This document shows, one piece after another, positions 1 to 64,000 of a DNA stretch of 64,000 nucleotides. The notes under the pieces are model-generated. The model ran no database searches. It saw only the letters and a list, made by a program, of their open reading frames with translations, and was not told the origin of the DNA. Made by a program: the position numbers and the translations under genes. How positions within the stretch are numbered: the first letter of the stretch is position 1; every line of letters begins with the position of its first letter. The DNA is from a virus, in IMG/VR virus record IMGVR_UViG_3300035670_000049, positions 32,001 through 96,000 of that record; one strand, written 5' to 3'.

Positions 1-1460
1 AAGAATCTCTTGCGGCCATACATTGTCTCACTATAGCCACGACGATATGCTAGTGCCCCAGCATCGTCCAGCCACTCCACGACTTTTCTGTAGGCATTTC
101 GGTACTTGGAAATAAGGACTTTGGTTTGTCCAGTTGTGTATTTCTTTGTACCAGCCTTTTCAGCCTCCGCATTAAGGATATCCATCAACTTGACAGAACC
201 CATTCCATAGGCTAATCCAAAGTTAATAGTCTTGGCGATGAACCTTTGCTCCTTTGTCACTGTCTCAATCGGGATGGAGAACATTGTAGCAGCCGTAGAT
301 TTGTGTAAATCCTGACCGCTTGTAAACGCAGACATGAAATTTGGGTCCTGACTCAACTCCGCGAGAATTCTCAATTCGATCTGGGAGTAATCAGCAGCAA
401 TCAGAGAGTATCCAGCCTCTCCAACGCATTGTCGAAACTCATCAGGCATTTGCTGCAAATTCGGCTCTTTACAGGAAAATCTACCTGTTTCCGTACCTAA
501 TTGGCGGAAATCCGCATGAATTCTATTCGTGAACGGATGGACGTGTCCAAGGAAGGTTTCCCCGTATGAGGAAAGAATCTTCTGGAGCCCTCGATAATTT
601 AATAACTCCTTTGCCGCAGGATGATCAATGAGTCCTATCTCTCGCTCATTTGTGGTTGTAAGATTGATACCTATGTTTGCAAGCGCTTCTTTAACTTGTT
701 TGGGACTATTTAGGTTAATCCCGTCCCTGACAAACATTCCGATCTGTTCGACATTCTGACCTTCATCAAAGAGAAGGCTATTTAACCTAAGACGGGAATC
801 CTCATGCTTCATACGGGTTTTATCAATAATGTCATTCCAGCGCCCCCGGTTAAGAGGAACGCCAACTAGTTCCATGTTTACAACAACGTTCACCAATTCA
901 AACTCTAGGTCTGCAACCTTCTCCAGATTCTTGGCTACCAGTTGTTCTTTCTGAGCATTATATATAGGAAACAGCACAATAACATCGTTAGCAGCATAAT
1001 CCAATTGCTCAGTAGTAAAGGCTGATATTCCACGGGCTTCTCCAAACGAGGTTCTAATTGACTTGTCTAGGGTAACTCCAGCATACTTCTGCGCCAAGGC
1101 TGCAAGAGAAGCACTGGAAAAGGCGTGCGTAGATAGGAGGCTTTCTGCCAAGAGCGTATCAAATACGCCGTTGATATCTGTATTATAATAATGCTTGATA
1201 AACTTGCCCTCAAATTTAGCCTGTTGAATAATCTTCGTCCATTTACGACTGGCTAAATAAGGCATCAGTGGGGTAATACCTACCTTCGATACATCAATAA
1301 CAAAGGTCTTACCCGGAAAGCCTATCTGGCAAAGAACAATCCTTGAATCTACGGGGTTAAGTCCAGTTGTTTCTAAATCGAGAGCAAAGGTGTCGGAGTT
1401 TCCAAAGCAGGAAACCACTTCATCCAGTGATCCTTCGACAAACGTATATTCTTGAACCAT
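1..1460 (-). CDS. polA: Family A DNA polymerase (3'-5' exonuclease + polymerase; no 5'-3' exonuclease), runs off left edge
   Basis: Manual translation from ATG at 1460 (RBS AAGGAG): ExoI ALDLETTGL, motif A AADYSQIELRILA, motif B AKTINFGLAYG, TMYGRKRF. Absent from the ORF track because it is truncated. Confidence 0.95.
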   Translation of the reverse strand, partial: MVQEYTFVEGSLDEVVSCFGNSDTFALDLETTGLNPVDSRIVLCQIGFPGKTFVIDVSKVGITPLMPYLASRKWTKIIQQAKFEGKFIKHYYNTDINGVFDTLLAESLLSTHAFSSASLAALAQKYAGVTLDKSIRTSFGEARGISAFTTEQLDYAANDVIVLFPIYNAQKEQLVAKNLEKVADLEFELVNVVVNMELVGVPLNRGRWNDIIDKTRMKHEDSRLRLNSLLFDEGQNVEQIGMFVRDGINLNSPKQVKEALANIGINLTTTNEREIGLIDHPAAKELLNYRGLQKILSSYGETFLGHVHPFTNRIHADFRQLGTETGRFSCKEPNLQQMPDEFRQCVGEAGYSLIAADYSQIELRILAELSQDPNFMSAFTSGQDLHKSTAATMFSIPIETVTKEQRFIAKTINFGLAYGMGSVKLMDILNAEAEKAGTKKYTTGQTKVLISKYRNAYRKVVEWLDDAGALAYRRGYSETMYGRKRF

Positions 1461-2458
1461 TCCTGCTCCTTAATAAGATTCCTAAATTGTGTTTCCCCAT
1501 CATAACGTGCGTCTGCTCCCAACTCGCTGATATCTTTCACTCCCAGCGATGTATAGTCTAGGATGTAACTATTTGGTAGCGTAGCGTGGAGTTTTTTGGC
1601 GCTTTCCTGCCCTACGGCATCATTATCAGGAACAATGATCACCATCTTCTCACGCAGAAGCATGATGTTATATCGAGGCAGATGAGAGCCTGAAAGCACT
1701 ACAGCAGGAAATCCCCACTGTCGTAGCATCAGCCAATCAAACTGTCCTTCGGCTACAAACAGGATCGGAGACTTTGAAACCTCTGTAAAGCCATAGATAG
1801 GTTTGGGCATCCTTGTACCGAGATACTTTAAGCGGTCGTTGATTACGGTCCTTCCCATGATGAAATCAACTCGTTCTGGCCCACAGAAGTTTGGTATGGT
1901 GATTCTATGAGACATGACTTCATAGCCTTGCGCATTAATGAGGCCACATTCCTGTGCGATCCTGAAATCTTCACTGTACTCAATATGAAGGACTCGTCCA
2001 TCTGTGTATCCAATTCGATATAGTCGTATTGTATCGTCACTGAGCCCCCTACTTCGAAGGTAATTGACTGCCCCAGTTGTTGTAAGAAGATTAGCATGGT
2101 AGATTGAGGATACTCGCCCCAAAAATTCCCAAGTACGTACAGTGTTACGGGTCTTAATGATTCGTGACTTCTCTGCTCTTTTATATTCATAGTCTACCCC
2201 AACACACTCTTGCGCCTCCTTGGAGGACCATCCCTTAAAGTCACATAGAAACTTGACAGGATCGCCCCATACCTGACAGCCAAAGCAGTAGTACGAATCA
2301 TTATGCGTATAAACAGTAAAGGATGGGTCACGGTCCCCTTCGTGAAAAGGACAAACCGCAACCCATCGGCCATTACTGCTTGGCTGTATTTCAATTCCCT
2401 GTTCAGTTAATACTTCAATAAGGGTCTTCGACAACGTATGGACTCCCTGACAAAGCAA
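1373..2458 (-). CDS. dnaG: DnaG-type DNA primase (CHC2 Zn finger + Toprim)
   Basis: CPFHEGDRDPSF...YYCFGC Zn finger; AEGQFD and PDNDAVG Toprim motifs. Confidence 0.93.
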   Translation of the reverse strand: MLCQGVHTLSKTLIEVLTEQGIEIQPSSNGRWVAVCPFHEGDRDPSFTVYTHNDSYYCFGCQVWGDPVKFLCDFKGWSSKEAQECVGVDYEYKRAEKSRIIKTRNTVRTWEFLGRVSSIYHANLLTTTGAVNYLRSRGLSDDTIRLYRIGYTDGRVLHIEYSEDFRIAQECGLINAQGYEVMSHRITIPNFCGPERVDFIMGRTVINDRLKYLGTRMPKPIYGFTEVSKSPILFVAEGQFDWLMLRQWGFPAVVLSGSHLPRYNIMLLREKMVIIVPDNDAVGQESAKKLHATLPNSYILDYTSLGVKDISELGADARYDGETQFRNLIKEQEWFKNIRLSKDHWMKWFPALETPTPLLSI

Positions 2459-2693
2459 TGAAAACTCTGGGACTTAACTCTCGCCAAAAAGAATCCTCAT
2501 CCTGCGTATATGCGGGATATTCCTTTGAGGGCATTACATGCTTAACTTTTCCCCCACGAATGCACTCCCAATAGCGTTCAGCATAAAACCCGTACCAACC
2601 TTTCTCATTCTGAGCCATTTCTGGATCAAAATGCTTAATTGCTAACTTCCAATTATGAACGTGATACATGGGCCTTCCGGGTCTTACCACCAT
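2415..2693 (-). CDS. Hypothetical protein
   Basis: 92 aa ORF with RBS, in operon between nrdJ and dnaG. Confidence 0.7.
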   Translation of the reverse strand: MVVRPGRPMYHVHNWKLAIKHFDPEMAQNEKGWYGFYAERYWECIRGGKVKHVMPSKEYPAYTQDEDSFWRELSPRVFIALSGSPYVVEDPY

Positions 2694-2699
2694 GTCTCC

Positions 2700-4574
2700 T
2701 TATATAACTTGTATTGATGGAATTGGGCCTTCGTCCCTCATCCACTTCACTCCTGCTTCATAGTCTATCTTGGGCTTGTATTCCTCTGGAATTTCACAAA
2801 CTCCATCAACACAGTCCATCATATTCTGCTCAGTAATTGAGGCCAATGCCTGATGAATGTCACGATTATGTACCAGTTGCTTGGCTTCTGCTAGAGGGAT
2901 TGCCTCTAGGGGCTCTTCTCCCCGTGAGCCAGCCCGGTAGAACGTCGTTCCCTTGACGTATGGTAGATATTCTAGCCATAGGTCTGATAGAGATTCAACC
3001 GAGTAGGATTGCGCGAGATTTATGGTTTTACTTGTCGCATTATCAATATGTAGTTGACATACCCTTTGCATCTCAAAGTGAGCCTCGGGACTTACATCGT
3101 ATGCTCCTTCAAGCACATCAACGTTCCCATCTTTTTCGACTAGTTCGTTCCAATGCGGATTGATAACTAATTCCTTGTCAAGTTGTCTTGAGCCATCAAG
3201 TGTAGGACGATAGAATCTTCGCCAATACGCGGGAGCAAAGATGGGCTCAATACCTGTAGAGACATTAGCAACCATGCCTGTTGTTCCTGTTGGGGCAATT
3301 GTCAGAATTGCACAGTTTCGAATACCCTTCTCTTGAATCTGGCGCTGTAGTTCTTCCGGTATCGCTCTTTGAACAAACCCGGACATTAGAAACTCTTCTT
3401 GAAAAGCAGGGAATGGTCCCTTCTCTTCAGCCAGATCAATAGATGCCTGATATGCCTCAAGTTTTATAAAATGCATCAACTGATCAACGAAGTTTCTCGC
3501 AGACTCTGAAGAATACTTATATCCCAACTTAATGAGCATGTCATGTAGACCCATGACTCCCAGACCAATACGCCGCACAGTATTGCAGTTATCTCGTATC
3601 TCTGGAAGAGGGTACTCATTTACGGATAGAACATTATCCAAGAACCTAACCGCCGTCCTGATCGTGCTAGCAAGTTGAGCCCATTCAACATGCCCCAAGT
3701 CATTGACAAACCTAGGAAGAACCAGAGCCCCAAGATCGCAGCACCCATATTCTTCCAGCCATATCTCTCCGCATGGGTTAGTCGATACCAGCGGCTTGTG
3801 ATACCATATGTTAGATTCTCGATTAGCCAGATCACCATTTAAAACTCCCGGTTCTCCGCTAGACCAAGCATTACTAACAATTGTTTCCCATAATTCCTTC
3901 GCATTCTGCTTACCGTGTTGCGTTCCTGAGTAAGTCAGATCAAACTCTTCTCCATTTCTCACCTTGTTTATGAAGGAATCTGTATTTAGCCTTTTATCAA
4001 TAATAACAGAAACATTTGCGTTATTAAGTTTGGACTTGTTAAGCTTTGCATTGATAAATTCCGGCATGTCCGGGTGTGTGATATTTAGATCAAGCATCAG
4101 TGCCAATCTTCTGCCACCACCCGACACAAGAACGTCACCAACAGCATTGATCATATCCATTAATGAAACAGCGCCTGTAGCCACACCCCCAGTGCCATTA
4201 ATACGACTTCCGCGAGGGCGAATAGGACTACAATTGACACCAACACCCCCGCCCATTCCAGAAATAACAATAACGTCGTGAATGGTCTTCCCCCACCCCT
4301 CTCGACTATCATGCGTAGGGACAACAAAACAATTAAGTAACTGAGCCCTAGGGCGACCACTTCCATACCAAATCCTTCCACCGGGCATGAACCTGTTTGT
4401 TACAATTTCTTCATAAAACTCGGCTGCTGTCGGTTCTCTCTTTCCATTCATTTCTGCTGATGCCACATGCTGCGCCAATCTCATGCTGGCATCACCCCAA
4501 TCCTCACTTGGATGAATTGTGTACCTTTCCTTAAATATTGTCTCCGCTAATCCTAACGGTTGATAAATGCTCAA
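2700..4574 (-). CDS. nrdJ: Class II (adenosylcobalamin-dependent) ribonucleotide reductase, no ATP-cone
   Basis: FMPGGRI, LLNCFV, TNPCGEI, GLGVMG, TIAPTGT, HIDNATSKTIN motifs; no nrdB or nrdG in the window. Confidence 0.92.
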   Translation of the reverse strand: MSIYQPLGLAETIFKERYTIHPSEDWGDASMRLAQHVASAEMNGKREPTAAEFYEEIVTNRFMPGGRIWYGSGRPRAQLLNCFVVPTHDSREGWGKTIHDVIVISGMGGGVGVNCSPIRPRGSRINGTGGVATGAVSLMDMINAVGDVLVSGGGRRLALMLDLNITHPDMPEFINAKLNKSKLNNANVSVIIDKRLNTDSFINKVRNGEEFDLTYSGTQHGKQNAKELWETIVSNAWSSGEPGVLNGDLANRESNIWYHKPLVSTNPCGEIWLEEYGCCDLGALVLPRFVNDLGHVEWAQLASTIRTAVRFLDNVLSVNEYPLPEIRDNCNTVRRIGLGVMGLHDMLIKLGYKYSSESARNFVDQLMHFIKLEAYQASIDLAEEKGPFPAFQEEFLMSGFVQRAIPEELQRQIQEKGIRNCAILTIAPTGTTGMVANVSTGIEPIFAPAYWRRFYRPTLDGSRQLDKELVINPHWNELVEKDGNVDVLEGAYDVSPEAHFEMQRVCQLHIDNATSKTINLAQSYSVESLSDLWLEYLPYVKGTTFYRAGSRGEEPLEAIPLAEAKQLVHNRDIHQALASITEQNMMDCVDGVCEIPEEYKPKIDYEAGVKWMRDEGPIPSIQVI

Positions 4575-5029
4575 TTTGTATCGCTCCTTTTATCTCCTTC
4601 TCCAACTTTTCCAATATATCCCCAAAATCTTGAACATTTGTACACATCACCGGATTCTTGGTAACTGCAAATGTATGGAAGATATACTTTGTGCTTTCTA
4701 GCAATAGGGGCTCTCACTTCCTTCCAACAGGGCTTCTGAAACTTACAAGGCATGAACGTCTTTGATGCGCCCTTCCTTGGCTCTACATGCTCATCCCCCA
4801 AATTAACAATTCGGTATCCGTGACTCGCAGAAATAACTTCAAGGTTTGAGGGACGATTATCATTAGTATCGCCGTTCTTATGCCGTACAGACTCGTCAGG
4901 ATAGAGAAATCTGCCTAATTCTTCTTCTGCTATAAGTATCTGTTCAGGTACATATCCTTCGCCCACAACTGCGGGATGACCGGGTTTATATACAAGAACA
5001 TAGTAATCATAAATTCTGGGTTTCTTCAC
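4571..5029 (-). CDS. HNH_3-like endonuclease-domain protein, apparently degenerate, Cys-rich C-terminus
   Basis: EELGRFLYPDESVRHKNGDTNDNRPSNLEV resembles phage HNH (HHKNGxxxDNRxxNL) but key His residues are replaced. Confidence 0.65.
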   Translation of the reverse strand: MKKPRIYDYYVLVYKPGHPAVVGEGYVPEQILIAEEELGRFLYPDESVRHKNGDTNDNRPSNLEVISASHGYRIVNLGDEHVEPRKGASKTFMPCKFQKPCWKEVRAPIARKHKVYLPYICSYQESGDVYKCSRFWGYIGKVGEGDKRSDTN

Positions 5030-5098
5030 AGGGGATACCTTCTAAACGCTGAATTACTTTAAATATGGGCTTCATAAATTTCTCCTTTAGGACAAGAA

Positions 5099-5136
5099 TT
5101 TTCGACTTGACTCTGGTATAGGTAAGTTGTTACACT
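5099..5136 (+). promoter_or_regulatory. Sigma70-like promoter TTGACT-N18-TACACT with conserved TTTTCGAyTTGACTCTGGTA box
   Basis: Direct sequence; near-identical 20-mer in the promoter at 51208-51245 (minus). Confidence 0.7.
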
Positions 5137-5228
5137 AGGGGTTGCCGGGACAGCGGTGGGAGGATATATACTAAGAGTAGTAATAGAGCATAGTACTGAT
5201 CTAAACTATGCTCTGAGGAGTTACGAGT

Positions 5229-5420
5229 ATGCTAGACTATGGATATAGAAGTAGATGCTGCTTTGCACCTATTAGACTAGGTAGAAAGAAAATAAAGAAA
5301 CTAAATAAAACTGTCATGATTTGGGTTTGCACAAAGTGCCTCTCTAGGGATGTGGACATTATACCAAAGGACGGCTCGGAGGTTCAAGTTGACAAGTTGC
5401 CGTTTTCAGAGAGAAGTTGA
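5229..5420 (+). CDS. Small Zn-ribbon protein
   Basis: SRCC...CTKC, RBS GAGGAG. Confidence 0.55.
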   Translation: MLDYGYRSRCCFAPIRLGRKKIKKLNKTVMIWVCTKCLSRDVDIIPKDGSEVQVDKLPFSERS

Positions 5421-5477
5421 CCCTGACTGACAAAATATGCTATACTGAAGAAGCGCCCAAGGGGTGCAAATGGGGGA

Positions 5478-5981
5478 ATGAATTTGAGATTATTTATTAT
5501 TGGCTGCTTAATAGCAGGAGTATTTTTCTTAGCAACACCAACCGAGGCTAAAGCTCCTTCCAAGAACTGGGAGCCATTACCAGAAAGATTATTTACTTCG
5601 TTCACAGAGGATTCTTTTAAGGAAGTCATCAGAGATGTACCTGAGCCCTCCGTAGAGCCACGTAGCGCCCCGAAACCTACGAAAGCGCCTCCAACTACCA
5701 GTCCCAAAAAATATGCTTTTAATCGGATCGGCTATCGGCAGTTTGCTTGCTTAGACAAACTATGGACAAGAGAGAGTAACTGGAACCATAGAGCGAGAAA
5801 TAGACATTCCGGCGCGTATGGAATCCCACAGGCATTACCCGGAAGCAAGATGGCTTCTGCCGGGGCAGATTGGAGAACTAACCCGATTACTCAAGTTAGA
5901 TGGGGTCTAAGATATATTGATGGAAGATATGGAACAGCGTGCAACGCTTGGAGATTCTGGCAATCTCACCACTGGTACTAA
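5478..5981 (+). CDS. Secreted lytic transglycosylase (SLT/lysozyme fold, actinobacterial type)
   Basis: Signal peptide, Pro-rich linker, CLDKLWTRESNW...SGAYGIPQALPGSKMASAGADWRTNPITQVRWGLRYI..RYG..C.AW..W..HHWY. Confidence 0.9.
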   Translation: MNLRLFIIGCLIAGVFFLATPTEAKAPSKNWEPLPERLFTSFTEDSFKEVIRDVPEPSVEPRSAPKPTKAPPTTSPKKYAFNRIGYRQFACLDKLWTRESNWNHRARNRHSGAYGIPQALPGSKMASAGADWRTNPITQVRWGLRYIDGRYGTACNAWRFWQSHHWY

Positions 5982-5998
5982 TTACATAAGTATGCATT

Positions 5999-6135
5999 GT
6001 GCAAACGATTGTCCCTATCCAGACGCTAAGTTTGATCTGGAGACAGGGTTGTATCCTTGTGGATATCGACATTGGTGCCCTTGGTGCGGGGATTGTGAAT
6101 ACTGTTATGATGAGGGTCCGCATGACTGGGACTAA
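5999..6135 (+). CDS. Small Cys-rich protein (likely start near 5990)
   Basis: MHCANDCPYPD...CPWCGDCEYC in the 5917-6135 ORF. Confidence 0.4.
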
Positions 6136-6254
6136 AAAGTGGGGCCTTCATATCGATCACCCTTGGTCAGAGTGTGTTAGAGAATATGGAGCCCCAACAA
6201 GAATCTATATAAGAACACCGAAGGTGTTTATTACCATCGCATTAGGGAGAGGGA

Positions 6255-6644
6255 ATGGAACACAGGCTTACGACTGGAAGGCTAAGATATATACCGATAG
6301 ATATTCGTGGATCACTTTTATTCCTACTTAATGCTGTAATTCTGGTTTTATTCGTTGTATTTATATCATGGGCAGTTTATCAAACTCTAACGGCCCCGAG
6401 AGAGGGAACCGTAGAAGCAACATGGATAGAGCCCGCACATTTTGAACAATACCAGTCAGGCTCCATCTGTATAAGTTATAATGCTAGTGGAGGCTGTGAT
6501 TATTCCATGCCCATCTACTCTCAGAGATGGGTAGACACTCGATGCTGGATGAGAATCAACGATACCGAAAAGACAAAGAGAAAGTGGACATGGCAGATTA
6601 ACTGCAACAATATTCCTGAAGTTGGAAAGTGGGTAGGTGTGTGA
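6255..6644 (+). CDS. Membrane-anchored hypothetical protein
   Basis: One hydrophobic TM helix, Cys-containing ectodomain. Confidence 0.6.
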   Translation: MEHRLTTGRLRYIPIDIRGSLLFLLNAVILVLFVVFISWAVYQTLTAPREGTVEATWIEPAHFEQYQSGSICISYNASGGCDYSMPIYSQRWVDTRCWMRINDTEKTKRKWTWQINCNNIPEVGKWVGV

Positions 6645-7669
6645 GAGAGTATTTTACATTTGATGATGTGCTGATACGGCCAGCATATAGCGAAGTTGAC
6701 TCAAGAGAGGAAATATCGACGGAACAAGAGTTTCTCGGTATCCCCATGAGCATTCCTGTTATTTCTGCCAATATGGATTACATAACAGGGGATGCAATGG
6801 CCTCTGCTATGCACCATGAGGGTGGATTAGGCATATTACACCGCTTCGCTCCTTGGGCCGACCAAAAGGCTAATATCGAAAAAATTTATACGAATACAGG
6901 CATTGTTGCATTCTCTGTTGGCACCCGGTTCCCAACCCAGTCCATTGATCGGATCAAAGAAGTCAGCGATATGCTGAACGGACGATACCCACAAGCACGG
7001 ATCGTCTGTGTTGATGTTGCGCATGGGCACCATAAGAAAGTGATGGACCTCATTGGACAAATCAAATCCCAATTTCCAGAATTTAGAGTTATTGCAGGAA
7101 ATGTTGCTACAGCGGAAGGAACTTCTGATCTTGTTGCAGCAGGAGCAGACGCAATTAAAATTGGCATTGGCCCCGGAAGTGTATGCACAACAAGGATTGT
7201 TACGGGCGTCGGCGTTCCTCAACTTTCTGCAATTATCGAATGCTCTAATTTCGCTAGACCAAGAAATATTCCAATTATTGCTGATGGTGGTATTCGAAGT
7301 GCAGGAGACATTGTAAAGGCATTAGCCGCTGGTGCAGATGTAGTCATGTTAGGGAGTCTTCTTGCGGGCACTGAAGAAGCCCCCGGAGAAGTTATTGATA
7401 CAGGGAGAGGTAGACGTGTTAAACGATATCAGGGTCAGTCTATCTTCGGGACAAATGACGCTTTATTTACCCGCGAAGGTATATCAGGCTTTGTCGATGC
7501 GAAAGGCCCTGTTACGAGTGTCCTTAAGCAACTCATGGGAGGGTTACGAAGTGGTATGTCATATGTCGGGGCCTTCACACTCGCAGAGTTACGTCAGAAC
7601 ACTGAATTTATTAGAGTCAGTCATTCTACCACAGTAGAGAATCATCCGAGGGTAAGTGAGTATATATGA
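6629..7669 (+). CDS. IMP dehydrogenase/GMP reductase family enzyme without CBS domains (GMP reductase-like)
   Basis: [31 protein letters not shown] (catalytic Cys), IIADGGI, EGISG; the flap lacks the IMPDH RY dyad. Confidence 0.92.
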
Positions 7670-7902
7670 CAGAATTAGATTTACGGGAATTACTAGCCGC
7701 CCTAGAACATGAACAGTGGATGGCATGGGCAAACCATATCATGGATACTGAACCAATCAGCGAAGAACGGAAAAACCGTTGGCAGCATTTCATGGTCCCA
7801 TATGCCGATCTTGATGAGATAACAAAAGAATTTGACCGCGTATGGGCAGATCGAGTGCTACATATTCTTTCAAAATGGACAGACGAGGTAATTAATAAAT
7901 GA
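7666..7902 (+). CDS. RyR-domain-like small protein
   Basis: AALEHEQW...VPYADLDEITKEFDR resembles the RyR repeat pattern (EHxxW...LVPY..L.E..K..DR). Confidence 0.6.
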   Translation: MTELDLRELLAALEHEQWMAWANHIMDTEPISEERKNRWQHFMVPYADLDEITKEFDRVWADRVLHILSKWTDEVINK

Positions 7903-8135
7903 CAGAGTTGCCCCCGGAGATGCTAGAAGCGCTCCAGACAAAAGAACAGGCACAAATGAAGCACAGTTGGATGTACTCATTCATGCCTGTTAGAAATGAA
8001 ATTTTTTTAGTTGGTTATTGCAAAGTTTGCGATACGGTAGTCTCTTCGATTGTACCGTATGATATAAAAAGAAAAGGTCTTACGATGCGGGCGTATATTC
8101 CTAAGTGGGGCTGTGTTCCTCTCGGGGAGTTATGA
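7899..8135 (+). CDS. Hypothetical protein
   Basis: Coupled to upstream gene; CKVC. Confidence 0.6.
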   Translation: MTELPPEMLEALQTKEQAQMKHSWMYSFMPVRNEIFLVGYCKVCDTVVSSIVPYDIKRKGLTMRAYIPKWGCVPLGEL

Positions 8136-8348
8136 TTCTTCTAGGTTGATCATCAACGTATCGAGATACGATGGGTGGACATACTGGGCATTCCACCCAT
8201 CAACGCGAGGATCATCAGAAAGTGGAATACTATCAGATAATTCTCGTGGTCGATACGAATGAAATACCTCTTTGGAGTCTCGACATTCAGAAGAGCAAGA
8301 CCGTGTATGTCCGTTGTGACAAGCACCGTTGCAAGGACATTTCATCAT
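8130..8348 (-). CDS. Hypothetical Cys-rich protein
   Basis: Last gene of the leftward 9947-8130 operon, coupled starts/stops. Confidence 0.55.
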   Translation of the reverse strand: MMKCPCNGACHNGHTRSCSSECRDSKEVFHSYRPRELSDSIPLSDDPRVDGWNAQYVHPSYLDTLMINLEES

Positions 8349-8617
8349 GAGTCTCCATAAAGGATATTTCGAATGGCGCTCACCAACGATTCCCCCTCTT
8401 CAGTCAAGTCAGCAATGTAGTCGAGATACTTATCTAATTCCAATGCCGCCTTTGCTAGTGCAGCATGGTTGTAATCGTGTTCAAAACGATGCCCTACACT
8501 GACACAAGTGGGACAAGCCGGATAGAAGCGTAGGCTGCATGACGCGCAAGCCCACATCGATGGTAGGTTGTCTCCGACAAATCGGAGGATAGAGGGATGC
8601 CGACAATCATCTCTCAT
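8345..8617 (-). CDS. Hypothetical Zn-binding protein
   Basis: CASC, CPTC; ATGA overlap. Confidence 0.6.
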   Translation of the reverse strand: MRDDCRHPSILRFVGDNLPSMWACASCSLRFYPACPTCVSVGHRFEHDYNHAALAKAALELDKYLDYIADLTEEGESLVSAIRNILYGDS

Positions 8618-9225
8618 CTTGGCTCCTGTGAATAATCGGTACGACGATTACCCTCTTCGTCAATATATGTTGGTCGGCGTTTTCTGCGCGGAGGTTTACC
8701 AGCCTCATAAGCGGCTAGTAATACCTTGCGGGCTTCTTCAACGTGATAACCAGATGGACTGATCTTGTCGAGAAAGAAAAGTGCAGCGCGAGCAATCTCT
8801 CTCGCATTAATACGAGCCATGTCTTCGGCTTCTTGCTGAGTGAGCATTGAATCTACGCGGGCACGTTCAGCATCTACCCCACGCTGATAGGCATCCGCTT
8901 CGATAGCCGCCCGCAACTCTTCACCGGGAACCTTGATCGTGACTCGATCATTACCATCGGGTAGAGCGCTAACCATCATCCCCACGCCCGCCAGCCTGAA
9001 TGCCTCCATGTATTTGTCATGTCGGCGTGAGGCCATTTTGTACATGCGCCTCCACTTTTTGGCGGATTGTTTCCACGCCGCACTTAGTGGATTACGGCTA
9101 ATCGGTTCAAGGGTAGAGAATTCCCATTCTCTGTCTTTTCCACAAATCGGGCATCTCCCGATACGAACGATAGCCAATTCCTCACGGAAATCTACGGCAT
9201 CCTCGCAGAAATGGGTATTACTCAT
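8614..9225 (-). CDS. Hypothetical protein (Zn ribbon + coiled coil)
   Basis: 203 aa, CPIC, ATGA overlaps, GC-rich. Confidence 0.7.
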   Translation of the reverse strand: MSNTHFCEDAVDFREELAIVRIGRCPICGKDREWEFSTLEPISRNPLSAAWKQSAKKWRRMYKMASRRHDKYMEAFRLAGVGMMVSALPDGNDRVTIKVPGEELRAAIEADAYQRGVDAERARVDSMLTQQEAEDMARINAREIARAALFFLDKISPSGYHVEEARKVLLAAYEAGKPPRRKRRPTYIDEEGNRRTDYSQEPR

Positions 9226-9478
9226 TTACATACCACTCTGGCTCAGGATGCCGATCTGCCCAATGAGAGTTCATGGAACAATAAATAATTTTTCTTTTTC
9301 CACAAACACATTCACAGGGAATGTCTAAAAAATACTTAGGAGGGGGAGGATGAGGGGGAATATAAAACTTATGAAATTCCGTCATACACTTGAGTTTTTG
9401 TATAAGAGAAGATATCGGATTAGCCATGAGAGTGGATATTCCGATGGCGAGTGCAGAATACCTTTCGGCACAGCACAC
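9218..9478 (-). CDS. Hypothetical protein (true start probably internal, MTEFHK)
   Basis: Poly-Pro, CECVC; in operon. Confidence 0.45.
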   Translation of the reverse strand: MCCAERYSALAIGISTLMANPISSLIQKLKCMTEFHKFYIPPHPPPPKYFLDIPCECVCGKRKIIYCSMNSHWADRHPEPEWYVNE

Positions 9479-9546
9479 ACGATGCTAGGTGTTTATTGAA
9501 GTTGCAAAAATGTGCAACCGTTCGACTGACGGTTTGCACCGAACAT

Positions 9547-9765
9547 TTAACGGTAGGCATGACGAGGCTCCGGTGGTGTCAGCCAGCCCAATTCAAGGAA
9601 GGCTTGCATTCGATTGGTGACACTCATCTTCTTATATGCACTATGAATATGATTCTTCACGGTCTGCGGGCTGATCCGAAGATGCTCAGCAATATCATTG
9701 CCCGTATTCCCATTTGCCAGCAGAACGAGAATCTGATACTCTCGTTGCGAGAGATGAAAATTCAC
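9547..9765 (-). CDS. Solo LuxR/GerE-family HTH regulator
   Basis: LSQREYQILVLLANGNTGNDIAEHLRISPQTVKNHIHSAYKKM; GTG start at 9765 overlaps the upstream stop. Confidence 0.85.
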   Translation of the reverse strand: MNFHLSQREYQILVLLANGNTGNDIAEHLRISPQTVKNHIHSAYKKMSVTNRMQAFLELGWLTPPEPRHAYR

Positions 9766-9947
9766 TACCGACAAGCGAGTTTCCTCCGAAGTTTGTTCGC
9801 AGCATTGATTTCTTTCCAGCACTCTCGACAATAGGATTGCCACCCAGAAGTCTTGTGCGGCCCTCTGGGTCGAGCGACATAGAAATACTCCTCTGTCTGC
9901 GGCTTTTCTAGCGCACAGCGAGAACAAAGCCTGAGAATTTCAGACAT
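9765..9947 (-). CDS. Small Zn-finger protein
   Basis: CSRC...K...EYFY...SYCREC, typical phage HNH-associated Zn motif. Confidence 0.65.
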   Translation of the reverse strand: MSEILRLCSRCALEKPQTEEYFYVARPRGPHKTSGWQSYCRECWKEINAANKLRRKLACR

Positions 9948-10084
9948 AAAATCCCCTCTAAACCACGCTTCTCTAATTGGGCCTATTAGATCAAGCGATA
10001 CGTAAATCCTTCCAAATAGAGTGAAACTGAGAAAAACGCCTTTAAATTAGAATACGCCCAAGACTGCTTGGGACGCTTCGGCCA

Positions 10085-10113
10085 AGTGTACCCGATAGGG
10101 GGCTGCTTGTCAA
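10085..10113 (-). promoter_or_regulatory. Sigma70 promoter TTGACA-N17-TACACT (leftward operon)
   Basis: Direct sequence. Confidence 0.8.
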
Positions 10114-10164
10114 GCCCAATTTTGACCTATTTTTGTGGATAACTTCGTTTTTATGAGAGCTAAA

Positions 10165-10208
10165 TTAAGAAACCTTAACTTGACAGAACGCACCACCTCT
10201 GTTAAGGT
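10165..10208 (+). promoter_or_regulatory. Palindromic operator TTAAG-N4-CTTAA abutting promoter TTGACA-N17-TAAGGT
   Basis: Direct sequence; the same operator lies beside the 11.3 and 13.8 kb promoters. Confidence 0.7.
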
Positions 10209-10213
10209 ACATA

Positions 10214-10610
10214 TTGTCAGAGGGGCCAACACCCCAAAGATGCCGGTCTGATGGGATGGGTTGAGAAGCCTTCTTCCCCCAAGGAATTTTTCCTCATTCG
10301 AATGTGGAGAGCATTCTACCGGCAGGGAATTACTGAAACATTGGATAAGGTATTCTCAATTCTTTCGGCCTCACACTCTTAGCGAGAGAAAAACTATTGC
10401 AAGAGTTTTATCTTACTAAGAGAAAGGTTCTGGCCTTCGGGTAGTATTCTCGCATCTGACTCCCGCCCGGTAGGGATGACAGTGGAACGCTGAATATTAC
10501 AAGGAGAAGAAGAAAACCGTTCTTCTCTGCGGCCAGAGGCAGTCACTAACACGAAGATCGTGCCTGTCGAAACTCCCCTTAGTAGAAATGCTAGGGGGAG
10601 TTTTTTTATT
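10214..10610 (+). ncRNA. Putative structured non-coding RNA of unknown family (~350-390 nt)
   Basis: Own promoter and terminator, no ORF >=60 aa, many complementary segments (see findings). Confidence 0.6.
10570..10610 (+). terminator. Rho-independent terminator
   Basis: AAACTCCCCTTAG-loop-CTAGGGGGAGTTT followed by a T-tract. Confidence 0.85.
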
Positions 10611-10847
10611 GCCCAAAAACCCTGTGGCGATTTTCTCCCAATTTTTCTGGTCTAGAGGGTATCTAAAAAACTGGAAAAATTAGTCCCGGTATTTATGTAC
10701 AGTAACAGGCTGCAAACCGGGTGTTAGCGTTTCACTTTTGTGTGAATATAGGGGGGGGCTAATTGAATCTGAGCTAATTGATTGTTTAGGGCCAGGGGAT
10801 GAAACAGAACAATTGAAAGTACAGAATTGAATCTGAAGAATACATGA

Positions 10848-10878
10848 AAGAGCCGATGACTTTCATCATCGGCTCTTG
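10848..10878 (-). terminator. Hairpin terminator after the 10899-11255 gene
   Basis: AAGAGCCGATGA/TCATCGGCTCTT 12-bp stem. Confidence 0.65.
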
Positions 10879-10898
10879 TTTGTTGTTGTTGATCTAAG

Positions 10899-11255
10899 TC
10901 ACCATTCGCCGCTCCGCTGAATCTCTGCAAAGAACATTCTAACCGCAGTGAGCATCTTATCAGCACGCGGGTCCGCGTAGTCAATCATTCGGTCGGCCAA
11001 TTCCATCAGGTCCATCATAAGGTCAATCTGGCGATTCGTGGGCCGGTAGCGCTGATGCAGCACAACATATCCCGGACCATACAGTGACAAGTGAATCCAC
11101 CCGCGCGCCTCTAGATCATTCGGGTCCTCGTGGATGACGAGATAGGCTACATCATGATGACCCATGCTGGGGACGTAGTGCTGGCGGCCAGCAGGATCGA
11201 TCCACGAATCGCACAGGGTCGGCTCTGAAAGAATCTCGCCCGGTTCGTGCTGCAT
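10899..11255 (-). CDS. Hypothetical early protein (monocistronic cassette, GC-rich)
   Basis: RBS, own promoter, 5' hairpin and terminator. Confidence 0.75.
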   Translation of the reverse strand: MQHEPGEILSEPTLCDSWIDPAGRQHYVPSMGHHDVAYLVIHEDPNDLEARGWIHLSLYGPGYVVLHQRYRPTNRQIDLMMDLMELADRMIDYADPRADKMLTAVRMFFAEIQRSGEW

Positions 11256-11299
11256 CTCACTGCTCCTTGCTCTTGCTATCGCCTGTTGGCGATGCCAAG

Positions 11300-11348
11300 A
11301 GCATAATCGATTCGACTACCCTATGTCAACAAAGCTAAGGAATCTTAG
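11300..11348 (-). promoter_or_regulatory. Promoter TTGACA-N18-TATGCT with operator CTAAG-N4-CTTAG upstream
   Basis: Direct sequence. Confidence 0.75.
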
Positions 11349-11636
11349 CTTTGCAAGGTTAGAGCGTTATTGCGTGAAAGCGCAATCGTTGCACATGCAA
11401 CTACCAGGATTGGGCCTTGCCTGTACATACCCTAAACAGAACGGAACATGGAGTATGGTATAACAGAACTGAACGGCAATCGAATTCCTGTACATACACT
11501 ATACACTATAGTACAGTACATCAGTACACATTCATGCGCCCATGAATCAATCTGCGTTCCATTGGCTCAAATCGCAATTATTAAGATTTCTTAATAAAGC
11601 TAAGATATCTTAATCCAGGTTCTCAATGCACATGGT

Positions 11637-11668
11637 GATAGGGCAGGGTTTCTGTGCCCTGCCCTATC
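11637..11668 (-). terminator. Hairpin terminator after the 11681-11956 gene
   Basis: GATAGGGCAGGG/CCCTGCCCTATC 12-bp stem. Confidence 0.65.
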
Positions 11669-11680
11669 CTCTAGACTTGA

Positions 11681-11956
11681 TTACCGATTGCTATCGATCA
11701 CCAGATCGACGTACTCGGTGTACGTCATGCCCTGCGGCAGCACGGGCCGGATTGCGCTGATCTGGGAGAAGAGATCGAGAGCCGCAGTGTACTCGCCACG
11801 CACGATCAATTGATCGTGGAGAAGGTTCGACATGTAGGAATCGACCTTCTCTTCCTTGGTTCCGTTCGACTCCCGAAACAGATCGACTGCCGTGGGGATC
11901 GAATCCACCAGAACCTCGGTGGGGGCGAGCATGAGCCAGAACTCATACCCGTTCAC
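11681..11956 (-). CDS. Hypothetical early protein (monocistronic cassette, GC-rich)
   Basis: Purine-rich leader, own promoter and terminator. Confidence 0.75.
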   Translation of the reverse strand: MNGYEFWLMLAPTEVLVDSIPTAVDLFRESNGTKEEKVDSYMSNLLHDQLIVRGEYTAALDLFSQISAIRPVLPQGMTYTEYVDLVIDSNR

Positions 11957-12026
11957 TTTTCTGCCTTCCTTCTCTTCCTTCGGGATCGGTCCCGATTGCC
12001 TATCAGATCATCGATCTGATGTGATC

Positions 12027-12072
12027 ACTATAGCGAGTAGCACGCTATCTGTCAATAGTACCTTTGTCACAA
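12027..12072 (-). promoter_or_regulatory. Promoter TTGACA-N17-TATAGT with upstream TTGTGAC element
   Basis: Direct sequence. Confidence 0.8.
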
Positions 12073-12458
12073 TCGAAAGTGACCTTTGGGGAAGCTCGGT
12101 GCAGAGCATAAACTCATACCAGCGCACTCATATATCCTAGCCAAAGTCTACTAATCTGGTAGACTTACCAAGGGATTGCGGGCATGGGCTAATCATATAC
12201 TATATCACTAGTATATAAACAGGAACAGGAATGAAATACTAATCTAAACAGTATTCGATTGTATATCCTATGCGCCCCATTCATAGTCGAGTATCCATTG
12301 GCTTGCGTGTCAATTCTGATCGCCGCTCCATTGGCTCAAAGCTAAGATTTCTTTATTTAGCTAAGATTTCTTTATCCAGGATTAGAACTGAACGGATATT
12401 CTAATTCAATTCGGTATCTTTATTCGCCAGCGAATTAGCAGGGACTAAGGGAATTAGA

Positions 12459-12839
12459 TTACTTGGACTTGGCGGGCTTCTCGGGCTCGGGCTCGATAAC
12501 CTCGGGCTCGGGCTCGGGATTCCGCAGGGCTTCCAACTCTGCCGCGATGCTATCCGCATCGAGTCCCTGCGCAGCGGTCCGTCCGCGCTTCCCCTCGGGA
12601 AGTGTGAGCGTCCCTGCATTCAGGTCGAGTGCGAATCCATCCGCCAGCGCATCGGACTTGTCAATGTTCTTGGACGGGATCGAGAGTTTATCCTTGCGGA
12701 TCACCTTGCCATCCGCATCGGTTTCGGTGGAGTAGAAAACTCCGCTGACCGTGTAGAGGCGCTCGGGATTCCGCTCGGCGGTCTTGCCCGTGGGGCGGGT
12801 GACTCGCATCCGCTCCACCAGATAGGTGACTAGTGCCAT
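12459..12839 (-). CDS. Early protein A (LTLPEGKRGRT family, acidic PE-repeat tail)
   Basis: RBS AAGGGAG; clear paralog of 13354-13647; flanked by inverted repeats. Confidence 0.8.
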   Translation of the reverse strand: MALVTYLVERMRVTRPTGKTAERNPERLYTVSGVFYSTETDADGKVIRKDKLSIPSKNIDKSDALADGFALDLNAGTLTLPEGKRGRTAAQGLDADSIAAELEALRNPEPEPEVIEPEPEKPAKSK

Positions 12840-13353
12840 TGTAGGCTCCCTTCGGCTAGTCCCCTAGTCCCTGCTATTCACTTGGTAAGGTGCTGGCCGG
12901 TGGTTCCATGTCCATCCGACATACAGAACTATATCCTCCGCGTAAAAAACTCGATAGAGCCATAGGTCCCAAAACTTTGTGACCTTTGGCCCTTGACAAG
13001 CGACGAGCTTTGTGCTAGGGGGGCCAGGTTGCGTGGTTGCGCAAGTACGCAATTGTTGCATGCGCAGCTAACTACCCCCACCCTCCATTGGCTTCCCTCC
13101 CCCATGTGGATATATAAGTGAATCAGTATACTTATATAGAACTGGATGTAATATGAAATCCAATAGTATAACAGTAACTGGATTGAAATTCAAATTCGAT
13201 TATAGAACACATCAAATTATGTAATGCGTAACATAAATGATACGTACTCCATTGGCTCAACATTAAGAACAGGTTAAGAATTCTTAATCAAATATTAATA
13301 TATAAGTGAATTAGTAATGTTAAGAGGAGAAGCGAGAGTTTAAGTTAGAGAAT

Positions 13354-13647
13354 TTACTCCTTGCGCAAAGAATTCAATTCCTTTGCGATATCGTCTGCGG
13401 TTAGGCTAGCCATTGCGGTTCGGCCCCGCTTACCTTCAGTAAGAGTAAGAATACCCTTATTGATATCGATAACCGTAGCCTTATCGCGTGCTTCATCGAA
13501 AGTAATTACCTTCGATGTGATGCTAAGCGGCTGCCCCTTATCGTTAGCAAAGACCCCGAAGATTGTGCAAAACCTATCGGGATGCTTTTCGGCCATCTTG
13601 TCGGATGGCTTAACGACGCGCATCTTGGCGATATGGTAGGTCGGCAT
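13354..13647 (-). CDS. Early protein B (LTLTEGKRGRT family)
   Basis: RBS AGGAGGTG before ATG 13647; paralog of 12459-12839; flanked by inverted repeats. Confidence 0.8.
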   Translation of the reverse strand: MPTYHIAKMRVVKPSDKMAEKHPDRFCTIFGVFANDKGQPLSITSKVITFDEARDKATVIDINKGILTLTEGKRGRTAMASLTADDIAKELNSLRKE

Positions 13648-13765
13648 ATTTATCACCTCCTTTCATCACAGGTCATGTCCTGTGTTAGTCAGACGGTGTA
13701 AATTCTCGCCTCTCGCTCTCGCTTCTCTTCTCTTATCTCACCGCCTCCTTGCCGGTGGCAAAGCC

Positions 13766-13813
13766 ACTATACAACCTGAAGAGTCAATTGTCAAGCATGT
13801 TAAGGTTTCTTAA
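13766..13813 (-). promoter_or_regulatory. Promoter TTGACA-N17-TATAGT with operator TTAAG-N4-CTTAA upstream
   Basis: Direct sequence. Confidence 0.8.
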
Positions 13814-14551
13814 CCTAGGCTAGTTTAGCTCAGGTTAAATTGTGCGAGCAATTACCCTCATCAATGCCACAGCTATATAGGTACTGATAATCAAATACAT
13901 ACTATTCCCTGGCCCGCTATGTAACTGGAACCCAAATGAAATTCAATACCTATATATTGTCCGTTGTATATCTAGGTATCGTACCAGATAATGTCGCCAC
14001 TCCATTGGCTGCACGCCCAGATCAGGATATTGCCTCTATTGGCTCAAATATAATTGAAAACATTTTTTAATTGTAAATACGCCCCTGATTTGAGCGTCAC
14101 TCCATTGGCTTGGGCAATAAAAGTGTCAATTCCCTATATATGGCGATATAAATATTAATAAAAAACTCGCTATGTAACAAGCTTCCTGATGAAATTCGAT
14201 GCCATAAAATAAAGGGGCTAAACTCCTAATATATCTAGGAATTTAACCCCATTTTGTGCTCAATACCTATGTATTTATGAGTGTATACCTAGGTAACTTG
14301 GCCTTTTTTATGCTTGGCAGTTGTTCTTAAAGATCAATTACTTCTATCTATCCCTATATATAGATTATATGTATTTATTATATTATCTACTTGCGCCCGA
14401 ACTTTCGTCAGATACAAACATTACAATGATTACTAGAATTGCCAAGAATATCAACCACTCCATCTGATGCACCCCCTTCTAGAAACTGCTATCTATCATC
14501 CCGACTGTGCGGTATCAAGTATAGCATATCAGATGGAGTAGGTTCAACTCG

Positions 14552-14830
14552 CTACTGTTCTGCCTTAATAGTAAAGAGGAGACTTCCCATCATTGTTTTG
14601 ATTTGACTTTTAATCTCTTCATGCGGCCAACCGTAGTATTCATAAAGAGCCACGATTTGCTCAGGATAGATCAGATATAAATACGGAAGCTCTGGACTTC
14701 CCTTATTGATCATCTTATCAAGGAAGCGTAGCACCCAACAATTAGTCCACTCATATTGGGTGCCGCCTCTGTCTGCAAGAATAGCCCCAATGTTAACTGT
14801 ATCATACTTATTCATCATTATAGATTCCAT
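14552..14830 (-). CDS. Hypothetical protein, last gene of the leftward early array
   Basis: Coupled ORF. Confidence 0.6.
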   Translation of the reverse strand: MESIMMNKYDTVNIGAILADRGGTQYEWTNCWVLRFLDKMINKGSPELPYLYLIYPEQIVALYEYYGWPHEEIKSQIKTMMGSLLFTIKAEQ

Positions 14831-15222
14831 CCATTTTCTTTTGCGGCCAGGAATTGTTCCTTGGTAATAGGTGTCATATCATATACATGAGTATCACCTA
14901 GTTCACCCTCTGGAACAACTACTGAATAAGCCCTACCAAAGCGATATCCATTATCATAATTGGCTTTGGCATCCTCCTTCTCCCACTCAAGTTCACCACT
15001 ATCAATATCCTCGTATACTGGATCAGAATAGATTTCTTCTTGGGTCATAATGTAGCCAAAGATTTGAATAATCTCACCGTATCCAGTATCCCATTCTCGC
15101 ATCCAATAATCACCATATGTCAATGCCTTCTGCTCTGGAGATGCGAGTTGATTAGCCCTTTCTGTGCCCCTACGAATAGCAGCAAACATTTCATCCACGT
15201 CATCAAAAGGAATAAATGTCAT
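14818..15222 (-). CDS. Hypothetical protein
   Basis: ATGA overlap; GRAYSVVVPEGELGDTHV. Confidence 0.7.
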   Translation of the reverse strand: MTFIPFDDVDEMFAAIRRGTERANQLASPEQKALTYGDYWMREWDTGYGEIIQIFGYIMTQEEIYSDPVYEDIDSGELEWEKEDAKANYDNGYRFGRAYSVVVPEGELGDTHVYDMTPITKEQFLAAKENGWNL

Positions 15223-15536
15223 GATAGTTCCTCCTTATTCCAATCCATCCATTCTGATTCTAATTTGGCCCAATTATCTCTTGCTTCTCTAAGAGAATTA
15301 TATGGTGTTACAACAAAGAATCCATACTCAGTCTCTACACAGATATAAACAGGATACTGACATACTGTTTTCTCTAGTGGTGTAAAAGTATCTGATTCAA
15401 TATAACACCAATATCCAAATCCTGTGCCTGAGTCTCCTAGTTCTGGATGTGAGGCATCAAGGAAATGATCATAAAGAATCTCACTCTCTTCAAGAGAATC
15501 ATTCATTTCAAATTTGCCGGGACCGGGTTTAGTCAT
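15219..15536 (-). CDS. Hypothetical protein
   Basis: Starts MTKPGPGKFE, acidic. Confidence 0.7.
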   Translation of the reverse strand: MTKPGPGKFEMNDSLEESEILYDHFLDASHPELGDSGTGFGYWCYIESDTFTPLEKTVCQYPVYICVETEYGFFVVTPYNSLREARDNWAKLESEWMDWNKEELS

Positions 15537-15540
15537 TTGA

Positions 15541-15675
15541 TCACCACGAAATCATTTCTGTCTCATTAGTGATAATGTCATAGTCACTATCATCATAGTC
15601 ACTATCATCATCATTAAATAGTGGCTCTAACTCTAATTCATGATAAGTCATATCCATAACATTATCATCTTCCAT
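15541..15675 (-). CDS. 44-aa hyperacidic peptide (not in ORF track)
   Basis: MEDDNVMDMTYHELELEPLFNDDDSDYDDSDYDIITNETEMISW; TAATG coupling; 17 D/E, no K/R. Confidence 0.6.
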   Translation of the reverse strand: MEDDNVMDMTYHELELEPLFNDDDSDYDDSDYDIITNETEMISW

Positions 15676-16190
15676 TACTTTGCGTCCCTCTCAAAATCAA
15701 GTTGTACCTGATAATATGCTTGCTCGCATACTTCTACATAGTCAGAATCAAAACATGTGACATTAGCCTTTTGGCCAGCATTATCGAGATAAATAGCAAA
15801 GATCAATGCATCTTTACTTGTGGAATTAGGCTTCTCTAGCCAATATTCCTCACAATATGGATACACATGCCCTTCTACTGAGAAATCATGATAATGATTG
15901 AGAACCAACCGCTTCTTAGGATTATCGTAAGAATCAACAAATGGATTAGTAGGCTCATCCTTCCAAATCTTATTGAATGCGTGGATAAATCGTAGCCACT
16001 CGATATCAGCAATTACCTTTGGATCATTCGTGTGATCCTCATGACAAAGACCATCACTATTATCATCAAGGTAATTGACTTCCCACAGTCTACGTGGATT
16101 GCCCTTGCTATTGGACATGCAATGGGGCTTACGGTTGTCCATGTCCTTGGACCAAGCAACGTACTTTACCCTACTCATTTTACGGCTCAT
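15675..16190 (-). CDS. Hypothetical protein
   Basis: 171 aa, in operon. Confidence 0.65.
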   Translation of the reverse strand: MSRKMSRVKYVAWSKDMDNRKPHCMSNSKGNPRRLWEVNYLDDNSDGLCHEDHTNDPKVIADIEWLRFIHAFNKIWKDEPTNPFVDSYDNPKKRLVLNHYHDFSVEGHVYPYCEEYWLEKPNSTSKDALIFAIYLDNAGQKANVTCFDSDYVEVCEQAYYQVQLDFERDAK

Positions 16191-16470
16191 CCATATAATC
16201 AGGTAGATTTCGTGTTAGACAGTTATCACAAGGACGATCAGCATCACTACAATCATGTGTTACATGAATTGGTGCATTCTCATCCTCCCCACATAGGCCA
16301 CAAGTATCTCGATGCAAAGCAGGAGAATAATAAGGATCATACTCATGCTGCAACATAATATCCCAACAAGGATTACAGAATGTATGATCCTTATCTACTG
16401 ATGTTAGAATATTACCACATCTATGGCAACGTCCTCCCCTTGCGGCCTTCATTTCATCTAGTGTTCTCAT
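16180..16470 (-). CDS. Cys/His-rich hypothetical protein
   Basis: Multiple CxxC. Confidence 0.6.
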   Translation of the reverse strand: MRTLDEMKAARGGRCHRCGNILTSVDKDHTFCNPCWDIMLQHEYDPYYSPALHRDTCGLCGEDENAPIHVTHDCSDADRPCDNCLTRNLPDYMDEP

Positions 16471-16946
16471 TCATCATACCCCATGATATAACCGTAGAGA
16501 ATATCTGCTACATTTCCACGATTGGTTGCAATAAAATCCATTGAGTCATAATCAATATTATATTGTACTGATCCAGTAAATCCCATTCCAGGTTCTGCAT
16601 AAATCAATGAGAATCCAAGATATGGGTATTGTTCAGCAATTCTTTTAATTGCTTCCTCGGGTGGAGCCCAAGCACTCTCAAACTTGATAATAATATTAGA
16701 GTTTTCTACTTCCCAATTAGGATTACAAAGTTCAGCATTGATATCCCACTTTGTGCCCCAGTTTTTTACACACCAATCATAATCCCATTCTCCACCCTCG
16801 TAAGGAATAAGAGACTTCAAACTAAGGACACTAGGCTTCTCGTCATACTCTACATCATCCTCTTTAGAATGTGCATCCTCAAGAAACCCCTTCTTCTGTT
16901 TTACTGAGCCAGCAATTTCAAGTAGATTTGCACACCAATTAGGCAT
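16467..16946 (-). CDS. DUF1281/YubB ferredoxin-like domain protein
   Basis: MPNWCAN...WCVKNWGTKWD...FESAWAPP...Y.EPG. Confidence 0.85.
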   Translation of the reverse strand: MPNWCANLLEIAGSVKQKKGFLEDAHSKEDDVEYDEKPSVLSLKSLIPYEGGEWDYDWCVKNWGTKWDINAELCNPNWEVENSNIIIKFESAWAPPEEAIKRIAEQYPYLGFSLIYAEPGMGFTGSVQYNIDYDSMDFIATNRGNVADILYGYIMGYDE

Positions 16947-16961
16947 TGTAACTTCCTCAAT

Positions 16962-17156
16962 TCAACTTAAAAACGGATTAAAAGCTGGAATGGTTTCATC
17001 ATCATCGACACATGGAGCATAAAGAGTAGCAATCCAACTATCCCCATCATGGAATAGTCTCATATCTTCATCAGCAGCATCAAAATCATCAAACGGACCC
17101 TCAAAGATGAATCCATCTGATAGATTACCTCTAACTAAAACATATTTCTCATTCAT
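16962..17156 (-). CDS. Hypothetical protein
   Basis: GNLSDGFIFEGPF; coupled. Confidence 0.65.
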   Translation of the reverse strand: MNEKYVLVRGNLSDGFIFEGPFDDFDAADEDMRLFHDGDSWIATLYAPCVDDDETIPAFNPFLS

Positions 17157-17386
17157 TTGGTTTTAACCTTCACAATACGTTCATGCTTGAATACCCAAGG
17201 CATAATCATATTATCATATGCCCGACAGAATGGATACATGTACTTATAATGCCAATCCTTATTGACCCAATACATCCACTCATGAACCCAAAAGAACCAC
17301 TGTTCAATCAACCATACAAGGATAGGTGAACTTCGTACCTCGATATCACCTAAACTATGTTCAATTACTGTATACTTATGAAACAT
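17153..17386 (-). CDS. Hypothetical Trp-rich protein
   Basis: Coupled ORF. Confidence 0.55.
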   Translation of the reverse strand: MFHKYTVIEHSLGDIEVRSSPILVWLIEQWFFWVHEWMYWVNKDWHYKYMYPFCRAYDNMIMPWVFKHERIVKVKTK

Positions 17387-17598
17387 TATAGCGCCCGATC
17401 CTCAAATCCCTCATTATAGTGATTAACAACAAACTCCATTTGCTCACTTTCAGTAGCGAATGTTACATCAGTTACAGTATCTACCCACTCTTCTTTCTGA
17501 TTGATAAACTTTACATACACATCTTCAAGTGTTTCAATATCATGCATAACATCAACTTTACCGTTGTGGTCAAGAGTAATAGTAATTGTAGCATTCAT
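17386..17598 (-). CDS. Hypothetical protein (start MNATITI)
   Basis: RBS GGAGAAG; C-terminal part of the 17386-17742 ORF. Confidence 0.55.
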   Translation of the reverse strand: MNATITITLDHNGKVDVMHDIETLEDVYVKFINQKEEWVDTVTDVTFATESEQMEFVVNHYNEGFEDRAL

Positions 17599-17599
17599 T

Positions 17600-18031
17600 T
17601 TACTCTTCTCCAATATTTGTTGCTGTCGGTATATAACCTTGCCAGTCTGGAAAGAATCCAAACTCGGGTAGACCGGGAAGATTGCCCCAATCCTGAATGG
17701 TATCAAACATATCAGATGGACTATCTCCCCAACTATCTCCACCTGTAATTAGTACATCATACTTACCGATATTAATCATATAACAATGACGATCATAGTT
17801 ACCATCAGCGACTGATCGAATATCATCGTGACAACAAAGCAAACGATGCTTCAATTCTTCAAGAGCCGAACAATCATCGTCATCACTATGAATCATTTGC
17901 ATATACTCAAACTCAGGATGATCTTTAAGTTGTTCCTCTGTTAGATTCTCAATGTATGCTCTTGCAGCATCCCAATCAGGACGCTTATCTTTAGCCCACC
18001 AAACAAAGTTTAGAAGTAGATCATTACCCAT
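17600..18031 (-). CDS. Hypothetical protein
   Basis: LITGGDSWGDSPS motif; coupled. Confidence 0.7.
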   Translation of the reverse strand: MGNDLLLNFVWWAKDKRPDWDAARAYIENLTEEQLKDHPEFEYMQMIHSDDDDCSALEELKHRLLCCHDDIRSVADGNYDRHCYMINIGKYDVLITGGDSWGDSPSDMFDTIQDWGNLPGLPEFGFFPDWQGYIPTATNIGEE

Positions 18032-18216
18032 TATGTTAGGACCCTCGCAACTACCTTATCATTACATAGAAGTCGCTTCTTATACCCATTACCTACATTT
18101 AGAGCATTGAAGTATAAAATAGCTTGGACTTTATTAGTAAATGACCATCGAGTTTTATATGCTGATTTATAACGTCCAATCTGAACTTTATATAAATCAT
18201 CCATAAACAACTTCAC
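18031..18216 (-). CDS. Hypothetical protein (likely start MDDLYK)
   Basis: Start overlaps the stop of the 18197-18250 mini-ORF. Confidence 0.65.
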   Translation of the reverse strand: MKLFMDDLYKVQIGRYKSAYKTRWSFTNKVQAILYFNALNVGNGYKKRLLCNDKVVARVLT

Positions 18217-18250
18217 CTAGCACAATCTTCTGAATGATTACATCTGCCAT
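18197..18250 (-). pseudogene. Second copy of the 3' end of the 19555-19974 gene, forming mini-ORF MADVIIQKIVLGEVVYG
   Basis: Encodes the same last 16 aa as the 19555-19974 product; RBS AGAAAGGA 8 nt upstream of ATG. Confidence 0.85.
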
Positions 18251-18321
18251 AGCCCATATCCTTTCTATATTGTAGATTATGATACCGGGGGATGGTCATA
18301 ATCTATTTAGGAGGTATTAAA

Positions 18322-19041
18322 ATGTTTAAATATTCAGGAAACAAACAAAGGTTATTGCATCTACTACGCCAACCACCTAAAGGTCCGATCATAGAGCCTT
18401 TTGCTGGAAGCGCAAGGTACAGTTTGAATTACGATTTAGATGCTATTTTATTTGAAAAAAACAAAGACGTATACGATTTATGGGACTGGTTAATAAACGA
18501 TGCTACTAAGAAAGATTTACTTGAATTAGAAAAAATGAAGCAACCGGAAAAGGTGGATATTCGATTGCTTAACCTTCCAAAACCGCAGGAAACTCTATTT
18601 AGGTTGACGTGCGCAAGCGTTTACGTAGGTCAGTTATCCTCATGGATTTCGTACCCTCAACATAAAGTAGATTTTTCTAGATTGATTAGTTATTTACCCC
18701 AAATAAAATATCGATTTACTTTAGGAGGCACAGATTACTTACAATCAGCAGGATTGCAAGGAACGTACTTTATTGATCCGCCTTATATGGGCACAAGTGG
18801 AAATTATATAGATGGAAGCAATAAAAAAGAATTAAATAGCGTAAACTTAAATACTTTTACAGAGTATATAAATAGTGTTGACTCTCCTATTATATTTACG
18901 TATGGCACGGATGCTCAGGAAGTTTTTCCGCAATATCAATGGGAATTAGTTTTGATGAGGCGCGTCCCTAAAATTAGAACCGGAGGTACTGCGAATAGGA
19001 TCGATTATGTCTTTTATAAGAATTTTTCTATACATGGTTAA
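18322..19041 (+). CDS. D12-class (Dam-like) N6-adenine DNA methyltransferase
   Basis: FKYSGNK, IEPFAGSA (motif I), FIDPPY (motif IV); RBS AGGAGG. Confidence 0.88.
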   Translation: MFKYSGNKQRLLHLLRQPPKGPIIEPFAGSARYSLNYDLDAILFEKNKDVYDLWDWLINDATKKDLLELEKMKQPEKVDIRLLNLPKPQETLFRLTCASVYVGQLSSWISYPQHKVDFSRLISYLPQIKYRFTLGGTDYLQSAGLQGTYFIDPPYMGTSGNYIDGSNKKELNSVNLNTFTEYINSVDSPIIFTYGTDAQEVFPQYQWELVLMRRVPKIRTGGTANRIDYVFYKNFSIHG

Positions 19042-19140
19042 ATCAGAAATTTCCTCAAAATCTTCGTCTGTTTCAATAATAAAGCAGCCGTCGATAGATG
19101 AAAATGTTTCTCCATCATTAAGAACAACGTATTGTTTCAT
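18946..19140 (-). CDS. 64-aa hypothetical protein inside the cassette
   Basis: RBS GAGGAG before ATG 19140; VVLNDGETFSSIDGC. Confidence 0.6.
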   Translation of the reverse strand: MKQYVVLNDGETFSSIDGCFIIETDEDFEEISDLTMYRKILIKDIIDPIRSTSGSNFRDAPHQN

Positions 19141-19161
19141 TTTACTCCTCGGAGGTAAATA

Positions 19162-19578
19162 ATGTCTAAAGAACGTCAACGCGAATGGTATTATGAGAAC
19201 CATGAAAGAGAGTTAGCCAAACGTAGAGCATATCAAGAGGCTAATCGAGAACGAGTACGCGAAATGAATAGAGATAATCATCGAAGGCACCAGCAAGAGG
19301 ACCCCGAAGGTTATAAACTTGTTAGGAGATTTCGTCAACTAAAGCATAAATATGGTATTACACAGCAACAATACGACGATATGTATAACTCTCAGCAAGG
19401 ATTGTGTGCAATATGTATACAGCCCTTTGATATTTTTGCCGTAGATCATAATCATATTACAGGTCGAATACGTGGATTACTGTGTAAATCATGTAATACC
19501 TTACTTGCTAATGCTAAAGAAGATTCATCGCTACTGCAAAGAGCAATTGACTATCTAGCCGTACACGACCTCACCTAG
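19162..19578 (+). CDS. Endonuclease VII-type (beta-beta-alpha-Me) HNH nuclease
   Basis: YGIT..QY..M...Q.GLCAIC...AVDHNHITGRIRGLLCKSCN..L.....LLQRAIDYL. Confidence 0.9.
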   Translation: MSKERQREWYYENHERELAKRRAYQEANRERVREMNRDNHRRHQQEDPEGYKLVRRFRQLKHKYGITQQQYDDMYNSQQGLCAICIQPFDIFAVDHNHITGRIRGLLCKSCNTLLANAKEDSSLLQRAIDYLAVHDLT

Positions 19579-19974
19579 AACTATTTTTTGGATTATAACG
19601 TCCGCTCCGATGGCATCGTAATCAATATCTTCTCTGATACCCTTGTTGTTGACAGTATATGAGAATAGATGGCCGTAGTTTTCTAGCGCCCAATCTGTAG
19701 CATCAACCAACTTCTGTAGCGTAATTGAAGTAAATGGCCGCTTCTCTTCTTCTGCTTGACCATCCTCATCATCACGCATCCAAATTAGAGGAGTATCAAG
19801 AGTTAGATCAGGATTGATTTTATCGGTATCGGGCTCTCCATCCTCATCACATACATACCACCAATACCACTTGTATCTTTCAATTTGCGCCCAAAATCCT
19901 CTAGCACTCCAATCCATACCATCACTGAGAATATTCAGCAATAGAGGTACGGGATAACGTCCAGCAATTTGCAT
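19555..19974 (-). CDS. Hypothetical phage protein (cassette target gene; C-terminus D.D...AD.IIQ....GEVVYG)
   Basis: Intact ORF whose last 16 codons are duplicated at 18200-18247. Confidence 0.8.
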   Translation of the reverse strand: MQIAGRYPVPLLLNILSDGMDWSARGFWAQIERYKWYWWYVCDEDGEPDTDKINPDLTLDTPLIWMRDDEDGQAEEEKRPFTSITLQKLVDATDWALENYGHLFSYTVNNKGIREDIDYDAIGADVIIQKIVLGEVVYG

Positions 19975-20204
19975 TAGGTTAGTTCCTTTACAGTAAATGC
20001 TGTATCTACAGCAAACTCGTTGGCAAATCCATCAGTAATTTCCTGCCATGCTTCTGCGGGCATATGCCCAATAGCATTAGCAATAGCATCTACTTCTGTA
20101 ATGCGCCCCTTTCGATACATTGGAGCAAAGCCAATTCTAGTATGCAGATTAATTGTAATTGTTACGTCGTAGTCTTTCTCTTCAAAATAAGACTTCTTTG
20201 CCAT
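19974..20204 (-). CDS. Hypothetical protein
   Basis: Coupled ORF. Confidence 0.6.
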   Translation of the reverse strand: MAKKSYFEEKDYDVTITINLHTRIGFAPMYRKGRITEVDAIANAIGHMPAEAWQEITDGFANEFAVDTAFTVKELT

Positions 20205-20431
20205 TACTCTTTACCCACTACTTCAATTACTGATACATCGGCATCTTCCCAGCAGTCAGGATGCCACTTATCAGCCATCAATTTCCCGTTATATTTAAAA
20301 CGTTCAAGGACAACCATATCGCCCTCTTCAATATCTTCATTACATCCAGCACAATGTTGAGTCTGCTCCCCACTATATTCAAACTTAATTATCTCAGGAG
20401 GAAGATACTCAATGACGGGAGGCTCATGCAT
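20204..20431 (-). CDS. Small Zn-finger protein (CxxC...WHxxC)
   Basis: HCAGCNEDI...KWHPDCW. Confidence 0.65.
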   Translation of the reverse strand: MHEPPVIEYLPPEIIKFEYSGEQTQHCAGCNEDIEEGDMVVLERFKYNGKLMADKWHPDCWEDADVSVIEVVGKE

Positions 20432-20785
20432 TCAAATCACCCAATCCCTAGTATCCAGATATGTATCTTCCATATGTCCACAATGGGTAGAAGCCCCACA
20501 GATATCACACAGGTCCATCATATTACAATGGTTGCAATACATCAGTGATTCCCATGCCACCACTTTGGTAGAATGGATATACCTCAGATCAGCATCAGGA
20601 TTTACTTTGGGTAGAATTAGATGGACAGAGCCATCATAAAGAATCTTACCCTCATAAAAGGTTCCATTCTCAGGAGTTCTAATCTTAGTTGCATCGGGAC
20701 CTTGCTTACGGTCCCATAGTTTATTGGTCCAATCAATAGTATAGACTGATTCAGACTCTGTAGTATACCGACGAATAATTCTCAT
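20432..20785 (-). CDS. Hypothetical protein
   Basis: Coupled ORF. Confidence 0.6.
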   Translation of the reverse strand: MRIIRRYTTESESVYTIDWTNKLWDRKQGPDATKIRTPENGTFYEGKILYDGSVHLILPKVNPDADLRYIHSTKVVAWESLMYCNHCNMMDLCDICGASTHCGHMEDTYLDTRDWVI

Positions 20786-20973
20786 CTCTCATACCACTCC
20801 ACATCGCCCTCTAAATCCTCAAGGTATTCGGGATCATTCCACTCAGAATCTAAAGTAGTCTCATTACCATCCAAATAATCCTGATACTTTTGCTTGGCTT
20901 CCTCTAAAGAAGCAGCCTCAATTGTATAAATTCTATGCCAACGTTCTGCCTGACTAACTTGATAGATAGGCAT
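20782..20973 (-). CDS. Small acidic hypothetical protein
   Basis: Y.IEAASLEEA pattern. Confidence 0.65.
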   Translation of the reverse strand: MPIYQVSQAERWHRIYTIEAASLEEAKQKYQDYLDGNETTLDSEWNDPEYLEDLEGDVEWYER

Positions 20974-20974
20974 C

Positions 20975-21190
20975 TTATTTCACCACATTCTCTAGTGCAA
21001 TAGAGGCTGAGAAATATCTCTTAGATTTACCCTCAGTCTCATCTTCCCACTCTTCAATATGTCCAATAAGAGAATTGATCAACTGATTCTTCAGCTTTTC
21101 TGTATAGTCAAACTGTGCCTCTTCGATCCATTGCCTCTCATCATCCCACAGAGTTTCATAAAAGGTAAGTCTAAGATCAAGTTGCAGCAT
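20975..21190 (-). CDS. Hypothetical protein
   Basis: Coupled ORF. Confidence 0.6.
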   Translation of the reverse strand: MLQLDLRLTFYETLWDDERQWIEEAQFDYTEKLKNQLINSLIGHIEEWEDETEGKSKRYFSASIALENVVK

Positions 21191-21845
21191 TTCTTGCTTC
21201 CTCTACTTCTCTGATTTTACCCAAGATAAGTTGTAGTTCTTCTGGTTCAAGGTCTTCAATTTCATCTAGCCTGATATATGACTTAGGTTTCATGGCACTA
21301 ATGACTGACTCTGGCGGAATCGCCTTGTAAAGAGCCTCTAGATTGGGTGTGACGAGTTGTTCACGTTCGTTTAGGCCATCGTTTTTAGGCTTATGATAAG
21401 CATCGGGAGGACGAGTGCTTTTACGCCCACGCTTACCCTTTACTTCTACCACGCCTCTATTGGTACACAGTTCACCAAAATAACTACACTGATAAGGTTT
21501 ATCGGAAGTGTGCCAACTCTTGTTGGATTTTAGTAGAGCAAGAGTTTGGCTAATGAATTTACCTTCTCTTGTTAGCCCTAATGCTTCAAGAATTGCTAGT
21601 CTCGCAGCAGAATGAATAGGGCTAGGAACATTATCAATAAAATTGGCCAGAGCATAGATCGCAATACCATCATTATATGTGCGTGTATCCAGGAATTTAT
21701 CTACCTCATCTAGTGCATCTTGTATAAGTTTAGACTTACCTTTAGGTGATTCAAGGATAGTAGCCTCTAGTGTTGTAGTATCAAAATTAATCTCTGCGCC
21801 CACCGCTGAAAAGATAGGCGCAAATTGAATCAGGTTCTTACTCAT
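21177..21845 (-). CDS. Hypothetical protein with a GKRGRK basic motif
   Basis: 222 aa; VVEVKGKRGRKS. Confidence 0.7.
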   Translation of the reverse strand: MSKNLIQFAPIFSAVGAEINFDTTTLEATILESPKGKSKLIQDALDEVDKFLDTRTYNDGIAIYALANFIDNVPSPIHSAARLAILEALGLTREGKFISQTLALLKSNKSWHTSDKPYQCSYFGELCTNRGVVEVKGKRGRKSTRPPDAYHKPKNDGLNEREQLVTPNLEALYKAIPPESVISAMKPKSYIRLDEIEDLEPEELQLILGKIREVEEARNAAT

Positions 21846-21848
21846 AGG

Positions 21849-22907
21849 TCAATCTACCCTACCACCTAGGGACCAACTTCCCTTTGCAGTATTGAATACA
21901 ATCCTATGCCAAATCTTTCCCAATTGGATACGCTTATGCTCTGGCCTTCTGAATAGTGGACGATGATATAGATTACCTCGGGCATACATACGCTTTCGGC
22001 TATCATATCCAATCTCATTAGCCGCATGAGAATCATTCACCTTTGGCATATCAAGTTCCATGCGAATAATCTCTGACTCATAAGACTGTGTTTCTTGATT
22101 CCAACGACTTCTAACAACAGGCTCCATATGTGCCCTAGTTTTATTCTTTAGAATCTTGCGAGAATTCAGATCAAGCACAGGGATAGCAAATACATCCCCC
22201 TGACGCTTTACATTTAGACCCGCAGCATATGCTTCCTTTACGATCTTGGGCTTTAGTGACTCATATGCCTCTTCAACTGTCTTTACAGCGTGAGGCAACT
22301 CACAGATGAAATAGCCATCATTACGGGAATTATGAGTCTCATCAAAACCTGAGAGGAAGTAATGGTACTTATAAGGATGCCTATTACGGTAGTCACCCTT
22401 GGCCCTAAATACACTACCACCTAGGCGATGCACATAAGTAGTTACACAACGCTCTTCTTTCACTACTGGATCATAATGCTGATCACGATGCTCATTCATC
22501 ACAGCCCATGCTGTCTTTCCAGTCATAAAATCTGCAAGAAAGTACTGATTATGGGTCTTGCAGTAAGCCTCTTCGAAATCCTGATCTACATCCACTTGCT
22601 CAATTGTGTGCAGATCAATATGTGCAGCACTGGCAACACTAAAGGGAATTGTAATCTGGCGATAATTAGATGGGAGATACGATGCAAGGGCACCGCGCAA
22701 ATTGCTCTGATGCTGGGTAGTAGAAACTGAATACCTATCACCGTTGACAATGACGAGGTTTCGCTCATCATCAGCAATTGCCATTACAAAGTGAGGGCCA
22801 TAGGAATAAATCTCAGTATTCCCATAGCCTGAATATACATTATGACCCTTTAGGCCACGCTCTCCACGCTGTGCAAATCGCACACAAACATCATAATGAG
22901 TAGTCAT
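21849..22907 (-). CDS. Hypothetical phage protein (352 aa)
   Basis: IYSYG.HF...NGDRYSVSTTQHQ N-terminal motif; ELP...TVEEAY..L.P...RQGD. Confidence 0.8.
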   Translation of the reverse strand: MTTHYDVCVRFAQRGERGLKGHNVYSGYGNTEIYSYGPHFVMAIADDERNLVIVNGDRYSVSTTQHQSNLRGALASYLPSNYRQITIPFSVASAAHIDLHTIEQVDVDQDFEEAYCKTHNQYFLADFMTGKTAWAVMNEHRDQHYDPVVKEERCVTTYVHRLGGSVFRAKGDYRNRHPYKYHYFLSGFDETHNSRNDGYFICELPHAVKTVEEAYESLKPKIVKEAYAAGLNVKRQGDVFAIPVLDLNSRKILKNKTRAHMEPVVRSRWNQETQSYESEIIRMELDMPKVNDSHAANEIGYDSRKRMYARGNLYHRPLFRRPEHKRIQLGKIWHRIVFNTAKGSWSLGGRVD

Positions 22908-22916
22908 GTTATATCC

Positions 22917-23360
22917 TCAATCAAAAGTAATAAAAGATTCCCAAGGTTGGGGATGACGATAACGCTTCATTGTGTATTCGATATGCTTCTCCGCTTCCTC
23001 TTTAGTAGAAAACCAACGGGTTCTAAAATCGTGGGTATCATCCTGCCACAATTCAGGAACGTCTTTGAAATTCTCAACTGGTACCCAAAAGATCACCTGT
23101 CCCAATTCGCCTAGATTATTGACTGCCAAATCATCCCCATAAATAGGAACGGCAGCCACTCCGCTAATATCCTTGACAGTTTCAGGATTAATCTCGACTA
23201 AATAGGGTACAACATCCGCTAGTTTTTCGCCCCAATCTTCCTCTTGCCAAACTCCTTCGAAAACCGTCCCAAAACCGGGTCTATAAATGGTCGTTTTGAT
23301 TGTCTCAAAAATAACCTCACCCTTCCCGAGAGTTGTTTGCATGGGTTTAGAAGTCTCCAT
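22917..23360 (-). CDS. Hypothetical protein
   Basis: 147 aa in array. Confidence 0.65.
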   Translation of the reverse strand: METSKPMQTTLGKGEVIFETIKTTIYRPGFGTVFEGVWQEEDWGEKLADVVPYLVEINPETVKDISGVAAVPIYGDDLAVNNLGELGQVIFWVPVENFKDVPELWQDDTHDFRTRWFSTKEEAEKHIEYTMKRYRHPQPWESFITFD

Positions 23361-23392
23361 AATGATATAGATATATTCTCCGTACTCGCTAG

Positions 23393-23419
23393 GTAACTGG
23401 TCGTGGGTTGAAATTCAAT
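23393..23419. promoter_or_regulatory. GTAAC-N13-AAATTCRAT bipartite motif (intergenic copy)
   Basis: Also at 13174, 13921, 14174, 30505; variants at 12383, 13137. Confidence 0.6.
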
Positions 23420-23839
23420 TTAGTCACTAGAATCCCAACTCCAACTCAAACCACACGTAGGACAAGTTCGATCATGCCATCCTCTAATTGTATCTGATCC
23501 TGTTGCCTCTTTATGATCGCATCCAATACGGAAGAATTTGAAAGGCTTAGGGATTGCATGTTCTACTTTTTGCATTACTGCAAATGCTTCATTATGATAA
23601 TAAATAATCTGCATCGACCGATAATACTGCTCATTTCTAGGAAGATCACCAAATAGCTCAGGCTCTGAAACGGGATTAATCTGCCTATACCCATGAGCAT
23701 TCCCAAATCCCCAGATTAGTACATGATGCCAAAACCTTTCCTCTGTGATTTCTTGATATGGCTTTGGCATATCATTGTATCCACCCGGTTCTAGGATATA
23801 ATGCTTTGCTCGATCTAGTGTAGTTTCCTCTAGTGTCAT
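23420..23839 (-). CDS. Hypothetical protein with C-terminal Zn ribbon
   Basis: GCDH...CPTCG. Confidence 0.7.
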   Translation of the reverse strand: MTLEETTLDRAKHYILEPGGYNDMPKPYQEITEERFWHHVLIWGFGNAHGYRQINPVSEPELFGDLPRNEQYYRSMQIIYYHNEAFAVMQKVEHAIPKPFKFFRIGCDHKEATGSDTIRGWHDRTCPTCGLSWSWDSSD

Positions 23840-23964
23840 TTTTTCTCTGCTTTCTTTCCAAGTAGCGGAAGAATTACACTCTTGATACTTCTACCTGATA
23901 CTTTCATACCATAGATTTTCTTGCGGCGTTTCTTCTCCCTATCTTCTGCATGTTTATCAGTCAT
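23836..23964 (-). CDS. 42-aa basic peptide (not in ORF track)
   Basis: MTDKHAEDREKKRRKKIYGMKVSGRSIKSVILPLLGKKAEKK; RBS AGGAG; ATGA overlap. Confidence 0.55.
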   Translation of the reverse strand: MTDKHAEDREKKRRKKIYGMKVSGRSIKSVILPLLGKKAEKK

Positions 23965-24066
23965 TTAGGCTCCTAAATAGTCTGACAATATCCACTAGGA
24001 TATAGGCTACAAGGGAGAATATCAATATAAAGAAGATGCTTGTGATAATAAAGATCAGCAGATCAA

Positions 24067-24300
24067 TCATTCTACACCTAAATCCCTTCCAGATAGAGCC
24101 TTTACAATAGCAACGGCCACCAGTTCATAGTATCCATTGCTGTAATTTTCTTCATCATAGAAGTTATCCATCAGGATATCGTTAACAATGGCTACAGCCT
24201 TAGCCTGTCGCTCATAGCGCTTCTTTACGTCTTTACAAAGATGAGGTTCATTAGTAGTGTTACACTCTACGCCACATCTAGTACAAGTGTATCTAGCCAC
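24067..24300 (-). CDS. Small Zn-ribbon protein
   Basis: CTRC...HLC. Confidence 0.6.
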   Translation of the reverse strand: MARYTCTRCGVECNTTNEPHLCKDVKKRYERQAKAVAIVNDILMDNFYDEENYSNGYYELVAVAIVKALSGRDLGVE

Positions 24301-24691
24301 TTCCTTTCCTCAATACAATGATATCACTATCTTCAACAATTGCTTGAGATTCTTCATAATGATTATCAAGATAAACTTTATCCAGGTTCATCTCTTCTGC
24401 GATAATACTCGCTTCTACCTGAGTAGGATAAACATCCGATACAATCTCACCCTTTGGATCAACAATGACATAGCCGTTGCTATGCTGTTCTGCACGAAAT
24501 ACTTTATGGCCCTTACGTTTATTGCACCATTTATGCGCTAGTGCAATGTTTGTAGAACCTCTACCAACTTTGCCTCCTAATGCCTTGGGTACAATATGAT
24601 CGCGTGTAGCGTCTGTCAATCTTTGGACTCTATCTCCGCAGATATGACAGATTGCTTTATCACGCTTATAAAGTTGTGCTAATGTGATCAC
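24293..24691 (-). CDS. HNH endonuclease
   Basis: LYKRDKAICHICG...TRDHIVPKALGG...NIALAHKWCNKRKG. Confidence 0.88.
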   Translation of the reverse strand: MITLAQLYKRDKAICHICGDRVQRLTDATRDHIVPKALGGKVGRGSTNIALAHKWCNKRKGHKVFRAEQHSNGYVIVDPKGEIVSDVYPTQVEASIIAEEMNLDKVYLDNHYEESQAIVEDSDIIVLRKGSG

Positions 24692-25272
24692 GGATTACTA
24701 CACCCCCAAAAATTGGGAGGCATAATCGGATTATTGAGTGTACCACAAAGGTAGTTATAGATAATCTTTCCTGTTCTACCATTCCCATCCCTGAATGGAT
24801 GAATATTCTCATACTCGTAGTAGAACTGATCCTCTGCTGTCTTAGACAGTTTATGGCCTCTTGATCGATGTTCCCAATCTCCAACTACTTGATCAACAAC
24901 AATAAGCCCTCCACTATAGTAGGCTTCAAGTAGACTGGTAAGTAGATCAGGCACTCGCTCCCAAGATGCCTTTTCAATCCAACCAAGATTTGGATCATCC
25001 ACTCCAATTGGAATTCTACGAAATCCATTCTTATTTTTGGTGGGCTCAACTAATTGTCCAAGATACTCGATGAACTCAAGATTAATTGGTTGCTGAATTC
25101 TATTGTGTGGAAATTCTGCGTTCTCGTCCTTATAAGCATAGGCACAAGTAGGACAATATTCCCACTTCTCTTGCGCCCATTGCCAAGCATTACACATATA
25201 GTATACGCTAACTTCACCTGATCCTTGGCGCTCACATTCCCTAGCGCAATACTCAATGATATCAAGTTCCAT
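24688..25272 (-). CDS. Fic-domain protein
   Basis: IHPFRDGNGRTGK (Fic motif HPFxDGNGRxxR with final K); start MELDIIEY. Confidence 0.85.
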   Translation of the reverse strand: MELDIIEYCARECERQGSGEVSVYYMCNAWQWAQEKWEYCPTCAYAYKDENAEFPHNRIQQPINLEFIEYLGQLVEPTKNKNGFRRIPIGVDDPNLGWIEKASWERVPDLLTSLLEAYYSGGLIVVDQVVGDWEHRSRGHKLSKTAEDQFYYEYENIHPFRDGNGRTGKIIYNYLCGTLNNPIMPPNFWGCSNP

Positions 25273-25274
25273 TA

Positions 25275-25676
25275 TTAGAACCTTTCTTCCTGCCACATAG
25301 GAATAACTAGATCGCTTCGTACAGAGTAAAACATCTTTCGAAATCCCAACTTCTTCAAGATAGCGTAGCAGTTAGGACATGGATATGAAAGATTTGTTGC
25401 TACATTTGTACGAGAGTAATTGATAATTGTTGCTCCGGTTAGTTTCCTGATACCTACCTTTCTTAGAGCATGAACCTCTGAATGCATTGTCTTATCTAGG
25501 GGAAGATCAGTATCATCAGCAATGATAGAACCTCCCGCAAAATGATTTACACCAGTCCCAATGATTCTTCCTTCCCTATCGAGGATTACCGAAGAATGCA
25601 TATAGCGTGTGACTTGTGGATCAGTCTTTCCTGCCAACTTCTTAGCCACATCAAACGGATCACGATAACGACTCAT
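25275..25676 (-). CDS. Zn-dependent deaminase (CDA fold, stand-alone)
   Basis: HSEVHAL...PCPNC. Confidence 0.85.
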   Translation of the reverse strand: MSRYRDPFDVAKKLAGKTDPQVTRYMHSSVILDREGRIIGTGVNHFAGGSIIADDTDLPLDKTMHSEVHALRKVGIRKLTGATIINYSRTNVATNLSYPCPNCYAILKKLGFRKMFYSVRSDLVIPMWQEERF

Positions 25677-26008
25677 ATAGAACCTACAATAGCCGCAAAA
25701 TTAAATCCTGCTCCAACAATACCGGATGCTGTTGCGGTAGAGATAGCAACAATCCTTACATTATTGAATTTGGCTGGAACCGGAATTTGAGAACGATATG
25801 CAACAAGGAGGGATAGTCCAAGTTTAGCAACAGGGATAGCCCAAATTCCTCCAATGGATACTAGAAGTAGAATTAGAAAGTTTTGCTCACTGAATTTTCC
25901 TGGTCCAATAAATATATAGAAGATCAAGAATGTCAATGCATCCAAAGATTGAGCAAAGACTAGCCTAAATACAAGATTCTTAGGTAGAGTCATTTCGGTA
26001 GATTCCAA
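25673..26008 (-). CDS. Membrane protein (3 TM)
   Basis: Hydrophobic segments; LDALTF...E.N. Confidence 0.6.
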   Translation of the reverse strand: MESTEMTLPKNLVFRLVFAQSLDALTFLIFYIFIGPGKFSEQNFLILLLVSIGGIWAIPVAKLGLSLLVAYRSQIPVPAKFNNVRIVAISTATASGIVGAGFNFAAIVGSI

Positions 26009-26247
26009 CTAGCACGGGGATCATTTACAGGATACCAAGTTACCCAATCGGGAGGGCTAGAGATATCTGCATCAGAGATATCTTCTACAACAGTATCAGG
26101 AGGATTAGAACCATAGGGCCAAATCGGCTTCCAAAATGCATCGTCATAGTGACAGCAATGTGTATCCCTGCCACATTCACAACAAGGAGGCTCTACTCCC
26201 TCACAATCAGGACATACCTTATAAGGAAAATCTGCTACTGCAATCAC
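25990..26247 (-). CDS. Cys-rich hypothetical protein
   Basis: CPDC, CCEC. Confidence 0.55.
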   Translation of the reverse strand: MIAVADFPYKVCPDCEGVEPPCCECGRDTHCCHYDDAFWKPIWPYGSNPPDTVVEDISDADISSPPDWVTWYPVNDPRASWNLPK

Positions 26248-26261
26248 TTCTATTCACCTTT

Positions 26262-26531
26262 CTAAAATCTAGGCCAACTAAATGAAATTGAGATTGCGCG
26301 ACCTTCTCCTAGAAAATATCCTATCGATGCAGTATGTGCTTGGACATATTCAGGCTCATATCGATAGGATACACTAAGAATACCAATCAAGAGCATACCA
26401 TCAGCAGTTATACCATCGTGCCCCCAATTTCTTCGGGATATGAATCCTCGGATACCAAACCGATCAAATGCTCGATGTTTGTACGGATATTCTGCATTGA
26501 GTTCTTCCAGTTGTTCAGTAAAATGATCCAC
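26262..26531 (-). CDS. Hypothetical protein
   Basis: RBS GAAAGGAG. Confidence 0.6.
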   Translation of the reverse strand: MDHFTEQLEELNAEYPYKHRAFDRFGIRGFISRRNWGHDGITADGMLLIGILSVSYRYEPEYVQAHTASIGYFLGEGRAISISFSWPRF

Positions 26532-26561
26532 CCTACTCCTTTCTAAAAAGAATTAGTGACG

Positions 26562-26591
26562 GATAACCGGAGCCGTCACGGAAGCATTCTC
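26562..26591 (-). terminator. Hairpin GTGACGG/CCGTCAC followed by T-rich tract
   Basis: Direct sequence. Confidence 0.45.
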
Positions 26592-26891
26592 TTAGGGTTA
26601 TTGCTTATCCCGACAAGCATTTATATAGCGACAACTTTCTTCCGCTTCTCTTGCCCCTATCCCAGCCATTTCTCATGGCAGTAGTCGATAGACTTCTTAT
26701 ATGATGGAGTTACCCTAATCCTACCAATTGGAGGATGTATAGGCATCATATAAGTTGGGACACTCACCCAACCTTCGGCAAGAGTATTGCGCTATTTATT
26801 TAGGCCATTCCTAGCCTCATTGTAGCACATATCACAGGATAAAGCAATAAATGTTTTGTGATTTGTGCTACCATGAAACTATGAGCGGTAA

Positions 26892-27137
26892 TTACTCTAC
26901 TTTGAACTTATCACCGACGCGAGTAATATTTAGATAGAAGCGTCGATCCCTAGCAGGATCAGGACCAACCACAAACACCATCTTATTCTCAGGCATTTCT
27001 GTAATTGGTCCATCATACTCATTACCAAAGAAGGAAGTTGCCTCCAAAGAAACACCTTCTGGATTAGAGGCAATTGCCTCCTTTACAGCCTTCTTTGATT
27101 TAGGACGATTCCAGTTTACCCAAATTCCTTGAGTCAC
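26892..27137 (-). CDS. Hypothetical phage protein
   Basis: RPKSKKA.KE...LEATSFFG...VVGPDP; GTG start after GAGGAG. Confidence 0.7.
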   Translation of the reverse strand: MTQGIWVNWNRPKSKKAVKEAIASNPEGVSLEATSFFGNEYDGPITEMPENKMVFVVGPDPARDRRFYLNITRVGDKFKVE

Positions 27138-27274
27138 ATCCACTCCTCTGTAAAATCTACGGGACCACCATCCCAATCGATATCTTCGTCGGGTTCCTCT
27201 TCATCAATATCTGTATCTGCAATAAATCTATCCTCATACGACATTTCTAGCCAAGAGTCATCCCATTCCATCAT
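27134..27274 (-). CDS. 46-aa hyperacidic peptide (not in ORF track)
   Basis: MMEWDDSWLEMSYEDRFIADTDIDEEEPDEDIDWDGGPVDFTEEWM; 20 D/E, 1 R; coupled at both ends. Confidence 0.65.
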   Translation of the reverse strand: MMEWDDSWLEMSYEDRFIADTDIDEEEPDEDIDWDGGPVDFTEEWM

Positions 27275-27531
27275 AGAAGTTTACTCTCCCGCTCTCTTGT
27301 AATTTCAAGATCACGAATCGCATTCCAAACAAACGCTAGAGAAGTTCTATAAGCGTCACTAAATGATGCGCGACTCCTATTCTTATCAGAAATCTTGGTA
27401 AAACCATCCTTGCTTACAAGAGTGACTGTGCAAATACCCTTATCACCATCATAAACCTTATTGATTTTATAGCCCCGACTAATGATAAGTGATTCCATTT
27501 TACCAATAGTAGGATCAGCAGCCATTTTCAA
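27271..27531 (-). CDS. Hypothetical protein
   Basis: Coupled ORF. Confidence 0.6.
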   Translation of the reverse strand: MKMAADPTIGKMESLIISRGYKINKVYDGDKGICTVTLVSKDGFTKISDKNRSRASFSDAYRTSLAFVWNAIRDLEITRERESKLL

Positions 27532-27959
27532 TGCTCCACGTTATAATTATGTGCGCCATTCTTCATGCCGCAATCATCACATTCATCAGTGATGCCCCAA
27601 TATTTCTCTGCGGCCTCCTTATCCTTTAGATGATAGTATTCAACATTCCAACGACCTTTGGGCCACTCAAACATTGTACCATCTTCAACGATTGCAAAGA
27701 ATTCCTCGGCATCTTCCTTTCTTTCAAACTCTCTTACGAGAGGATCAGGCTCATACTCATATCGATCATCCTCGTCCTCAATGATTTCATCTGCATATTC
27801 CATATCATATCTATTTTCCTGGTACCACATCAATTCTGCATCTTCGTTCCAATGGGCATATGCACTAATCGGAGGAATATTATCACCGCGACGATGGACT
27901 GACATATCGATCAAGCCTTTCTTGAATCTTCCAAGCCTCTGTGGCTGAGATATCCTCAT
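27528..27959 (-). CDS. Acidic hypothetical protein
   Basis: AYAHWNEDAELMWYQEN, acidic tract. Confidence 0.6.
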   Translation of the reverse strand: MRISQPQRLGRFKKGLIDMSVHRRGDNIPPISAYAHWNEDAELMWYQENRYDMEYADEIIEDEDDRYEYEPDPLVREFERKEDAEEFFAIVEDGTMFEWPKGRWNVEYYHLKDKEAAEKYWGITDECDDCGMKNGAHNYNVEH

Positions 27960-28407
27960 AGGCAGAATTTACTTCTTCATCTTCTCCTTCCTCATCATAA
28001 TCATAATCAGCATCAAATTCACACCGTCCGCAGGGAATATCGTATGATGTATGGAGATAGACTCCATGCTTACAATAGCAACACCCATCAATTGGGGTAT
28101 GGTTGCTATCATGGCTACTTCCATTGCAAACTCTTTCCGATCCATCGGATCGATAAAGAATTGCCTTACATGTATAGCCACCATAATGAGTACGACCATT
28201 TTCATCAACCCAAGAGTCTCTTTCATCCTTGGGTTCAAAGTCATGGAGGTTATCATAGAACCTCACATAACCAACAGGGTCCTCGTTGGGATCAGGAATA
28301 ATATCTTCCCAATACTCTTGGCTAATGTTACTCATCTCAAAATCCGTCCGCAATAATATCACCCCAAGAGGTAATATACCATGCATACTTATAAGTCTTA
28401 CCGTCAT
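27883..28407 (-). CDS. Acidic Cys-rich hypothetical protein (start probably MSNISQ)
   Basis: CCYCKHG...CGRC. Confidence 0.6.
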   Translation of the reverse strand: MTVRLISMHGILPLGVILLRTDFEMSNISQEYWEDIIPDPNEDPVGYVRFYDNLHDFEPKDERDSWVDENGRTHYGGYTCKAILYRSDGSERVCNGSSHDSNHTPIDGCCYCKHGVYLHTSYDIPCGRCEFDADYDYDEEGEDEEVNSAYEDISATEAWKIQERLDRYVSPSSR

Positions 28408-28579
28408 TCATAATTGCCCATACAATCCAACTACCATCACGCTCTGACATAACGGTAATTTGCTTTACATCAGGAAGCTCAGAATTTTCCTTTCGCTCAT
28501 CCAGAATGTAATCAAGCATTTGCTTCGTTGCATCTGCAATCAACTGATTACGCCTAATATCATCAAATTCAGCAGTCAT
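28337..28579 (-). CDS. Hypothetical protein
   Basis: Coupled ORF. Confidence 0.6.
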   Translation of the reverse strand: MTAEFDDIRRNQLIADATKQMLDYILDERKENSELPDVKQITVMSERDGSWIVWAIMNDGKTYKYAWYITSWGDIIADGF

Positions 28580-28580
28580 T

Positions 28581-28793
28581 TTACCAATCCTTCATATCAG
28601 CAAGGTGATTGCTATAAGCGATGACCGACTTCCAACCATCTGGATCGGTCTGCTTTAGATAACTTAAAATCTCCTGATACTGTGTGCTAAATTCGTACTT
28701 AGCCTCATCAGAATCAAAAGAACCAAATCTGAGAACATTTGCCATATATTTGGCAACATTCACATAATTTGGTGTAAGTACAATCGTTTCCAT
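28581..28793 (-). CDS. Hypothetical protein
   Basis: Coupled ORF. Confidence 0.6.
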   Translation of the reverse strand: METIVLTPNYVNVAKYMANVLRFGSFDSDEAKYEFSTQYQEILSYLKQTDPDGWKSVIAYSNHLADMKDW

Positions 28794-29134
28794 TATCTAA
28801 TTACTCCCTTGAAATGATCCCTAGCATCAACAACTTGATAACCATATGGGAGATTTTTGAATGTCATTGCCATTCTAAGTTTGGCGATAGGATTGGATGT
28901 ATGAATAAAGAAGAAATCAACATCAACTGTTGTATTATCTTCAAAATACATCCGCTCTAGTTCTTTTACTAAATCGTATCCTTCCCTTTCTGCGTAATCA
29001 TCAAGATCATTATCTAGCCAAACTTGATCCCAATGCCCATCTACAAGTTTTTCACAAGCAGTATCGAAATCCCTGGCATATACGGCATCAAATTTAGCGA
29101 TGCGAAGATCATCAATCACTAGTTGTCTCATCAT
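28793..29134 (-). CDS. Cyclic-phosphate-processing receiver-domain-like protein
   Basis: LVIDDLR...VWLDNDL...GYD.V...IHTSNP..K..M matches the LDD.R/LDHDLG/GYD/HSANP pattern. Confidence 0.75.
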   Translation of the reverse strand: MMRQLVIDDLRIAKFDAVYARDFDTACEKLVDGHWDQVWLDNDLDDYAEREGYDLVKELERMYFEDNTTVDVDFFFIHTSNPIAKLRMAMTFKNLPYGYQVVDARDHFKGVIR

Positions 29135-29588
29135 ACTCCACTACAATCAGATCATTGATAGAGCAGTTGCATTCAGGCTTACTTTCTGAAAAATAGAAAA
29201 TTGACCGTGCCCCGATCCATCCAATGTTTTTGGTTGACCATCGCAAATCCGTATGGTTCTTGCACGTCAATGCAATATGCTGACCATAAGGCTGATTTGG
29301 ATCAATAGTCTCAGTCCGCTGAATACGCTCTGCATTTTCCTTATTTACTTGCTGACAATCAGCACATTCGTCCTTTTCCCACCGACGAGCATTATGCATT
29401 TCGAAATGCTTGTGGCACAACAGGCCAAGTGCCCTATCCTGCGGACAATTGTAATTGCTGTGAATATCCTCGCCAGTATTTACAAACTTCTTTAGAGGCT
29501 TTTCACAGACACATTCATGATTGGTTAGCGTTGTCATTTTACTTGCTCCCAAGAAACTTGATATCCAGATCGGATTTCTTTCCGCCAT
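29112..29588 (-). CDS. Cys-rich hypothetical protein (start probably MTTLTN)
   Basis: C.NH..LRWSTKNI..IGARSIF. Confidence 0.6.
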   Translation of the reverse strand: MAERNPIWISSFLGASKMTTLTNHECVCEKPLKKFVNTGEDIHSNYNCPQDRALGLLCHKHFEMHNARRWEKDECADCQQVNKENAERIQRTETIDPNQPYGQHIALTCKNHTDLRWSTKNIGWIGARSIFYFSESKPECNCSINDLIVVEYDETTSD

Positions 29589-30123
29589 ACTGGAGATATT
29601 CGAAGATTTTCTTTGCTACCTCATTCTGGAGGCCGATCCAAACTTCACCATTCACCATATTGTATACGCGATAACCATTCCTCCGAATATTGTCGAGATA
29701 CATTGCATGGAGAGTGGAATTCTTTTCTCTGCCGTATCCCGTATACCGAATGCTAGAACTTCCCTTATTGGTTTTTGCGGCCATAAGGGAATTCTTTGTG
29801 CGACTCTTGGTTCGATCCCTTTCGATCTTGCTTTTCGTAGCCTCGGGAGTATTCAGACCCTTATAGGGCATTCCATTAGTTGGATGATTTTTGCGCCACG
29901 ACATATCTTCGGCATCTTGCACCATATCTTCACCGATGATTTCGATGCCTTTTGTGACGCTGAAAACCTCGATCTTATCTACGGCAAATCCCTCTGCCCG
30001 ATACTCTTTTGCAAAGATATTCGCCATCCGTGGAGAAAGCATTTCCTCCACGATTTTCCCATCAATAACGAGATTGTATCGACGGGTTTTGATCTGGTTC
30101 TCAGAAACGATCATATTTCCCAT
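29539..30123 (-). CDS. First gene of the leftward early array, basic hypothetical protein
   Basis: Directly downstream of a strong promoter. Confidence 0.75.
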   Translation of the reverse strand: MGNMIVSENQIKTRRYNLVIDGKIVEEMLSPRMANIFAKEYRAEGFAVDKIEVFSVTKGIEIIGEDMVQDAEDMSWRKNHPTNGMPYKGLNTPEATKSKIERDRTKSRTKNSLMAAKTNKGSSSIRYTGYGREKNSTLHAMYLDNIRRNGYRVYNMVNGEVWIGLQNEVAKKIFEYLQYGGKKSDLDIKFLGSK

Positions 30124-30181
30124 TTTTTATCTCGCTTTCTTTCTGCCTCTCTGTTTTCCGTCGCTCAATTCCACTACGATA

Positions 30182-30210
30182 ATAGTAGCACGAATCGGGC
30201 GGCTTGTCAA
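30182..30210 (-). promoter_or_regulatory. Promoter TTGACA-N17-TACTAT (extended -10)
   Basis: Direct sequence. Confidence 0.8.
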
Positions 30211-30334
30211 GGGGTAAAATAGGCTATTTTGATGCCTAGCATAAAATCGTAAAAACGCCTGGAAAAATTCCCTAGAAAATACGCGGTAAAAATCCCGGCC
30301 TTCCCGTGGACAGTATATAAAAGGACGGGCGCGC

Positions 30335-30381
30335 GTGGTACCACATTTTTTGTTCCCTGTCAAGGGCCATTTGTCACAAAG
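30335..30381 (-). promoter_or_regulatory. Promoter TTGACA-N17-TACCAC with upstream CTTTGTGAC element
   Basis: Direct sequence; element shared with 12975-12998 and 12050-12072. Confidence 0.55.
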
Positions 30382-30620
30382 TTCGTAAAATTGCTATTTT
30401 ACCCTGAAAAAGCTCGTAGGACTTTACCTAGAATAAAACCCAGAATTTCCTCCCCGAGCTTAGAAATATTTTTTACGGCTAGGAATTTTATTTTTACGCC
30501 CTGAGTAACAGGCTCCCCAATGAAATTCGATTTTAAACTGGGCCTCTAAACTACCTCAAAAATAGCGCGACTAAATTCCTGACTATTTCGATGATATAAA
30601 ACCTATTTTGAAAATAAGTG

Positions 30621-30649
30621 TTGACAAGGGGAGCGCGGGCTGCTAGGAT
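30621..30649 (+). promoter_or_regulatory. Promoter TTGACA-N17-TAGGAT
   Basis: Direct sequence. Confidence 0.7.
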
Positions 30650-30727
30650 GCTCCCAGCGGTCGATGATCCGACGCGAGGGGTCAGGGACAGGGCAGACGG
30701 AGAATTCGCTAGAAAACTCCACCGGCC

Positions 30728-30756
30728 TTGACAGGGCTCCAAAAGAGTGGTAAAAC
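30728..30756 (+). promoter_or_regulatory. Promoter TTGACA-N17-TAAAAC
   Basis: Direct sequence; start site falls just before the 5' stem arm. Confidence 0.7.
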
Positions 30757-30830
30757 ACTCTCGTACCTTAACAACCGAATATAGTCTGCGAGATTAGTTA
30801 GCCTAACCCAAAGGAAAGGAAAACACTCTG

Positions 30831-31433
30831 ATGGCTAAGGCTACAAATGGTCAGGCTGAGAATACTCGGTCTGCCACAATCACTGTTGGCGTTGAGAATG
30901 GTGCAGGAAATGCCGTTCTTGCCGCATGGCAGGGAATTTACCACCTATTCGGTGGGCGCGGAAACTTTGAGATTACACCCGATGGTGTGATTGTCAATGA
31001 TTTCAGCGTTGATGGGAAGTATGATCCTGAGCAGATTGCTAAGGATATCTCTCATCGCAATAGGCGACTTGATCTTGTTCCCACTTATCTGTGGGTACAG
31101 GGCATGGAGCCTGAGCCCTTTGCAGATGCCAAGGAAATGACCCAGTTTATGGTTCAGTATTTCCGGGGCTCTGTTGAGGAAGGTTCTTCTCGCTCTCCTA
31201 AGTACGTTAGGGATGCGGTTGCAACCTTTAAGGCAAGCCACAATCTTGCCAAAAAGCGTGGGCCTCGCAAGAAGATTTTCCGTGTGGATAATCTTAGCGA
31301 GATTGACGAGAATACTCTCGTTGGAGTTAATGCATCCGAACTCTCCAAACTCCGCGATGCAATTGAGAAGGCTCTTGCGACTGCTGCCACGAATACTAGT
31401 GGGGAGTCGCAGGAAGCCCCCGCTACAGTTTAA
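30831..31433 (+). CDS. Early protein C (200 aa, KKRGPRK motif), ORF enclosed by a 30-bp RNA stem
   Basis: RBS GAAAGGA; first gene of the rightward array. Confidence 0.85.
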   Translation: MAKATNGQAENTRSATITVGVENGAGNAVLAAWQGIYHLFGGRGNFEITPDGVIVNDFSVDGKYDPEQIAKDISHRNRRLDLVPTYLWVQGMEPEPFADAKEMTQFMVQYFRGSVEEGSSRSPKYVRDAVATFKASHNLAKKRGPRKKIFRVDNLSEIDENTLVGVNASELSKLRDAIEKALATAATNTSGESQEAPATV

Positions 31434-31505
31434 GTATCTGCTAACTAATCTCAACGATTATATTCGGTTGTTTCCAATTTCATCATACACTTTTAAGGGA
31501 ATACA

Positions 31506-31781
31506 ATGGCTGCACAGAGAATTCGTCATGCAAAATCTGTTCGTGAGGCAGAACAGATGCGTGACGAATTTATTACGCTTGGATACAAGGTAGAATCCTC
31601 TGGAGAGAATACTACCATCGTAAAGAAAACTTCTTGGGGCTCTGTTTCAGGGCATTTGCTAGTAGCCCTTTTTACCGTTTGGTGGACACTAGGGCTTGGA
31701 AATCTTGCTTATGCGCTAATTGCGCATAAGTCAGACGAGGTTCTAATCAAAACTGATGAGGAAGCGCTAACAACTTCTTAA
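31506..31781 (+). CDS. Small membrane protein
   Basis: WGSVSGHLLVALFTVWWTLGLGNLAYA. Confidence 0.7.
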   Translation: MAAQRIRHAKSVREAEQMRDEFITLGYKVESSGENTTIVKKTSWGSVSGHLLVALFTVWWTLGLGNLAYALIAHKSDEVLIKTDEEALTTS

Positions 31782-31802
31782 GTGTTGCGCCTTTTATCCT
31801 AA

Positions 31803-31852
31803 AGGGGCTAGTTAATCCAAGGGCAAGGATTGGCTAGCCCTTTTTATTTCTT
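31803..31852 (+). terminator. Rho-independent terminator
   Basis: AAGGGGCTAGTTAATCC/GGATTGGCTAGCCCTT + T-tract. Confidence 0.75.
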
Positions 31853-32051
31853 TTTAAGGACAATAATTGTGGAAGATGTAATAGAATTTACTATTCTTTC
31901 GAGAAAGGCACATAAAGCGAAGAAGGAACATATTTGTCACGCTTGTAAACAGCCTATTATGCCCGGAGAGAAGTACCTTAAAGAAGTAGCTATTATTGAT
32001 GGAGACTTTAAAGAAATTAAATCTCATAGGAGCGAACCTTATTTTGAGTAA
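31830..32051 (+). CDS. Small Zn-binding protein (true start ~31870)
   Basis: KAKKEHICHACKQPIMPGEKY. Confidence 0.6.
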   Translation: MASPFYFFLRTIIVEDVIEFTILSRKAHKAKKEHICHACKQPIMPGEKYLKEVAIIDGDFKEIKSHRSEPYFE

Positions 32052-32073
32052 GCAGTTTATCACATACCGTGTA

Positions 32074-32265
32074 ATGAAGCATTCTGATATTTTAAAATGC
32101 CCCAAAGTAATCCTTCTTCCAAGTCATTATCGAGAAGATGGCTCTTGCCTTTGTGACGTACCGACTTGTGAATGGGATTTTCCTTGTGAAAACTTAAAAT
32201 ATAAGGAGGAGATTTATTGCAAGCACCATCTAAAGGAGATGGGAGAATTTGACGATGAACTATAG
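32074..32265 (+). CDS. Small Cys/His protein
   Basis: CPKVILLPSHYREDGSCLC. Confidence 0.55.
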   Translation: MKHSDILKCPKVILLPSHYREDGSCLCDVPTCEWDFPCENLKYKEEIYCKHHLKEMGEFDDEL

Positions 32266-32518
32266 AATTAAAAAGGTTGATATTGGTAAAAATACTGAAG
32301 TAATCGGAGTTGACATGGGAACAACTCCGATTTTGTGGGCTTGGAATCGTAAATACGTAGTTATTAAACTACGCGGGCATTCCGCATGGACTGCTCGCTG
32401 GGAGACAGGCTACTTTGGAGCCTATTTCCAAGTATTAGAAATTATTGATCAAGACGAAACATATTGGAATTGCAAGGAAGTTATTGAAATTCCAGTTAGA
32501 TTGGATAATAAGTCATGA
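32249..32518 (+). CDS. Hypothetical protein
   Basis: Coupled ORF. Confidence 0.6.
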   Translation: MTMNYRIKKVDIGKNTEVIGVDMGTTPILWAWNRKYVVIKLRGHSAWTARWETGYFGAYFQVLEIIDQDETYWNCKEVIEIPVRLDNKS

Positions 32519-32784
32519 GTACAGGCGCTGACTGTAGTTTTTCAGAAACTAGTCCCGGTGTTTGGTATTATAAAATTCAACGCTGGCCTTATGGTGAATG
32601 GCCTGAATATGATAAGCATGGGCCTTTTAATTCCTTTAGCGCGGCTAGACAACATTTAGACGATAATTACGCTAATCCCGGTGGATGGTCTGTGTATCCT
32701 CATATTCCAGATCATATTCATGAATGGATTAAAGATTGGGACGGTAAAAAATTCTTTTGTGACTCTTGCGGGGAAGAGAAATGA
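32515..32784 (+). CDS. Hypothetical phage protein
   Basis: MSTGADC.F.E...G.WYY...GPF.SF..A..HL...YANPGGW. Confidence 0.7.
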   Translation: MSTGADCSFSETSPGVWYYKIQRWPYGEWPEYDKHGPFNSFSAARQHLDDNYANPGGWSVYPHIPDHIHEWIKDWDGKKFFCDSCGEEK

Positions 32785-33065
32785 GTATTTCAGAAGCCCG
32801 TAGACAGGCAAAACTACTAGAAGATTTAGCAGACGAGTATAGAGGAAATGGCTCAATAAGGGCTTTATCCCATGCGGTTAATGCTATTGTGGAGGCTCTT
32901 GCAGAGAATAAGCCTTATGATGGCACATTGAATAATATTCGTGTTCCTGTACCTATCTTGCGGCAATTAACTGTTGAGTTAGTGCAACAAGAGTTAGATG
33001 ATGTGGGATTAGAGGATTTAATTGTCTCTATTCGCGCCCGTATCAGACACAAGCCCCAAGAATAA
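32766..33065 (+). CDS. Hypothetical protein
   Basis: Coupled ORF. Confidence 0.6.
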   Translation: MRGREMSISEARRQAKLLEDLADEYRGNGSIRALSHAVNAIVEALAENKPYDGTLNNIRVPVPILRQLTVELVQQELDDVGLEDLIVSIRARIRHKPQE

Positions 33066-33073
33066 CTATGGGC

Positions 33074-33102
33074 TGGACAACAACAATTTTTTGTGCTATA
33101 CT
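33074..33102 (+). promoter_or_regulatory. Promoter TGGACA-N17-TATACT (extended -10)
   Basis: Direct sequence. Confidence 0.7.
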
Positions 33103-33141
33103 TGAAGCCGTCCGGTAGGGAAATCCAAGGAGGAATTTTAC

Positions 33142-33405
33142 ATGCTAGATGCCCGCGCAGTTATGGCTTGTGGGCATATATCAAACTTTAGGTATACAGA
33201 CAAAGATGGGAGTAAAATTCCCGTTTGTAGCGAATGTCTAAGGACTAAGCCAGAATTGGCAAAGACAGTCGTGAAATTAGCGGGCAGGGTTGCTCGTTGC
33301 AGAGTTTGCAAAAATCCTGCTCCCTCTTCTCCCGACCTCTTTGATTTTCAGTTTAATACTCGGGGATCAATTGATTCCTATTATGACGGCTGCCAAGGAT
33401 GGTAA
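33142..33405 (+). CDS. Zn-binding hypothetical protein
   Basis: MACGH...CSEC...CRVC...YYDGCQGW. Confidence 0.7.
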   Translation: MLDARAVMACGHISNFRYTDKDGSKIPVCSECLRTKPELAKTVVKLAGRVARCRVCKNPAPSSPDLFDFQFNTRGSIDSYYDGCQGW

Positions 33406-33546
33406 ATAAATATACCCGATGTAGATGTACCAAATGTGCGTGTAATATGACTATTCTTTCATGGTCAACGACAAATAAGGAGGGTCTATGTTCTTTCTGC
33501 TCTAAGGATTTACACTACAAAGGTCCACACTTTACAGGAAAGAAAG

Positions 33547-34452
33547 ATGGCATTAGCGACCGCACCCAATAAGGGTTATTTGCGCTCTACCTTCTTTGCA
33601 CGGCAAGAGCGTGAAATCGAAATCCTCGATAAACTCTATGGGTTTATGCCCATTGGAGTCGAACAAGTTTTCAGTGCAGAAAAGTTAGGACAAGCGTTTG
33701 GACTTTCTCTGCCAGTAATGTCTAGGTTTGCCTCTGATCTTGAAGAGGCGGGCATCCTTTTCCGTCGAATGGAGTATAATGCTCTAATTGATGGTGAAAG
33801 GCGTTCAGGAAGAACATTTTTCTGGACGCTAATGGTTAACAAGGCTGATGCTCATAAAAGACTGATTGCTCTGCAAGAGAAGCAGCAAAAGGATTATAAC
33901 CATCCTCCTGCTCCGCGAGGCACTTCTCTAAAAAGAAGGGTGCTGGCAGCAGTAACAACCTATGAAAAATTCGATACTATTGATGAGTTGTTTGTCAAGG
34001 TACGACGCGGCTCTGAAAATATTGATCGACATAATCTAACGCACGTTATGGAATCTCTTGCGCGAGAGGGTAAAATTTCCTTTGAGCGCAAGAGTACAAA
34101 AGAGCGAATTCCTTACAATATTCGTTCCACTAAGTACAACAAGAAAGACGTGTTCTCTAAGGAACCCGTTACAGTTGAAGAAGTTGTAGCAGACGCTCTT
34201 CCAGAATTGCCTGAAGAGTCATATATGCCCCCAACAATTAGCGAAGGTTTTCCTCTAATCTTGAAACTCCTTCAGCGCCAAGAATGGCTTGAGAAGGCGG
34301 CTAAACTTGCAGAGGAAGCCTCAGAAGAAGATATTGCTATCATGCTCCAAGAGCGTGCTAGCAAGCCTATGACGGCATTCGAAGCAGAAGCCGTAGCACT
34401 TTACAAGGCTTATATGGCTTGTAGAGAGTCTAGACCTCTAATCTTGGATTAA
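33547..34452 (+). CDS. Probable winged-helix DNA-binding protein
   Basis: FSAEKLGQAFGLSLPVMSRFASDLEEAGIL; second wHTH-like segment. Confidence 0.6.
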   Translation: MALATAPNKGYLRSTFFARQEREIEILDKLYGFMPIGVEQVFSAEKLGQAFGLSLPVMSRFASDLEEAGILFRRMEYNALIDGERRSGRTFFWTLMVNKADAHKRLIALQEKQQKDYNHPPAPRGTSLKRRVLAAVTTYEKFDTIDELFVKVRRGSENIDRHNLTHVMESLAREGKISFERKSTKERIPYNIRSTKYNKKDVFSKEPVTVEEVVADALPELPEESYMPPTISEGFPLILKLLQRQEWLEKAAKLAEEASEEDIAIMLQERASKPMTAFEAEAVALYKAYMACRESRPLILD

Positions 34453-34580
34453 AAGAATATCTCCGGTTCGGCTAGTGATATCTATTGACAGGCAGATAGA
34501 TTCTGAGAGTAATCTCTAACCCGCCGACGTAAGTATTGGCTAGGTGTGTTGGTGCCAGCAAGCCGGAATCAACCTAATGT

Positions 34581-35381
34581 TTGGAGAAAGGAATGAATGA
34601 GAATTTGACCCAAGATCAAGCAGAGAGCATTATCTCAAAAATCAAGAAATTGATGGCTCTATCTAAGTCATCAAATGAGAATGAGTCTGCTGCTGCTGCT
34701 GCTAAGGCGCAGGAATTGCTCCTTAAGTACAATGTGGAAATGTCTCAAATCAGTAATACTGAAGTAGAGACAAAGCTTCTAAACGAGTTTTTTGAACTCT
34801 TTGATAAGAATGAGATTCGTTGGAAGTTGCATCTTGCACATTCTTGCGCCAAGGCAAATCTCTGTTTTGGTGTATCCTCTGGAAAGGGAATTTACTTCCT
34901 AGGTAGGAAGCATAATATCGAAATTGCTCAGTATATGTATGAAACTACTGCTAATGACCTAGAAAGAATTGCAGAAGAGAAATGGCAGCAGATTCTACAT
35001 CTACGTGATCTACAGGCACAATTTCCCCAAGTACATTTGTTCTCGGACCCAAGTTTGGAAGTTGTACACGGTAAAACGTGGAAAGCCTCTTTCTATGTAG
35101 GGGCTGTTAAAACGATCCGAGAAAGGCTTGAAGAAAATCTTAATGAACTAACCATTAATAATGATAATATGATGGCTCTGGTAACGACTGAGAAGCAACA
35201 ACTAAAAGTTTTTGTGGATCAGCAGTTTCCGCGTCTTACAAACGGACAGGCGATGCGATACAATTATCGCAATGCGTTTGAATCAGGCCGTAGGGCTGGA
35301 CAGGACATTCAATTCCGGCGCGGTGTGGGTGCAGGGGGCTCATATAGCGGCGGAAATCTTTTAGGAGAGGGGAAAAAATAG
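34581..35381 (+). CDS. DUF2786-family protein
   Basis: KIKKLMALS.SSNENES..A..KAQELLLKYN; SFY.G.V..I..RL; AFESG..AG. Confidence 0.85.
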   Translation: MEKGMNENLTQDQAESIISKIKKLMALSKSSNENESAAAAAKAQELLLKYNVEMSQISNTEVETKLLNEFFELFDKNEIRWKLHLAHSCAKANLCFGVSSGKGIYFLGRKHNIEIAQYMYETTANDLERIAEEKWQQILHLRDLQAQFPQVHLFSDPSLEVVHGKTWKASFYVGAVKTIRERLEENLNELTINNDNMMALVTTEKQQLKVFVDQQFPRLTNGQAMRYNYRNAFESGRRAGQDIQFRRGVGAGGSYSGGNLLGEGKK

Positions 35382-35388
35382 TTACCTA

Positions 35389-35417
35389 TTGACTTTTTAA
35401 TAAAAGTATGGTAAGAT
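35389..35417 (+). promoter_or_regulatory. Promoter TTGACT-N17-TAAGAT
   Basis: Direct sequence. Confidence 0.65.
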
Positions 35418-35437
35418 GACAGTATCAGGAGCATCTA

Positions 35438-35710
35438 ATGCGCACATATTATGACGTAATCAACGGACCAGACCTGTTCGAATACATTAAATCCTTCAAC
35501 CCTGACCTTGCTTCAAGGATTGATCCGTTTGGCAAGAGTGTTGTGGCGTTTAGTCTCGTCAATACCACAGATGACAGTATCAGAACACTCATGATGATTA
35601 AACTCGTTAATCAGGAGAAGCCTTACGAGACTATTATTACATTTCCGATGGACCTATATCAGAAAATCACTAGGAAAGTATGGGCTGATAATGGTACGAC
35701 ACCAAACTAA
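35438..35710 (+). CDS. Hypothetical protein
   Basis: RBS AGGAG. Confidence 0.6.
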   Translation: MRTYYDVINGPDLFEYIKSFNPDLASRIDPFGKSVVAFSLVNTTDDSIRTLMMIKLVNQEKPYETIITFPMDLYQKITRKVWADNGTTPN

Positions 35711-36014
35711 TCATCGGGGCGTCCCTCCCAATTGTCCCGCTTGTGCGATTGAGAAAGAATTTGATCGTGCAATAAAAATGGAGAGAAAGGTTCTAAGGGT
35801 TGCAAAGCCTAGAAACACTCAAAGAGGGAACCCCGGTAAAGGTGTCAGCGCCGTCAAATTTTCAGGGGTTTAAATTAGGCTTTTTTCTCAAACGGTGTAA
35901 AAAAGATGGAGGCTATATTGTCTATTTGACGGGCGATGACCTACCATATCGGGAGGTTTGCATTGTATTGGAAAATGGAGATACCATTATCCCCATTATA
36001 AAAGGATAATTCCC

Positions 36015-36854
36015 TTGTCTGCAAATCTGGAGATTTTTAGTCCCAAAAATTTTGATGAGTACATCGGACAGGATAGGGCAAAGAAAATTGCCAAGGTGAT
36101 GCTTTCTGCTTCCTCGATGGAGAGAAGGCCCCTACCAAACATCCTGATTGATGGATCATATGGACTAGGTAAAACCTCTCTTGCGAAAGTTATCTTTAAT
36201 GAGTTAAAGATTAAGCCCCGCATTATCGATGCATCAGCGCTTAACAAGATTATCCCACCTATCCTGACTCGTCAGGCTGCGATTATTGACGAGATTCATA
36301 ACCTTGACCCACAAGTAGCGGACACACTAAATATCCTGATTGACGAAGGCAAACTTAGTATTATTGGATGCACTACCAATCCGGGTATGCTTCCTGCGCC
36401 CTTTAGATCACGATTTAGAAACGTCCATCTTGATCCTTACACTCAGGACCAGATCAGTAAAATTCTCAGGCTTGCACTTGACCGAAAACTTGTACCGGCA
36501 CCCGATAGACTAGTCTCAGAGATTTCAAAACGCTCCAGATTAAATCCCCGCGTTGGATTAAATTATCTGGCGTTTATCTTTGATATAATGACAGTCAGGC
36601 ATGAAAGCACATTGAGTGAAAGAACAATTAAGGAGGCGTTTCAAACATTAGGAGTGGATAATAAGGGATTCATTGATCGAGATTATAAGTACATGGAAGC
36701 CCTACAGGAAGAACGCCCCGTAGGATTGCAGTATCTATCGGCCATGATTGGCGTAGATGCTAAAACTATTGAAACAGAAATTGAACCCTATCTTCTTCAA
36801 ACTGGGCACATTGATCGAATGCCTAGAGGTAGAATTAAATTGAAGGAAATTTGA
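36015..36854 (+). CDS. ruvB: RuvB-like Holliday junction branch-migration ATPase
   Basis: P.NFDEYIGQ, LIDGSYGLGKTSLA, IIDEIHNL, IGCTT.PG.L..PFRSRF, PVGL..L.A.IG.D..TIE..IEPYLLQ.G.I.R.PRGR; TTG start at 36015. Confidence 0.88.
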   Translation: MSANLEIFSPKNFDEYIGQDRAKKIAKVMLSASSMERRPLPNILIDGSYGLGKTSLAKVIFNELKIKPRIIDASALNKIIPPILTRQAAIIDEIHNLDPQVADTLNILIDEGKLSIIGCTTNPGMLPAPFRSRFRNVHLDPYTQDQISKILRLALDRKLVPAPDRLVSEISKRSRLNPRVGLNYLAFIFDIMTVRHESTLSERTIKEAFQTLGVDNKGFIDRDYKYMEALQEERPVGLQYLSAMIGVDAKTIETEIEPYLLQTGHIDRMPRGRIKLKEI

Positions 36855-37450
36855 TGACTACTATAATTGAGCGTTCTACATCTAGGGGGGATATGCAAGA
36901 TAAACTAAGAGCAGCGCTCTTAGCCTATGGATACAAGGAAATTTATCTTAGTATCGATGATTTAATTGGTAAAACAGGGCTAACTTACTCTCAAATTTAT
37001 CAAACTCTTTACAGACTACAGAAAATGGGGGAGTTGGACATTCTGCGGGAGCAGGATGAAAATGGCAGATACAAGGTTTCTGGAGTAAAACTAAACAAAT
37101 CAGAGCCTTCTGAGGTCATTACTGAGAGAATTCAAGATCGAGAAATCACCAAGCAGACTAGCCGGGACTTAAATAAAGTGGCTATCAGTGTTCCACATAC
37201 ACTAGAGTATATCAATCGAAAACTTGCTGTAGAGCGTGCCAGAGAAGAGGTAGTAAAAGCACATATCGATCCTGATGATGTGATCACGTTTACTCCTGAC
37301 CCAATGGGAGAAGAGGCAGTTTTCCTGTTCTCCAAACTACAGGAAGCCATCGAAATCAACCGGAGCCTTAACTTTGATTTAGAAGCAGAGAAACGAAACG
37401 TTGCCTATCTAAAGCAAAGTACGAGGACATTTGATGACTCGGGAACCTAA
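36851..37450 (+). CDS. Probable winged-helix DNA-binding protein
   Basis: LSIDDLIGKTGLTYSQIYQTLYRLQKMGEL. Confidence 0.6.
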   Translation: MMTTIIERSTSRGDMQDKLRAALLAYGYKEIYLSIDDLIGKTGLTYSQIYQTLYRLQKMGELDILREQDENGRYKVSGVKLNKSEPSEVITERIQDREITKQTSRDLNKVAISVPHTLEYINRKLAVERAREEVVKAHIDPDDVITFTPDPMGEEAVFLFSKLQEAIEINRSLNFDLEAEKRNVAYLKQSTRTFDDSGT

Positions 37451-37679
37451 TAAATTCCAGATTCAACTAGTAGATACCACGCATTACCATGAACCCTGTG
37501 TTAAATGCGTGGAAGAAATTTTTGCCAAGGATGATCCAGAACACGTTATTGTATGGCCCGCAGGAAGTCCTGCACCTTGGCACTTCCATACCGTATGCTA
37601 CGGAGATGTAGTAGCAGGGATGGTTGAATTCTTTAAAGTCTTTATTATTGAGCAATCTAAAACAAGGATTCTACAATGA
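37431..37679 (+). CDS. Small Zn-finger protein
   Basis: CVKC...HFH..CY. Confidence 0.55.
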   Translation: MMTREPNKFQIQLVDTTHYHEPCVKCVEEIFAKDDPEHVIVWPAGSPAPWHFHTVCYGDVVAGMVEFFKVFIIEQSKTRILQ

Positions 37680-37900
37680 TTATTGTACCCGAAGAGGGAC
37701 GACCACTAAAACCTACAAGCGCTTCTAGGCTTGTGGGTATTGATGGGAATGCGTTCTCGGTTATGTATAAGACCGAAGACTTGCTTCGTAAAGCAGGAGC
37801 ATCACCAGAGTATATTGATGCCTATGCTAAAGAGGCAATGTCTGGAGATTATAATCATCTACTTCAAACCTCTATAGCATATCTTGATCCCAATGACTGA
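37676..37900 (+). CDS. Conserved-looking phage hypothetical protein
   Basis: LVGIDGNAFSVM...L..AG...EAMSGDYNHLL. Confidence 0.7.
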   Translation: MIIVPEEGRPLKPTSASRLVGIDGNAFSVMYKTEDLLRKAGASPEYIDAYAKEAMSGDYNHLLQTSIAYLDPND

Positions 37901-38087
37901 AGAACAGTGGTTTGTTACTTGCGCCCGATGCAAACGCACCATTAAGGGTGAACGTTCTCGCCTTATGTGGGGCAGATTAGATGGAGTAACAGCAGGAACA
38001 TACCGTTTGTGCGGTCCTATGCTCCAAAAGAAGTGTGATAGATTGTACAACGAGGAACAGCGTGAGAAAACTCGATCTGGACAATGA
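37884..38087 (+). CDS. Small Zn-finger protein
   Basis: CARC...LCG...CD. Confidence 0.55.
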   Translation: MIPMTEEQWFVTCARCKRTIKGERSRLMWGRLDGVTAGTYRLCGPMLQKKCDRLYNEEQREKTRSGQ

Positions 38088-38316
38088 ATTTCAACGCATA
38101 GGTTATGCTAATCTTTTAGCCTTAGTTACTATGCTGAAAGAAGAACGTCTTCGACAAGGTTTAACCCAAGCCCAAGTAGCAGCACTCTCGGGAATTTCTA
38201 TCTCTACTATTTCCAAATATGAGAGAGGAATTTTTCCAACGAGAGTTGTATGGCTGGCTGCATACTTTGCCTTCCTAGACCTTAGACTTACCATCACTTT
38301 TAAAGATGCCTCATAA
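38035..38316 (+). CDS. XRE-family HTH protein
   Basis: LKEERLRQGLTQAQVAALSGISISTISKYERG. Confidence 0.85.
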   Translation: MIDCTTRNSVRKLDLDNEFQRIGYANLLALVTMLKEERLRQGLTQAQVAALSGISISTISKYERGIFPTRVVWLAAYFAFLDLRLTITFKDAS

Positions 38317-38713
38317 AGACATTGAAAAGAGGCGTGAATACCAGCGTAATTACTGGAGGAAAAGGAATAAGGGAGTTGTAACAAGACTGCCCAATGCTAA
38401 CTTCGATCAATTTCCCTACCGTGTTGTGCCAGATACTTGGAGAGCCCGTGTAAAGGCTAGGGATGCCTACAACACAGTAGGAGTCCATTCTCCTATCCTC
38501 AAGGATTTAATTGAAGGCAAGACAGTTTTTGTAGACTATCAGATGCCGCTAGGACAAAAGGATAATCCTTTTAGAACACTCTATGGTTTCTTCAATGCCC
38601 GAGGTTATCGTCTACACATCCATGTTTTAGATGATGTAGTGAAAGCAGAATATCGAAGAGTTTTAATCTGGGCTGATCCTCCTATGGAAGCACGAAAGAG
38701 TAAGAGTGCATAG
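38306..38713 (+). CDS. Hypothetical protein
   Basis: Basic N-terminus. Confidence 0.65.
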   Translation: MPHKDIEKRREYQRNYWRKRNKGVVTRLPNANFDQFPYRVVPDTWRARVKARDAYNTVGVHSPILKDLIEGKTVFVDYQMPLGQKDNPFRTLYGFFNARGYRLHIHVLDDVVKAEYRRVLIWADPPMEARKSKSA

Positions 38714-38965
38714 ATGGAAATTAGTAAACACCGATGGTCAGGGTGGCCGGGGGCTTGGTGCCTTGATTGCGGCATTGCTGATCCTATAGAAGAATGTGTC
38801 GCTACTCATGATATAGAATTTGGATTATGCGAGGACCATAAACAAATTCCTTGCCCCGAACCTCACTCTCATCGCTTTGATCCCTATTATCGAGAGCCAA
38901 TAGAAGTTTATGGTACACCAGAGCATGAGATGTGGCTAATAGAAATGGAGCAACGGGAGGGTTAG
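38714..38965 (+). CDS. Hypothetical protein
   Basis: HRWSGWPGAWCLDCG. Confidence 0.65.
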   Translation: MEISKHRWSGWPGAWCLDCGIADPIEECVATHDIEFGLCEDHKQIPCPEPHSHRFDPYYREPIEVYGTPEHEMWLIEMEQREG

Positions 38966-39033
38966 ATGGAAATTCTTATGTTAGGATTAGCAATGTATCT
39001 TGCGTACTTGATTGTTTATAAATCACGACAATA

Positions 39034-39070
39034 AAAAATATAGGGCAGCATCTCTGCTGCCCTATTTTTA
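39034..39070. terminator. Bidirectional terminator between convergent operons
   Basis: ATAGGGCAGCA/TGCTGCCCTAT with A-tract and T-tract. Confidence 0.85.
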
Positions 39071-39125
39071 TGCCCAAATTCCTCTTCTTAAAAACTTGGA
39101 ATTTTCTTCCCCCAAAAAATTTTAG

Positions 39126-39467
39126 TTAATCCAATTCACTAACTGGTGTATCTAAAATGCCAGTTGAGGTAAGTTTAGACTTCACGTTCTTATTTATTCT
39201 TAATGCTTCTGAATGTAATTCAGAAACTGCTGAAAGAACAACAAGAAGTTTCTCATGCCGGTCTACATAGACTTGTATCTGCCGTAGAGAGTTGGCATTT
39301 GTATTTGTTACTGCTTTAACCTCATCAAATATATCGATGATACTTTCGATTGTTTCTCTCCAACTATCCATCTCTTTCTTGTAACGATACGCTTGACTAG
39401 CCTCGACAAGTAACAGAACAGATGTTGCAATTAAACCAAGGGCAAGAATAAGTGTGAGTATCTCCAT
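39126..39467 (-). CDS. Membrane-anchored coiled-coil protein
   Basis: N-terminal TM helix. Confidence 0.65.
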   Translation of the reverse strand: MEILTLILALGLIATSVLLLVEASQAYRYKKEMDSWRETIESIIDIFDEVKAVTNTNANSLRQIQVYVDRHEKLLVVLSAVSELHSEALRINKNVKSKLTSTGILDTPVSELD

Positions 39468-40031
39468 TTATGGCTTCCAAATCTTCGGTGGTCTAAGTAA
39501 TCCTCGCTTCACCATCTCAACACGAAGGCGCATATGATCGTAAACGTCGCTTGTAACGCGTTGCTCGGTGCGTCTGAGCCCTTCAGGGATCAGGCGATTG
39601 GCAAGACGCCATGAGTGCTGGCTCATATGATACTTTGATCCGACCCCAAATAAATCAAGGAGATATTCCTGTGATGCAGGAATACTACCTCGCTTTTTCA
39701 GGTCAGCGTAGGTGTCCTGTACTGTCTTGGGTCCTAGTTGTGGCAAACCTAACTCTAGCATCGCCCCGTTAATGTTGGGAAGATCAAATGATTTAAGGTT
39801 GTGCCCTGTTAGTATGTCAGCCTTGTCATAGTCAATGGAGAATGCCTTAAGCATCTCAACTGGATCATCTCTGCCAAGTAACCACACTTGCATTGTTGCA
39901 AGGCTATCATCAAAACACCAAGCCATAGCAGTTATCTCTGCTGTTGGACTCATCCCCCTAAACGTGAGAGGACGGGTTTCTATATCCAGATCAAGTATCT
40001 TTAGTCTAGTTGTCTTTTGTGTTAATAACAT
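39468..40031 (-). CDS. RNase H-fold (DnaQ/PolB-type) 3'-5' exonuclease
   Basis: LDLDIET (ExoI), GHNLKSFDLP (ExoII), SDV (ExoIII-like). Confidence 0.8.
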   Translation of the reverse strand: MLLTQKTTRLKILDLDIETRPLTFRGMSPTAEITAMAWCFDDSLATMQVWLLGRDDPVEMLKAFSIDYDKADILTGHNLKSFDLPNINGAMLELGLPQLGPKTVQDTYADLKKRGSIPASQEYLLDLFGVGSKYHMSQHSWRLANRLIPEGLRRTEQRVTSDVYDHMRLRVEMVKRGLLRPPKIWKP

Positions 40032-40221
40032 TTAATACCTCTGGTAAATCGAGCGTCTTTAATTCGCCATTCTGAAGGGACAATTCAAACTCGTTTAAAC
40101 TGTCTGGTAAAATATCATTCAGTTCACGGTTGGCAAGTAGTCGATACTTTAGACGTGTAATGGTGCGAATAATCTCAGAGCGCTCTGCCCTTGCCATATC
40201 AATTTCAGACTTCTTCTGCAT
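40006..40221 (-). CDS. Hypothetical protein
   Basis: In operon. Confidence 0.55.
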   Translation of the reverse strand: MQKKSEIDMARAERSEIIRTITRLKYRLLANRELNDILPDSLNEFELSLQNGELKTLDLPEVLNVINTKDN

Positions 40222-40441
40222 GTATAACCCTTTCTATCTCACTTAATTTTGCACTAAGGTTTTTAATGAGTTCCCTATCCCGTTTAATAGCCTTCCTAAA
40301 TCTGTAGGTAGATTGGGTAATATAAACCTTACAGATTTTACACTGTCTATTAGAGGCTTGGCTATTTGGGAGTGTTAAATCGTGTCCTCTCTTACAAACT
40401 ACAGCCTTTACAAACTGTCCCTTTAAATTACGAGTCTGCAA
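40205..40441 (-). CDS. Small Zn-motif protein
   Basis: CKRGH...N...RQCKIC. Confidence 0.6.
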   Translation of the reverse strand: MQTRNLKGQFVKAVVCKRGHDLTLPNSQASNRQCKICKVYITQSTYRFRKAIKRDRELIKNLSAKLSEIERVIHAEEV

Positions 40442-40452
40442 GGATCACCTTC

Positions 40453-40668
40453 CTAGTATCTACGGCTATATTCATTGTCCATAATTGAATCTAACGACGT
40501 ATTATCAAACTCCCTATTTACTCTGCGCCGCTCTCGCTGCGCCTCATTCTTTAATGCACGAACCCAAGGCTTCTTATCAATAATATCTTCCTTGTATTCT
40601 CCGTAGTGATGCTTACAAAATTCCAGTGAGCCACTTGTTGGACGCTCACAAATAATGCACCGAGCCAT
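40453..40668 (-). CDS. Small Zn-finger protein
   Basis: CIIC...FCKHH. Confidence 0.6.
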   Translation of the reverse strand: MARCIICERPTSGSLEFCKHHYGEYKEDIIDKKPWVRALKNEAQRERRRVNREFDNTSLDSIMDNEYSRRY

Positions 40669-40671
40669 AAA

Positions 40672-41280
40672 TTAATCCACCATTTCCTTAAATTCTAAAT
40701 TACCCCATTGACTAGCCATTGCTTCCGCAATTCCCTTGTACGTTCGTGAACGTTCCTTCCATCGATCAGGACTAGGTGAAGCAAAATGTACACGGGGAGT
40801 ACGACCATTAACAACATTTGTTGGCTGTAACAGGGGGAGATTCTTAAGCCACAATCCTGTACCTTTAACTTCCCCATGCCCAAATTGCCAAGGTTGAATA
40901 ATTTGAGTTGCTTTACTACCAATAATCTCAGTGGCGTACCTATGCATGATAGGATTTTCTACCGCGATATGCGGAATATTCGCATGGAGTAAATTAGAAA
41001 AAAATCTAGCAGCAATCTCCATATGATGCCAACGTTCAGCATCAGGTACCTTTCCCTTGCCCCCGTACAGCCACCGTACACCGCTGTTTGCAAGGTAGGT
41101 GCATGGAGGATGGGCAACCATCAGGTCCCACCCATCATTAATAATGTCTAGGATATTTCCTACGTAGTGAGGACCGGGAACCTCTGTCTCTAGTAAATCG
41201 CACGATAAAGCATCATGTCCTTGTCTAATGAAAGCATCCCTTACTGTACCTGAAAATTCACATGCAACCAGTACTCTCAT
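40672..41280 (-). CDS. Short phage C5-cytosine DNA methyltransferase-like protein
   Basis: VLVACEFSG, WDLMVAHPPCT, VENP, QP.QFGH...K.T.LWL. Confidence 0.85.
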   Translation of the reverse strand: MRVLVACEFSGTVRDAFIRQGHDALSCDLLETEVPGPHYVGNILDIINDGWDLMVAHPPCTYLANSGVRWLYGGKGKVPDAERWHHMEIAARFFSNLLHANIPHIAVENPIMHRYATEIIGSKATQIIQPWQFGHGEVKGTGLWLKNLPLLQPTNVVNGRTPRVHFASPSPDRWKERSRTYKGIAEAMASQWGNLEFKEMVD

Positions 41281-41477
41281 ATCTTCCTTATCTCAAAGCC
41301 CCCATCCTTTAAAGCATCCATAATATCTGACGCCTCAAATAAATGTACCTTAACCATACATCCCGGCATGTTACAATAGGCGTGTAATACCTCTGCTATA
41401 ATTTGTTGCACAGTCTTTTCGATATGTGTCGGTGGTTCAACCACCTTCCTAGGTCTGCCTCTCATCCTAATCTCCAC
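41277..41477 (-). CDS. Small protein with AT-hook-like RGRPRK
   Basis: Direct translation. Confidence 0.55.
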   Translation of the reverse strand: MEIRMRGRPRKVVEPPTHIEKTVQQIIAEVLHAYCNMPGCMVKVHLFEASDIMDALKDGGFEIRKI

Positions 41478-41546
41478 CGTCAGGTATAAGTTTGTATAAA
41501 GTAAGAAATACTAAGGTAAGTAGAATTAGCAGTAATACTTCCACCA

Positions 41547-42020
41547 TCAAATCCTTTCCATAATCTGTTGATACTTATCTATCTCGTCATCGTTAAGGAT
41601 ATAGGGATATGGCCTACCAATCTGCTTTGCAGCCATTTTAAATATCCTGCTATCACTGTACTCAAACCCTAGAAACTTAGCAATTTTTGCGTAAGCAGAT
41701 TCTAGTCTCCTAGAAATGGTACGCTGATCTACGTAGTACCCTTCATACTCTTGGATCATCTTCGATATATCTCTTCGGGATAATCTTCCATCCATCATAA
41801 CGTATGAGAGCATCTGTACTTCTTGCTTGGACAATTCTTTTCTAGCATAAAGAATAGATATTGCTCGTTCAATATCCATCTTGGCCGTTAAGTCTACGTT
41901 GATCATAGGGTCTGGATCATAGTCTCGTATGTAGTTTAAGCGGCCTCCCTTGTAGGCACTGTAATTACTAATCCCTTCTACAATCAGGCGTGTTAAATGG
42001 GCTGACTTTTTCCTCGGCAT
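41547..42020 (-). CDS. Sigma70 region-4-like transcription factor
   Basis: LSKQEVQML...LSRRDIS...VDQRTISRRLESAYAKI; own promoter. Confidence 0.65.
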   Translation of the reverse strand: MPRKKSAHLTRLIVEGISNYSAYKGGRLNYIRDYDPDPMINVDLTAKMDIERAISILYARKELSKQEVQMLSYVMMDGRLSRRDISKMIQEYEGYYVDQRTISRRLESAYAKIAKFLGFEYSDSRIFKMAAKQIGRPYPYILNDDEIDKYQQIMERI

Positions 42021-42056
42021 ATAACTCTAACTCCTTTTATTTTAGGGGCCAGAGTT

Positions 42057-42086
42057 ATTATATAGTTAATGACCTTACTGTGTCAA
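42057..42086 (-). promoter_or_regulatory. Promoter TTGACA-N18-TATAAT
   Basis: Direct sequence. Confidence 0.65.
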
Positions 42087-42599
42087 GTTTTCAACCAAAG
42101 AATCTACAGCCTTCCTTGTTCCCTGTCTTGTATCGTTATAAATAGAGTAGTCCACCTTATAGGCAGTTAAATCGGCACCAAAATACTCATTAATAAGTAC
42201 CGTCCCCACCCCTGAGCCAGCCAATGCTTTAGAAATATGTCTTTGCTTAGAGTCTGGAGTATCAATTCGAACAATGACAAAGCCTAGTTGCTGTAAGTAT
42301 TTTACCTCAGTAATATACCGGGCATCCTCTACAATAATATTCGGCTTGATGTTCTCAGTTGCAAGGCGCTTCTCTAGGAAGTGTACCCACGTCTGATTAT
42401 CTATCTCGTAAAGAGCATCGTAAATCTTCCTGCGTTTCTCCCAAGGCACACGGCTAAACTTCTCACGGTAATACAATGCACGGTAAAGACGTGTAACCCC
42501 ATCAGATAGGGGCATCCTCTTGAATTTATATTTATCTCGTAGGTACACCGCAACCATTCTTTTTGAGGTAGCATTCTTACCTACTAAAGCTATCTTCAT
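42075..42599 (-). CDS. dNMP-kinase-like P-loop paralog with degenerate Walker A
   Basis: IALVGKNATSK; EDARY..E...L...GF..VRI. Confidence 0.7.
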   Translation of the reverse strand: MKIALVGKNATSKRMVAVYLRDKYKFKRMPLSDGVTRLYRALYYREKFSRVPWEKRRKIYDALYEIDNQTWVHFLEKRLATENIKPNIIVEDARYITEVKYLQQLGFVIVRIDTPDSKQRHISKALAGSGVGTVLINEYFGADLTAYKVDYSIYNDTRQGTRKAVDSLVENLTQ

Positions 42600-43270
42600 A
42601 GGTTAGATAACCCCTCCATCAAACTATCAAGCGCAATTAAATCTGAGTAGTCGGTCGATCTGATCATGCTGTGTGACCGTATCTGTCCCCATGTTGTCTC
42701 GGTAGGATGGCTCTGACGGGCGGTAGGCACGTTCGGATAGAGGGTTTCCACCCGCTGCGCTCTCACGTCCTCGTCACAATAAACCTGAATAAGTAAAAAG
42801 CCATTGCTTGAAAGTAATTCAGCCTCTCTTGGTAGTCTTAGATCATCAATGACTACCCTTCGGAAAGGATACTGCTTTTTAATTGTTGCCAATGTATACT
42901 TAGTGAATACATCGTCATCAAATGAACGGAGTTTGTCCCCTAATTCTTGGACGATCCTACGGTTATCTCCGTCCTTACCTGTGACTCCGTATAACTCGTA
43001 TGCGATAGCCTTTAACTTATCGGCTAGCGATACCTTTACAAATCCATAATTCATTATCAGGTAGTCAGCGCACTTGGTTTTACCGGAACACATAGGACCG
43101 AAGAAAGCAATGCGCTCACCCGCAGGAACCCTATCGAGAGTTGTTATCTTCCACACGCCATTCATCCTTAATTGGTTTTTGGAGGCACTTCTCGTCCCAC
43201 TCTTCTTGGATCGCATCTTGTAGCCTTTTTTCTGCGGTTTCAAACCAACGGGCAACTTCTTCAAATCCAT
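42596..43270 (-). CDS. Deoxynucleoside-monophosphate kinase-like P-loop kinase
   Basis: GPMCSGKT, SLADKLK, R..VQELGD..R, VIDDLR...E. Confidence 0.8.
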   Translation of the reverse strand: MDLKKLPVGLKPQKKGYKMRSKKSGTRSASKNQLRMNGVWKITTLDRVPAGERIAFFGPMCSGKTKCADYLIMNYGFVKVSLADKLKAIAYELYGVTGKDGDNRRIVQELGDKLRSFDDDVFTKYTLATIKKQYPFRRVVIDDLRLPREAELLSSNGFLLIQVYCDEDVRAQRVETLYPNVPTARQSHPTETTWGQIRSHSMIRSTDYSDLIALDSLMEGLSNL

Positions 43271-43371
43271 AGTACCTTGCTTGTCTAATTGCTACAGGTA
43301 GATATTCAAGGGAAGAAACTCCTAACTGTGTACCAAGGTCTGGAATACAGTCACCAAAATTCTCATATATC

Positions 43372-43881
43372 TTATTCATAGTGCGGTCCCAATTCGCCTT
43401 CTCTGTACTCTATGATATCGTATATACTAATGGGCTCTATCTGCCCCTCATCATTCTTCATGTATACGTATGTATACCCTGCATATTTAATCATGCGGGC
43501 ACACACTAGGCACGGATAAACATTACGTCCTACTAGTTCTTGATCGTCCTTGTATCCTGCAAGAATAAAAGCAACGCCCTTCTTGGGAGCATCTATTAAT
43601 GCTGCTTGTTCAGCATGTACTTCAGCACCTAACTCTGTACGAGAGCCATGTACTACTCCATAACGCTCTCGTATACAGGCACCTTCACAAGCCTTTGTAA
43701 CCCTTGCATTGGTTGCAGATACTAACGTAGGAAAATCATCGTAAGCAATGACAGCACCATACTGTCTACGCACACAAGGAGACTCATTCGCTGCCTTCTG
43801 TGCAATCTTGTAATAAGGTTCTATTCTATTAATCGGAATCGGCCCCCTTAGAATGTTGTCCGCTGCGCTTCTTGCGCTCAT
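43372..43881 (-). CDS. dCMP deaminase (ComEB-like)
   Basis: SPCVRRQYGAVI, HAEQAA, PCLVCARMI. Confidence 0.88.
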   Translation of the reverse strand: MSARSAADNILRGPIPINRIEPYYKIAQKAANESPCVRRQYGAVIAYDDFPTLVSATNARVTKACEGACIRERYGVVHGSRTELGAEVHAEQAALIDAPKKGVAFILAGYKDDQELVGRNVYPCLVCARMIKYAGYTYVYMKNDEGQIEPISIYDIIEYREGELGPHYE

Positions 43882-44632
43882 TTACAATCCTCTCTTCTAA
43901 GTCCCTATCGTCGCACACTGCTCCCGCATAGTCACACCAATTACAAACTTGTTCATGATAGATACGGTACCGGATATCTTTTTTATCCATATAAAGGACG
44001 TTGCTGATCATCCTTTTTAATTCATCAATATCCTGCTGCGTTCTCTCAGTCTCAAGTAATTTGCCTGAACGTAGTTGGTGCCAGATTAACTTGCGCGGTA
44101 ACTCTCCATATATTTCTTGACAAGCCCACGCATATGCGGTAAGTTGTAAGTTGTGTCGTAGAAACCAAGGATCAGGTTCCTTTGAACCTGACTTGTAATC
44201 AATAATATCGTAGCCGAGTGCAGGATCAAACTCTACCTTGTCTATCCTTCCGACAACGGCTAAACTTTCGAACGGTATTTTAAACTCAACCTCATGCGCC
44301 AAGGGATTAGGAGCAATTGTTCCCCGTTCTACTCCCTCTGCATACAGACCTAGCATCTTAAGCCCGTCTGCTTCCATCTTTTTCTTTTTTGGATAGCCTA
44401 TAAAAATCTCTTCCTCATCTATCAGACGTTTAAACTCAGCCACAAAGATATTTGTAGCCTTACTAGAGTTAAACTGCCCTGACTCATAGGATAATTCCAA
44501 TGCAAGGTGAAGAGCATTTCCTAGTGCTAGATACTCATTAATGGGTGCCCGTATGGCTGCCTCGTATCGTAGGAAGGCCGCATATGGACAGGCCATTAAG
44601 TGTAAGAATGAATAACTAATGTGCTTTAACAT
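43829..44632 (-). CDS. PD-(D/E)XK RecB/Cas4-like exonuclease
   Basis: SYS.L....CP...GNALH, GRIDKV, IIDYKSG, QLTAY, C.WCDY...C. Confidence 0.88.
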   Translation of the reverse strand: MLKHISYSFLHLMACPYAAFLRYEAAIRAPINEYLALGNALHLALELSYESGQFNSSKATNIFVAEFKRLIDEEEIFIGYPKKKKMEADGLKMLGLYAEGVERGTIAPNPLAHEVEFKIPFESLAVVGRIDKVEFDPALGYDIIDYKSGSKEPDPWFLRHNLQLTAYAWACQEIYGELPRKLIWHQLRSGKLLETERTQQDIDELKRMISNVLYMDKKDIRYRIYHEQVCNWCDYAGAVCDDRDLEERIVNERKKRSGQHSKGADSD

Positions 44633-44641
44633 ACACGCCTC

Positions 44642-44905
44642 TTAACTTTTAAATCGTCTATAAACCTCCGCGTCAGCCTTGGCAATAATTAATGCGCCAA
44701 GAAGATCAAGAGTTGCTTTAATCATATCATCGAAGGCACGTTGCCCGTCTTCGTAAAAGGAATTCTTTTGGATTAGACGACTCGTACCTCTGTGAATGAA
44801 TTCTTCAAGGTCTAATACATTTCGGATAGAATTATCTAGGGCATCTTTAAAATCATCATGCAATTTCATACTCCATATCGAGCCACCCATCCTGAGTCTT
44901 TTCAA
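44642..44905 (-). CDS. Hypothetical protein (start probably MKLHDD)
   Basis: In operon. Confidence 0.55.
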   Translation of the reverse strand: MKRLRMGGSIWSMKLHDDFKDALDNSIRNVLDLEEFIHRGTSRLIQKNSFYEDGQRAFDDMIKATLDLLGALIIAKADAEVYRRFKS

Positions 44906-45167
44906 TGGGCCTGATGCTGGAAATAAGGGCAGACCTTCCGTTGATAATCAACGCCGCATAGGTCAACGGAGAAATATTAGAGGACTCAGAGGATTCCCAA
45001 CGAGTTTTAATATGAGACTTGGTTTTCTTTAGAGTGACAAGTTTCCCTGTCTTTACTTGCTCCCCATCATTGAGTAAAATAAGGTAGGAGTTTTCTGCAT
45101 TCTTACTAAGACGATTGTAAGTAATATCAGAAAGAGATGCCACGCTTCTTCCTCCGCTTCGGTGCAT
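44856..45167 (-). CDS. Hypothetical protein
   Basis: In operon. Confidence 0.55.
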   Translation of the reverse strand: MHRSGGRSVASLSDITYNRLSKNAENSYLILLNDGEQVKTGKLVTLKKTKSHIKTRWESSESSNISPLTYAALIINGRSALISSIRPIEKTQDGWLDMEYEIA

Positions 45168-45345
45168 TCGTATGCTGAATCTCAGTTGCTTTCGATGTAG
45201 TTACTCTCTCTACAACAACAAACTTCCTGCTCTTTCTCCGTATCTGGAATGTCTTGTCAGGAAATCCCGCACAAAGACTTTCCTTAACTTCGTGAGCCTC
45301 TTCAAATGTGTCCGCTGTTGCAACAGGAATTCTTTTTTGCATCAT
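45127..45345 (-). CDS. Small basic protein
   Basis: In operon. Confidence 0.6.
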   Translation of the reverse strand: MMQKRIPVATADTFEEAHEVKESLCAGFPDKTFQIRRKSRKFVVVERVTTSKATEIQHTNAPKRRKKRGISF

Positions 45346-45528
45346 CTACCCTTTAGGTTTAAACGTACTTTTCTTCTGTGTAACAATGCGCTTACTAAGT
45401 AATAGTCTTTTCTCACTTTGTTCCGCTGGCCCCCTTACACCCTGTCTGCCTAACTGGCCGACCCGGTTCATTAGTTTAAATTGACGCTTATAAATTTTCT
45501 CTCCCAATTTATTCTGATCTAGTGGCAA
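45346..45528 (-). CDS. Small basic protein
   Basis: In operon. Confidence 0.55.
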   Translation of the reverse strand: MPLDQNKLGEKIYKRQFKLMNRVGQLGRQGVRGPAEQSEKRLLLSKRIVTQKKSTFKPKG

Positions 45529-45539
45529 CGTTTACTCAC

Positions 45540-45797
45540 CTACTTTGTACTACGAACAATCTCTTTTTCAATCTTCCGATACAGGCGACTCTTAGCACGA
45601 ACCACTGCTAGATCAAACCCTGTCTGCCAGTTATACTCATCGTCTAGGTTATGCAGCGCATGTCCCTTGGCTAAAAGACCTGTCACAGAGTCATATGCAT
45701 ACGCTGTGGTTAGTCCACCATTAAAATATACGGTAGTAGTAATCTCGTCCTCGTCTACCGACATACTAGTTATAGCCATGAGTTGAATCTCCTTCAA
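45540..45797 (-). CDS. Rv2632c/DUF1876-like small protein
   Basis: AKGHALHNLDDEYNWQTGFDLAVVRA. Confidence 0.5.
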   Translation of the reverse strand: MKEIQLMAITSMSVDEDEITTTVYFNGGLTTAYAYDSVTGLLAKGHALHNLDDEYNWQTGFDLAVVRAKSRLYRKIEKEIVRSTK

Positions 45798-46083
45798 ATG
45801 ATTGCTTACCTTCGTCAGTTAAACTAAACGTTGGCTCATTATCCCCAGTGAGATTGATGTTGGTCAAACCCTTAAGGGTTAACTCTAACAATGAGTACCC
45901 GATTCGCTGCTCTTGCGCCCACTTTATTACTTGCGCGGCTTCTTCCTCTGTGAACCCCTCTTCTCCCCTTGAAATAGCAAGGCTCATGATCAGAATTTCA
46001 CACTCTTCCCTAGATAGAATAGCAAACTCATTACTATCCTTCTCATCTAAGAGGGTAGCACTGATTTTAGAAAATAGGTCCAC
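45766..46083 (-). CDS. Hypothetical protein
   Basis: In operon. Confidence 0.6.
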   Translation of the reverse strand: MDLFSKISATLLDEKDSNEFAILSREECEILIMSLAISRGEEGFTEEEAAQVIKWAQEQRIGYSLLELTLKGLTNINLTGDNEPTFSLTDEGKQSFEGDSTHGYN

Positions 46084-46085
46084 GA

Positions 46086-46382
46086 TTACCTCTCCAACTT
46101 CTGTTCGATAGCCAACGCTGTTATCTTGCGGCTCTCATATGTAGCAACGTCTTTGATTACCTCGATAAAAGGGTCCACGATAGTAGTCCGAAACTTCTTC
46201 GTTTCCGCAGTGGAGGTTCCCTTTAACTCCAAGTATGCTAACTGTCTTCGAATCTCCTGCACTCTTAAAAGGATGGCTGTTGCTCGTTGCATACTTTCGT
46301 ATAGATGCTCCGAGTAATCTTGATACACATCCAACTGCTTTTGGTAGCCCTCTATTTCTTCATAAAGTTTATCTAAATCCAA
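46086..46382 (-). CDS. Helical hypothetical protein
   Basis: In operon. Confidence 0.65.
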   Translation of the reverse strand: MDLDKLYEEIEGYQKQLDVYQDYSEHLYESMQRATAILLRVQEIRRQLAYLELKGTSTAETKKFRTTIVDPFIEVIKDVATYESRKITALAIEQKLER

Positions 46383-46567
46383 GGGCCTTCCTCCTTTTCA
46401 ATCTCCTTGTCAATCTTTTCTAAGAATTTCTCGGAGTATGGCGTAGAGCCGGGTTGCTGCTGTCTAATCCAGACAAGCACATCATAAATATCTGCGTCTT
46501 TTTTCACCTTGTTCATCGGTATTGCCCAGCGCATGAATTCATGCCAAAAATCGTCGCAAATCTTCAT
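46373..46567 (-). CDS. Hypothetical protein
   Basis: In operon. Confidence 0.55.
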   Translation of the reverse strand: MKICDDFWHEFMRWAIPMNKVKKDADIYDVLVWIRQQQPGSTPYSEKFLEKIDKEIEKEEGPWI

Positions 46568-46710
46568 ATCCCCTCGCTAATCGAAATAGGTTCCCCCTGC
46601 CTTGTCTATTTCTACGGGAAACTGGGTACCTTGTCGCAGCACCTTTCTGTTGTGCCTTGTCCCATACCAATAGGGCTCCTAATTAGAATACCAAACCCAC
46701 CCCGAGAGGG

Positions 46711-47361
46711 TCAAGGTAACTTGTCCAATTCGGTATAGGTAAAGACATTCTGGGCTTGTTGGAGTTTGGCTTCATTAGACACACCTGAGAACAAGATTTG
46801 TTCTAACTCACCTAAAGCCTTTTCTTTCTTAATCAATTCCTCATGACGAGATTGCTTGATTATTGCCATCGTATCTAACTTTTTCTTTAACCCCTGCGAT
46901 TGGTACTCATGAGGCATATTCGGGGGATCAACGTGTAAAAGTATATTTTTCTGAAAGTCTTCCCCGCGTTGATTTAGAAGAACCCAAGCCGTGATCAACC
47001 ACGTTGGCATCTTGCGATTTTTGTTCTCAGTGACGTAAGTTCTACTAACAGCATCAATTCTAAGTCCAGATATATGTCCAATTCTTCCTGTGGAGGATGC
47101 AATTTTGCTAAAAGATGGATCAGGTCCATCTGCCGCAACCATACGCTTAGCAATTCCTCTTTCAGAATCCTTCGCTCGTCGTCTAAGTCTTCGTTGGTCG
47201 GCTGTAGATTGTGAGGGTTGTCTCCTAGCATTGATTGCAACCTCTTCCAGTGTACCTATTGCCGTGCATGATCTACATCTTCCCTCCCATACCATTTGCT
47301 CTGCTTTACATTTACTACATACAAATTTTCTCTTGCTATTTACCATTTTACCTGTTGCCAT
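46711..47361 (-). CDS. RadA/Sms-type Zn finger fused to a putative PD-(D/E)XK (Hjc-like) nuclease
   Basis: FVCSKC....WEGRCRSC...GTLEE; K.SE..IA...SSTGR...DAV...V.ENK. Confidence 0.65.
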   Translation of the reverse strand: MATGKMVNSKRKFVCSKCKAEQMVWEGRCRSCTAIGTLEEVAINARRQPSQSTADQRRLRRRAKDSERGIAKRMVAADGPDPSFSKIASSTGRIGHISGLRIDAVSRTYVTENKNRKMPTWLITAWVLLNQRGEDFQKNILLHVDPPNMPHEYQSQGLKKKLDTMAIIKQSRHEELIKKEKALGELEQILFSGVSNEAKLQQAQNVFTYTELDKLP

Positions 47362-47370
47362 ATTTGCCCC

Positions 47371-48675
47371 TTAATAATCTTTAAACTTTACATACTTGGG
47401 AAGCCACTTCAAGGTGGCAATTCCTTGCCGACCATTTCTGTGCTTCTTTACAATAATCTCAATTAAATCGTCATCCGGGGCAAGTCCAGACTGGCCGTAG
47501 TAACTATCCCTGTAAAGGAAAAGCACTACATCTGCTGACTGTTCAATCTCCCCCGATGAACGTAGATCAGATAACTCTGGCCTACGATTAATCTTTTTAC
47601 CTTCGCTTCTATTTTCTGTTTGACGTGATAGCTGTGCTAATAGTAATACTGGACAATTAAGTTCTTTACCTAAAGACCTAATCTCCTTTGTCGCATCCCC
47701 TAGAGCATCAACTGTAGACTTATTGTTTAGTTTAATGATGTGCAAATAGTCAACAACAATTAAACCTAAGTCTCCCCACTCATACTTCTTCTGTCTAGTC
47801 ACTGACGAGATATAAGATGTAGGAATTTCACTCTTATCATCGACGTGAATATTATTAAAGAGGGGTACGAGCCTACTCTCAGCCCTTTCGACGCTCTGCG
47901 TGGCTCCTAGACTGCCTAGGAAGGCTCCTGTGCGTATATCTTCCAGTGATACTTCTGACTCTGCGGCTAACATCCTTTCAAATATCTGTTCTCTCGTCTG
48001 TTCAAGAGAAAAGAAAATGACTGGACGTGTTGCGGCTACATTACGTGCAACATTAATAGCGAAGGCAGTCTTACCCATGCCCGGTCTTGCAGCCAATACA
48101 ATTAAGCCCTCTAATCGATGTAACATTAGATCGAGGGCTTGGAATCCAGAACGCACAGCCTTTGGATCGGCTGCCTTCTTTCCTAAATTTTGAATAAAAT
48201 CTTTGAACGCTTCTCCGCTAGAGTCAGATGCATTGTCAAGTATCTTTTGCTGTAGGAACGTAGAAAATCTCTGCTCTAGTTGATGAAGTGCCTCATCAGC
48301 ATCTACTTCGGGGTCATAACATAGGGCTACGATATCTCTGCCAAGATCGATTCCTGCTCGTAGCCTAGCCTTGCCCTTAATTGTTTCGGCATAGTATAGA
48401 ACGTTACTCATGCCGGGTAAAAATTTATTGCTATCTTCTATGATAGTCTTAAAGTATTCTTTAACATCAGGCTTAAGTTTATCTTCTACCGCAAGGGAGT
48501 CGAGGTTATCGACACCAACCTCTTCTATTGTGGAGAAGATTTCCTTGTGCTGAACCTTAAAGAAATCATCTGCATTGATGATCTGTGAAACTCTTGGAAG
48601 CAACATCGGATCAGCCAACGTTGCAACAATAACTGCTTTTTCAAAGTCTTCATTATAAGGAATAATTACTGACAT
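47371..48675 (-). CDS. dnaB: Replicative DNA helicase
   Basis: LAARPGMGKT, FSLEQ, IVVDYL, LLAQLSR, RPELSDLRSSGEIEQSAD, KHRNG. Confidence 0.95.
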   Translation of the reverse strand: MSVIIPYNEDFEKAVIVATLADPMLLPRVSQIINADDFFKVQHKEIFSTIEEVGVDNLDSLAVEDKLKPDVKEYFKTIIEDSNKFLPGMSNVLYYAETIKGKARLRAGIDLGRDIVALCYDPEVDADEALHQLEQRFSTFLQQKILDNASDSSGEAFKDFIQNLGKKAADPKAVRSGFQALDLMLHRLEGLIVLAARPGMGKTAFAINVARNVAATRPVIFFSLEQTREQIFERMLAAESEVSLEDIRTGAFLGSLGATQSVERAESRLVPLFNNIHVDDKSEIPTSYISSVTRQKKYEWGDLGLIVVDYLHIIKLNNKSTVDALGDATKEIRSLGKELNCPVLLLAQLSRQTENRSEGKKINRRPELSDLRSSGEIEQSADVVLFLYRDSYYGQSGLAPDDDLIEIIVKKHRNGRQGIATLKWLPKYVKFKDY

Positions 48676-49344
48676 TTAACCTCCTAGATAGTCTAGTATC
48701 TGTGTCCCTATATAGGTTGTATAGTCTGCGGGAAATCCTTCCTTTAGGGACTGCCAAGATACGGGCCTTGACACTCGCATAAGGGCTCTGCCATGCTCTA
48801 CATTACGAGCCGTCCGACCACCAGCAGGGATAGAGTCGTTAGGTACGTGATAAATTCCCCAAGGTCTAGGCTTACCAGATACAGGATCAATAGGAAATAC
48901 CTTATGATTACATACTGTGCCTTCGATGGGTACATTAGAAAGAAATAAGCGGTGACGTTGAATCTCCATACCAAATGCTGATCCACAGACCGTAACAGCA
49001 CTGGGCATCAAACTCTTTGCGGCTTCAACGTTTTCAATTACCCACGGAACATCTAGTAATTGAAATCTCTCAATCGTTGGTGTTAGTAGATCAAGAAATC
49101 TCGGTGTTCCTCCCTGAGCATCGCGTAAATGCCGAGCCCGTGTAAACAACTGGCATGGAGGGGATGCATGAACAATATCAAATCCCTCTAGAGGAAATGT
49201 ACTAGCATCTGCTTGAATAAATTTGTACGGGTAATCCGGTTGTGGAAATAGGTCAACGCCTGTTACTTCTAATCCTATATTTGCATACCCTTCTGCTGCT
49301 ATCCCTGCTCCACAGAAAAGATCAAGTAATTTGAGTGCGCGCAA
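48676..49344 (-). CDS. C5-cytosine DNA methyltransferase (short phage type)
   Basis: LDLFCGAG, HASPPCQ, VIENV, CGS.FG...RHRLF. Confidence 0.85.
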   Translation of the reverse strand: MRALKLLDLFCGAGIAAEGYANIGLEVTGVDLFPQPDYPYKFIQADASTFPLEGFDIVHASPPCQLFTRARHLRDAQGGTPRFLDLLTPTIERFQLLDVPWVIENVEAAKSLMPSAVTVCGSAFGMEIQRHRLFLSNVPIEGTVCNHKVFPIDPVSGKPRPWGIYHVPNDSIPAGGRTARNVEHGRALMRVSRPVSWQSLKEGFPADYTTYIGTQILDYLGG

Positions 49345-49516
49345 AACTCACCACCATATAGGCTATAAAGATAATGGTTGCAATAAAGGCTGAATAGGGG
49401 TAAAATATGACAAACAGGGAAACAAGGATATATAAGAGTAGAAATAGGCCGATGCCTCTAAGGGCACCGAGAATTATTTTATTGAAGGCTCTTAAGTCTT
49501 GCGGCAAGTTCTTCAT
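49322..49516 (-). CDS. Small membrane protein
   Basis: Two hydrophobic helices. Confidence 0.5.
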   Translation of the reverse strand: MKNLPQDLRAFNKIILGALRGIGLFLLLYILVSLFVIFYPYSAFIATIIFIAYMVVSFARTQIT

Positions 49517-49838
49517 TCTCTTTCCTACTCCTTTCTTTGGCGGCTTCTATGTCAGATAGATACGACTCATCCTGTTCATCTTGTTGCTCTACCTCTTTCC
49601 ACTTATTTTTAGCAACAGCAATGACATACGAAAGAGGATCACCTGTCAAGTCTCTTTCAGATGATTCCACTATTGCTTCAAACATAGGCCAGAAGCCATA
49701 ATTATTAAGCGCCCGATAAAACCTTGGAATAGAAGAGGCTGGCGTCCCAAGTAACTCTTGGTAAAACGCCAGCCATGTCTTCTTTGTCCCACGGTTCAAA
49801 TCAAAGCGCCAACGACTTAGCGGCTTTGATTGTTCCAT
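49479..49838 (-). CDS. Hypothetical protein (possible replication initiator/loader)
   Basis: Helical; near dnaB (position-based inference). Confidence 0.5.
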   Translation of the reverse strand: MEQSKPLSRWRFDLNRGTKKTWLAFYQELLGTPASSIPRFYRALNNYGFWPMFEAIVESSERDLTGDPLSYVIAVAKNKWKEVEQQDEQDESYLSDIEAAKERSRKENEELAARLKSLQ

Positions 49839-49845
49839 ATTGACC

Positions 49846-50295
49846 TCAACTTAATATCGTAGACAGTAACCATGAGGGCTTTGGGTTGCTAGATTTTACT
49901 CCAAGTATCTCAAGAGCCTTGTTCAACTTATCATCCCAATCAGGATCGACTGCTAAATCATCGGGGATGATAGGAACAGGTTCTCCCTGATAGGCTCTAT
50001 AAGTTTTAGCGGATAGAATATAACCCGGATAATCGTAGGAGCAGTAGTAGATAATCTCTAAGCCTAACTTCTTCTCTGCTTCCCTTAATCGCTCATAAAA
50101 GCCTTCTCCATCATTCTCTTTCCAAGTTTCAGTAAAGCCTATCATTTCTCTTACGAGATAATGTTCAGCAAACTCACCGAATCCTTCACCTTCCTCGTTG
50201 TCAGAGTCCCACCATTCGGGAAACTCAAATTCAATAGATTCCTCTAATCCAAGATCATATCCATACGCTAGAAGGCCATCCCAATCAAGTCCCAT
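49846..50295 (-). CDS. Acidic hypothetical protein
   Basis: In operon. Confidence 0.65.
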   Translation of the reverse strand: MGLDWDGLLAYGYDLGLEESIEFEFPEWWDSDNEEGEGFGEFAEHYLVREMIGFTETWKENDGEGFYERLREAEKKLGLEIIYYCSYDYPGYILSAKTYRAYQGEPVPIIPDDLAVDPDWDDKLNKALEILGVKSSNPKPSWLLSTILS

Positions 50296-50296
50296 G

Positions 50297-51031
50297 TTAC
50301 TTCACCCCACGGGCCTCATTGACTTCCTTGATTGTTGCGCCAGCAAGATACATCTCAATCTCTTCTACGCTTGTAGGCTCGGATAGAAGATCAAGATCAA
50401 ATAACTTCTGCTTCTCGCCATTCTCATCAAGGAATGCATCCTCTGTTAAGTCTTCAACCTTTAGAGGATTGGCTGCAATTTGTCGATCACGTCCCGTACC
50501 TTGGGCCATGAAAACAATGTCATACTGATCGATAGTTGCGTTATAATCCTCTGAGTACATCTTCTCAATAGGATTAAGCGTCTTGTTGAATAATTCTGGA
50601 CCACCCTCAAGAATCTTGACCTTGTTTAGTGGCTGAAACTCTGCCTTAGCAAGATCAGCCTTACAAAACTGGCACTTCTTTCCGGGGGTAGTATTGCCAC
50701 AGGCATCACAAACGGCATGGGGTGTACGATCAAGAACGTTAACAACGAAGCGTCGGCGCGCTCCCAATTCCTTCTTCTTAGGATCGTCATCAGACATTTT
50801 CTCGATCATCTTCTCAATCGGGCACGGACGTACCTGAGAGGATGTATTAGGACAATTGACGGCAAATCCCTTGCCCCCATTTGCCATAGGAAGCCAGTGC
50901 TTCCAGATTGTCTTCGCTCGATTATCTAAAATACGAAGAACAACTCTATACTCGGGTGTAAATTTAACGTAAGAATTACTGGTGCGATTACGAGTTTCCG
51001 AATAACTTCTCGGCTCTTCACTGAACGGCAT
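50297..51031 (-). CDS. Single-stranded DNA-binding protein (gp32-like)
   Basis: WKHWL...VNCP...CPI...RRFVVNVLDR...KVKILE.G...F; first gene of the replication operon. Confidence 0.75.
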   Translation of the reverse strand: MPFSEEPRSYSETRNRTSNSYVKFTPEYRVVLRILDNRAKTIWKHWLPMANGGKGFAVNCPNTSSQVRPCPIEKMIEKMSDDDPKKKELGARRRFVVNVLDRTPHAVCDACGNTTPGKKCQFCKADLAKAEFQPLNKVKILEGGPELFNKTLNPIEKMYSEDYNATIDQYDIVFMAQGTGRDRQIAANPLKVEDLTEDAFLDENGEKQKLFDLDLLSEPTSVEEIEMYLAGATIKEVNEARGVK

Positions 51032-51207
51032 ATAGGTACTCCTTTGTACAAACTTCGGCCTGTCCGCACTTCGGACATTGGGCTCAATATGTAGACTAAC
51101 AGATTGGTATCTCTAGGTTCAAATCGTGCGACAAGGCAGTGGCAATTCCTCCTTCCTTAGTATGCTCAGAGTATATACAGTATATACTCTATATAAATAT
51201 ATAAGAA

Positions 51208-51245
51208 AGTATAACACACTCAACCTACCAGAGTCAAATCGAAAA
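51208..51245 (-). promoter_or_regulatory. Promoter TTGACT-N18-TATACT with TTTTCGAyTTGACTCTGGTA box
   Basis: Direct sequence; twin of 5099-5136. Confidence 0.75.
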
Positions 51246-51255
51246 TAAAAAATAA

Positions 51256-51285
51256 TGGGGACCCAACAGAATTGCTAGGTCCCCA
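51256..51285 (-). terminator. Hairpin after the lysis operon
   Basis: TGGGGACC/GGTCCCCA stem followed by a T-tract on the minus strand. Confidence 0.7.
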
Positions 51286-51298
51286 CATAGTATACAAT

Positions 51299-51586
51299 TT
51301 ATTCTGGAGATGCGTTCTCGGTTAACGGCTCAGGATCAGCATTAGCCTCGTTGGCTATTGCATTTTCTCTTAAGAATTTGTCAACACCCTGTAACACTGC
51401 CGTTACAATTAATACGACCCAAGGGCTAGCATCCGAGGGAAGTAATATTCCCTGTGCTAGTGCTGCAACTAAGATACCAACGGCTACGGATAACCCTGCC
51501 TTTATAGCTCTGAGCAACGCTCCCTTTGTAGGATATGGAAGATCGCGCCAAAACGGAATCTTATCTAACCATCCAAATAGTGACAT
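51299..51586 (-). CDS. Putative holin
   Basis: Two TM helices, follows the lysins. Confidence 0.65.
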   Translation of the reverse strand: MSLFGWLDKIPFWRDLPYPTKGALLRAIKAGLSVAVGILVAALAQGILLPSDASPWVVLIVTAVLQGVDKFLRENAIANEANADPEPLTENASPE

Positions 51587-51600
51587 AAATTCAACCTCCT

Positions 51601-52251
51601 TTATAGAGACTTTCTACGAGTAGGATATATAATATAAGTATTGGAAAAGTTACTATATCTTGGTAGATTACGCATAGCAACATTCAACTGGCTTGCTGTA
51701 ATTCTATCGTACTTTGGTTTCTCCGGTCGGGCTGGAGAATTATGATCAGGATCACGAATAAAGATATCCTTATGTGTGCTTCCATTAACAGTATGATATC
51801 GCTTACCTATTGCTAAAATAGCATGTGGACCTCTGAAATTACAATCAGTACGTCCTGATATTTCTGCCTTTGGGGAACCACATCTTCCATGCTCGTTAGG
51901 ATATGATCCGTACCATACCCCTATAAAAACAGGCCCATAAGCAAGATATCTCCAAACATCCCCTGCATCGGCTCCGAATCCTACCTTATAGTGACCAAGA
52001 CCAAACTTTTCTAGTGCCCATAAAATTTCAAGGTGGTTTAACCCGGTACAAGGAGCCTCATTAAATGAGTATTTTGACTGTGCTACCCTTCTAATTTCTG
52101 CTAACGAGTAATGTCTTTCCTTGTAGAAATCTACAATCATTTGAACACAAGTATCTGAACAACAAGATGATCCACCGCAGGGTGCTCCTGCTTGTCCAAA
52201 CTGAAACCTAGGAGGATACTCAAAGATATTTTTACTGTGCGGTAATGCCAT
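51601..52251 (-). CDS. C39-like cysteine peptidase (putative endolysin component)
   Basis: CSDTCVQM (Cys), GPHAILAIG (His), IRDP. Confidence 0.75.
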   Translation of the reverse strand: MALPHSKNIFEYPPRFQFGQAGAPCGGSSCCSDTCVQMIVDFYKERHYSLAEIRRVAQSKYSFNEAPCTGLNHLEILWALEKFGLGHYKVGFGADAGDVWRYLAYGPVFIGVWYGSYPNEHGRCGSPKAEISGRTDCNFRGPHAILAIGKRYHTVNGSTHKDIFIRDPDHNSPARPEKPKYDRITASQLNVAMRNLPRYSNFSNTYIIYPTRRKSL

Positions 52252-52265
52252 AGAAAATCACCCCC

Positions 52266-53078
52266 TTATAATGCGACGATTTCGTCGGCTTTAGTAGATA
52301 TTTGTGTAGACAAAGTTTTAATTTCAATCGCCTTATCCTTAGCCTGTGATAACTTATTATTTGCTACCAAAGCTTCAGCAATAGCAGCATTTCTTTGGTT
52401 TTCTAGTTCAGTTATTTGCTGCTCTAAAAGATTAAGGGTATCTTGTATAGCCATCGTACTTCCTCTTAGTTGTTGAATTAATATTGGTTGCCATCCAGGG
52501 AATCCACTTGTATCTAACTTATATGGTCGCCAACAATATGGTTTCAATCTTCCCGATATTCGATTATGATCTATAATTGTTTCTGTTACGGGAATTATAT
52601 TACCCAAAGCTACTGCTGTAGTATTTTCTCGTATCTGTATGCCTACGTAACGCATCAGATCAATACTTCCAGATAGCAGAATAGTTTGTAACCAGCAAGA
52701 AGCATCCTTTACTGCTTGTGTTACAACACCATCATTAGGTCCACCATCTTCATGTTCTATACTAACAGTATAGTAATTAGGATTGATTACTGTGCCATTC
52801 TCGGTCTTCTTTATTAGAGTCCATCCACCGGAAGGATCATAGTTGCCATTGCCCCAAGCACTATCTGATAGATCAACATACTGACTAATTCTTACAGGCC
52901 CACCGGCTGTACGGTATCCAATACCAAAGTGAGCAGATACATCCCTATCTGGATTAGCAAATGTTGCATCTGTTCCCGGTAGATACCCGACCATTCGGTG
53001 GTTTACAATTGCAATAGGTTGGTAGCCATTTCTCCCCGTCCACTTATTGGGCGAGGGTTTAAATGTTATTTGATACAT
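52266..53078 (-). CDS. N-acetylmuramoyl-L-alanine amidase (Amidase_2) endolysin with C-terminal coiled coil
   Basis: IVNH, VSAHFGIG, AWGNG, SIEHE, IIDH. Confidence 0.88.
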   Translation of the reverse strand: MYQITFKPSPNKWTGRNGYQPIAIVNHRMVGYLPGTDATFANPDRDVSAHFGIGYRTAGGPVRISQYVDLSDSAWGNGNYDPSGGWTLIKKTENGTVINPNYYTVSIEHEDGGPNDGVVTQAVKDASCWLQTILLSGSIDLMRYVGIQIRENTTAVALGNIIPVTETIIDHNRISGRLKPYCWRPYKLDTSGFPGWQPILIQQLRGSTMAIQDTLNLLEQQITELENQRNAAIAEALVANNKLSQAKDKAIEIKTLSTQISTKADEIVAL

Positions 53079-54290
53079 CTAGTATGCCTCATGAGTGTTT
53101 AAAGTTTTAGGAAGAGTGTGCGTAATACTACGTATAATTGCATCAAATTGTTTAGCAATCGTATCCCAATTAAATTTATCTTGAGTGATATAATTATACG
53201 CATCCGCAGTTAGTTTTAAACGAAGGTCGTGGCTATTGTATATCGTGTTAAGTTTTACTACAAGATCATCTACATCAGATACTCCACCCCACGTATTTAT
53301 CCCCGAGACATTAAGTATCCACGCAGATGTTTTAACCGTTAAACCTCCATGACCTTCTACCAGTTCTCGTAAGCAGGAGTGGTCTGAGACAATCTGTGGG
53401 CACCCTACGGCCATTGATTCCGCCACGGGTAGTCCAAACCCATCTCCAAGAGAGATGAGTGCATTCACATCAAAAGAATTGTAAATCATATTGAGCATAT
53501 AGGTAGGAACACCTTCAGGTAAATTTAACCCTTCCGTTAGAATTAACTTATCCTTAAGATTGAATTGCCTAGAGAGGTCTAGGATATCAAACCCAACATC
53601 CTGTAACGCTGTATGAATATACAACTTAGCGTTGGGCTTATCCTTTGAGAATTCAGAGAATGCTTTCATGAGAATGTCAAATCGTTTTCTATACTGATTT
53701 CGTGCTACCATTCCAACAATGAAAGCATCGAGCGGTAGTCCGAGGGCTTGCCTAGCCTCTTGCTGCGGGATAGGAAAGAAATTTTTTGTATCTACTCCAT
53801 GATAAATTTGGTGTAGATTCTTCGGACGCTTACCATTAGCCTCAGTGATTACGCTTTCAGCATAGTGAGAGTAACAGACCTGTGCATCAAATTTATCCGT
53901 CAGCATCTCTGCCCACTGTGGTTTTAGTGGTCCAGCATCGATAGGATAATAAGCGATGTACTTTATATAAGCATCATTAAAATCACGGGGTTTATGCTCC
54001 AAATATTTTTCTATTACCCAGGGATCATTTAAAAAGAATATGATATCAGGTCGTATCTTTCTAGCAAGATACCACATCTTAGAGTATCCATATACCAACT
54101 CTATTGGCCCCTTGTCGCAGGGCCAAATATCGTAGGGAAATTCGTTTCTATCATAGGGATCACCGTACATATTTATTCCCATAACATGCACCTCATGCCC
54201 CAAGTTTTGAAGCCTTCCCAGTATACTTTTACTTACCTGACCGAAACCTGTTGTTACTGTAGGACTGTCCCCTACATAAAAAATTCTCAT
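53079..54290 (-). CDS. GT4-family glycosyltransferase
   Basis: TGFGQV, VARNQYRK, GDGFGLPVAESMAVG. Confidence 0.9.
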   Translation of the reverse strand: MRIFYVGDSPTVTTGFGQVSKSILGRLQNLGHEVHVMGINMYGDPYDRNEFPYDIWPCDKGPIELVYGYSKMWYLARKIRPDIIFFLNDPWVIEKYLEHKPRDFNDAYIKYIAYYPIDAGPLKPQWAEMLTDKFDAQVCYSHYAESVITEANGKRPKNLHQIYHGVDTKNFFPIPQQEARQALGLPLDAFIVGMVARNQYRKRFDILMKAFSEFSKDKPNAKLYIHTALQDVGFDILDLSRQFNLKDKLILTEGLNLPEGVPTYMLNMIYNSFDVNALISLGDGFGLPVAESMAVGCPQIVSDHSCLRELVEGHGGLTVKTSAWILNVSGINTWGGVSDVDDLVVKLNTIYNSHDLRLKLTADAYNYITQDKFNWDTIAKQFDAIIRSITHTLPKTLNTHEAY

Positions 54291-54339
54291 TAACCTTCTC
54301 CTTTTGCGGGCCTTGATTTCCCCCTCTATCTAATCGTCA

Positions 54340-54369
54340 ATTATAGCACAATGGGGGCACGTCAGTCAA
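54340..54369 (-). promoter_or_regulatory. Promoter TTGACT-N18-TATAAT (extended -10) for glycosyltransferase + lysis genes
   Basis: Direct sequence. Confidence 0.75.
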
Positions 54370-54625
54370 AGTAGTCGCTGTATTTCAAGATATTCGGACA
54401 ACTACAATCCTTTTCAAAGGGCTCTACAACGTATTCATATTCCATCCCTGTTCGTTCAGCACGTACTTGTACTTTCTTTTGCTTCCAGCCATGATCACGT
54501 GCATACCTTGTAGCCTCTGCCATGCTTGATGTGCGTAGCATATCCCAAGATACTTTCTTAGCCCGCATATTTTTAGCAGCCTCAACTCTTCTCTTCTCTG
54601 CTTCTGCTGTGAATACAACTCCCAT
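54362..54625 (-). CDS. Hypothetical protein
   Basis: RBS AGGAG. Confidence 0.65.
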   Translation of the reverse strand: MGVVFTAEAEKRRVEAAKNMRAKKVSWDMLRTSSMAEATRYARDHGWKQKKVQVRAERTGMEYEYVVEPFEKDCSCPNILKYSDYFD

Positions 54626-54634
54626 TGTTATCTC

Positions 54635-54850
54635 CTACTCGATTTCAATTCTTGCTTCAACACGACCGATGCCATCATCACACGTTATCTCCAAAGTATG
54701 CTCCCCCGGTTCTGCACAGTAAGGAGATAAATCGATATCAGGGAAGCGATACTCTATCTCATTTAATTCAAGGGTTTCTTCCCCGAATATCCAATATGTA
54801 ACATCAACATCATCGACGTATATTCGTATTCCTGTTGGATATGTTGCCAT
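54635..54850 (-). CDS. Small tail-associated hypothetical protein
   Basis: RBS AGGAGG. Confidence 0.65.
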   Translation of the reverse strand: MATYPTGIRIYVDDVDVTYWIFGEETLELNEIEYRFPDIDLSPYCAEPGEHTLEITCDDGIGRVEARIEIE

Positions 54851-54862
54851 TTCTTTACCTCC

Positions 54863-56671
54863 TTATGTAAAACTAAGGTAATCAAATTCTATTAAAGTTT
54901 CAGGCATAGAGTTATACCCAAAACATTGAATAAAGAACCAGTCAGCAGTTGCCATAGAGACAATCCCTGTTTGTCCAGTTGCTTCTACATCCCAAGACGC
55001 AGGTTCACTCTCTTGTTGATCCGCCCAAACTTTTGCTCGTAGTAAACTTCCCGGCCTAACTTCCCATTTAATGGTATACCAAACATTTGCTTCCCATACT
55101 CTTCCTGCACTGGATAATGCTGGACCTGAATACCCCGAGGCTCCTATCCAAATTCCTGAAAAGTCAGGATCAGAATTTTGAGATATATAAAGAACAAGAT
55201 TTGCCTTGTACACATAAGGGTATTCATGAACACCGGGATTTAGTTGGAAGAAATCACCAGCGGATGTTCCTGCTGGAACATAAGACAGTTTAAATCTGAG
55301 AGTCATTAAAAATCCATTTGCACTTGCCCAAGGTCCAAGAGTATCTTTAAATCCAGCAGTTGGACTACTTGCTCCATAACTTCCCCCTGCGGGCCATAAA
55401 ATATATGCAGCACCATTTGAAACTCCTGATCGTTCATCTTTAACTCCTGCGCCTAAATCCCACGTAAGTCCAAAATCAGAAGTCCCCCAACCGCTATAGA
55501 AATTGTAGAATTCTCCTAGATCATTATCATCCCATACGGGTCCTATAGTTCGCGTAAAGGTATCAAATAAAACAGTCTCACAAGCATTGACTCCTGCAAT
55601 GTCAAGTGAATCTACATAAACATCAAATTTTGCATAATTTCCGTAGTAACCTCCGCTTCCACCAATATATACTGAAGAAAGTCCTGTAAAATTAGCACTC
55701 ATATCCACAAGAGATAAGGTAGGTGTCGTAGGTTCTGTATCTGCGATTCTCCAAACATAAGCATCAAAAGATGTTGCACTAGTAACAATAATTCTAGCGA
55801 AGAATTGTTCATCAGGAGTAATTCCAATATTATAAGAATTTGTTTGTACAGGACCCTCAAGCGTTAAACTTCCATTTAGGGCTAAAGAAAGACCAAATGA
55901 ATCAGTACTAGCACTATCTGCTGCAAAAAATACTTGCCCAGTAGTCCCATTAACCATCCTCATAGAGACAACCATATCAACAAATCCAGAAGAAACAGAA
56001 GTAATCAGAGTTGCAAACGTATTACCATCTACACTAATATGTCCCTCTCCATTAGCAACATCTGTTCCTCGATAGTTACCTAAATACCCCCATGCAATTC
56101 CTGCATCGCTTGTTCCCCAACCATCAGTTACAGATCGTGTAAAGGTATCTGTGACACACATAAATGGAGTCATTTCGTCGTAGTAACTACAATTCACATC
56201 ACTATATCGATAGACATAGCAGATGGTAACTGTATCTGATCCAAGACAAGCATCAAGATAAAGAATTCCAGCATCAGGATCAGACTCAGTTACTCCAACG
56301 CTGATCCCTATCTCTCCGTTATATACTCGTACTGATCCCGGTACATACGGGCGGTTAAGAAGAATAGAAGTGCTTGTAATCTCTGATACTAGGAATCTTT
56401 CACAAATCGCACAGTAGCAATCTCCACAGCAGCCACCAGCACCGCTATTGGGAGGGGGATATTCAAACTGCATGTTTGCACGTATCTGCATACCCTTTCG
56501 CGGTACACGAAAACTCATAGTATACGGTACAATTGGATCGAAGATATCTCTTGCGCGTTCAGCCATTCCGTATTCTGGAGAAGCAGTTTTAAGCGCACGA
56601 TCTGCACGATTCCTCGTTTTATTTAACTCTCTGCCTAGTTCATTCACAGTATCCATTATGCTAACACCCAA
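54863..56671 (-). CDS. Putative receptor-binding/tail fibre protein 2
   Basis: Beta-rich; repeated D.FTR....GWG.SD.G..W units; N-terminus paralogous to 56656-57690. Confidence 0.75.
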   Translation of the reverse strand: MGVSIMDTVNELGRELNKTRNRADRALKTASPEYGMAERARDIFDPIVPYTMSFRVPRKGMQIRANMQFEYPPPNSGAGGCCGDCYCAICERFLVSEITSTSILLNRPYVPGSVRVYNGEIGISVGVTESDPDAGILYLDACLGSDTVTICYVYRYSDVNCSYYDEMTPFMCVTDTFTRSVTDGWGTSDAGIAWGYLGNYRGTDVANGEGHISVDGNTFATLITSVSSGFVDMVVSMRMVNGTTGQVFFAADSASTDSFGLSLALNGSLTLEGPVQTNSYNIGITPDEQFFARIIVTSATSFDAYVWRIADTEPTTPTLSLVDMSANFTGLSSVYIGGSGGYYGNYAKFDVYVDSLDIAGVNACETVLFDTFTRTIGPVWDDNDLGEFYNFYSGWGTSDFGLTWDLGAGVKDERSGVSNGAAYILWPAGGSYGASSPTAGFKDTLGPWASANGFLMTLRFKLSYVPAGTSAGDFFQLNPGVHEYPYVYKANLVLYISQNSDPDFSGIWIGASGYSGPALSSAGRVWEANVWYTIKWEVRPGSLLRAKVWADQQESEPASWDVEATGQTGIVSMATADWFFIQCFGYNSMPETLIEFDYLSFT

Positions 56672-57690
56672 TCAAATCCGCCATAGAGAATCCAAAATCG
56701 AAATGGATCAAACTGGCTCTGCTGTACTTGAAAATCAAACCCAGATAATTCACTGTAGTGTGTACAAATTTCTGGATAGCCTGTTATCGTAACAGTTGGA
56801 CAAGGATCATTGGCATCAATGTTGTATTGAACGAAGTCTGTTACGTGAGCGCCGGTATTAGGGTCCTTATGCCATACTTCAAAGTTATAGTATCCTGCTA
56901 GCCCATGTCCAGTTTCATTAATAACCCCATACCCCATATATGGAGTAATATCTCCATTTCCTACCGTAATCATCCTAACCATATTGCCCATCTTACATGC
57001 AAGAGCCACCCAGCCCCCGCCCATATTCATAGATGTGTGTAATCCACCATTAGGATAAAATGGATAAGGCTCATCAGGCATACTTACTCCACCACGCATG
57101 TAGTGGATATATCCATACCGATCACTCGTTGCACCCTGTGAAAGTCCTAAGAGGATTCCACCGTAGATTGTATTCGGTGCAGGATAGTGACAGGTAGGAG
57201 TAGGGTTAGCGCAATTCTCTGTCTCAAAGTAACGCATATAGCAAATCGTGACAGAGTTAGTGACTAAAGGGAGTTGTGTTACAAGAACAATACCATCTCC
57301 ACTATCTATTTCTGCCCACCTTGAGAGGTCCCATGTTGTCCCGTTGACATATACTGAAAGAGTACCGGGAAAGTAGGGTTGTGATACTCGTAACTCATGA
57401 TCACCGGCTTCAACGGTGAAACTCTCACAAGACATACGAATATCGCTGCCAGTCATACAGTTAGAACCCGGTGGAGGTTTGTTAAATTCCAAGTCGAGCG
57501 AAACCCTCTTTTGGGTCTTAGCGACATTGAAATTCATCGAGAATGGAACAACAGGATCAAAGATATCCCTTGTTCTCTCTACTCCCGGTCTGTTTGGTCG
57601 GCTTCTCTTTAATGCCCTATCCGCATGGTCACGGGATTTGCTGATATATTTACCAACTTCGTTTAAGTTATCTGAGGCCATTGTACACAC
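56656..57690 (-). CDS. Putative receptor-binding/tail fibre protein 1
   Basis: Shares N-terminal ADRALK...RDIFDP.VP domain. Confidence 0.7.
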   Translation of the reverse strand: MCTMASDNLNEVGKYISKSRDHADRALKRSRPNRPGVERTRDIFDPVVPFSMNFNVAKTQKRVSLDLEFNKPPPGSNCMTGSDIRMSCESFTVEAGDHELRVSQPYFPGTLSVYVNGTTWDLSRWAEIDSGDGIVLVTQLPLVTNSVTICYMRYFETENCANPTPTCHYPAPNTIYGGILLGLSQGATSDRYGYIHYMRGGVSMPDEPYPFYPNGGLHTSMNMGGGWVALACKMGNMVRMITVGNGDITPYMGYGVINETGHGLAGYYNFEVWHKDPNTGAHVTDFVQYNIDANDPCPTVTITGYPEICTHYSELSGFDFQVQQSQFDPFRFWILYGGFDWVLA

Positions 57691-60600
57691 TCCAATTCAT
57701 ACGTTCTACCAGAACCTGATTCGCTTATCTGTTTTCGATTGATCCTTAATCTGATATTACCAGACTTTTTTGTCCATAGTATGAAGGAGTCTCCTTGCTC
57801 CAAATCAAGCGATGACGCTGTATGTTGTACAGTTATACGCTTCTCTGGCTTATTTCTTCTTTTTAATTCCATGCGGGTCAAGCCAACTAATTGCATATAG
57901 TCAGCAATATCCCTAAAATCGTGTTGTCTTGTAATTGTTCTTTTAAATAGTTTCTTTGTCTTATGATCTTCTACAATCGCAGACATAGGAAGTCCATCAA
58001 TATCAGAACCATTTGATAGTAACCTTGTTGCTACCTTCTGTACATCGTTTACAATGTTGTAAGAGACTAACGTGTTTTCACCTTCTCGTAAAGCAATCTC
58101 TGTATCTCTACCTAGGCGTGGCTCTAATTTAAATCCATCGACATTAGCATCCCATTCAGATTGAATAGCCTCTGCAACAGATTTTATAATCTCAAGATGT
58201 GTTTGATCTTGGAACTGTGCTGATAGCCCTATTAACTCATGAGCAACTATACTATCCAAGTACACATACTCATAAATTGATACTTGTTTTGCAGTTTTAG
58301 GGTTACAAGAACTACATCTCGATACAAATGAACTGGAACCAGTTTCATACTTATTTGTTGTATATTTTTCTGCCGTACCTGTTCGATAAGAAACAGACAT
58401 AGTATACTTGTCCCAAGGCAACCCATCTACAAAATAGTCATTGCTATCGAATAAAACAAACCCCGGAATTTCATGCCCTTTTTTATTGGTATCCAGATTG
58501 ATAAGCAAACTTCCATCTTCAGGGTCGCCCCCCGGTATCATTACATGATTTTCGTTCCCCGGATCATACTCCCCTAAGCCCTCTATATATTTAAATAGCA
58601 TTAATGTAAGTTTTCCATGTCTTCTTCCCTTGGCAGAGTAGACAATTACTCTATCTCCTTCAAAACTGAAACTTATACCAACTCCGGGTTTATTCCACTT
58701 GTACATGGAACCGCCACTAAAACGCTTATCATAAATTTGCTTTACCGCTTGTAAATTGCTGACAGCAATTCTGGTGCTGTCCTCATTATACTCGACCATC
58801 GATGCTGACCAGTACCCTTCGATAGAGTCTACTGAGCAAAAATTATTATCGAGCAGGGTAACTTTAATTTCGTAGATAGTATTTGGATCAAGGATTCCAG
58901 ACTCGTATGTTATTTCATATACAACTTCAGCAGATAAACCATCTGGAATTTTATAACTAGCCTCTAAGGTTGACCACGCACTCCACATATTTGCTTCCCA
59001 TTTACCATCGGTTTGCTCCCATGCAGAGGCACTTCCCTTTCTTCTAAATTCAATCTTAACGGTTGCTCCGGTTTTCCATGATGGTACAGTGGCATACCAC
59101 TTAAAAGATTGCCCTCTAAAGTGAACCTTAAAATAATCCCCTATCTTCTCAGTATAAGAGTAGGTTCCTCCCCAAGAGAATTCATCCATTCTCCCTTTCC
59201 AGCAGTCCACCCAATTTAGAGTGAGGTTGCCCATAGCAACTCCTCTTGTGATAAGGTACTTGGTTTCTCCTGCTCGACCAGATACGGTGACTGTGCCAGA
59301 GGAATCATCCGTCATAATAAGAGGAGTATTTTGATCGTCAAGCATTGCAAAATCAAATCCATCTGGGTAGCAGTTAGAACAATCTTTCTTAAAGAATTTA
59401 TGGTAGTCATTGTTCCCTACTCCTGTCCATGAGACATTAAATTTTCTAATGAATGTTCCGGGTTCAAACTTCTGGTAGTATATTCCATTCTTATTGACTT
59501 TTATTAATTCAGAAGCATCTGGTACACGATAGTACTCGATTTGCCTATTATTATTATCAATACGTTGTTTAGCCAAAGGTTTTACAGAATTCTTTTCTAT
59601 AATTTCTTGGAATGCTCCCAATTCTATAATCGAGGCATGGCAATCACTTTCAGGCTTTAATTTATCTGTTGGAAAACTCTTAGATACAATTGTACCATCC
59701 TTTTTCCTATAGGTCATTAATCCCAACTTTCTTCCAAAGTTAGAATTATCCCCCGGACGATAATCAGGATCGCATTGATAGTCCCACCCATCATAAGAGG
59801 CTAATGTATCGAAACTATTTCCATACCAAGCATGAACATCCTTTATATATACAGTTAAATACCGAGCATCGATAGGACCCGCTTGATCCTGATTAGTATG
59901 AAAAGTATTATAACCAGTACCAGCATAACCACTGGTAGTATAGCCTAAATAAAATTCAAAAGGTCTTGCAGCGCCAGTAACAACACGATTTCCTTCTGTA
60001 GAGTTTGCACGATAGGTTGCTTCCTCTAATGATCCGGGCGTTATACCGGGAGGTAAAGGATCAAACTCTTCCCAACTATCAAAGATCGTTGTAAATGCTC
60101 CCCAATCCCTATCAAGCACACCACTGTAAACTACAGGAGTATCTGTAGCAACTTTGATTTCAAATTCATACGTTCGATTGGATGCTCTCTGTGGTCCTCC
60201 CCACCAAGGAAACAGTAACCTGATCTTGGAGATTTTATAGATATCCCCAAAATCTAATGCAACCGTATCCTGCTCTGTCATGCCTGACCAATATTCACTG
60301 GCTGCATACCATGTTCTAGGAGGTTCTATTTTACCAATAGGAATATATGCCGATTGCTCATCAATAATAAAATCTTTTGTTCTCTTACTAAGAGCATAAA
60401 AGGTTTCATCAGGTAAGATAGTCTTAAAGATTTGTTCTTCTTGTGGGTTGTCCTCATCCAGTGAAGTTACTAAGACCTTTGTACTCGGAGCCACAGCAAT
60501 GTTTTCATACCGTAGTTCTTCGATAATAGAATCAATACTAGCATAGAAAAACTTAAGCGTTGTAAAATGATCCGCTAACAAGGCTGACCTTCCAGCCCCC

Positions 60601-60878
60601 GTAATTTTATATACTCCACTGGAATCATCAATACTTGTAATGGGTCCAAAGTTTAACTTCTTATTCGTAGAAGTTTCCCAGACCTCCCAAAGATTCGTAA
60701 AACTAGCCTCATCATAGGGACTTAATTTATCTGCTTTAGGATCATTTTTAGGAATCTCAAAACTGATTCCCTCATCTGAGGAGTTAATAGATTTAAAATA
60801 CTGCTTGTTTGCAGCATTTTCTAAAATTACTACATCACTAGGATTACTAGGATTAACAATTCTAACTTGTAGGGCCAC
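57663..60878 (-). CDS. Tail tip/baseplate hub protein with inserted discoidin/carbohydrate-binding-like domains
   Basis: 1071 aa directly after the Dit-like gene; VALDFGDIYKISKIRL discoidin-like segment. Confidence 0.75.
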   Translation of the reverse strand: MALQVRIVNPSNPSDVVILENAANKQYFKSINSSDEGISFEIPKNDPKADKLSPYDEASFTNLWEVWETSTNKKLNFGPITSIDDSSGVYKITGAGRSALLADHFTTLKFFYASIDSIIEELRYENIAVAPSTKVLVTSLDEDNPQEEQIFKTILPDETFYALSKRTKDFIIDEQSAYIPIGKIEPPRTWYAASEYWSGMTEQDTVALDFGDIYKISKIRLLFPWWGGPQRASNRTYEFEIKVATDTPVVYSGVLDRDWGAFTTIFDSWEEFDPLPPGITPGSLEEATYRANSTEGNRVVTGAARPFEFYLGYTTSGYAGTGYNTFHTNQDQAGPIDARYLTVYIKDVHAWYGNSFDTLASYDGWDYQCDPDYRPGDNSNFGRKLGLMTYRKKDGTIVSKSFPTDKLKPESDCHASIIELGAFQEIIEKNSVKPLAKQRIDNNNRQIEYYRVPDASELIKVNKNGIYYQKFEPGTFIRKFNVSWTGVGNNDYHKFFKKDCSNCYPDGFDFAMLDDQNTPLIMTDDSSGTVTVSGRAGETKYLITRGVAMGNLTLNWVDCWKGRMDEFSWGGTYSYTEKIGDYFKVHFRGQSFKWYATVPSWKTGATVKIEFRRKGSASAWEQTDGKWEANMWSAWSTLEASYKIPDGLSAEVVYEITYESGILDPNTIYEIKVTLLDNNFCSVDSIEGYWSASMVEYNEDSTRIAVSNLQAVKQIYDKRFSGGSMYKWNKPGVGISFSFEGDRVIVYSAKGRRHGKLTLMLFKYIEGLGEYDPGNENHVMIPGGDPEDGSLLINLDTNKKGHEIPGFVLFDSNDYFVDGLPWDKYTMSVSYRTGTAEKYTTNKYETGSSSFVSRCSSCNPKTAKQVSIYEYVYLDSIVAHELIGLSAQFQDQTHLEIIKSVAEAIQSEWDANVDGFKLEPRLGRDTEIALREGENTLVSYNIVNDVQKVATRLLSNGSDIDGLPMSAIVEDHKTKKLFKRTITRQHDFRDIADYMQLVGLTRMELKRRNKPEKRITVQHTASSLDLEQGDSFILWTKKSGNIRLRINRKQISESGSGRTYELECVQWPQIT

Positions 60879-60896
60879 TTAGGTTCACCGCCTTTA

Positions 60897-63800
60897 TTAT
60901 ATATCCCATCTATTTCTATAAGAAATGATAGTTGAAGTTGCTCCGGTAATATTAAAGTAGGTTTTACCCGGCCCAACATAGATAGCGTAATCAAGATTTT
61001 TCATAAGATTATTTTTATTTACCCCATTTATCGTTGCAGTATAGGATTCAGAATTAATAACTAGGTTGGAAACAGTTCCAGATACACTAATAAATCCAGC
61101 AAAATCTCCACTTTCCGTATAACCTGAAACTGTGATATTGGTTCCGGTTAGTAATACAGTAGCAGGAGTCCATGTGCCATCAGTAACAGACCTTGCCCCT
61201 GTATTTATAGAGGTTGACCCAGACAGAGTAAAGACCTGTTCCCCAAATAGCCAAGGCTTAGTATCAAATTCAACTTCATACTCTACAAATTTTGAAGCTT
61301 TATTAACATCTGTTTCGAGTTGTATTTTAGTGGGTTTAACTAGATAATAGTTTGTTAATTGCCCCACATATAGTTTTCTATAGGAATTATCTCGGCTACT
61401 TCGTAGAACTGTTGCAGCCATCTGTGCCTTTTGTTTTAATTCTTGATGACTATTACCTACAATCTTTAGCCTTAGTGAGATAACTTTATTTCTTATCCCT
61501 AGATTTTCCATAGGAGCCCCATCTTTATAAGGACTTGAATACTCAATTAAATTCGCAGAGCTTATATATGACTCATTTTGAGCATACCCCGGTAAGTCGT
61601 AGTTGTTATACTTAACAACATACTTGTACATAGGAACAAACGCCATTGCATTTGCATAGCCTCTTGGATCATGTATTCGTGCCTGTGCCTGAGCCGTCTT
61701 CAGGGTGCCGATGAGTGCCCCTGCTTGTCCAAACTTACTATAGGTTTCCTTTACCTTGATAAAGGCTATGGGGGTAGTAAAGACGAGGCTGTTTGTATAC
61801 TTGATCGTTGCTTGGGCTTGAACATACATACGATACTGTCGAAGAATATCTGCCCTTGCTTGTCCAGAGTTATAAGTAAATTTTTCAATCATGGCTCTTG
61901 ACTGTGCGTATACCTGATAGATTTCTCCGTACATTCTTGCCTGAGCCTGAGCAAGTTGTGTGCCTTTAAGTATCCATGCTTGTGCTAAACCAAACCTGTT
62001 ATAATCATATCCGATCACTTTGGCTACAGATTGGGCAGTAAACTGCATCTGGTTAATGGTAGTCATTGCCAAAGCAAAGGCATTCTGATCGTATACATGA
62101 ATGGCTGCTTGCGCATACCCTATTTTCTTCCAAGGCTTGATCGTCTTACCCTGTGCATTGGCTAGAGCAAATTCTCCACGCTTAATATATGCATTAGCGT
62201 TTGCATGAGGCTTTCTATCGTTGATGAATGCCATTACATAGGCATTCTTCCAAGGCTTTCCTTTGATCAGGGCATTTGCTAATCCATGCCCCATTAGTTT
62301 ACTGTACTTTGTTACAGAAACTTGGGCTTGTGCATATTTTTGGTAGACTTGCTTGACTCTCGCTTGAGCAAGTGCGTGCTTTGGAGAGAAGATAAATGCC
62401 ATACCTTGTGCAATAGCACTGATACGATCCTTGACCATACGGGTCTGTGCTTGTGCAAACTTGTTATAGGTTGTCCAGATATCTGCTTGTGCCTGTGCGT
62501 GGCACTGGCGTCTGGTAATAAATGCCATTGCATTAGCCCAGCGATATCTTGTACCAACAAGCATCCACGGAGCAGGGTTACTATCTGTTAACCAACTTTC
62601 ATTTACTTCGCTTGGTCGTCTGAAGTGGTTATACGTAACATAGGCTTCACCGCCACCCTCTGACCACTGCCAGATAATCTTATACTCTTGTCCCTGTGTA
62701 AGATTAATTGTTCCTGTCCATGATCCACCGGCTGAACCACCGGGCCAAGCACCGACAGTACCGACTATTTCATTTGCTGAGTTATAGATACTGATACGAG
62801 AAGCGTCATCACTCTGTAGGTGGAAATACCATGCTCCAGTCTCATCAGCGACGAATCTACCGATAGCCGTTACACCAAAGTAACTTGTTCTTGTTCCTGT
62901 ACCGGGTGGCTTGTTACTACCGTCATCATACTTGATCATGTTTGGGGTACTTATTCCCCAAATATTTTCTATCGTCCCTACTTCATGATCGTACCCACTA
63001 CCTTGGAAGAATAGATAGGCTAAGAATCCATCTTGTGGAATGACTGCTGCTTGTGCTTGTGAGCATACATTAAATCGAGCCAGTAAGGCGGCTGCTTGTC
63101 CAAATGCATACTGAAATAATATTATTTGGGCTTGAACTTGTGCGCTTTGACTTATAATAGCAAGAGGTGAGCTAAGATACGCTTCTGCTTGTGCAAAAAC
63201 AAATGTAATGTTGCCTTGAATAGAGGCTTGTGCTTGAGCAAAGGCTGGATTTCTAAGAATATATGTCTGAGCCTGTGCTAGTTGTATTCCCGTTACAACG
63301 GAGTAGTGCCATCGAATTTGTTCATCTGTTAATTGTGTATTGTAGATAGCAACTTCATCAATAACGCCAGAAAAGGCTTGACTAGTATTAAACCCACTAC
63401 TACCAATAGCAACGGTTGAAAAGTTAGAATCGTTTCTAACCATCGTGGCTGTAAGTTTAAGGGAGCCATCTACATATAATTTACCTGTTGTTCCGCTCCA
63501 AGTAAGTACTAAATGGTGTCGAAGATCGTCTGAAATAGACGGTCCTTGCCGCATTGTAGCATTATCATAATCATAGAAAGAGATATTTCCATTATTTATA
63601 AATAATCCCCACTCGGTGGATTTTACTACAATTGCTTGTGTACCACTTGATGAGGCTGTTTGTACCCATGCTTCAACAGAACCTGTAGATATATTACTAT
63701 ATGGAATTGAACTACTTGTTGCACCAACAACCAAAGCAGTCGTTCCTGCAAAAGATAATGCAGTATTGCTTTGATCTACAAGCCCTTGTGTTGATGAAGG

Positions 63801-64000
63801 AGCAACAAATGCAGCAGCAACATAAGCATTATAATCTTGTGTTCCGCCATAACTTTTAATTTCTGGAGCGCCCAAAAAGGCTTCAATTTCTTGGAAACCG
63901 GGGCTATACCCTGCTTGTGTTGGAGGAGCATTAACTTTAAACCAAGTAATATTGTCTTTACGAATAAACTTTGCAACAGTTGGACCCCAACCATTAGGAA
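60897..64000 (-). CDS. Large tail protein: LamG + AQA repeats + PA14 + C-terminal Dit-like domain (runs off right edge)
   Basis: SVEAWV...HHLVLTW..LYVDG..FSG.IDEVAIYN (LamG); FHLQSDDASR (PA14); frame is open to 64000. Confidence 0.82.
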   Translation of the reverse strand, partial: PNGWGPTVAKFIRKDNITWFKVNAPPTQAGYSPGFQEIEAFLGAPEIKSYGGTQDYNAYVAAAFVAPSSTQGLVDQSNTALSFAGTTALVVGATSSSIPYSNISTGSVEAWVQTASSSGTQAIVVKSTEWGLFINNGNISFYDYDNATMRQGPSISDDLRHHLVLTWSGTTGKLYVDGSLKLTATMVRNDSNFSTVAIGSSGFNTSQAFSGVIDEVAIYNTQLTDEQIRWHYSVVTGIQLAQAQTYILRNPAFAQAQASIQGNITFVFAQAEAYLSSPLAIISQSAQVQAQIILFQYAFGQAAALLARFNVCSQAQAAVIPQDGFLAYLFFQGSGYDHEVGTIENIWGISTPNMIKYDDGSNKPPGTGTRTSYFGVTAIGRFVADETGAWYFHLQSDDASRISIYNSANEIVGTVGAWPGGSAGGSWTGTINLTQGQEYKIIWQWSEGGGEAYVTYNHFRRPSEVNESWLTDSNPAPWMLVGTRYRWANAMAFITRRQCHAQAQADIWTTYNKFAQAQTRMVKDRISAIAQGMAFIFSPKHALAQARVKQVYQKYAQAQVSVTKYSKLMGHGLANALIKGKPWKNAYVMAFINDRKPHANANAYIKRGEFALANAQGKTIKPWKKIGYAQAAIHVYDQNAFALAMTTINQMQFTAQSVAKVIGYDYNRFGLAQAWILKGTQLAQAQARMYGEIYQVYAQSRAMIEKFTYNSGQARADILRQYRMYVQAQATIKYTNSLVFTTPIAFIKVKETYSKFGQAGALIGTLKTAQAQARIHDPRGYANAMAFVPMYKYVVKYNNYDLPGYAQNESYISSANLIEYSSPYKDGAPMENLGIRNKVISLRLKIVGNSHQELKQKAQMAATVLRSSRDNSYRKLYVGQLTNYYLVKPTKIQLETDVNKASKFVEYEVEFDTKPWLFGEQVFTLSGSTSINTGARSVTDGTWTPATVLLTGTNITVSGYTESGDFAGFISVSGTVSNLVINSESYTATINGVNKNNLMKNLDYAIYVGPGKTYFNITGATSTIISYRNRWDI

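Follow-up and report, generated by a model that had tools for sequence, protein, structure and literature searches.

An orphan candidate non-coding RNA gene in the early region of an uncultivated tRNA-rich phage

Phage RNAs comparable to the locus

To our knowledge, none of the structured RNAs GOLLD, ROOL and manA that phages carry has a known function. GOLLD and ROOL frequently occur in phages or prophages that have tRNA genes. The pRNA of phage phi29, an RNA of ~170 nt, is driven by an early promoter and multimerises by loop-loop contacts. Among the small RNAs of bacteria and phages, terminator-ended RNAs processed from a longer transcript form a known class. GOLLD, ROOL and OLE have been described as homo-oligomers (PMC12286853), and for manA, originally described as a 5′-UTR element (PMC2864571), a recent report describes decamers and 60-mer cages (bioRxiv 10.64898/2026.07.01.735769).

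Here we describe a transcription unit of an uncultivated phage whose product resembles these RNAs in part. The source record is a 120,336-bp IMG/VR virus with direct terminal repeats, of which the analysed stretch of 64,000 nucleotides (the window) comprises bases 32001-96000. The first 31 kb of the genome hold 26 tRNA genes, the window holds neither a tRNA nor a tmRNA gene according to ARAGORN, and the tRNA gene closest to the unit lies ~11 kb away. The unit is surrounded by small monocistronic cassettes in a gene-sparse, early-type region, and downstream of its terminator no gene lies on its own strand. Moderate evidence points to an orphan candidate ncRNA. Our preferred reading, to which we give an even chance, is that the unit is an independently transcribed, non-protein-coding, operator-controlled early gene of an orphan family. 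Probably, the product represents a new family of small phage RNAs and not a large ornate RNA, because signs of folding and abundance in environmental RNA are confined to its last 200 bases.

The RNA of the window is phage-borne and without known function like manA (RF01745), and the related phage G001 has a sub-threshold manA-like domain in its syntenic unit. It differs from manA by lacking the conserved 3′ hairpin (UGUGGGUA...AAUCCCAC) and the closing pseudoknot, and whereas manA is a 5′-UTR element, the unit ends in a terminator with no downstream gene on the same strand. With GOLLD, ROOL and OLE it shares the likely character of a stand-alone ncRNA, in a phage that is itself rich in tRNA genes. 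However, its 390 nt compare with about 580-800 nt in GOLLD and ROOL, it has no covariance-model match and it is weakly folded outside its 3′ half. A palindromic loop recalls the pRNA of phi29 (RF00044), but the RNA has no Rfam match, belongs to a tRNA-rich genome of 120 kb and shows no link to packaging genes. The processed small RNAs are resembled in the own promoter, the intrinsic terminator with its U-tail, an apparent 5′ end that lies internally, in a hairpin loop, and a 3′ product of ~200 nt that is abundant. With ~200 nt and a branched domain, this product is nevertheless larger than most base-pairing sRNAs, and searches for antisense or seed-target pairing inside the phage genome stayed at chance level.

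Promoter, coding potential and family searches

The unit has its own promoter and its own terminator, as a stand-alone phage ncRNA gene should (Table 1). Both had been proposed in the first-pass annotation, and the promoter as well as the strong terminator lie where they were supposed. The promoter register is kept in three phages, with TTGACG-N17-TATAGT in G001 and TTGACG-N17-TACAGT in G002 aligning base for base with that of the window. The -10 box agrees with the consensus at only three of six positions (T1, A2 and T6), and for this reason a consensus scan missed the promoter. Transcription would be expected to start at about 10213-10216.

Table 1 Features of the unit, its neighbours and the syntenic units of two related phages (window positions unless another record is named).
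Feature	Position	Strand	Remark
HTH gene	9547-9822	-	upstream of the unit, divergent; GerE/sigma-70-region-4-type matches
Zn-ribbon gene, 60 aa	9765-9947	-	upstream of the unit, divergent; homologues in related phages
Operator-like palindrome TTAAGAAACCTTAA	10165-10178	.	ends 1 nt before the -35 box
Sigma-70-type promoter TTGACA-N17-TAAGGT	10180-10208	+	-35 TTGACA 10180-10185, 17-nt spacer, -10 TAAGGT 10203-10208; read from sequence
Primary transcript, ~394 nt	10214-10607	+	predicted, promoter to terminator
5′ part	10214-10375	+	holds the 43-aa ORF; z=-0.9, fold no better than chance
Longest ATG ORF, 43 aa	10251-10382	+	a TTG ORF of 52 aa is also there
Hairpin II, 17 bp with bulges, 8-nt loop AUUGCAAG	10376-10422	+	z=-4.7
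Domain III, closing helix UUCUGGCC/GGCCAGAG	10426-10540	+	MFE and centroid agree
Arm IIIa of domain III	10441-10500	+	MFE, centroid
Arm IIIb of domain III	10503-10528	+	MFE, centroid
Small hairpin IV, CACG-AAGAU-CGUG	10550-10562	+	MFE
Intrinsic terminator	10569-10607	+	stem-loop 10569-10604, 16-bp stem, GAAA loop, then U-run; sequence scan
Orphan gene, 118 aa	10899-11255	-	downstream of the unit
Syntenic unit of G001, 554 nt, ORF-poor	L003 925-1478 = G001 90,625-91,178	-	promoter to large terminator
Syntenic unit of G002, 598 nt, ORF-poor	L017 2105-2702 = G002 86,325-86,922	-	promoter to large terminator

Next to the promoter lies an operator-like palindrome, and G001 carries TTAAGGAACCTTAA at the equivalent position. 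The 64-kb window contains six TAAG-N4-CTTA sites, where 1.5 are expected, and all of them fall inside a 3.6-kb early region (10166-13812), several immediately before a TTGACA box on one strand or the other. Judged from the sequence, these six palindromes are a candidate operator set, and the HTH protein encoded just upstream would be an obvious candidate for their binder. The operator gating that had been proposed for the unit appears plausible, since the palindrome adjoins its promoter and is common to neighbouring early promoters. The region of the divergent genes (9547-9947, - strand) contains three overlapping ORFs, for which other pipelines chose a 61-aa frame (9695-9880) instead; a 126-aa TTG ORF there is probably an over-extension. 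In G001, the HTH part is missing between the two homologous genes. Directly after the terminator of the unit, a second promoter-like box (TCTAAAAAACTGGAAAAATT...TGTACAGT) lies in the stretch 10640-10885 (+). It is found in all three phages, with three copies in G002, and ~180 nt beyond it lies another terminator (10848-10877). A second small transcript may come from this stretch, whose fold (z=-2.5) is largely due to its terminator.

As noted in the first-pass annotation, the longest ORF encodes 43 aa if ATG starts are considered, while a TTG start gives 52 aa. No Pfam or PHROG match was obtained for eight stop-to-stop frames on both strands. An 85-aa open frame of the - strand had 0 homologues among 5.8 billion clusters, and the 43-aa ORF had no credible homologue among 1.84 billion representatives, where its two weak matches (E about 5e-4) were each split into several stretches. 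Gene callers predicted nothing in the unit on three further contigs of this phage. The codon score of the 43-aa ORF (0.084) exceeds that of 94% of 116 spurious ORFs and lies within the range of neighbouring small early genes. There is no SD upstream of the ATG at 10251, which is weak evidence against translation because an SD-like 4-mer is present in only 38-50% of the long ORFs of this phage. Conservation of the ORF had been named as an observation that would speak for a protein instead of a structured RNA, and a natural variant with a roughly 96%-identical sequence, found in the DNA run X4, bears on this. In this single variant both substitutions in the ORF (10343 and 10379) are third-position and synonymous and both indel pairs restore the frame, yet the stop codon is changed from TAG to TAT, lengthening the frame to 79 codons. 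A recoding of TAG was considered and rejected, as 20 of 115 long ORFs end with TAG, which is thus an ordinary stop. No ORF corresponding to the 43-aa ORF exists in the syntenic units of G001 and G002.

The search for known RNA families with Infernal cmscan bore out the impression that none is matched. Against Rfam 15 (4227 families), the whole 64-kb window gave 0 matches at gathering score, and 9950-10900 gave only terminator-like chance matches at E<=10. Covariance models or ARAGORN found no tmRNA, RNase P, 6S, SRP or group I/II intron, and there was no covariance-model match to GOLLD, ROOL, OLE, raiA, HEARO or other large Rfam ncRNAs. The manA model (gathering score 55.2 bits) remained unmatched in the window, in 9950-10900 at E<=10 and in all of G000, and no self-cleaving ribozyme (hammerhead, twister, pistol, hatchet, HDV-like) was listed on 9950-10900 at E<=10. 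Because these covariance-model tests are negative, the RNA is placed outside manA, GOLLD, ROOL, OLE, pRNA, 6S, tmRNA, RNase P, introns and known ribozymes.

The search for homologues of the unit returned no diverged homologue, just identical copies and the X4 variant. The unit was unmatched by blastn in phage and plasmid collections. An exact 24-mer scan of viral contigs and a 22-mer scan of genome contigs found nothing, and the only match of a 22-mer scan of metagenome contigs was a chance match inside a coding gene. Exact-protein look-ups led only to 100%-identical copies or to a contig that ended before the RNA. The unit recurs with 100% identity in the other assemblies found, a JGI metagenome contig and a Logan contig (L056 and L057).

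Fold, RNA contigs and natural variation

The region 10210-10610 (401 nt) folds with z=-5.0 on the + strand and -2.8 on the - strand. The value of -5.0 depends on the terminator. Once the terminator is removed (10214-10566), z is -2.3, and since 18 random 400-nt segments of the three phages gave a background of z=-1.24±0.92, the body without terminator is therefore only ~1 SD from background. Besides hairpin II itself, only the 3′ half starting with it (10376-10566, z=-3.8) beats chance; domain III and hairpin IV alone reach z=-2.3. The same division is seen in a composition-corrected genome scan with 200-nt windows, where those starting at 10401 and 10501 on the + strand rank 22nd and 7th of 2404, while those at 10201 and 10301 are ordinary. 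Complementary 6-mers are enriched over shuffled sequences (40 vs 25±6, p about 0.013), and without the terminator the counts are 27 vs 19±6 (p about 0.11). All 13 complementary pairs listed in the first-pass annotation are found in their places, most of them within the MFE fold. Of the large structured ncRNA that had been derived from them, hairpin II and the 3′ half stand, but the 5′ ~160 nt do not fold better than chance and the body as a whole stays near background. A globular RNA of 390 nt of the GOLLD/ROOL type is not borne out, with the 5′ ~160 nt at background, the body within ~1 SD of it and RNA contigs over the 3′ half only. The loop AUUGCAAG of hairpin II includes the 6-nt palindrome UUGCAA.

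Parts of 10000-10900 were found in 20 runs of ten studies from the subsurface, freshwater sediment and wetland, and the contigs of four of these runs were compared over 9500-11500. Two of the four are sediment metatranscriptomes. One gave an RNA contig at 10405-10562 with the genotype of the window (X10, depth 4.4), the other a contig at 10404-10578 with the genotype of X4 (X11, depth 39.3), and within 9500-11500 the two RNA runs had no other RNA contigs. The transcript that had been called for may be represented over 10404-10578, in its 3′ half, by search-selected contigs of one study which show neither the strand nor the true ends of the RNA. The stretch 10214-10403 and the flanks are free of RNA contigs, but such gaps carry no evidential weight. 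The starts of the two contigs differ by 1 nt despite the different genotypes, and the place is not one at which a k-mer bubble of the two variants would break a contig. Upstream of 10404 there is no adequate internal promoter, the best candidate being CTCACA-N17-ACTATT with 7 of 12 matches. This is a hint that 10404/5 is a real RNA 5′ end, arising where the loop of hairpin II is cleaved. The contigs suggest a stable 3′ RNA of ~200 nt; alternatively, a mere decay intermediate could be abundant because a terminator protects it.

The X4 variant changes little around the promoter and the 5′ part, with two changes in 10000-10261 and a single one between 10160 and 10378, against 8-11% divergence of the flanking genes. 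Its changes cluster in 10379-10388 and 10409-10416, the two arms of hairpin II, whereas the loop AUUGCAAG is unchanged. The region of domain III is 100% identical in all contigs covering it (X5 10386-10536, X10 10405-10562, X11 10417-10578). The calculated MFE of hairpin II is -14.9 kcal/mol for the original and -11.5 kcal/mol for the full variant with both arms changed. Combining the 5′ arm of the variant with the original 3′ arm gives -6.9 kcal/mol, and the reverse combination gives -12.9 kcal/mol. Among random mutation sets of the same size, 25% are as stable as the variant hairpin. The variant thus still folds, and the values are consistent with compensation, but this is not significant and remains suggestive only.

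Following the preferred reading of an independently transcribed small RNA, a host-type promoter flanked by the TAAG-N4-CTTA palindrome would drive a transcript of ~394 nt up to the strong intrinsic terminator. We infer the + strand to be the one present in the RNA contigs. An endonucleolytic cut of the primary transcript in the loop of hairpin II (10404/5) would then free the 3′ portion. The stable, conserved and functional part would be these 3′ ~200 nt, consisting of the loop of hairpin II, the branched domain III, hairpin IV and the terminator. With low confidence, we propose that this RNA acts in trans at an early stage of infection; a protein of the host or the phage, bound or titrated by the RNA, would be one putative target.

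The slot in related phages and the competing readings

Two further genomes with direct terminal repeats contain a comparable unit. G001 (119,870 bp) was reached via the helicase with 81% amino acid identity, and G002 (114,680 bp) via an alignment of the Zn-ribbon protein, which also led to the partial G003, where the slot is absent. Otherwise this alignment led only to unrelated loci, and genome contigs gave nothing. The three complete genomes (G000, G001 and G002) are collinear and ~70% identical across 40-50% of their length, with 25-28 tRNA genes each. Promoter, operator position and the sequence after the terminator, including the downstream promoter-like boxes, are kept in G001 and G002, which likewise place an ORF-poor unit there. 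Homology among the three phages ends at the -10 box or transcription start and restarts at or just past the terminator. The break is thus confined to the transcribed body, which argues that the cargo was replaced and the slot was kept. The three bodies cannot be aligned by blastn or nhmmer, and a covariance model of the 3′ half of the window RNA (R1) finds nothing in G001 or G002; the three slot RNAs are therefore not detectably homologous.

The RNAs of the relatives are far more structured than that of the window, which is the least structured of the three. Their bodies without terminator have z=-8.4 (G001) and -7.7 (G002) in sense and -4.1 and -4.6 in antisense direction, far outside the background. 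At full length, sense and antisense values are -9.05 vs -5.75 for G001 and -9.24 vs -4.27 for G002, so that in three of three phages the strand in promoter sense folds better than its antisense. The G001 unit contains a sub-threshold manA-like domain (34.2 bits vs a gathering score of 55.2, E about 4e-7) that is absent from G000 and G002, and neither the G001 nor the G002 unit reaches any Rfam gathering score. An RNAalifold comparison of G001 with G002 is informative only at the terminator, the alignment being poor elsewhere. What the two RNAs have in common is limited to an unusual nested terminator and a 3′ module in which ACCUAACUKAAUA is followed by a hairpin and then by GCUGAUCC. Pattern searches with this 3′ motif and with the downstream box returned chance matches only.

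The readings that compete with a small RNA gene differ in what they take to be functional. The unit could be the mRNA of a small protein, of 43 aa here and 79 aa in the variant, whose structured 3′ UTR would consist of hairpin II, domain III and the terminator and may itself yield a 3′-UTR-derived RNA. The ORF coincides exactly with the 5′ part that has no significant fold, and the codon score, the synonymous substitutions and frame-restoring indel pairs of X4 and the low weight of a missing SD all agree with translation. However, we regard this as unlikely: the ORF lacks an SD, a credible homologue and a Pfam or PHROG match, it is uncalled on the three other contigs of the phage, and the syntenic units of G001 and G002 have no counterpart of it. 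Moreover, the change from TAG to TAT would almost double the length of the protein in a phage that uses TAG as an ordinary stop, and the abundant RNA of the variant starts at 10404, within the extended ORF. A rather improbable reading is that of a functionless remnant, left when an ancestral structured RNA was replaced. Promoter and terminator would then enclose filler or serve as a transcriptional insulator between divergent early genes, and the RNA contigs would represent a decay fragment protected by the terminator. It would account for the transcribed body being the only part of the slot that is wholly different among three otherwise collinear phages, for its being much less structured than the bodies of the relatives and for the non-significant compensation test of hairpin II. 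It agrees poorly with the complete identity of the unit in other assemblies, with the single change of the X4-type relative in 10160-10378 next to flanking genes that diverge by 8-11%, with an RNA depth of 39 where the flanks have no RNA contig, and with the maintenance of operator and promoter.

The view of the first-pass annotation, that the whole ~390 nt are one globular, pseudoknotted ncRNA of the kind of GOLLD, ROOL or manA and possibly self-assembling or catalytic, appears very unlikely for the window. It draws its appeal from the relatives, namely from the z values of the 554- and 598-nt slot RNAs without their terminators and from the manA-like domain of G001, below gathering score as it is, in light of the reported decamers and 60-mer cages of manA. 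In the window itself, the palindromic loop of hairpin II and CCGG in three other predicted unpaired segments are elements of the kissing-contact type, and the 7-bp pair TGCCGGT/ACCGGCA, which would cross other helices, is present. On the other side, about six perfect 7-mer complements are expected by chance in the unit, the 5′ domain and the body without terminator stay close to background, Rfam gives no match at E<=10 and manA none in G000. The covariance model of the 3′ half is likewise unmatched in G001 and G002, and only the 3′ half is covered by RNA contigs. A reading that concerns the clade and not the single RNA is possible, though we consider it doubtful. It holds that phages of ~115-120 kb rich in tRNA genes have a conserved operator-controlled early RNA slot whose cargo is swapped wholesale, as is known of protein morons. 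Its cargoes would be a 554-nt RNA whose manA-like domain may form cages, an unrelated 598-nt RNA and a 394-nt transcript processed to ~200 nt.

On the preferred reading of a small RNA gene, the RNA of the window is an ordinary-looking orphan small RNA, and it is of interest chiefly because it leads to the slot and to the RNAs of the relatives. The main novelty is the conserved slot with interchangeable cargoes together with two very highly structured RNAs in the relatives. The neighbourhood of the unit matters because manA RNAs are reported to form cages, GOLLD, ROOL and OLE form homo-oligomers and a manA-like domain occupies the slot of a sister phage. The locus is a compact, regulated setting, in which a single early promoter with an operator and a single terminator frame a different RNA cargo in each of three collinear phages, and as some RNAs of the GOLLD, ROOL and manA type are now solved as multimeric cages, it offers a setting for the question of their function. 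If the cargoes were functional analogues, such as self-assembling RNAs or decoys for host factors, large phage ncRNAs would here have replaced one another in nature without being homologous. The slot would then be a defined genetic context in which the roles of manA-, ROOL- and GOLLD-type RNAs could be tested.

Some observations concern other loci. ARAGORN lists suppressor-type tRNAs with the anticodons CUA and UCA in G001 (11,938-12,011 and 108,688-108,757) and none in G000. The unrelated viral contig L020 contains two group I introns (1396-1575 and 2549-2762 on the + strand, 77.8 and 36.6 bits) just upstream of a distant Zn-ribbon homologue, which suggests that the Zn-ribbon fold is common to proteins of the homing-endonuclease type. 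In the window, other 200-nt segments that rank among the best-folding of the genome lie at about 26601-26900, 28601-28800, 30901-31200, 31501-31900 and 49601-49900 (composition-corrected z -3.3 to -4.3), several of which are strong on both strands, as terminators or DNA palindromes would be.

Follow-up and report, generated by a model that had tools for sequence, protein, structure and literature searches.

To our knowledge, pairing over a long range between the 5' and 3' ends has been documented for only a handful of bacterial mRNAs. The ends of the hok mRNA pair via the tac and fbi elements. In rRNA operons the helix formed between leader and trailer is cut by RNase III, and phages draw on the same host factors: T7 uses host RNase III to cut and stabilise its early messages, and lambda uses boxA together with host Nus factors. 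The leader-trailer helix is essential in pre-16S rRNA for active 30S subunits (PMC10250234), and the Nus/SuhB complex bound to boxA loops the leader to RNA polymerase and promotes rRNA maturation (PMC4807359). The boxA of the E. coli rrn operons reads UGCUCUUUAACAA and that of the lambda nut site has been described alongside it (PMC2724277), while the cyanobacterial boxA reads GAACCTTGAAAA (10.1101/2021.01.08.426015). The 5' and 3' UTRs of the hbs mRNA pair over a long range, which affects nuclease access (Braun, Durand and Condon 2017, PMC5737220), and the pairing of the 5' and 3' UTRs of S. aureus icaR creates an RNase III substrate (PMC3868564). In T4-type phages, small genes are carried in promoter/stem-loop (PeSL) cassettes (PMC2839356, PMC4122927).

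The stretch analysed here (the window) comprises 64,000 nucleotides, positions 32,001 to 96,000 of IMG/VR record IMGVR_UViG_3300035670_000049, a 120,336-bp virus record that has terminal repeats and the genes of a large virulent phage, among them those for DnaB, a primase and a class II ribonucleotide reductase. On the minus strand, at approximately 10,900-14,500, lies a row of small one-gene cassettes, each with a near-consensus sigma-70 promoter, a structured leader, a strong Shine-Dalgarno (SD) sequence and 3' structures. The region is mosaic in G+C, and its intergenic stretches hold repeated motifs (TTAAGAAnTCTTAA palindromes and AGCCAATGGAG repeats) that are distinct from the arms described below. 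Two of the genes, A and B, were thought on first inspection to be paralogs, and their proteins are indeed 44% identical (E = 1e-25). The transcription unit of B and the helices that its flanks form are as follows.

13766..13794, minus strand: sigma-70-type promoter, TTGACA (13794-13789), 17-nt spacer, TATAGT (13771-13766), 11 of 12 positions as in the consensus
13739..13757, minus strand: 5'-proximal hairpin CACCG/CGGTG, with an SD-like AAGGAGG (13750-13744) in its loop
13698..13735, minus strand: 5' arm, consisting of helix 1, AA bulge, helix 2, 8-nt loop and helix 3 (13707-13698)
13653..13662, minus strand: Shine-Dalgarno sequence AAGGAGGTGA, in the loop and free of the stalk, invariant among B orthologs
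13354..13647, minus strand: coding sequence of B, 97 aa, ATG 13647-13645, TAA 13356-13354, start as in the homologs
13321..13357, minus strand: 3' arm, consisting of helix 3' (13357-13348, including the stop codon), 9-nt loop, helix 2' (13338-13327) and helix 1' (13326-13321)
13735-13730 with 13326-13321, minus strand: helix 1, 6 bp, TAAGAG with CTCTTA
13727-13716 with 13338-13327, minus strand: helix 2, 12 bp, GAGAAGCGAGAG with CTCTCGCTTCTC
13707-13700 with 13355-13348, minus strand: core of helix 3, 8 bp, GAGAATTT with AAATTCTC
13707-13698 with 13357-13348, minus strand: helix 3 in full, 10 bp, GAGAATTTAC with GTAAATTCTC

Read directly, the flanks of B are complementary (5' arm 13735-13698 and 3' arm 13357-13321 on the minus strand) and form a stalk of three helices interrupted by an AA bulge and an internal loop of 8 x 9 nt. 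The first-pass annotation had proposed this pairing with 26 bp; helix 3 grows by a further AC/GT (13699-13698 with 13357-13356), which brings the total to 28 bp and places the TAA stop codon (13356-13354) within the top helix. Both pieces of the stalk were recovered by an inverted-repeat search of the window, and the stalk is present in both the minimum-energy and the centroid RNA folds of 13300-13760, a segment that folds with -168 kcal/mol as compared with -121 +/- 5.7 kcal/mol for dinucleotide shuffles (z = -8.25; none of 100 shuffles reached it). The arms are approximately 340 nt apart with the gene between them, and do not make up a local intercistronic hairpin. An Rfam scan of 11000-15000 at E <= 1 matched no family. 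With transcription predicted to start at approximately 13759, the 5' arm begins about 24 nt downstream of the start and the 3' arm begins at the stop codon, so that both arms are inside the transcription unit; the TTGACA/TATAGT layout of the promoter is also found upstream of all B orthologs. The hairpin that precedes the 5' arm has its SD-like AAGGAGG loop approximately 100 nt upstream of the real start codon and is seen in this form in 5-7 of the 10 B orthologs; we take it to resemble the STAB-SD 5' stabilisers. Taking the pairing together with its conservation across the family described below, we consider it very probable that the stalk is a selected RNA helix.

In the minimum-energy fold the SD and the start codon of B are unpaired and sit in the loop enclosed by the stalk, in keeping with the earlier remark that the ribosome-binding site lies outside the stems. 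This bears directly on the hok-type fold-back control that had been offered as an alternative, in which the full-length mRNA would be locked inert by its 5'-3' pairing and become translatable after 3' trimming. Although the two ends of the B mRNA do pair in the fold, the free SD and start codon do not favour such a lock, the arms vary freely in sequence, and the product is a hydrophilic protein of 97 aa as opposed to a membrane toxin of approximately 50 aa. Furthermore, neither an antisense promoter nor an overlapping leader ORF was seen near the 5' end of B. We regard control of the hok type as the least probable of the readings considered here.

The AF2 model of the B protein (pLDDT 83) consists of a small beta-barrel with a C-terminal helix and a disordered GKRGR loop. 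Its best VIA-align score was Z 3.3, the neighbours being weakly OB/Sm-like at Z 2-3.3, far below the trustworthy level. Searches of Pfam and PHROG with the protein returned no family, Foldseek of the model against the PDB gave no match at E <= 0.001, and a search of the ESM Atlas for the family gave no usable match. No relatives of the protein were found among 185,579 bacterial genomes, nor did blastn find a match in the phage collection. The known relatives are 14 close homologs and 57 clusters at 50% identity (from 1.8 billion representatives), all of them metagenomic.

These relatives made it possible to follow the stalk across the family. Twenty loci were fetched, and 28 non-redundant gene copies were tested, drawn from the paralogs C, B and A and from two lineages further removed (L021 and L024); in the relatives the genes are arrayed C-B-A, and paralog C is absent from this phage. 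All 28 copies have a stalk of their own between 5' UTR and 3' UTR, of 17-39 bp, with letters that differ from copy to copy. When 110 nt of leader were paired with 58 nt that include the stop codon and the sequence past it, cognate duplexes averaged -45.6 kcal/mol, whereas permuted partners gave -24.8 +/- 1.15 kcal/mol (0 of 20,000 permutations as good; n = 28) and shuffled flanks that kept the purine/pyrimidine bias averaged -22.8 kcal/mol. For 24 of the 28 leaders the cognate trailer was the best partner of all 28. The 3' arm starts between -3 and +13 relative to the stop codon, and in 10 of 10 B orthologs the stop codon is within the top helix. A canonical intrinsic terminator directly follows the 3' arm in the C-type copies and in one further ortholog considered below. 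For a distant homolog on a GC-rich contig (L023), whose gene belongs to an operon, there is a local 3' hairpin but no stalk, so the stalk is common in the family and not universal. Ten B cassettes aligned with MAFFT and folded with RNAalifold gave only a conserved 6-bp base helix, since the arms are too divergent to be aligned by sequence. The suggestion in the first-pass annotation that structure had been kept while sequence was replaced is thus borne out in homologs from metagenomes and viromes, at an energy well separated from that of the biased shuffles.

Within the window two more genes are enclosed in the same manner. Paralog A has its own stalk (12881-12860 with 12452-12430), and so does a gene for an unrelated protein of 200 aa.

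12459..12839, minus strand: coding sequence of paralog A, 126 aa
12892-12882, minus strand: boxA-like CACCTTACCAA of paralog A, 2 mismatches to AACCTTAACAA
12881-12860, minus strand: 5' arm of paralog A, GTGAATAGCAGGGACTAGGGGA, directly after the boxA-like element, from the inverted-repeat search
12430..12452, minus strand: 3' arm of paralog A, TCCCTTAGTCCCTGCTAATTCGC, with one bulged A
30831-31433, plus strand: coding sequence of the 200-aa gene, stalk-enclosed in the layout of the paralogs
30765..30802, plus strand: boxA ACCTTAACAA of the 200-aa gene (30765-30774), running into its 5' arm (30770-30802)
31440..31472, plus strand: 3' arm of the 200-aa gene

The boxA of the 200-aa gene is an exact match and lies a few bases after a promoter (TTGACA-17-TAAAAC). 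Its ortholog in a relative of this phage (G001) retains both boxA and stalk, and is the further copy with a terminator directly after the 3' arm. In a scan of the whole genome for long-range inverted repeats, the true cases were A, B and the 200-aa gene only. An inverted pair at genome positions 22968/23641 lies within coding sequence and was taken as chance. The module of boxA and stalk was also found around a 60-aa zinc-ribbon ORF (L059) and a 284-aa ORF (L041), in fetched stretches that share no proteins with this phage. The earlier proposal of a general strategy of enclosing messages in a stalk is thereby supported, and it extends beyond the A/B/C family, to the 200-aa gene (30770-31472) and to these two ORFs.

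The boxA sequences mark a base module that recurs in the family. In most A and B arms the 5' strand reads (G)AACCTTAACAA, two free bases and GAATAG, and the 3' arm ends in CTATTC. It had been noted that the arms of A and B share no sequence; this is true of the two copies in the window, but family-wide most A and B arms share the (G)AACCTTAACAA-NN-GAATAG base. In RNA form the start of the 5' arm is GAACCUUAACAA-NN-GAAUAG, with boxA within 2 mismatches in 15 of 28 copies (all A-type and five B-type copies) as compared with 1.5% of shuffled leaders. The string ACCTTAACAA-NN-GAATA occurs only twice in the 120-kb genome, at the base of the 5' arms of A and the 200-aa gene, and the extended motif occurs three times in G001, at B, A and the ortholog of the 200-aa gene, each at the base of the 5' arm; the reversed pattern, used as a control, occurs in neither genome. 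Among viral contigs 88 matches to the motif were found, most without a stalk, and most of these are probably chance.

The B copy of this window is different. It resembles AACCTTAACAA with 5 mismatches at best, as shuffled sequence also does, and its closest orthologs and all C-type copies likewise lack a recognisable boxA. In the alignment, helix 1 of B (TAAGAG) stands where its orthologs have the 3' half of boxA. The comparison of sequences indicates that B of this window has lost the base module with its boxA and has kept the stalk. Since B retains the stalk after the loss of boxA, the stalk itself would be the selected feature and the core of the function; and since B and all C-type copies have no boxA, loading of Nus factors cannot be required for the retention of the stalk.

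Position by position, the motif is matched by at least one of two known elements, the E. coli rrn boxA with its spacer (UGCUCUUUAACAA) and the cyanobacterial boxA (GAACCTTGAAAA). When one genome per prokaryotic species was scanned with the 17-mer GAACCTTAACAANNGAATA, at least 120 loci were found as compared with approximately 70 expected by chance, and 50 among the matches listed were from Chloroflexota. The listed loci that include rRNA genes have the motif 33-90 nt upstream of 23S or approximately 75 nt upstream of 16S. At 14 loci among the matches listed, all Chloroflexota (Anaerolineae, Caldilineaceae, Chloroflexia and Dehalococcoidia), the motif pairs with a trailer 3.0-3.24 kb or 1.57-1.71 kb away. 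In an example from Chloroflexia the 16S leader reads GAACCTTAACAACTGAATAGTGATAGGAAG and the trailer CTTCCTGTCACTATTCAGTTGTTAAGG, and in one from Anaerolineales the 23S leader reads GAACCTTAACAACCGAATAGGATCGA and the trailer TCGATCCTATTCGG. The boxA and GAAUAG of the phage family thus match, letter for letter, the base of the leader-trailer helix of Chloroflexota 16S and 23S rRNA, an identity that holds for the family and not for B of this window. The A-type phage leader, which reads GAACCTTAACAAGTGAATAGCAGGG..., has the Chloroflexota rRNA leader design with a different inner helix.

RNase III and NusB are encoded in four Chloroflexota genomes that carry the motif. We tentatively assign the host to the Chloroflexota; the assignment stays tentative because, of 201 genomes sampled from the phylum, only 2 contain the exact 18-mer, although many of the assemblies may lack rrn operons. 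The sequencing runs in which the phage occurs come from subsurface, wetland and freshwater sediment, habitats that fit Chloroflexota hosts; none of the runs listed for the stretch is an RNA run.

Complementary arms around a gene could also be a feature of the DNA, namely inverted repeats at the ends of a mobile cassette or of a segment that can flip, kept alike by recombination. The repeats flank exactly one gene in a region of mosaic G+C, paralog C is found in relatives and absent here, and the wobble asymmetry is not significant, with 24 G-U mismatches on the sense strand and 14 on the antisense strand and p = 0.27 for the duplex energies of the two, which makes for a weak strand test. Against this, the ends of the arms show no target-site duplication, the gene has the same orientation behind its promoter at all of the 30-odd loci, and where relatives are rearranged, the borders fall elsewhere than at the arms. 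Arm sequences vary from one ortholog to the next, which means that there is no shared recombinase site, and no inversions or joints at the locus were seen in the contigs of four DNA runs. The arms are also placed precisely after the start of the transcript and before its terminator, and the rRNA helices that they match function as RNA. Since the strand tests are not decisive, it is mainly this position and the parallel with rRNA that argue for selection on RNA, with the absence of duplicated targets, the lack of arms shared among orthologs and the single orientation adding to the case. We therefore consider an origin at the level of DNA very improbable.

A further possibility is that the stalk is a platform for a protein, perhaps for autoregulation by A/B/C themselves, with the GAAUAG/CUAUUC base as the recognition site. 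The stalk does travel with the A/B/C family, the modelled barrel of B has a basic GKRGR loop and weak OB/Sm-like neighbours (Z 2-3.3), and the 200-aa stalk-enclosed protein has a C-terminal pattern, KKRGPRKK ... ELSKLRD, similar to that of the family; hhalign of the 200-aa protein against the A/B/C family gave nothing. However, the fold matches are of the untrustworthy kind, unrelated genes in unrelated phages are enclosed too, and the conserved base is accounted for by its identity with host rrn leaders and is missing from B of this window. A binding platform is accordingly an improbable reading of the stalk.

We propose instead that the stalk is an RNA-level mimic of the pre-rRNA processing stalk that has been reused for early protein genes, and put the probability of this reading at roughly 60%. 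The helix, its covariation, its place in the transcription unit and the identity of the relatives' base with the boxA and helix base of Chloroflexota rrn operons are observed; cleavage, Nus loading, stabilisation of the message and the host are what we infer from them by analogy. In this proposal the stalk is probably cut or protected by host RNase III, and Nus factors are probably loaded where boxA is present. The order of the module would be a strong promoter, a small leader hairpin, an rrn-type boxA (GAACCUUAACAA), a stalk that begins with GAAUAG, the cargo with its strong SD, and a 3' strand that ends in CUAUUC. [quoted passage not shown] The completed stalk of 20-35 bp would then be a substrate for host RNase III. 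Whether by cleavage or by the closed helix alone, the message would have both of its ends in duplex, would be shielded from exonucleases and from decay that depends on the 5' end, and would hence be stable. For B of this window, the leader-trailer helix is predicted to close a monocistronic mRNA from about 24 nt past the transcript start to the stop codon and to bring the stop codon beside the ribosome-binding site; its boxA appears eroded, and the boxA position would now be paired as helix 1. Neither RNase III nor RtcB was found among the genes of the phage. A TROVE/Ro60 gene is present, and an array resembling Y RNA downstream of it shows no likeness to the base of the stalk.

The main rival to this proposal accepts the RNA helix and leaves it uncleaved, as in the interaction of the 5' and 3' UTRs of B. 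subtilis hbs; the helix would hide nuclease entry sites and the 3' end, and with the stop codon approximately 50 nt from the very strong SD, terminating ribosomes could re-initiate on a pseudo-circular message. In hbs 14 bp are paired, and the pairing modulates cleavage by RNase Y (PMC5737220). Several features of the B-type stalk fit such a protective closed loop: the AA bulge and the 8 x 9 internal loop break it, the stop codon is inside its top helix in all ten B orthologs, and the conserved 5' hairpin that precedes it, often with the SD-like AAGGAGG loop, would be lost on cleavage. On the other hand, stalks of 17-39 bp are in the size range of RNase III substrates, those of the relatives copy rRNA processing helices, a terminator hairpin, where there is one after the stalk, already shields the 3' end, and the recycling of ribosomes is purely inferential. 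We thus judge an uncleaved helix to be unlikely overall, yet the strongest competitor. The 5' hairpin, which RNase III would remove, fits an uncleaved protective helix at least as well as a processed one.

On the reading as a pre-rRNA-like message, the phage seems to package its early messages like rRNA precursors, and the helix most likely belongs to a portable module for gene expression that this group of phages copied from rRNA operons of its host phylum, probably the Chloroflexota. A broader generalisation is conceivable and is offered with more reserve: the phages that infect Chloroflexota, and probably those of other phyla that have a boxA of their own, may carry a portable 'pre-rRNA disguise' of host boxA and leader-trailer helix, by which the antitermination and chaperone complex and RNase III would transcribe, fold and trim early mRNAs like rRNA, with the boxA revealing the host phylum. 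What distinguishes the present case is that the pairing is backed by dozens of independent compensatory versions and is tied letter for letter to a host rRNA leader. If the mechanism is true, it would represent a new phage route to take over the machinery of rRNA transcription and processing, and would supply a compact design, ready-made in nature, for bacterial messages that are stable and highly expressed; boxA and helix base would moreover be a signal by which uncultivated phages could be assigned to hosts that have been little studied, such as the Anaerolineae.

The elements of the module are known singly, namely boxA, leader-trailer helices, processing of phage messages by RNase III and long-range pairing of UTRs. 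In the literature searched we found no description of long-range 5'-3' mRNA pairing in genes of DNA phages, nor of boxA and a leader-trailer helix combined around phage protein genes with a host-specific boxA, and the layout is apparently undescribed. The closest system is the rrn operon. In both, a helix formed by the flanks encloses a whole functional RNA and is kept by covariation, and a strong sigma-70 promoter lies just upstream; in the boxA-bearing phage copies (15 of 28) boxA precedes or overlaps the 5' strand and is followed by GAAUAG, as in Chloroflexota. The phage cargo, however, is a protein-coding message of 0.3-0.6 kb with its own SD and not rRNA, the sequence of the inner helix is free, and B of this window has no boxA.

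Among mRNAs, hbs is the nearest, being like the phage genes a small gene with a very strong SD and long-range pairing of its UTRs, and highly expressed. The hbs pairing is 14 bp long and belongs to a single cellular gene, and it has neither a boxA nor any likeness to an rRNA helix, whereas the phage stalks have 17-39 bp and extend over a gene family and beyond it; pairing of the hbs type overlaps and masks an endonuclease site in the leader, while for phage B it is the pairing that is present in the fold. With icaR the phage genes have in common the long-range UTR pairing in a bacterial mRNA, but in icaR the partner of the 3' UTR is the SD region and translation is repressed, whereas the phage SD is outside the helix. 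The RNase III sites of T7 are local irregular hairpins between cistrons and the phage stalk encloses a gene, and lambda boxA, which acts together with boxB and the N protein, has no processing helix attached to it. The PeSL cassettes, finally, resemble the present array in that small early genes in a plastic region have their own promoters and are flanked by conserved motifs (here TTAAGAAnTCTTAA and AGCCAATGGAG); PeSLs, however, are conserved local sequences that are thought to mediate recombination, with no pairing across the gene and no covariation, whereas it is the pairing across the gene that is kept in this phage and its relatives.

The small minus-strand genes of the array, each of which forms a cassette with its own promoter, leader and 3′ structures, share a repeated motif, AGCCAATGGAG (GCC[AC]AT[AG]GA), that occurs eight times within 2.5 kb (window 11566-14109), in all eight cases on the minus strand, while the remainder of the 120-kb genome contains three matches. 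The motif is often accompanied, 20-25 nt further on, by a GGGCGCAT-like box. The relatives are organized likewise, with AGCCAATGGAG present after each cassette. The motif may serve as an iteron, as an operator or as a signal for processing.

The cassettes are also surrounded by AT-rich palindromes built on a TTAAG/CTTAA core, found in the window at:

13797-13813, AT-rich palindrome
13271-13290, AT-rich palindrome
12345-12375, AT-rich palindrome
11580-11614, AT-rich palindrome

Downstream of every cassette the palindrome is TTAAGAATTCTTAA or AAGAAATCTTAGC. Another, GGTTAAGAAACCTTAAC, lies immediately upstream of the paralog B promoter, adjoining its -35 element, and contains at the DNA level the boxA-like AACCTTAACA. 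These palindromes may be operator sites for a phage regulator. Some cassettes have upstream, in place of the TTGACA/TATAAT promoter, a conserved module, TGTCAAGGGCCAWWGGTCACAAAGTTTTATGAC..TTCGGCAC, roughly 45 nt long, which may represent a different promoter type or an operator:

window 12930-13010, module upstream of paralog A
L004, L005, L009 and L010 (loci of other contigs or genomes), module upstream of A- or B-type genes

The gene array is a mosaic in composition. Three small genes at window 10900-12900, paralog A among them, have a G+C content of 55-63% and paralog B of about 47%, compared with about 38% for the genome. Where relatives carry paralog C (100 aa), the window has about 750 nt (13800-14550) with no convincing ORF, holding three of the AGCCAATGGAG motifs and the following hairpin:

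window 14250-14214, minus strand, terminator-like hairpin

Stalk-enclosed genes are also found outside the A/B family. A 200-aa protein encoded at window 30831-31433 (plus strand) ends in KKRGPRKK ... ELSKLRD, resembling the way A/B proteins end (GKRGRT ... EL..LR), and each of the two tails is reminiscent of an AT-hook-like basic patch; homology between the two was not found with hhalign. In two unrelated phage contigs the same boxA-GAATAT leader and stalk enclose other genes, namely that for a 60-aa CxxC...CxxC protein within a 40-nt stalk (L059, 11868-12159) and that for a 284-aa protein within a stalk followed by an intrinsic terminator (L041, 1594-2580). Ahead of the window (genome 27400-30350), a TROVE/Ro60 gene is confirmed by Pfam, and four tRNA-model matches lie downstream of it inside a Y-RNA-like array.

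Among bacterial genomes, the 17-mer combining boxA with the GAATA-type motif has a second conserved class, GAACCTTAACAATTGAATAGACCAAGACAAGAC, which precedes the Rfam pemK RNA motif (RF02913) by about 180 nt at L132, L136, L138, L161 and about 30 more genome loci (Peptoniphilaceae and some streptococci). It may be the boxA-type leader of a Firmicutes mobile element. The boxA-GAAUA leader also precedes ordinary Chloroflexota genes, for example GAACCTTAACAACTGAATAGGAGGAAAAACATG:

L201, 7710-7745, leader before ordinary genes in a Pelolinea MAG
L129, L141, L147, L154 and L232, leader at other Chloroflexota loci without rRNA

Its presence before such genes suggests that in Chloroflexota boxA leaders may be carried by cellular mRNAs too.

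Follow-up and report, generated by a model that had tools for sequence, protein, structure and literature searches.

Two copies of one gene end, identical in their 16 residues and coded by almost entirely different codons, lie 1358 bp apart in the genome of a tailed phage, with a nuclease gene and a DNA methyltransferase gene between them on the opposite strand. The arrangement raises the question of which copy is native to the gene, where the other came from, and whether the nuclease had a part in bringing it in. The window analysed here is a stretch of 64,000 nucleotides (positions 32,001 to 96,000 of IMG/VR record IMGVR_UViG_3300035670_000049), and its source is a single-contig virus genome of 120,336 bp. 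The phage is of the lytic type and encodes a primase, a DnaB helicase, a class II ribonucleotide reductase and a GMP reductase; the genes around the locus are nearly all on the minus strand. The target gene (19555-19974, minus strand) encodes 139 amino acids and ends with ADVIIQKIVLGEVVYG followed by TAG, a tail that occupies positions 19555-19605. Its last 16 residues recur at 18197-18247 (minus strand), where they are preceded by an in-frame ATG (18248-18250) and followed by TGA. The two copies differ in 14 of 16 codons, at the third base only in each case (14/48 nt), and in their stop codons, and this codon comparison agrees with what the initial annotation had reported. It had also pointed out that the only unchanged codons, CTA and GGT, are the antisense of the last codon (ACC) and the stop codon (TAG) of the nuclease gene, and at 19573-19578 this is indeed the case.

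The target gene belongs to a family of which 26 homologues were found, all in phages, and the C-terminal 16 residues are the most conserved part of the protein. The protein has a weak match to phrog_2355, a group with no function assigned, and no Pfam match. Its structure model is confident (pLDDT 94) and has no fold match in the PDB, and its Atlas neighbours are all hypothetical phage proteins. We examined the DNA of loci L001-L013 and L034-L036, several of which are duplicates, and the gene tables of P0004, P0016, P0021 and P0023; together they represent about 15 distinct contexts, among which 10 distinct tail DNAs were read. In all of these other contexts the site is empty and nuclease-free, and only the window genome is occupied, which is the sporadic presence typical of a free-standing homing endonuclease gene. 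At the empty sites the next gene is on the same strand and mostly overlaps the target gene by 8 nt (TATGGnTAA), its ATG lying within TAT-GGN-stop. Empty sites of this kind had been predicted for relatives of the phage, with the target gene directly followed by the MDDLYK gene, and L002, a complete relative of 119,870 bp, has exactly this order with the same 8-nt overlap as in the window. The MDDLYK gene of the window (18031-18204, minus strand, 57 amino acids), the native downstream neighbour, is 62% identical to its counterpart in L002. No homologue of the segment 18250-19554 was found at any of the relative loci examined.

Comparison with the empty alleles separates the two tails. The downstream copy (18197-18247) agrees with the tail of L034 in 47/48 nt, with that of L004 in 44/48 and with that of L002 in 43/48, in line with the expectation that empty alleles should carry this version. 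The functional tail agrees with the same three in 32-35 of 48 nt, and the nearest allele, L036, reaches 38/48. Codon by codon, the functional tail differs from the naive alleles in 11-14 of 14-16 shared codons (79-93%), against a background of 37-50% in the gene body, or about 37-60% when the naive tails are counted as well. Because the downstream copy matches the empty alleles, and its homology to the gene begins at GCAGATG with none further upstream, it is, judged by sequence, the native tail in a displaced position, while the functional upstream tail is the outlier and arrived with the insertion. The displaced native ("N-type") tail at 18197-18250 (minus strand) comprises the ATG, the 16 codons and TGA; its TATGGATGA contains the start of the MDDLYK gene, and GGTGAAG is the likely ribosome-binding site. 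The replacement ("R-type") tail at 19555-19605 (minus strand) comprises 16 codons and TAG, keeps the reading frame of the target gene whole and lacks the embedded ATG of the next gene. The inserted segment is 18248-19605, again 1358 bp, and falls within the last 16 codons of the gene. The structural reading, namely an insertion by which the gene end was replaced and the native end displaced, follows directly from the sequence and the empty sites, and we regard it as secure.

The runs that contain the window genome are from subsurface and soil metagenomes. In the same study, three further runs have contigs with letter-for-letter identical junction regions, which shows that the occupied form did not arise as a chimera in a single assembly. 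When the contigs of four runs were compared, the occupied form stood alone in three runs of one study, and neither a joint skipping the cassette nor any other empty-site variant of this phage was seen in the four, contig cover being of a kind that cannot prove absence. In a run from a different study, on freshwater, near-identical sequence was confined to pieces of the body of the target gene and did not extend to the tail. The insertion region and the target gene have no DNA or protein match among 50,697 deposited phage genomes. Exact-pattern scans of IMG/VR with the replacement tail, a fully degenerate tail and the R-type pattern gave no match, and the N-type pattern gave just two contigs, both known beforehand. 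A promoter and terminator scan returned fewer sites than shuffled sequences did, and its result was left unused.

The nuclease gene (19162-19578, plus strand, 138 amino acids) is free-standing, has its own GGAGG ribosome-binding site and is convergent with the target gene; its final 24 nt overlap the replacement tail, and its reading frame ends inside that tail. The product belongs to the EndoVII family of His-Me finger nucleases, with matches to PF02945 Endonuclease_7 (80.1 bits, cut-off 23.6, E 1.2e-22) and to phrog_2914 "endonuclease VII" (E 8e-32). It aligns with residues 10-85 of T4 endonuclease VII and keeps CxxC, DHxH and CxxCN: its glCaiC, vDHnH and llCksCN fall on the zinc and catalytic residues of the T4 enzyme (1e7d/1en7), and by these motifs the predicted nuclease is intact. 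It is not a full-length resolvase, as the alignment stops at residue 85 of the 157-aa gp49 and the query 6 residues later; the C-terminal half of the T4 enzyme is missing, and a basic N-terminal extension of about 60 residues is present. Similarity extends also to the His-Me restriction enzyme Hpy99I. The EndoVII family is sporadic and found at varying loci; of two complete relatives, G001 has two copies elsewhere and G002 has none. The nearest homologues of the nuclease are at most 53% identical and lie in other contexts, and no close homologue was found in the same context, which weighs against a nuclease-driven origin of the insertion. The same holds for the consideration that EndoVII-like phage genes may have roles other than homing. 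The initial annotation had proposed a search for other EndoVII genes flanked by duplications of their targets, and here the outcome was negative, with no flanking peptide duplication around 15 distant EndoVII loci or around the two EndoVII genes of G001.

The methylase gene (18322-19041, plus strand, 239 amino acids) codes for a putative D12-class N6-adenine DNA methyltransferase: it matches PF02086 with 26.4 bits (cut-off 22), its translation shows the AdoMet motif PFAGSA and the DPPY motif, and the best of its 1044 homologues align across 98% of its length. It is absent from G001 and G002 and is likely a passenger (cargo) of the insertion. That a nuclease and a methylase lie between the tail copies without an integrase or transposase had been noted before, and it is borne out by the two Pfam matches and by profile searches, in which none of the ORFs of the 1358-bp insertion had a domain of an integrase, recombinase or transposase. 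The inventory had however overlooked a conserved small gene (MKQYVV..., 18946-19140, minus strand, 64 amino acids), which converges with the methylase gene and shares 96 nt with the 3' end of that gene. A small antisense ORF in such a position could be spurious, and this was ruled out by a homologue at locus L039. There the closest methylase homologue (61% identical) has a homologue of the small gene at its side, likewise convergent with it and overlapping it, and outside the methylase overlap the two small genes are about 70% identical, with conservative changes. The L039 locus has no nuclease, and the gene on the other side of its methylase has a counterpart of 80% identity in the window, some 20 kb away. 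By this comparison the methylase and the small gene are a separate module, which sits at another locus in the related phage L039. As the module occurs elsewhere without the nuclease, the insertion may not have arisen in a single step. The cassette described by the initial annotation thus stands in its architecture and fails as a single unit, being composite.

The tail coincides with an unusual stretch of DNA. The N-type alleles share a block of about 50-60 nt, from ATTGATTATGATGC to GATTGTGCT, that is almost invariant in DNA, although the proteins are merely 51-77% identical and the DNA just past the stop codon is unrelated among relatives. The block therefore coincides exactly with a mosaic boundary, and a conserved block in such a position is the typical kind of homing target. 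It also fits the picture of nuclease genes sitting at boundaries of genetic exchange in phages (PMC10448857). The window genome has no intact copy of the 62-nt N-type block: the functional copy has 15 mismatches in 62 positions and the remnant 16, the left half of the block being absent from the remnant. The target copy of the carrier consequently differs from the naive sequence at 14/48 positions in the tail and at 15/62 over the block.

As the two tails encode the same residues, it is possible to ask if selection drove the replacement tail apart at nearly every synonymous site, whether in evading its own nuclease, in avoiding repeat-mediated loss, or both. The initial annotation had estimated that at least 14 differences in 16 codons would arise in about 5% of cases; we reproduced this under uniform synonymous choice (P = 0.049), and with the codon usage of the genome the value falls to 0.006, which speaks for selection. 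The tail also draws on disfavoured codons and stands apart from the genome as a whole and from the genes of the cassette itself, with a GC3 of 0.50 against 0.28-0.36 and a per-codon log-likelihood of -1.41 against -1.04 to -1.08, and its seven central codons are all unlike the almost invariant N-type core. Its codon log-likelihood is in the lowest 0.07% of simulated tails; among real 16-codon windows it is in the lowest 2.6%, so that some ordinary windows are equally atypical, and the test is a post hoc one on 16 codons. Foreign donor codon usage for the whole cassette was considered and ruled out, as the nuclease, the methylase and the small gene are host-like.

A natural allele with a similar tail speaks against selection. 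The empty allele of L036, with 71% protein identity, shares GGAGCGGACGTTATA, CAA and GTGTACGG with the replacement tail, has five of its unusual codons and differs from it at 6 of 13 synonymous sites, which is the ordinary background rate. The L036 tail and the replacement tail are equally far from the N-type cluster, and when the L036 tail is included just three codons of the replacement tail lack a counterpart in natural alleles. A natural diverged allele would thus be a sufficient source of the recoded tail. On the simplest reading there are two allele classes, of which the cassette carries the rarer one, probably inherited from a donor lineage. Since the empty allele of L036 resembles the recoded tail, a diverged donor allele explains the recoding better than recoding made for the purpose, and we consider selected recoding improbable. 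For the homing element as it had been proposed, this means that the insertion in the 3' end, the new in-frame tail and the displaced native tail all stand, while selected recoding is not supported as stated.

Insertions of very similar layout are known from fungal mitochondria, where mobile ORFs (mORFs) with a C-terminal duplication have been described in atp6 of Allomyces macrogynus and in atp6, atp9, cox2 and nad3 of Glomus sp. (PMC3630166). In these hybrids the native C-terminus is the one that agrees with close relatives; the inserted one is divergent, mainly through synonymous changes, and groups elsewhere, and for the Allomyces mORF the endonuclease has been shown biochemically and drives mobility (PMC3630166). 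The phage locus is like them in having a foreign C-terminus in frame, an endonuclease ORF and, about 1 kb downstream and past that ORF, the displaced native C-terminus; the native copy groups with relatives and the inserted one is foreign. It differs in several respects. The host is a tailed phage and not an organelle, and the nuclease is of the EndoVII/His-Me type instead of LAGLIDADG or GIY-YIG. The mitochondrial endonucleases are in phase with the new tail or on the strand of the host gene, whereas the phage nuclease is convergent, on the opposite strand, and overlaps the tail. Furthermore, the phage insertion has the methylase and the small gene as passengers, and its remnant still serves the translation start of the next gene.

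We regard it as probable that a free-standing homing nuclease drove the insertion by which the C-terminus was replaced, and that the locus is in this respect the phage equivalent of the mitochondrial mORF hybrids. The insertion would consist of three parts: an in-frame tail from a diverged allele, a homing-type nuclease of the EndoVII family, and a two-gene passenger module. For cleavage specificity, repair route and present-day mobility we infer the following course. In a co-infecting phage that lacks it, the nuclease would cut the N-type block at the Gly/Ala junction or slightly upstream, and the nuclease-carrying genome would be the template for repair of the break. On the left side, recombination would take place within the gene body of the donor, from where synthesis would copy the donor tail and the cassette. 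In the founding event the right end would have been joined without homology just upstream of the recipient's own tail, as a result of which the 51-nt remnant would have survived. The functional copy would be protected from the nuclease because its tail differs at 14/48 positions, and the remnant because the left half of the conserved block is missing. The remnant may have been kept, or may not yet have decayed, because it bears the ribosome-binding site and the ATG of the MDDLYK gene. In later spread it could act as a right homology arm of 48 nt, extended by the next gene where this is common to both phages, and the divergence of the tails would remove a direct repeat that could otherwise delete the cassette.

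The same anatomy could have come about without any action of the nuclease, through a one-off recombination of two diverged phages at the conserved boundary block, in which the nuclease was a mere passenger. A moron cassette together with a donor gene end would then have been spliced in, its left side by homologous crossover and its right side by an illegitimate join. Conservation of the tail block in DNA falls exactly where gene content shifts between relatives, the body of the target gene itself looks mosaic, the methylase and small-gene module moves without the nuclease, an R-like tail is present in the empty allele of L036, and a single occupied genome was found; all of this agrees with such an event, and the last point also counts against the nuclease-driven reading, in which spread is only presumed. 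What argues for the nuclease-driven origin is that the join falls precisely in the conserved block and adjoins an intact nuclease gene that ends inside the replacement tail. A sporadic nuclease gene on the opposite strand between conserved genes is moreover the usual signature of homing genes and so counts for a role of the nuclease, and the mitochondrial elements of identical layout are endonuclease-driven (PMC3630166). We therefore see the one-off recombination as possible and rather unlikely. Inserted DNA lying between two diverged copies of a 3' gene end is also what integrase-type elements produce when they rebuild the 3' end of their attachment gene, examples being e14 and phage 21 at icd. 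This origin is scarcely credible here, as the 1358 bp contain no integrase, recombinase or transposase domain and were inserted into a lytic-type phage genome that encodes a primase, DnaB and ribonucleotide reductase of its own.

Among phages, the nearest comparison is with the free-standing homing endonucleases of T4-like phages (seg and mob; "intronless homing"). In these too the nuclease gene occurs sporadically between conserved genes, its presumed target is in the conserved gene next to it, the carrier is protected by sequence differences, and flanking markers are co-converted. The seg and mob genes, however, are intergenic and do not displace the end of a gene in the way the present insertion does, the activity of its nuclease being predicted. 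A review of the T4 systems contains no word starting with "duplicat" (PMC2988022), and the literature searched, the coverage of which is incomplete, yielded no phage in which a gene end is reported as duplicated next to a homing nuclease. T4 MobA and the gene 60 bypass cassette are a case of a homing-type nuclease within an essential gene, where extra sequence keeps the gene functional and the carrier is not cut. As at the present locus, a nuclease insertion in a gene is coupled with sequence that preserves gene function; the split gene is rescued there by translational bypass, and here by a replacement gene end. T4 endonuclease VII itself (gp49, a Holliday-junction resolvase) has the catalytic core CxxC, DHxH and CxxCN in common with the phage nuclease, whereas gp49 is a core gene and the nuclease gene is sporadic, with an alignment confined to residues 10-85 of 157.

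A more far-reaching reading is that of a natural "home-and-rescue" phage drive, in which the nuclease would be aimed at the conserved block at the module boundary and the element, with a rescue tail selected to be maximally unlike the target and with the displaced tail as right arm, could ferry any passengers, here the methylase module, between mosaic phages; we hold this to be unlikely. Maximal divergence of the tail would in that case give both self-immunity and protection from repeat-mediated loss. The engineered HomeR "home-and-rescue" gene drive of insects, guided by Cas9, reportedly places a nuclease at an essential gene together with an uncut, recoded rescue copy. Its resemblance to the phage insertion is one of logic and layout only, with no kinship, HomeR being synthetic.

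With empty sites as controls, the locus offers a case in which a conserved phage gene appears to have stayed whole although a nuclease gene entered its coding end, and it also illustrates how passenger genes may be carried along with a nuclease. A nuclease-driven origin would extend to tailed phages a mechanism known from fungal mitochondria, and would connect homing genes with the conserved DNA blocks at phage mosaic boundaries. It also provides a concrete candidate substrate for an EndoVII-type homing nuclease, the N-type versus the R-type block, of about 70 bp. Repetitive fibre proteins excepted, the tail pair is the sole short-range peptide duplication in the 120,336-bp genome. Displaced gene ends may serve as a simple sequence signature by which homing that is recent or still active could be found in metagenomes.

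At the end of the target gene (19555-19974, minus strand), a stretch of ~50-60 nt is almost unchanged at the DNA level across phages whose proteins are just 51-77% identical, and this near-invariant block can be located at the empty sites of three relatives, which carry a homologue of the target gene without the cassette (L034:1659-1730, L004:5355-5426 and L002:5499-5570). Directly past the stop codon the DNA is unrelated, and a different gene is encoded in nearly every relative. The conserved ~50-60-nt block lies at a mosaic boundary. Another empty site, on a contig of just 1,745 bp, has a replacement-type tail similar to that of the window (L036:517-568); this allele could stem from the lineage that acted as donor, be resistant to the nuclease, or mark a site from which the nuclease has been lost. 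Regarding the target protein family itself, three members (P0009, P0011 and P0025 in alignment A1) have a mid-protein insertion of 50-60 residues with a C-x2-C motif.

Within the cassette, a conserved two-gene module (18322-19140) pairs the adenine methylase with a small gene that is convergent with it and covers its 3' end in an antisense overlap of ~90 nt. The same module is found in the related phage contig with the closest methylase homologue (L039:211-1065), at another locus and with the nuclease absent. As for the EndoVII family, three paralogues were identified inside ~2.2 kb of a 4.3 kb IMG/VR contig (L017:1891-4056).

Contigs of 151 nt from the freshwater metagenome of another study match the window at 19764-20049, covering the body of the target gene and the gene upstream of it, with one mismatch each; therefore, a very close relative exists elsewhere. 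The two ends of the 120,336-bp phage genome contig repeat each other over ~127 bp (genome positions 1-127 and 120210-120336); the simplest explanation is that the molecule is circular or circularly permuted and that its assembly left an overlap.

Follow-up and report, generated by a model that had tools for sequence, protein, structure and literature searches.

A phage gene cassette that resembles an rRNA operon: a boxA-like motif and a leader-trailer helix around a protein-coding gene

Why would a phage place a protein-coding gene between the two strands of a long RNA helix, in the manner of a bacterial rRNA precursor? The question arises from a window of 64,000 nucleotides, the whole stretch of DNA that was analyzed, corresponding to bases 32001–96000 of a 120,336-bp IMG/VR virus record with direct terminal repeats. 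Predicted genes of this phage include DnaB, primase, class II ribonucleotide reductase, a RuvB-like ATPase, tail-fibre-like proteins, and other typical phage functions. The locus in question, cassette 1, lies at a strand switch: leftward genes; then a control region of about 700 bp (30124–30830); and then a rightward array of small early genes. The cargo ORF (30831–31433) is the first early gene of this uncultivated 120-kb phage. The parts of cassette 1, with positions counted in the window, are these:

30621–30649, plus strand: promoter P1, sigma-70-type, TTGACA-17-TAGGAT with TG; called by a consensus scan, about 110 nt 5′ of boxA.
30728–30756, plus strand: candidate proximal promoter P2, TTGACA-17-TAAAAC, with a weak −10; read by eye and uncalled by the consensus scan.
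30744–30761, plus strand: short hairpin, AGAGUG-loop-CACUCU, tentatively boxB-like; ends 3 nt before boxA and overlaps the P2 −10.
30763–30781, plus strand: boxA-like motif GUACCUUAACAACCGAAUA; 17/19 match to the Chloroflexota rrn motif GAACCTTAACAAYTGAATA.
30770–30802, plus strand: 5′ (leader) strand of the leader-trailer helix.
30810–30820, plus strand: Shine-Dalgarno-like run AAAGGAAAGGA, outside the helix stem.
30831–31433, plus strand: cargo ORF P0001, 200 aa, of a conserved family; ATG at 30831, TAA at 31431–31433.
31440–31472, plus strand: 3′ (trailer) strand of the helix, beginning 6 nt past the TAA stop.
31801–31854, plus strand: intrinsic-terminator-like hairpin and T-run, after the next small gene (31506–31781, 91 aa).

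The two arms, 33 nt each and 637 nt apart, were recovered by an inverted-repeat search. From the outside in, they form 17 bp with one G-U, a 3×3 internal loop (UGC/AAC), and 13 perfect bp, which reproduces in full the arms and pairing described in the first-pass annotation; a neutral alignment of the leader with the reverse-complemented trailer gives 29 Watson-Crick pairs, one G-U pair, and the same 3×3 loop. The calculated duplex energy is −43.4 kcal/mol (RNAduplex). Among inverted repeats with arms up to 4 kb apart, this is the longest in the 120,336-bp genome, all others having at most 16–17 matched bases. Moreover, when leader/trailer duplexes were ranked for 272 ORFs, the top three belonged to cargo P0001 and to two other genes, designated A and B. 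The helix closes both the minimum free energy and the centroid folds of the 719-nt transcript (fold z = −12 relative to shuffles). The Shine-Dalgarno run and start codon lie outside the helix in every cassette compared, and the GAAAGGA within this run is conserved in the cassette alignment.

Does the pairing occur in RNA, and is it maintained? The cargo protein has 24 homologs (44–85% identity, all unannotated), and 19 distinct loci were taken from viral and metagenome contigs. All 19 of these related loci have a helix of 20–35 bp between the leader and the first nucleotides past the stop codon. Inner-stem sequences are unrelated between clades despite retention of the helix. In a swap test, cognate arms gave a mean of −37.8 kcal/mol and non-cognate arms −18.0 kcal/mol, with cross-pairing in close relatives only. 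At the non-Watson-Crick positions of the per-locus duplexes, G-U outnumbers A-C by 32 to 13; this excess points to pairing in the sense RNA, as opposed to a DNA repeat or an antisense RNA.

When all 19 whole cassettes are aligned with MAFFT, the trailer arms come out misaligned, so column-wise counts were confined to the six closest loci; evidence from the full set of 19 comprises the per-locus duplexes and the swap test. For the six closest loci, an unfitted MAFFT alignment was scored with the window's own structure. The covariation score was 0.229, compared with 0.162 in shuffles, and none of 500 shuffles reached the observed value. Nine pairs have changes on both sides (a number reached by one shuffle in 500), and 71% of cells are paired, compared with 36–52% in slid-partner controls. 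Judged from these sequence comparisons, the helix is under selection at the RNA level. This bears out the earlier proposal of an RNA stalk, both through the sense-strand G-U bias and through the covariation check that it had named, which was run here on homologous phage loci and found covariation.

The surroundings of the helix also recur. TTGACA-type promoters lie 7–110 nt 5′ of the boxA-like motif in all 18 related loci with upstream sequence, and also in the cassettes of genes A and B. An element resembling P1 (TTGACA…TAGGAT) is present in relatives L004 and L005, and better −10 boxes occupy the place of P2 in L004 (GATAAT) and L023 (TACACT). The transcription start site had been placed about 7 nt 5′ of the leader arm; this placement depends on the weak P2, whereas the scan called P1 instead. 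A hairpin with covarying stems lies 2–4 nt 5′ of boxA in the window and in L004, L005, L020, L037, L038, and L039; loci of the other clade have a weak version of it or none. It may, tentatively, occupy the boxB position of rrn leaders.

At the other end of the unit, an intrinsic-terminator-like hairpin with a U-run is located directly 3′ of the trailer arm in at least eight relatives; in this phage, the terminator-like site at 31801–31854, one small gene farther on, is likely the end of the transcription unit. The position of the terminator-like site, directly after the trailer or after the next 91-aa gene, indicates that the module serves its own cassette rather than read-through of a long array. 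The suggestion that the stalk recruits antitermination factors for the long early array is, as a statement of its main role, therefore unlikely. Nothing supports the further suggestion of a covalently circularized mRNA.

The second shared element is the sequence that leads into the helix. All loci carry G-N-A-(C/A)-CTTAACAA-(G/C)-(T/C)-GAA-(T/G)-A, located 5′ of the leader arm and overlapping it; variants are CCTTAAAAA (L035 and L041), CCTTGAAAA (L037), and one degenerate copy (L036). Allowing up to three mismatches, the 17-mer ACCTTAACAA[GC][TC]GAATA occurs twice in the 120-kb genome, at 30765 on the plus strand and 12891 on the minus strand, and both copies directly precede a leader strand. 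The helix starts at motif position 5–11 in the phage cassettes. In the clade with GTGAATA, it begins only at AAGTGAA, and CCTTAAC is conserved even though unpaired. In the window's clade, part of boxA itself (AACAAC…) is paired in the helix, as in the Dehalococcoidia 16S leader L066; this pairing could compete with NusB/E binding.

The motif lies anywhere between about 7 and about 40 nt from the promoter −10 (some 110 nt in the case of P1), whereas its spacing to the helix is fixed. This argues that the motif acts in RNA, and its interpretation as a promoter-proximal DNA element was rejected. In all cassettes, boxA lies 50–70 nt 5′ of the ATG.

Searches beyond these loci gave the following. 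A blastn search of the cassette region against 50,697 phage records returned no match. A scan of viral contigs with an 18-mer found eight extra contigs besides two known relatives; their flanks are unrelated and their number is close to the chance expectation by a rough estimate of collection size, so they were set aside.

A by-eye resemblance to the boxA of rrn leaders had been remarked upon at the outset, and it proves to be much stronger than was claimed: the motif matches, at 17 of 19 positions, one found 5′ of Chloroflexota 16S and 23S genes, where it likewise leads into a leader-trailer helix. When one genome of each prokaryotic species was scanned with GAACCTTAACAANTGNATA, at least 120 stretches matched, of which 80 were listed; the chance expectation is about 70 matches by the analysts' own estimate (4^17, 596 Gb, both strands). 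Chloroflexota account for 35 of the 80 listed (Anaerolineae, Chloroflexia, Dehalococcoidia, and Caldilineae). Among the matches listed, the Chloroflexota motif lies 42–105 nt 5′ of 16S in L066, L094, L098, L106, L120, L122, L123, L130, and L131, and 52–107 nt 5′ of 23S in L113 and L057. In L098, L066, and L113, the bases just after or including boxA are complementary to the rRNA trailer and supply the 5′ strand of the resulting helix; as read from sequence, the boxA-to-helix geometry of these three rrn loci is exactly that of the phage. A 3.2-Mb chromosome from Chloroflexia contains three copies of the motif at up to one mismatch; all three lie within the rrn operon, one of them as the complementary trailer strand.

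About 22 listed matches from Peptoniphilaceae and other Firmicutes were rejected as rrn sequences: their flanks are near-identical and represent one conserved element, probably mobile, near the pemK RNA motif. Compared with the published gamma-proteobacterial consensus, GYTCTTTAANA, the window's boxA matches 7 of 10 specified positions. L037 carries GAACCTTGAAAACTGAATA, in which the published cyanobacterial spacer boxA, GAACCTTGAAAA, is present at 12 of 12 positions; D4-box bases come next and agree at 6 of 7 (PMC8461337).

Both boxA type and contig names, which suggest soil, sediment, and wetland origin, lead to the inference that the host is probably a member of the Chloroflexota, an argument that is partly circular. 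RNase III and NusB genes are present in all four motif-carrying Chloroflexota genomes examined, and a search of the phage for RNase III or NusB domains found none. The phage IMPDH-like protein, compared with 151 Chloroflexota genomes, has about 50% identity to ubiquitous homologs, a comparison given no weight here in assigning the host. To our knowledge, Nus factors and RNase III are unstudied in Chloroflexota, and almost no Chloroflexota phages have been characterized.

Is the arrangement a peculiarity of one gene? The same genome has two further cassettes, again with positions counted in the window:

12426–12893, minus strand: cassette 2, gene A; motif ACCUUACCAAGUGAAUA starts at 12891; duplex −42.7 kcal/mol.
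12886–12859, minus strand: 5′ strand of the gene A helix.
12839–12459, minus strand: gene A ORF, 126 aa.
12453–12426, minus strand: 3′ strand of the gene A helix.
13303–13751, minus strand: cassette 3, gene B, a paralog of gene A; ORF 13656–13354; helix −45.1 kcal/mol.

The gene A motif, like that of cassette 1, agrees with the Chloroflexota 19-mer GAACCTTAACAAYTGAATA at 17 of 19 positions. The boxA of gene B has decayed in this genome and is intact in orthologous cassettes of relatives; retention of the gene B helix without boxA suggests that the helix is valuable by itself. Two related complete genomes, G001 and G002, contain three motif copies each, and every copy heads a helix-enclosed ORF, either an ortholog of P0001 or a gene of the A/B type. 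These represent two unrelated protein families: BLASTP gives no alignment between cargo P0001 and gene A, which implies that the module is portable. A KRG(P)R motif common to the two proteins was dropped as a sign of homology for the same reason. A search with exact peptide words found no relatives of gene A; its orthologs were reached through the motif.

The cargo itself offers few clues. P0001 belongs to no Pfam family, and its PHROGs match to "virion structural protein" (E = 0.0012) was disregarded as weak; Pfam and PHROGs searches with neighboring ORFs gave nothing of note. An AlphaFold2 model (mean pLDDT 79) has no Foldseek match in the PDB at E ≤ 0.001. The best VIA-align scores (Z = 3.7) are for an H-NS-like coiled-coil at the carboxyl terminus and a KH-like α/β fold at the amino terminus, and lie below the trustworthy level. 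An ESM Atlas search returned nothing. Rfam has no match at E ≤ 1 in 29500–32500, and a tRNA search of the window found none. With a protein-coding ORF and no such RNA match, the locus resembles an rrn stalk and yet is no rRNA operon.

What, then, might the cassette do? In rrn operons, NusB–NusE on boxA nucleates an antitermination complex that keeps the leader anchored where RNA leaves the polymerase, approximately doubles elongation speed, blocks Rho, and greatly promotes cutting of the leader-trailer helix by RNase III during transcription (PMC8632103; bioRxiv 10.64898/2026.03.17.712431). Without this helix, 30S subunits cannot form (PMC10250234). Moreover, boxA is able to act on mRNAs (PMC5725501). 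The phage cassettes copy all of the sequence-level parts of an rrn operon, with a Shine-Dalgarno sequence and ORF in place of rRNA, and so can be read as mini pre-rRNA units. The best explanation, and a rather probable one, is that each is an expression module that mimics rrn and surrounds a cargo gene.

Such a module would comprise, in order, promoter(s); an optional hairpin; a host-type boxA; the 5′ helix strand; the Shine-Dalgarno sequence and ORF; the 3′ helix strand; and, in many relatives, a terminator. Host RNA polymerase would initiate at the sigma-70-type promoter(s), and host NusB–NusE(S10) would bind the nascent boxA RNA to nucleate an rrn-type antitermination and chaperone complex. 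Elongation would then be faster, resistant to Rho even without coupled translation, and accompanied by tethering of the leader at the RNA exit. Once the trailer strand emerges, 6 nt past the stop codon, the 33-bp helix would snap shut and be cut by host RNase III, as happens around pre-16S and pre-23S rRNA. Cleavage would release a monocistronic mRNA, its Shine-Dalgarno sequence exposed and its ends in an exonuclease-protected duplex stub, severed from both the boxA–Nus complex and the downstream RNA.

Such detachment from the Nus-bound leader would matter, since a Nus–boxA loop can repress translation, as for suhB and, according to a passage of the paper cited, λ N (PMC5725501). When Nus-bound boxA lies near the Shine-Dalgarno sequence, the net effect of the phage boxA on expression could go either way. 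Nus recruitment and RNase III cleavage, along with any benefit for stability or expression, are inferred, the first two from the architectural identity with rrn operons only. Several clade members have small loops or bulges in mid-helix, with an unpredictable effect on RNase III; a small interruption of this kind recurs there, and in many loci A predominates on its trailer side (AA, AAC, or AAA).

The helix might instead provide only end protection and insulation, with neither an RNase III cut nor Nus recruitment. Paired ends would shield the RNA from 5′-end-dependent RNases and 3′ exonucleases and insulate its fold, and the boxA-like sequence would be kept for some other reason, for example as part of the helix or as the site for a phage factor. 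This simpler account is unlikely, albeit one that deserves real weight. It accommodates the strong helix (−45 kcal/mol) around gene B, where boxA is not recognizable; the consistent position of the Shine-Dalgarno sequence and start codon outside the helix; and the terminator directly 3′ in many relatives, which would yield a monocistronic RNA without any cut. It does not explain why the CCTTAAC of the GTGAATA clade is conserved in primary sequence where unpaired, nor why the motif should match, at 17 of 19 positions, a host rrn boxA that in one host-clade chromosome is exclusive to the rrn operon. Perfect double-stranded RNA of more than 20 bp is, moreover, a generic substrate of RNase III, and the candidate hosts encode this enzyme; the phage helix presents at least 30 bp of almost uninterrupted duplex.

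A variant of the rrn-mimic explanation makes repression the purpose: the Nus–boxA loop would block ribosomes until the trailer has been made and RNase III severs boxA, a form of timing or translational control likened to that of the λ nutL/N leader and RNase III. The precedents are Nus–boxA repression of suhB translation and, in the portion of that paper concerned with λ, repression of N translation by N/Nus at nutL and its relief by RNase III (PMC5725501); the boxA position, 50–70 nt from the ATG in every cassette, would also suit. The strong promoters and strong Shine-Dalgarno sequences at the heads of early regions look suited to high output instead of repression, and this purpose appears improbable. 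Finally, a repeat acting at the DNA level (an invertible segment, a small mobile cassette, or paired operator sites) is hardly credible: although a 33-bp imperfect inverted repeat flanking a 637-bp segment 3′ of an external promoter has the formal layout of an invertible switch, all 19 loci have a single orientation relative to promoter and boxA, the arms within a locus differ by bulges and indels, single-sided changes favor sense-strand G-U (32 to 13), domain searches of flanking ORFs 29112–30123 and 31506–31781 revealed neither a recombinase nor a transposase, target-site duplications are absent, and the same architecture surrounds the rRNA genes of putative hosts.

The rrn-mimic explanation can be extended to the phages as a group, in a form that could equally well prove right or wrong: phages of roughly 120 kb, with Chloroflexota as their probable hosts, would form a family that hijacks host rRNA transcription and processing for two or three early mRNAs per genome, made as mini pre-rRNAs. 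Under this broader proposal, with the same evenly balanced confidence, the copied boxA would load the rrn complex, transcription would be fast and Rho-proof without coupled translation, and RNase III would excise the product. The cassettes might, in addition, compete with host rrn operons for Nus factors.

It is textbook knowledge that rRNA operons have boxA/Nus antitermination and a leader-trailer helix processed by RNase III; the nut sites of λ also contain boxA. Literature searches found no published case of boxA together with a leader-trailer helix enclosing a protein-coding gene; what seems new is that the two would form a movable frame for ordinary genes that encode proteins. If true, this would provide a natural system in which to ask what the rrn complex and end-pairing give to an mRNA (speed, Rho resistance, uncoupling, or stability); a route to very early, very high phage expression; a marker for host prediction in uncultivated phages through boxA type, here pointing to Chloroflexota; and a compact design for synthetic expression cassettes.

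Several known systems share some of these parts. In phages T7 and T3, host RNase III cuts early transcripts into defined, stable mRNAs at helices with small internal loops. The phage cassettes resemble these in presenting an early transcript with a helix and small internal loop, and here too the helix would presumably be cut. The T7 sites, however, are local intergenic hairpins without boxA and without pairing between 5′ and 3′ ends, whereas the strands in cassette 1 lie 637 nt apart around an ORF. The suhB mRNA and other boxA mRNAs of Escherichia coli and Salmonella likewise have boxA in the leader, with the start codon within 100 nt, but there it works through repression of translation and termination by Rho, and a leader-trailer helix is absent (PMC5725501).

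The λ nutL/N leader provides a closer phage parallel: a host-type boxA in an early-gene leader and, as a passage of the cited source describes, an RNase III target that parts Nus-bound RNA from coding RNA (PMC5725501). Yet a λ nut site needs boxB 3′ of boxA along with the N protein, whereas in the phage cassette the leader strand is directly 3′ of boxA. In cassette 1 the only local hairpin precedes boxA, as in rrn leaders and unlike a λ-type nut site. Furthermore, the λ RNase III site is a local hairpin and serves terminator read-through, whereas the phage helix encloses an ORF.

The bacterial rrn operon, in particular that of Chloroflexota, shares the most: a boxA identical at 17 of 19 positions that runs into the 5′ strand; a 3′ strand past the cargo; a helix of 20–35 bp; promoter(s) upstream and a terminator downstream; and, in some phage members, an upstream hairpin. 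The phage units differ in their small size (0.4–0.7 kb), in their two or three copies per genome, and in that factor binding and cleavage are putative. Above all, their cargo is a translated ORF of 200 aa (or 100–126 aa) with its own Shine-Dalgarno sequence, where the operon has rRNA.

Besides the cassette of P0001, whose ORF is enclosed by a leader-trailer helix, the window carries two more monocistronic early cassettes, each with a leader-trailer helix of its own and built on genes that are paralogs of each other:

12426-12893, minus strand: second cassette, gene A (126 aa)
13303-13751, minus strand: third cassette, gene B (100 aa)

The boxA motif is retained in the gene A cassette; the gene B cassette has lost it in the window genome, although the gene B orthologs of two related complete genomes (G001 and G002) retain it. 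In all three enclosed proteins (ORFs 30831-31433, 12459-12839, and 13354-13656), a basic K(K/R)G(R/P)R run and, after it, a helix of the form ...EL..LR occur near the C-terminus. This combination may constitute an AT-hook-like nucleic-acid grip. P0001 and gene A show no homology in BLASTP.

The 719-nt P0001 message (30762-31480, plus strand) folds at -293.8 kcal/mol, compared with -214.7 for dinucleotide shuffles (z about -12), and the closing helix, at -43, explains only a portion of the difference.

Among related phages with P0001 homologs, the boxA sequence varies: L037 (2451-2500) carries the cyanobacterial-type GAACCTTGAAAACTGAATA in place of the CCTTAACAA type, and L035 and L041 share the variant CCTTAAAAA. 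Which variant a phage carries may follow the clade of its host.

A scan of one genome per prokaryotic species also placed the boxA-type 19-mer at sites other than recognised rrn operons. Among the matches listed, it lies about 200 nt upstream of the pemK RNA motif (RF02913) in L052, L054, L060, L063, L067, and some 20 others, with nearly identical flanks over at least 60 nt; carriers include Anaerococcus, Peptoniphilus, Finegoldia, Streptococcus, and Atopobacter. These loci look like a single, widely transferred mobile element bearing a boxA-like sequence. In L070, an Anaerolineaceae MAG, about 140 nt separate an rrn-type boxA (7061-7079) from the tRNA gene downstream of it (6849-6921), both on the minus strand, and the 8-kb locus contains no rRNA gene. 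Six Chloroflexota matches (L064, L076, L088, L093, L108, and L124) likewise have no rRNA within the fetched loci. Such matches may be due to broken contigs, or the host may use boxA for transcripts other than rRNA.

Immediately upstream of the P0001 boxA is a further structure:

30744-30761, plus strand: hairpin AGAGUG-GUAAAA-CACUCU, its 3' end 3 nt short of boxA

This hairpin overlaps the candidate -10 element of P2, a candidate promoter. Six relatives have hairpins with other stem sequences at the same position, which in rrn leaders is occupied by boxB.
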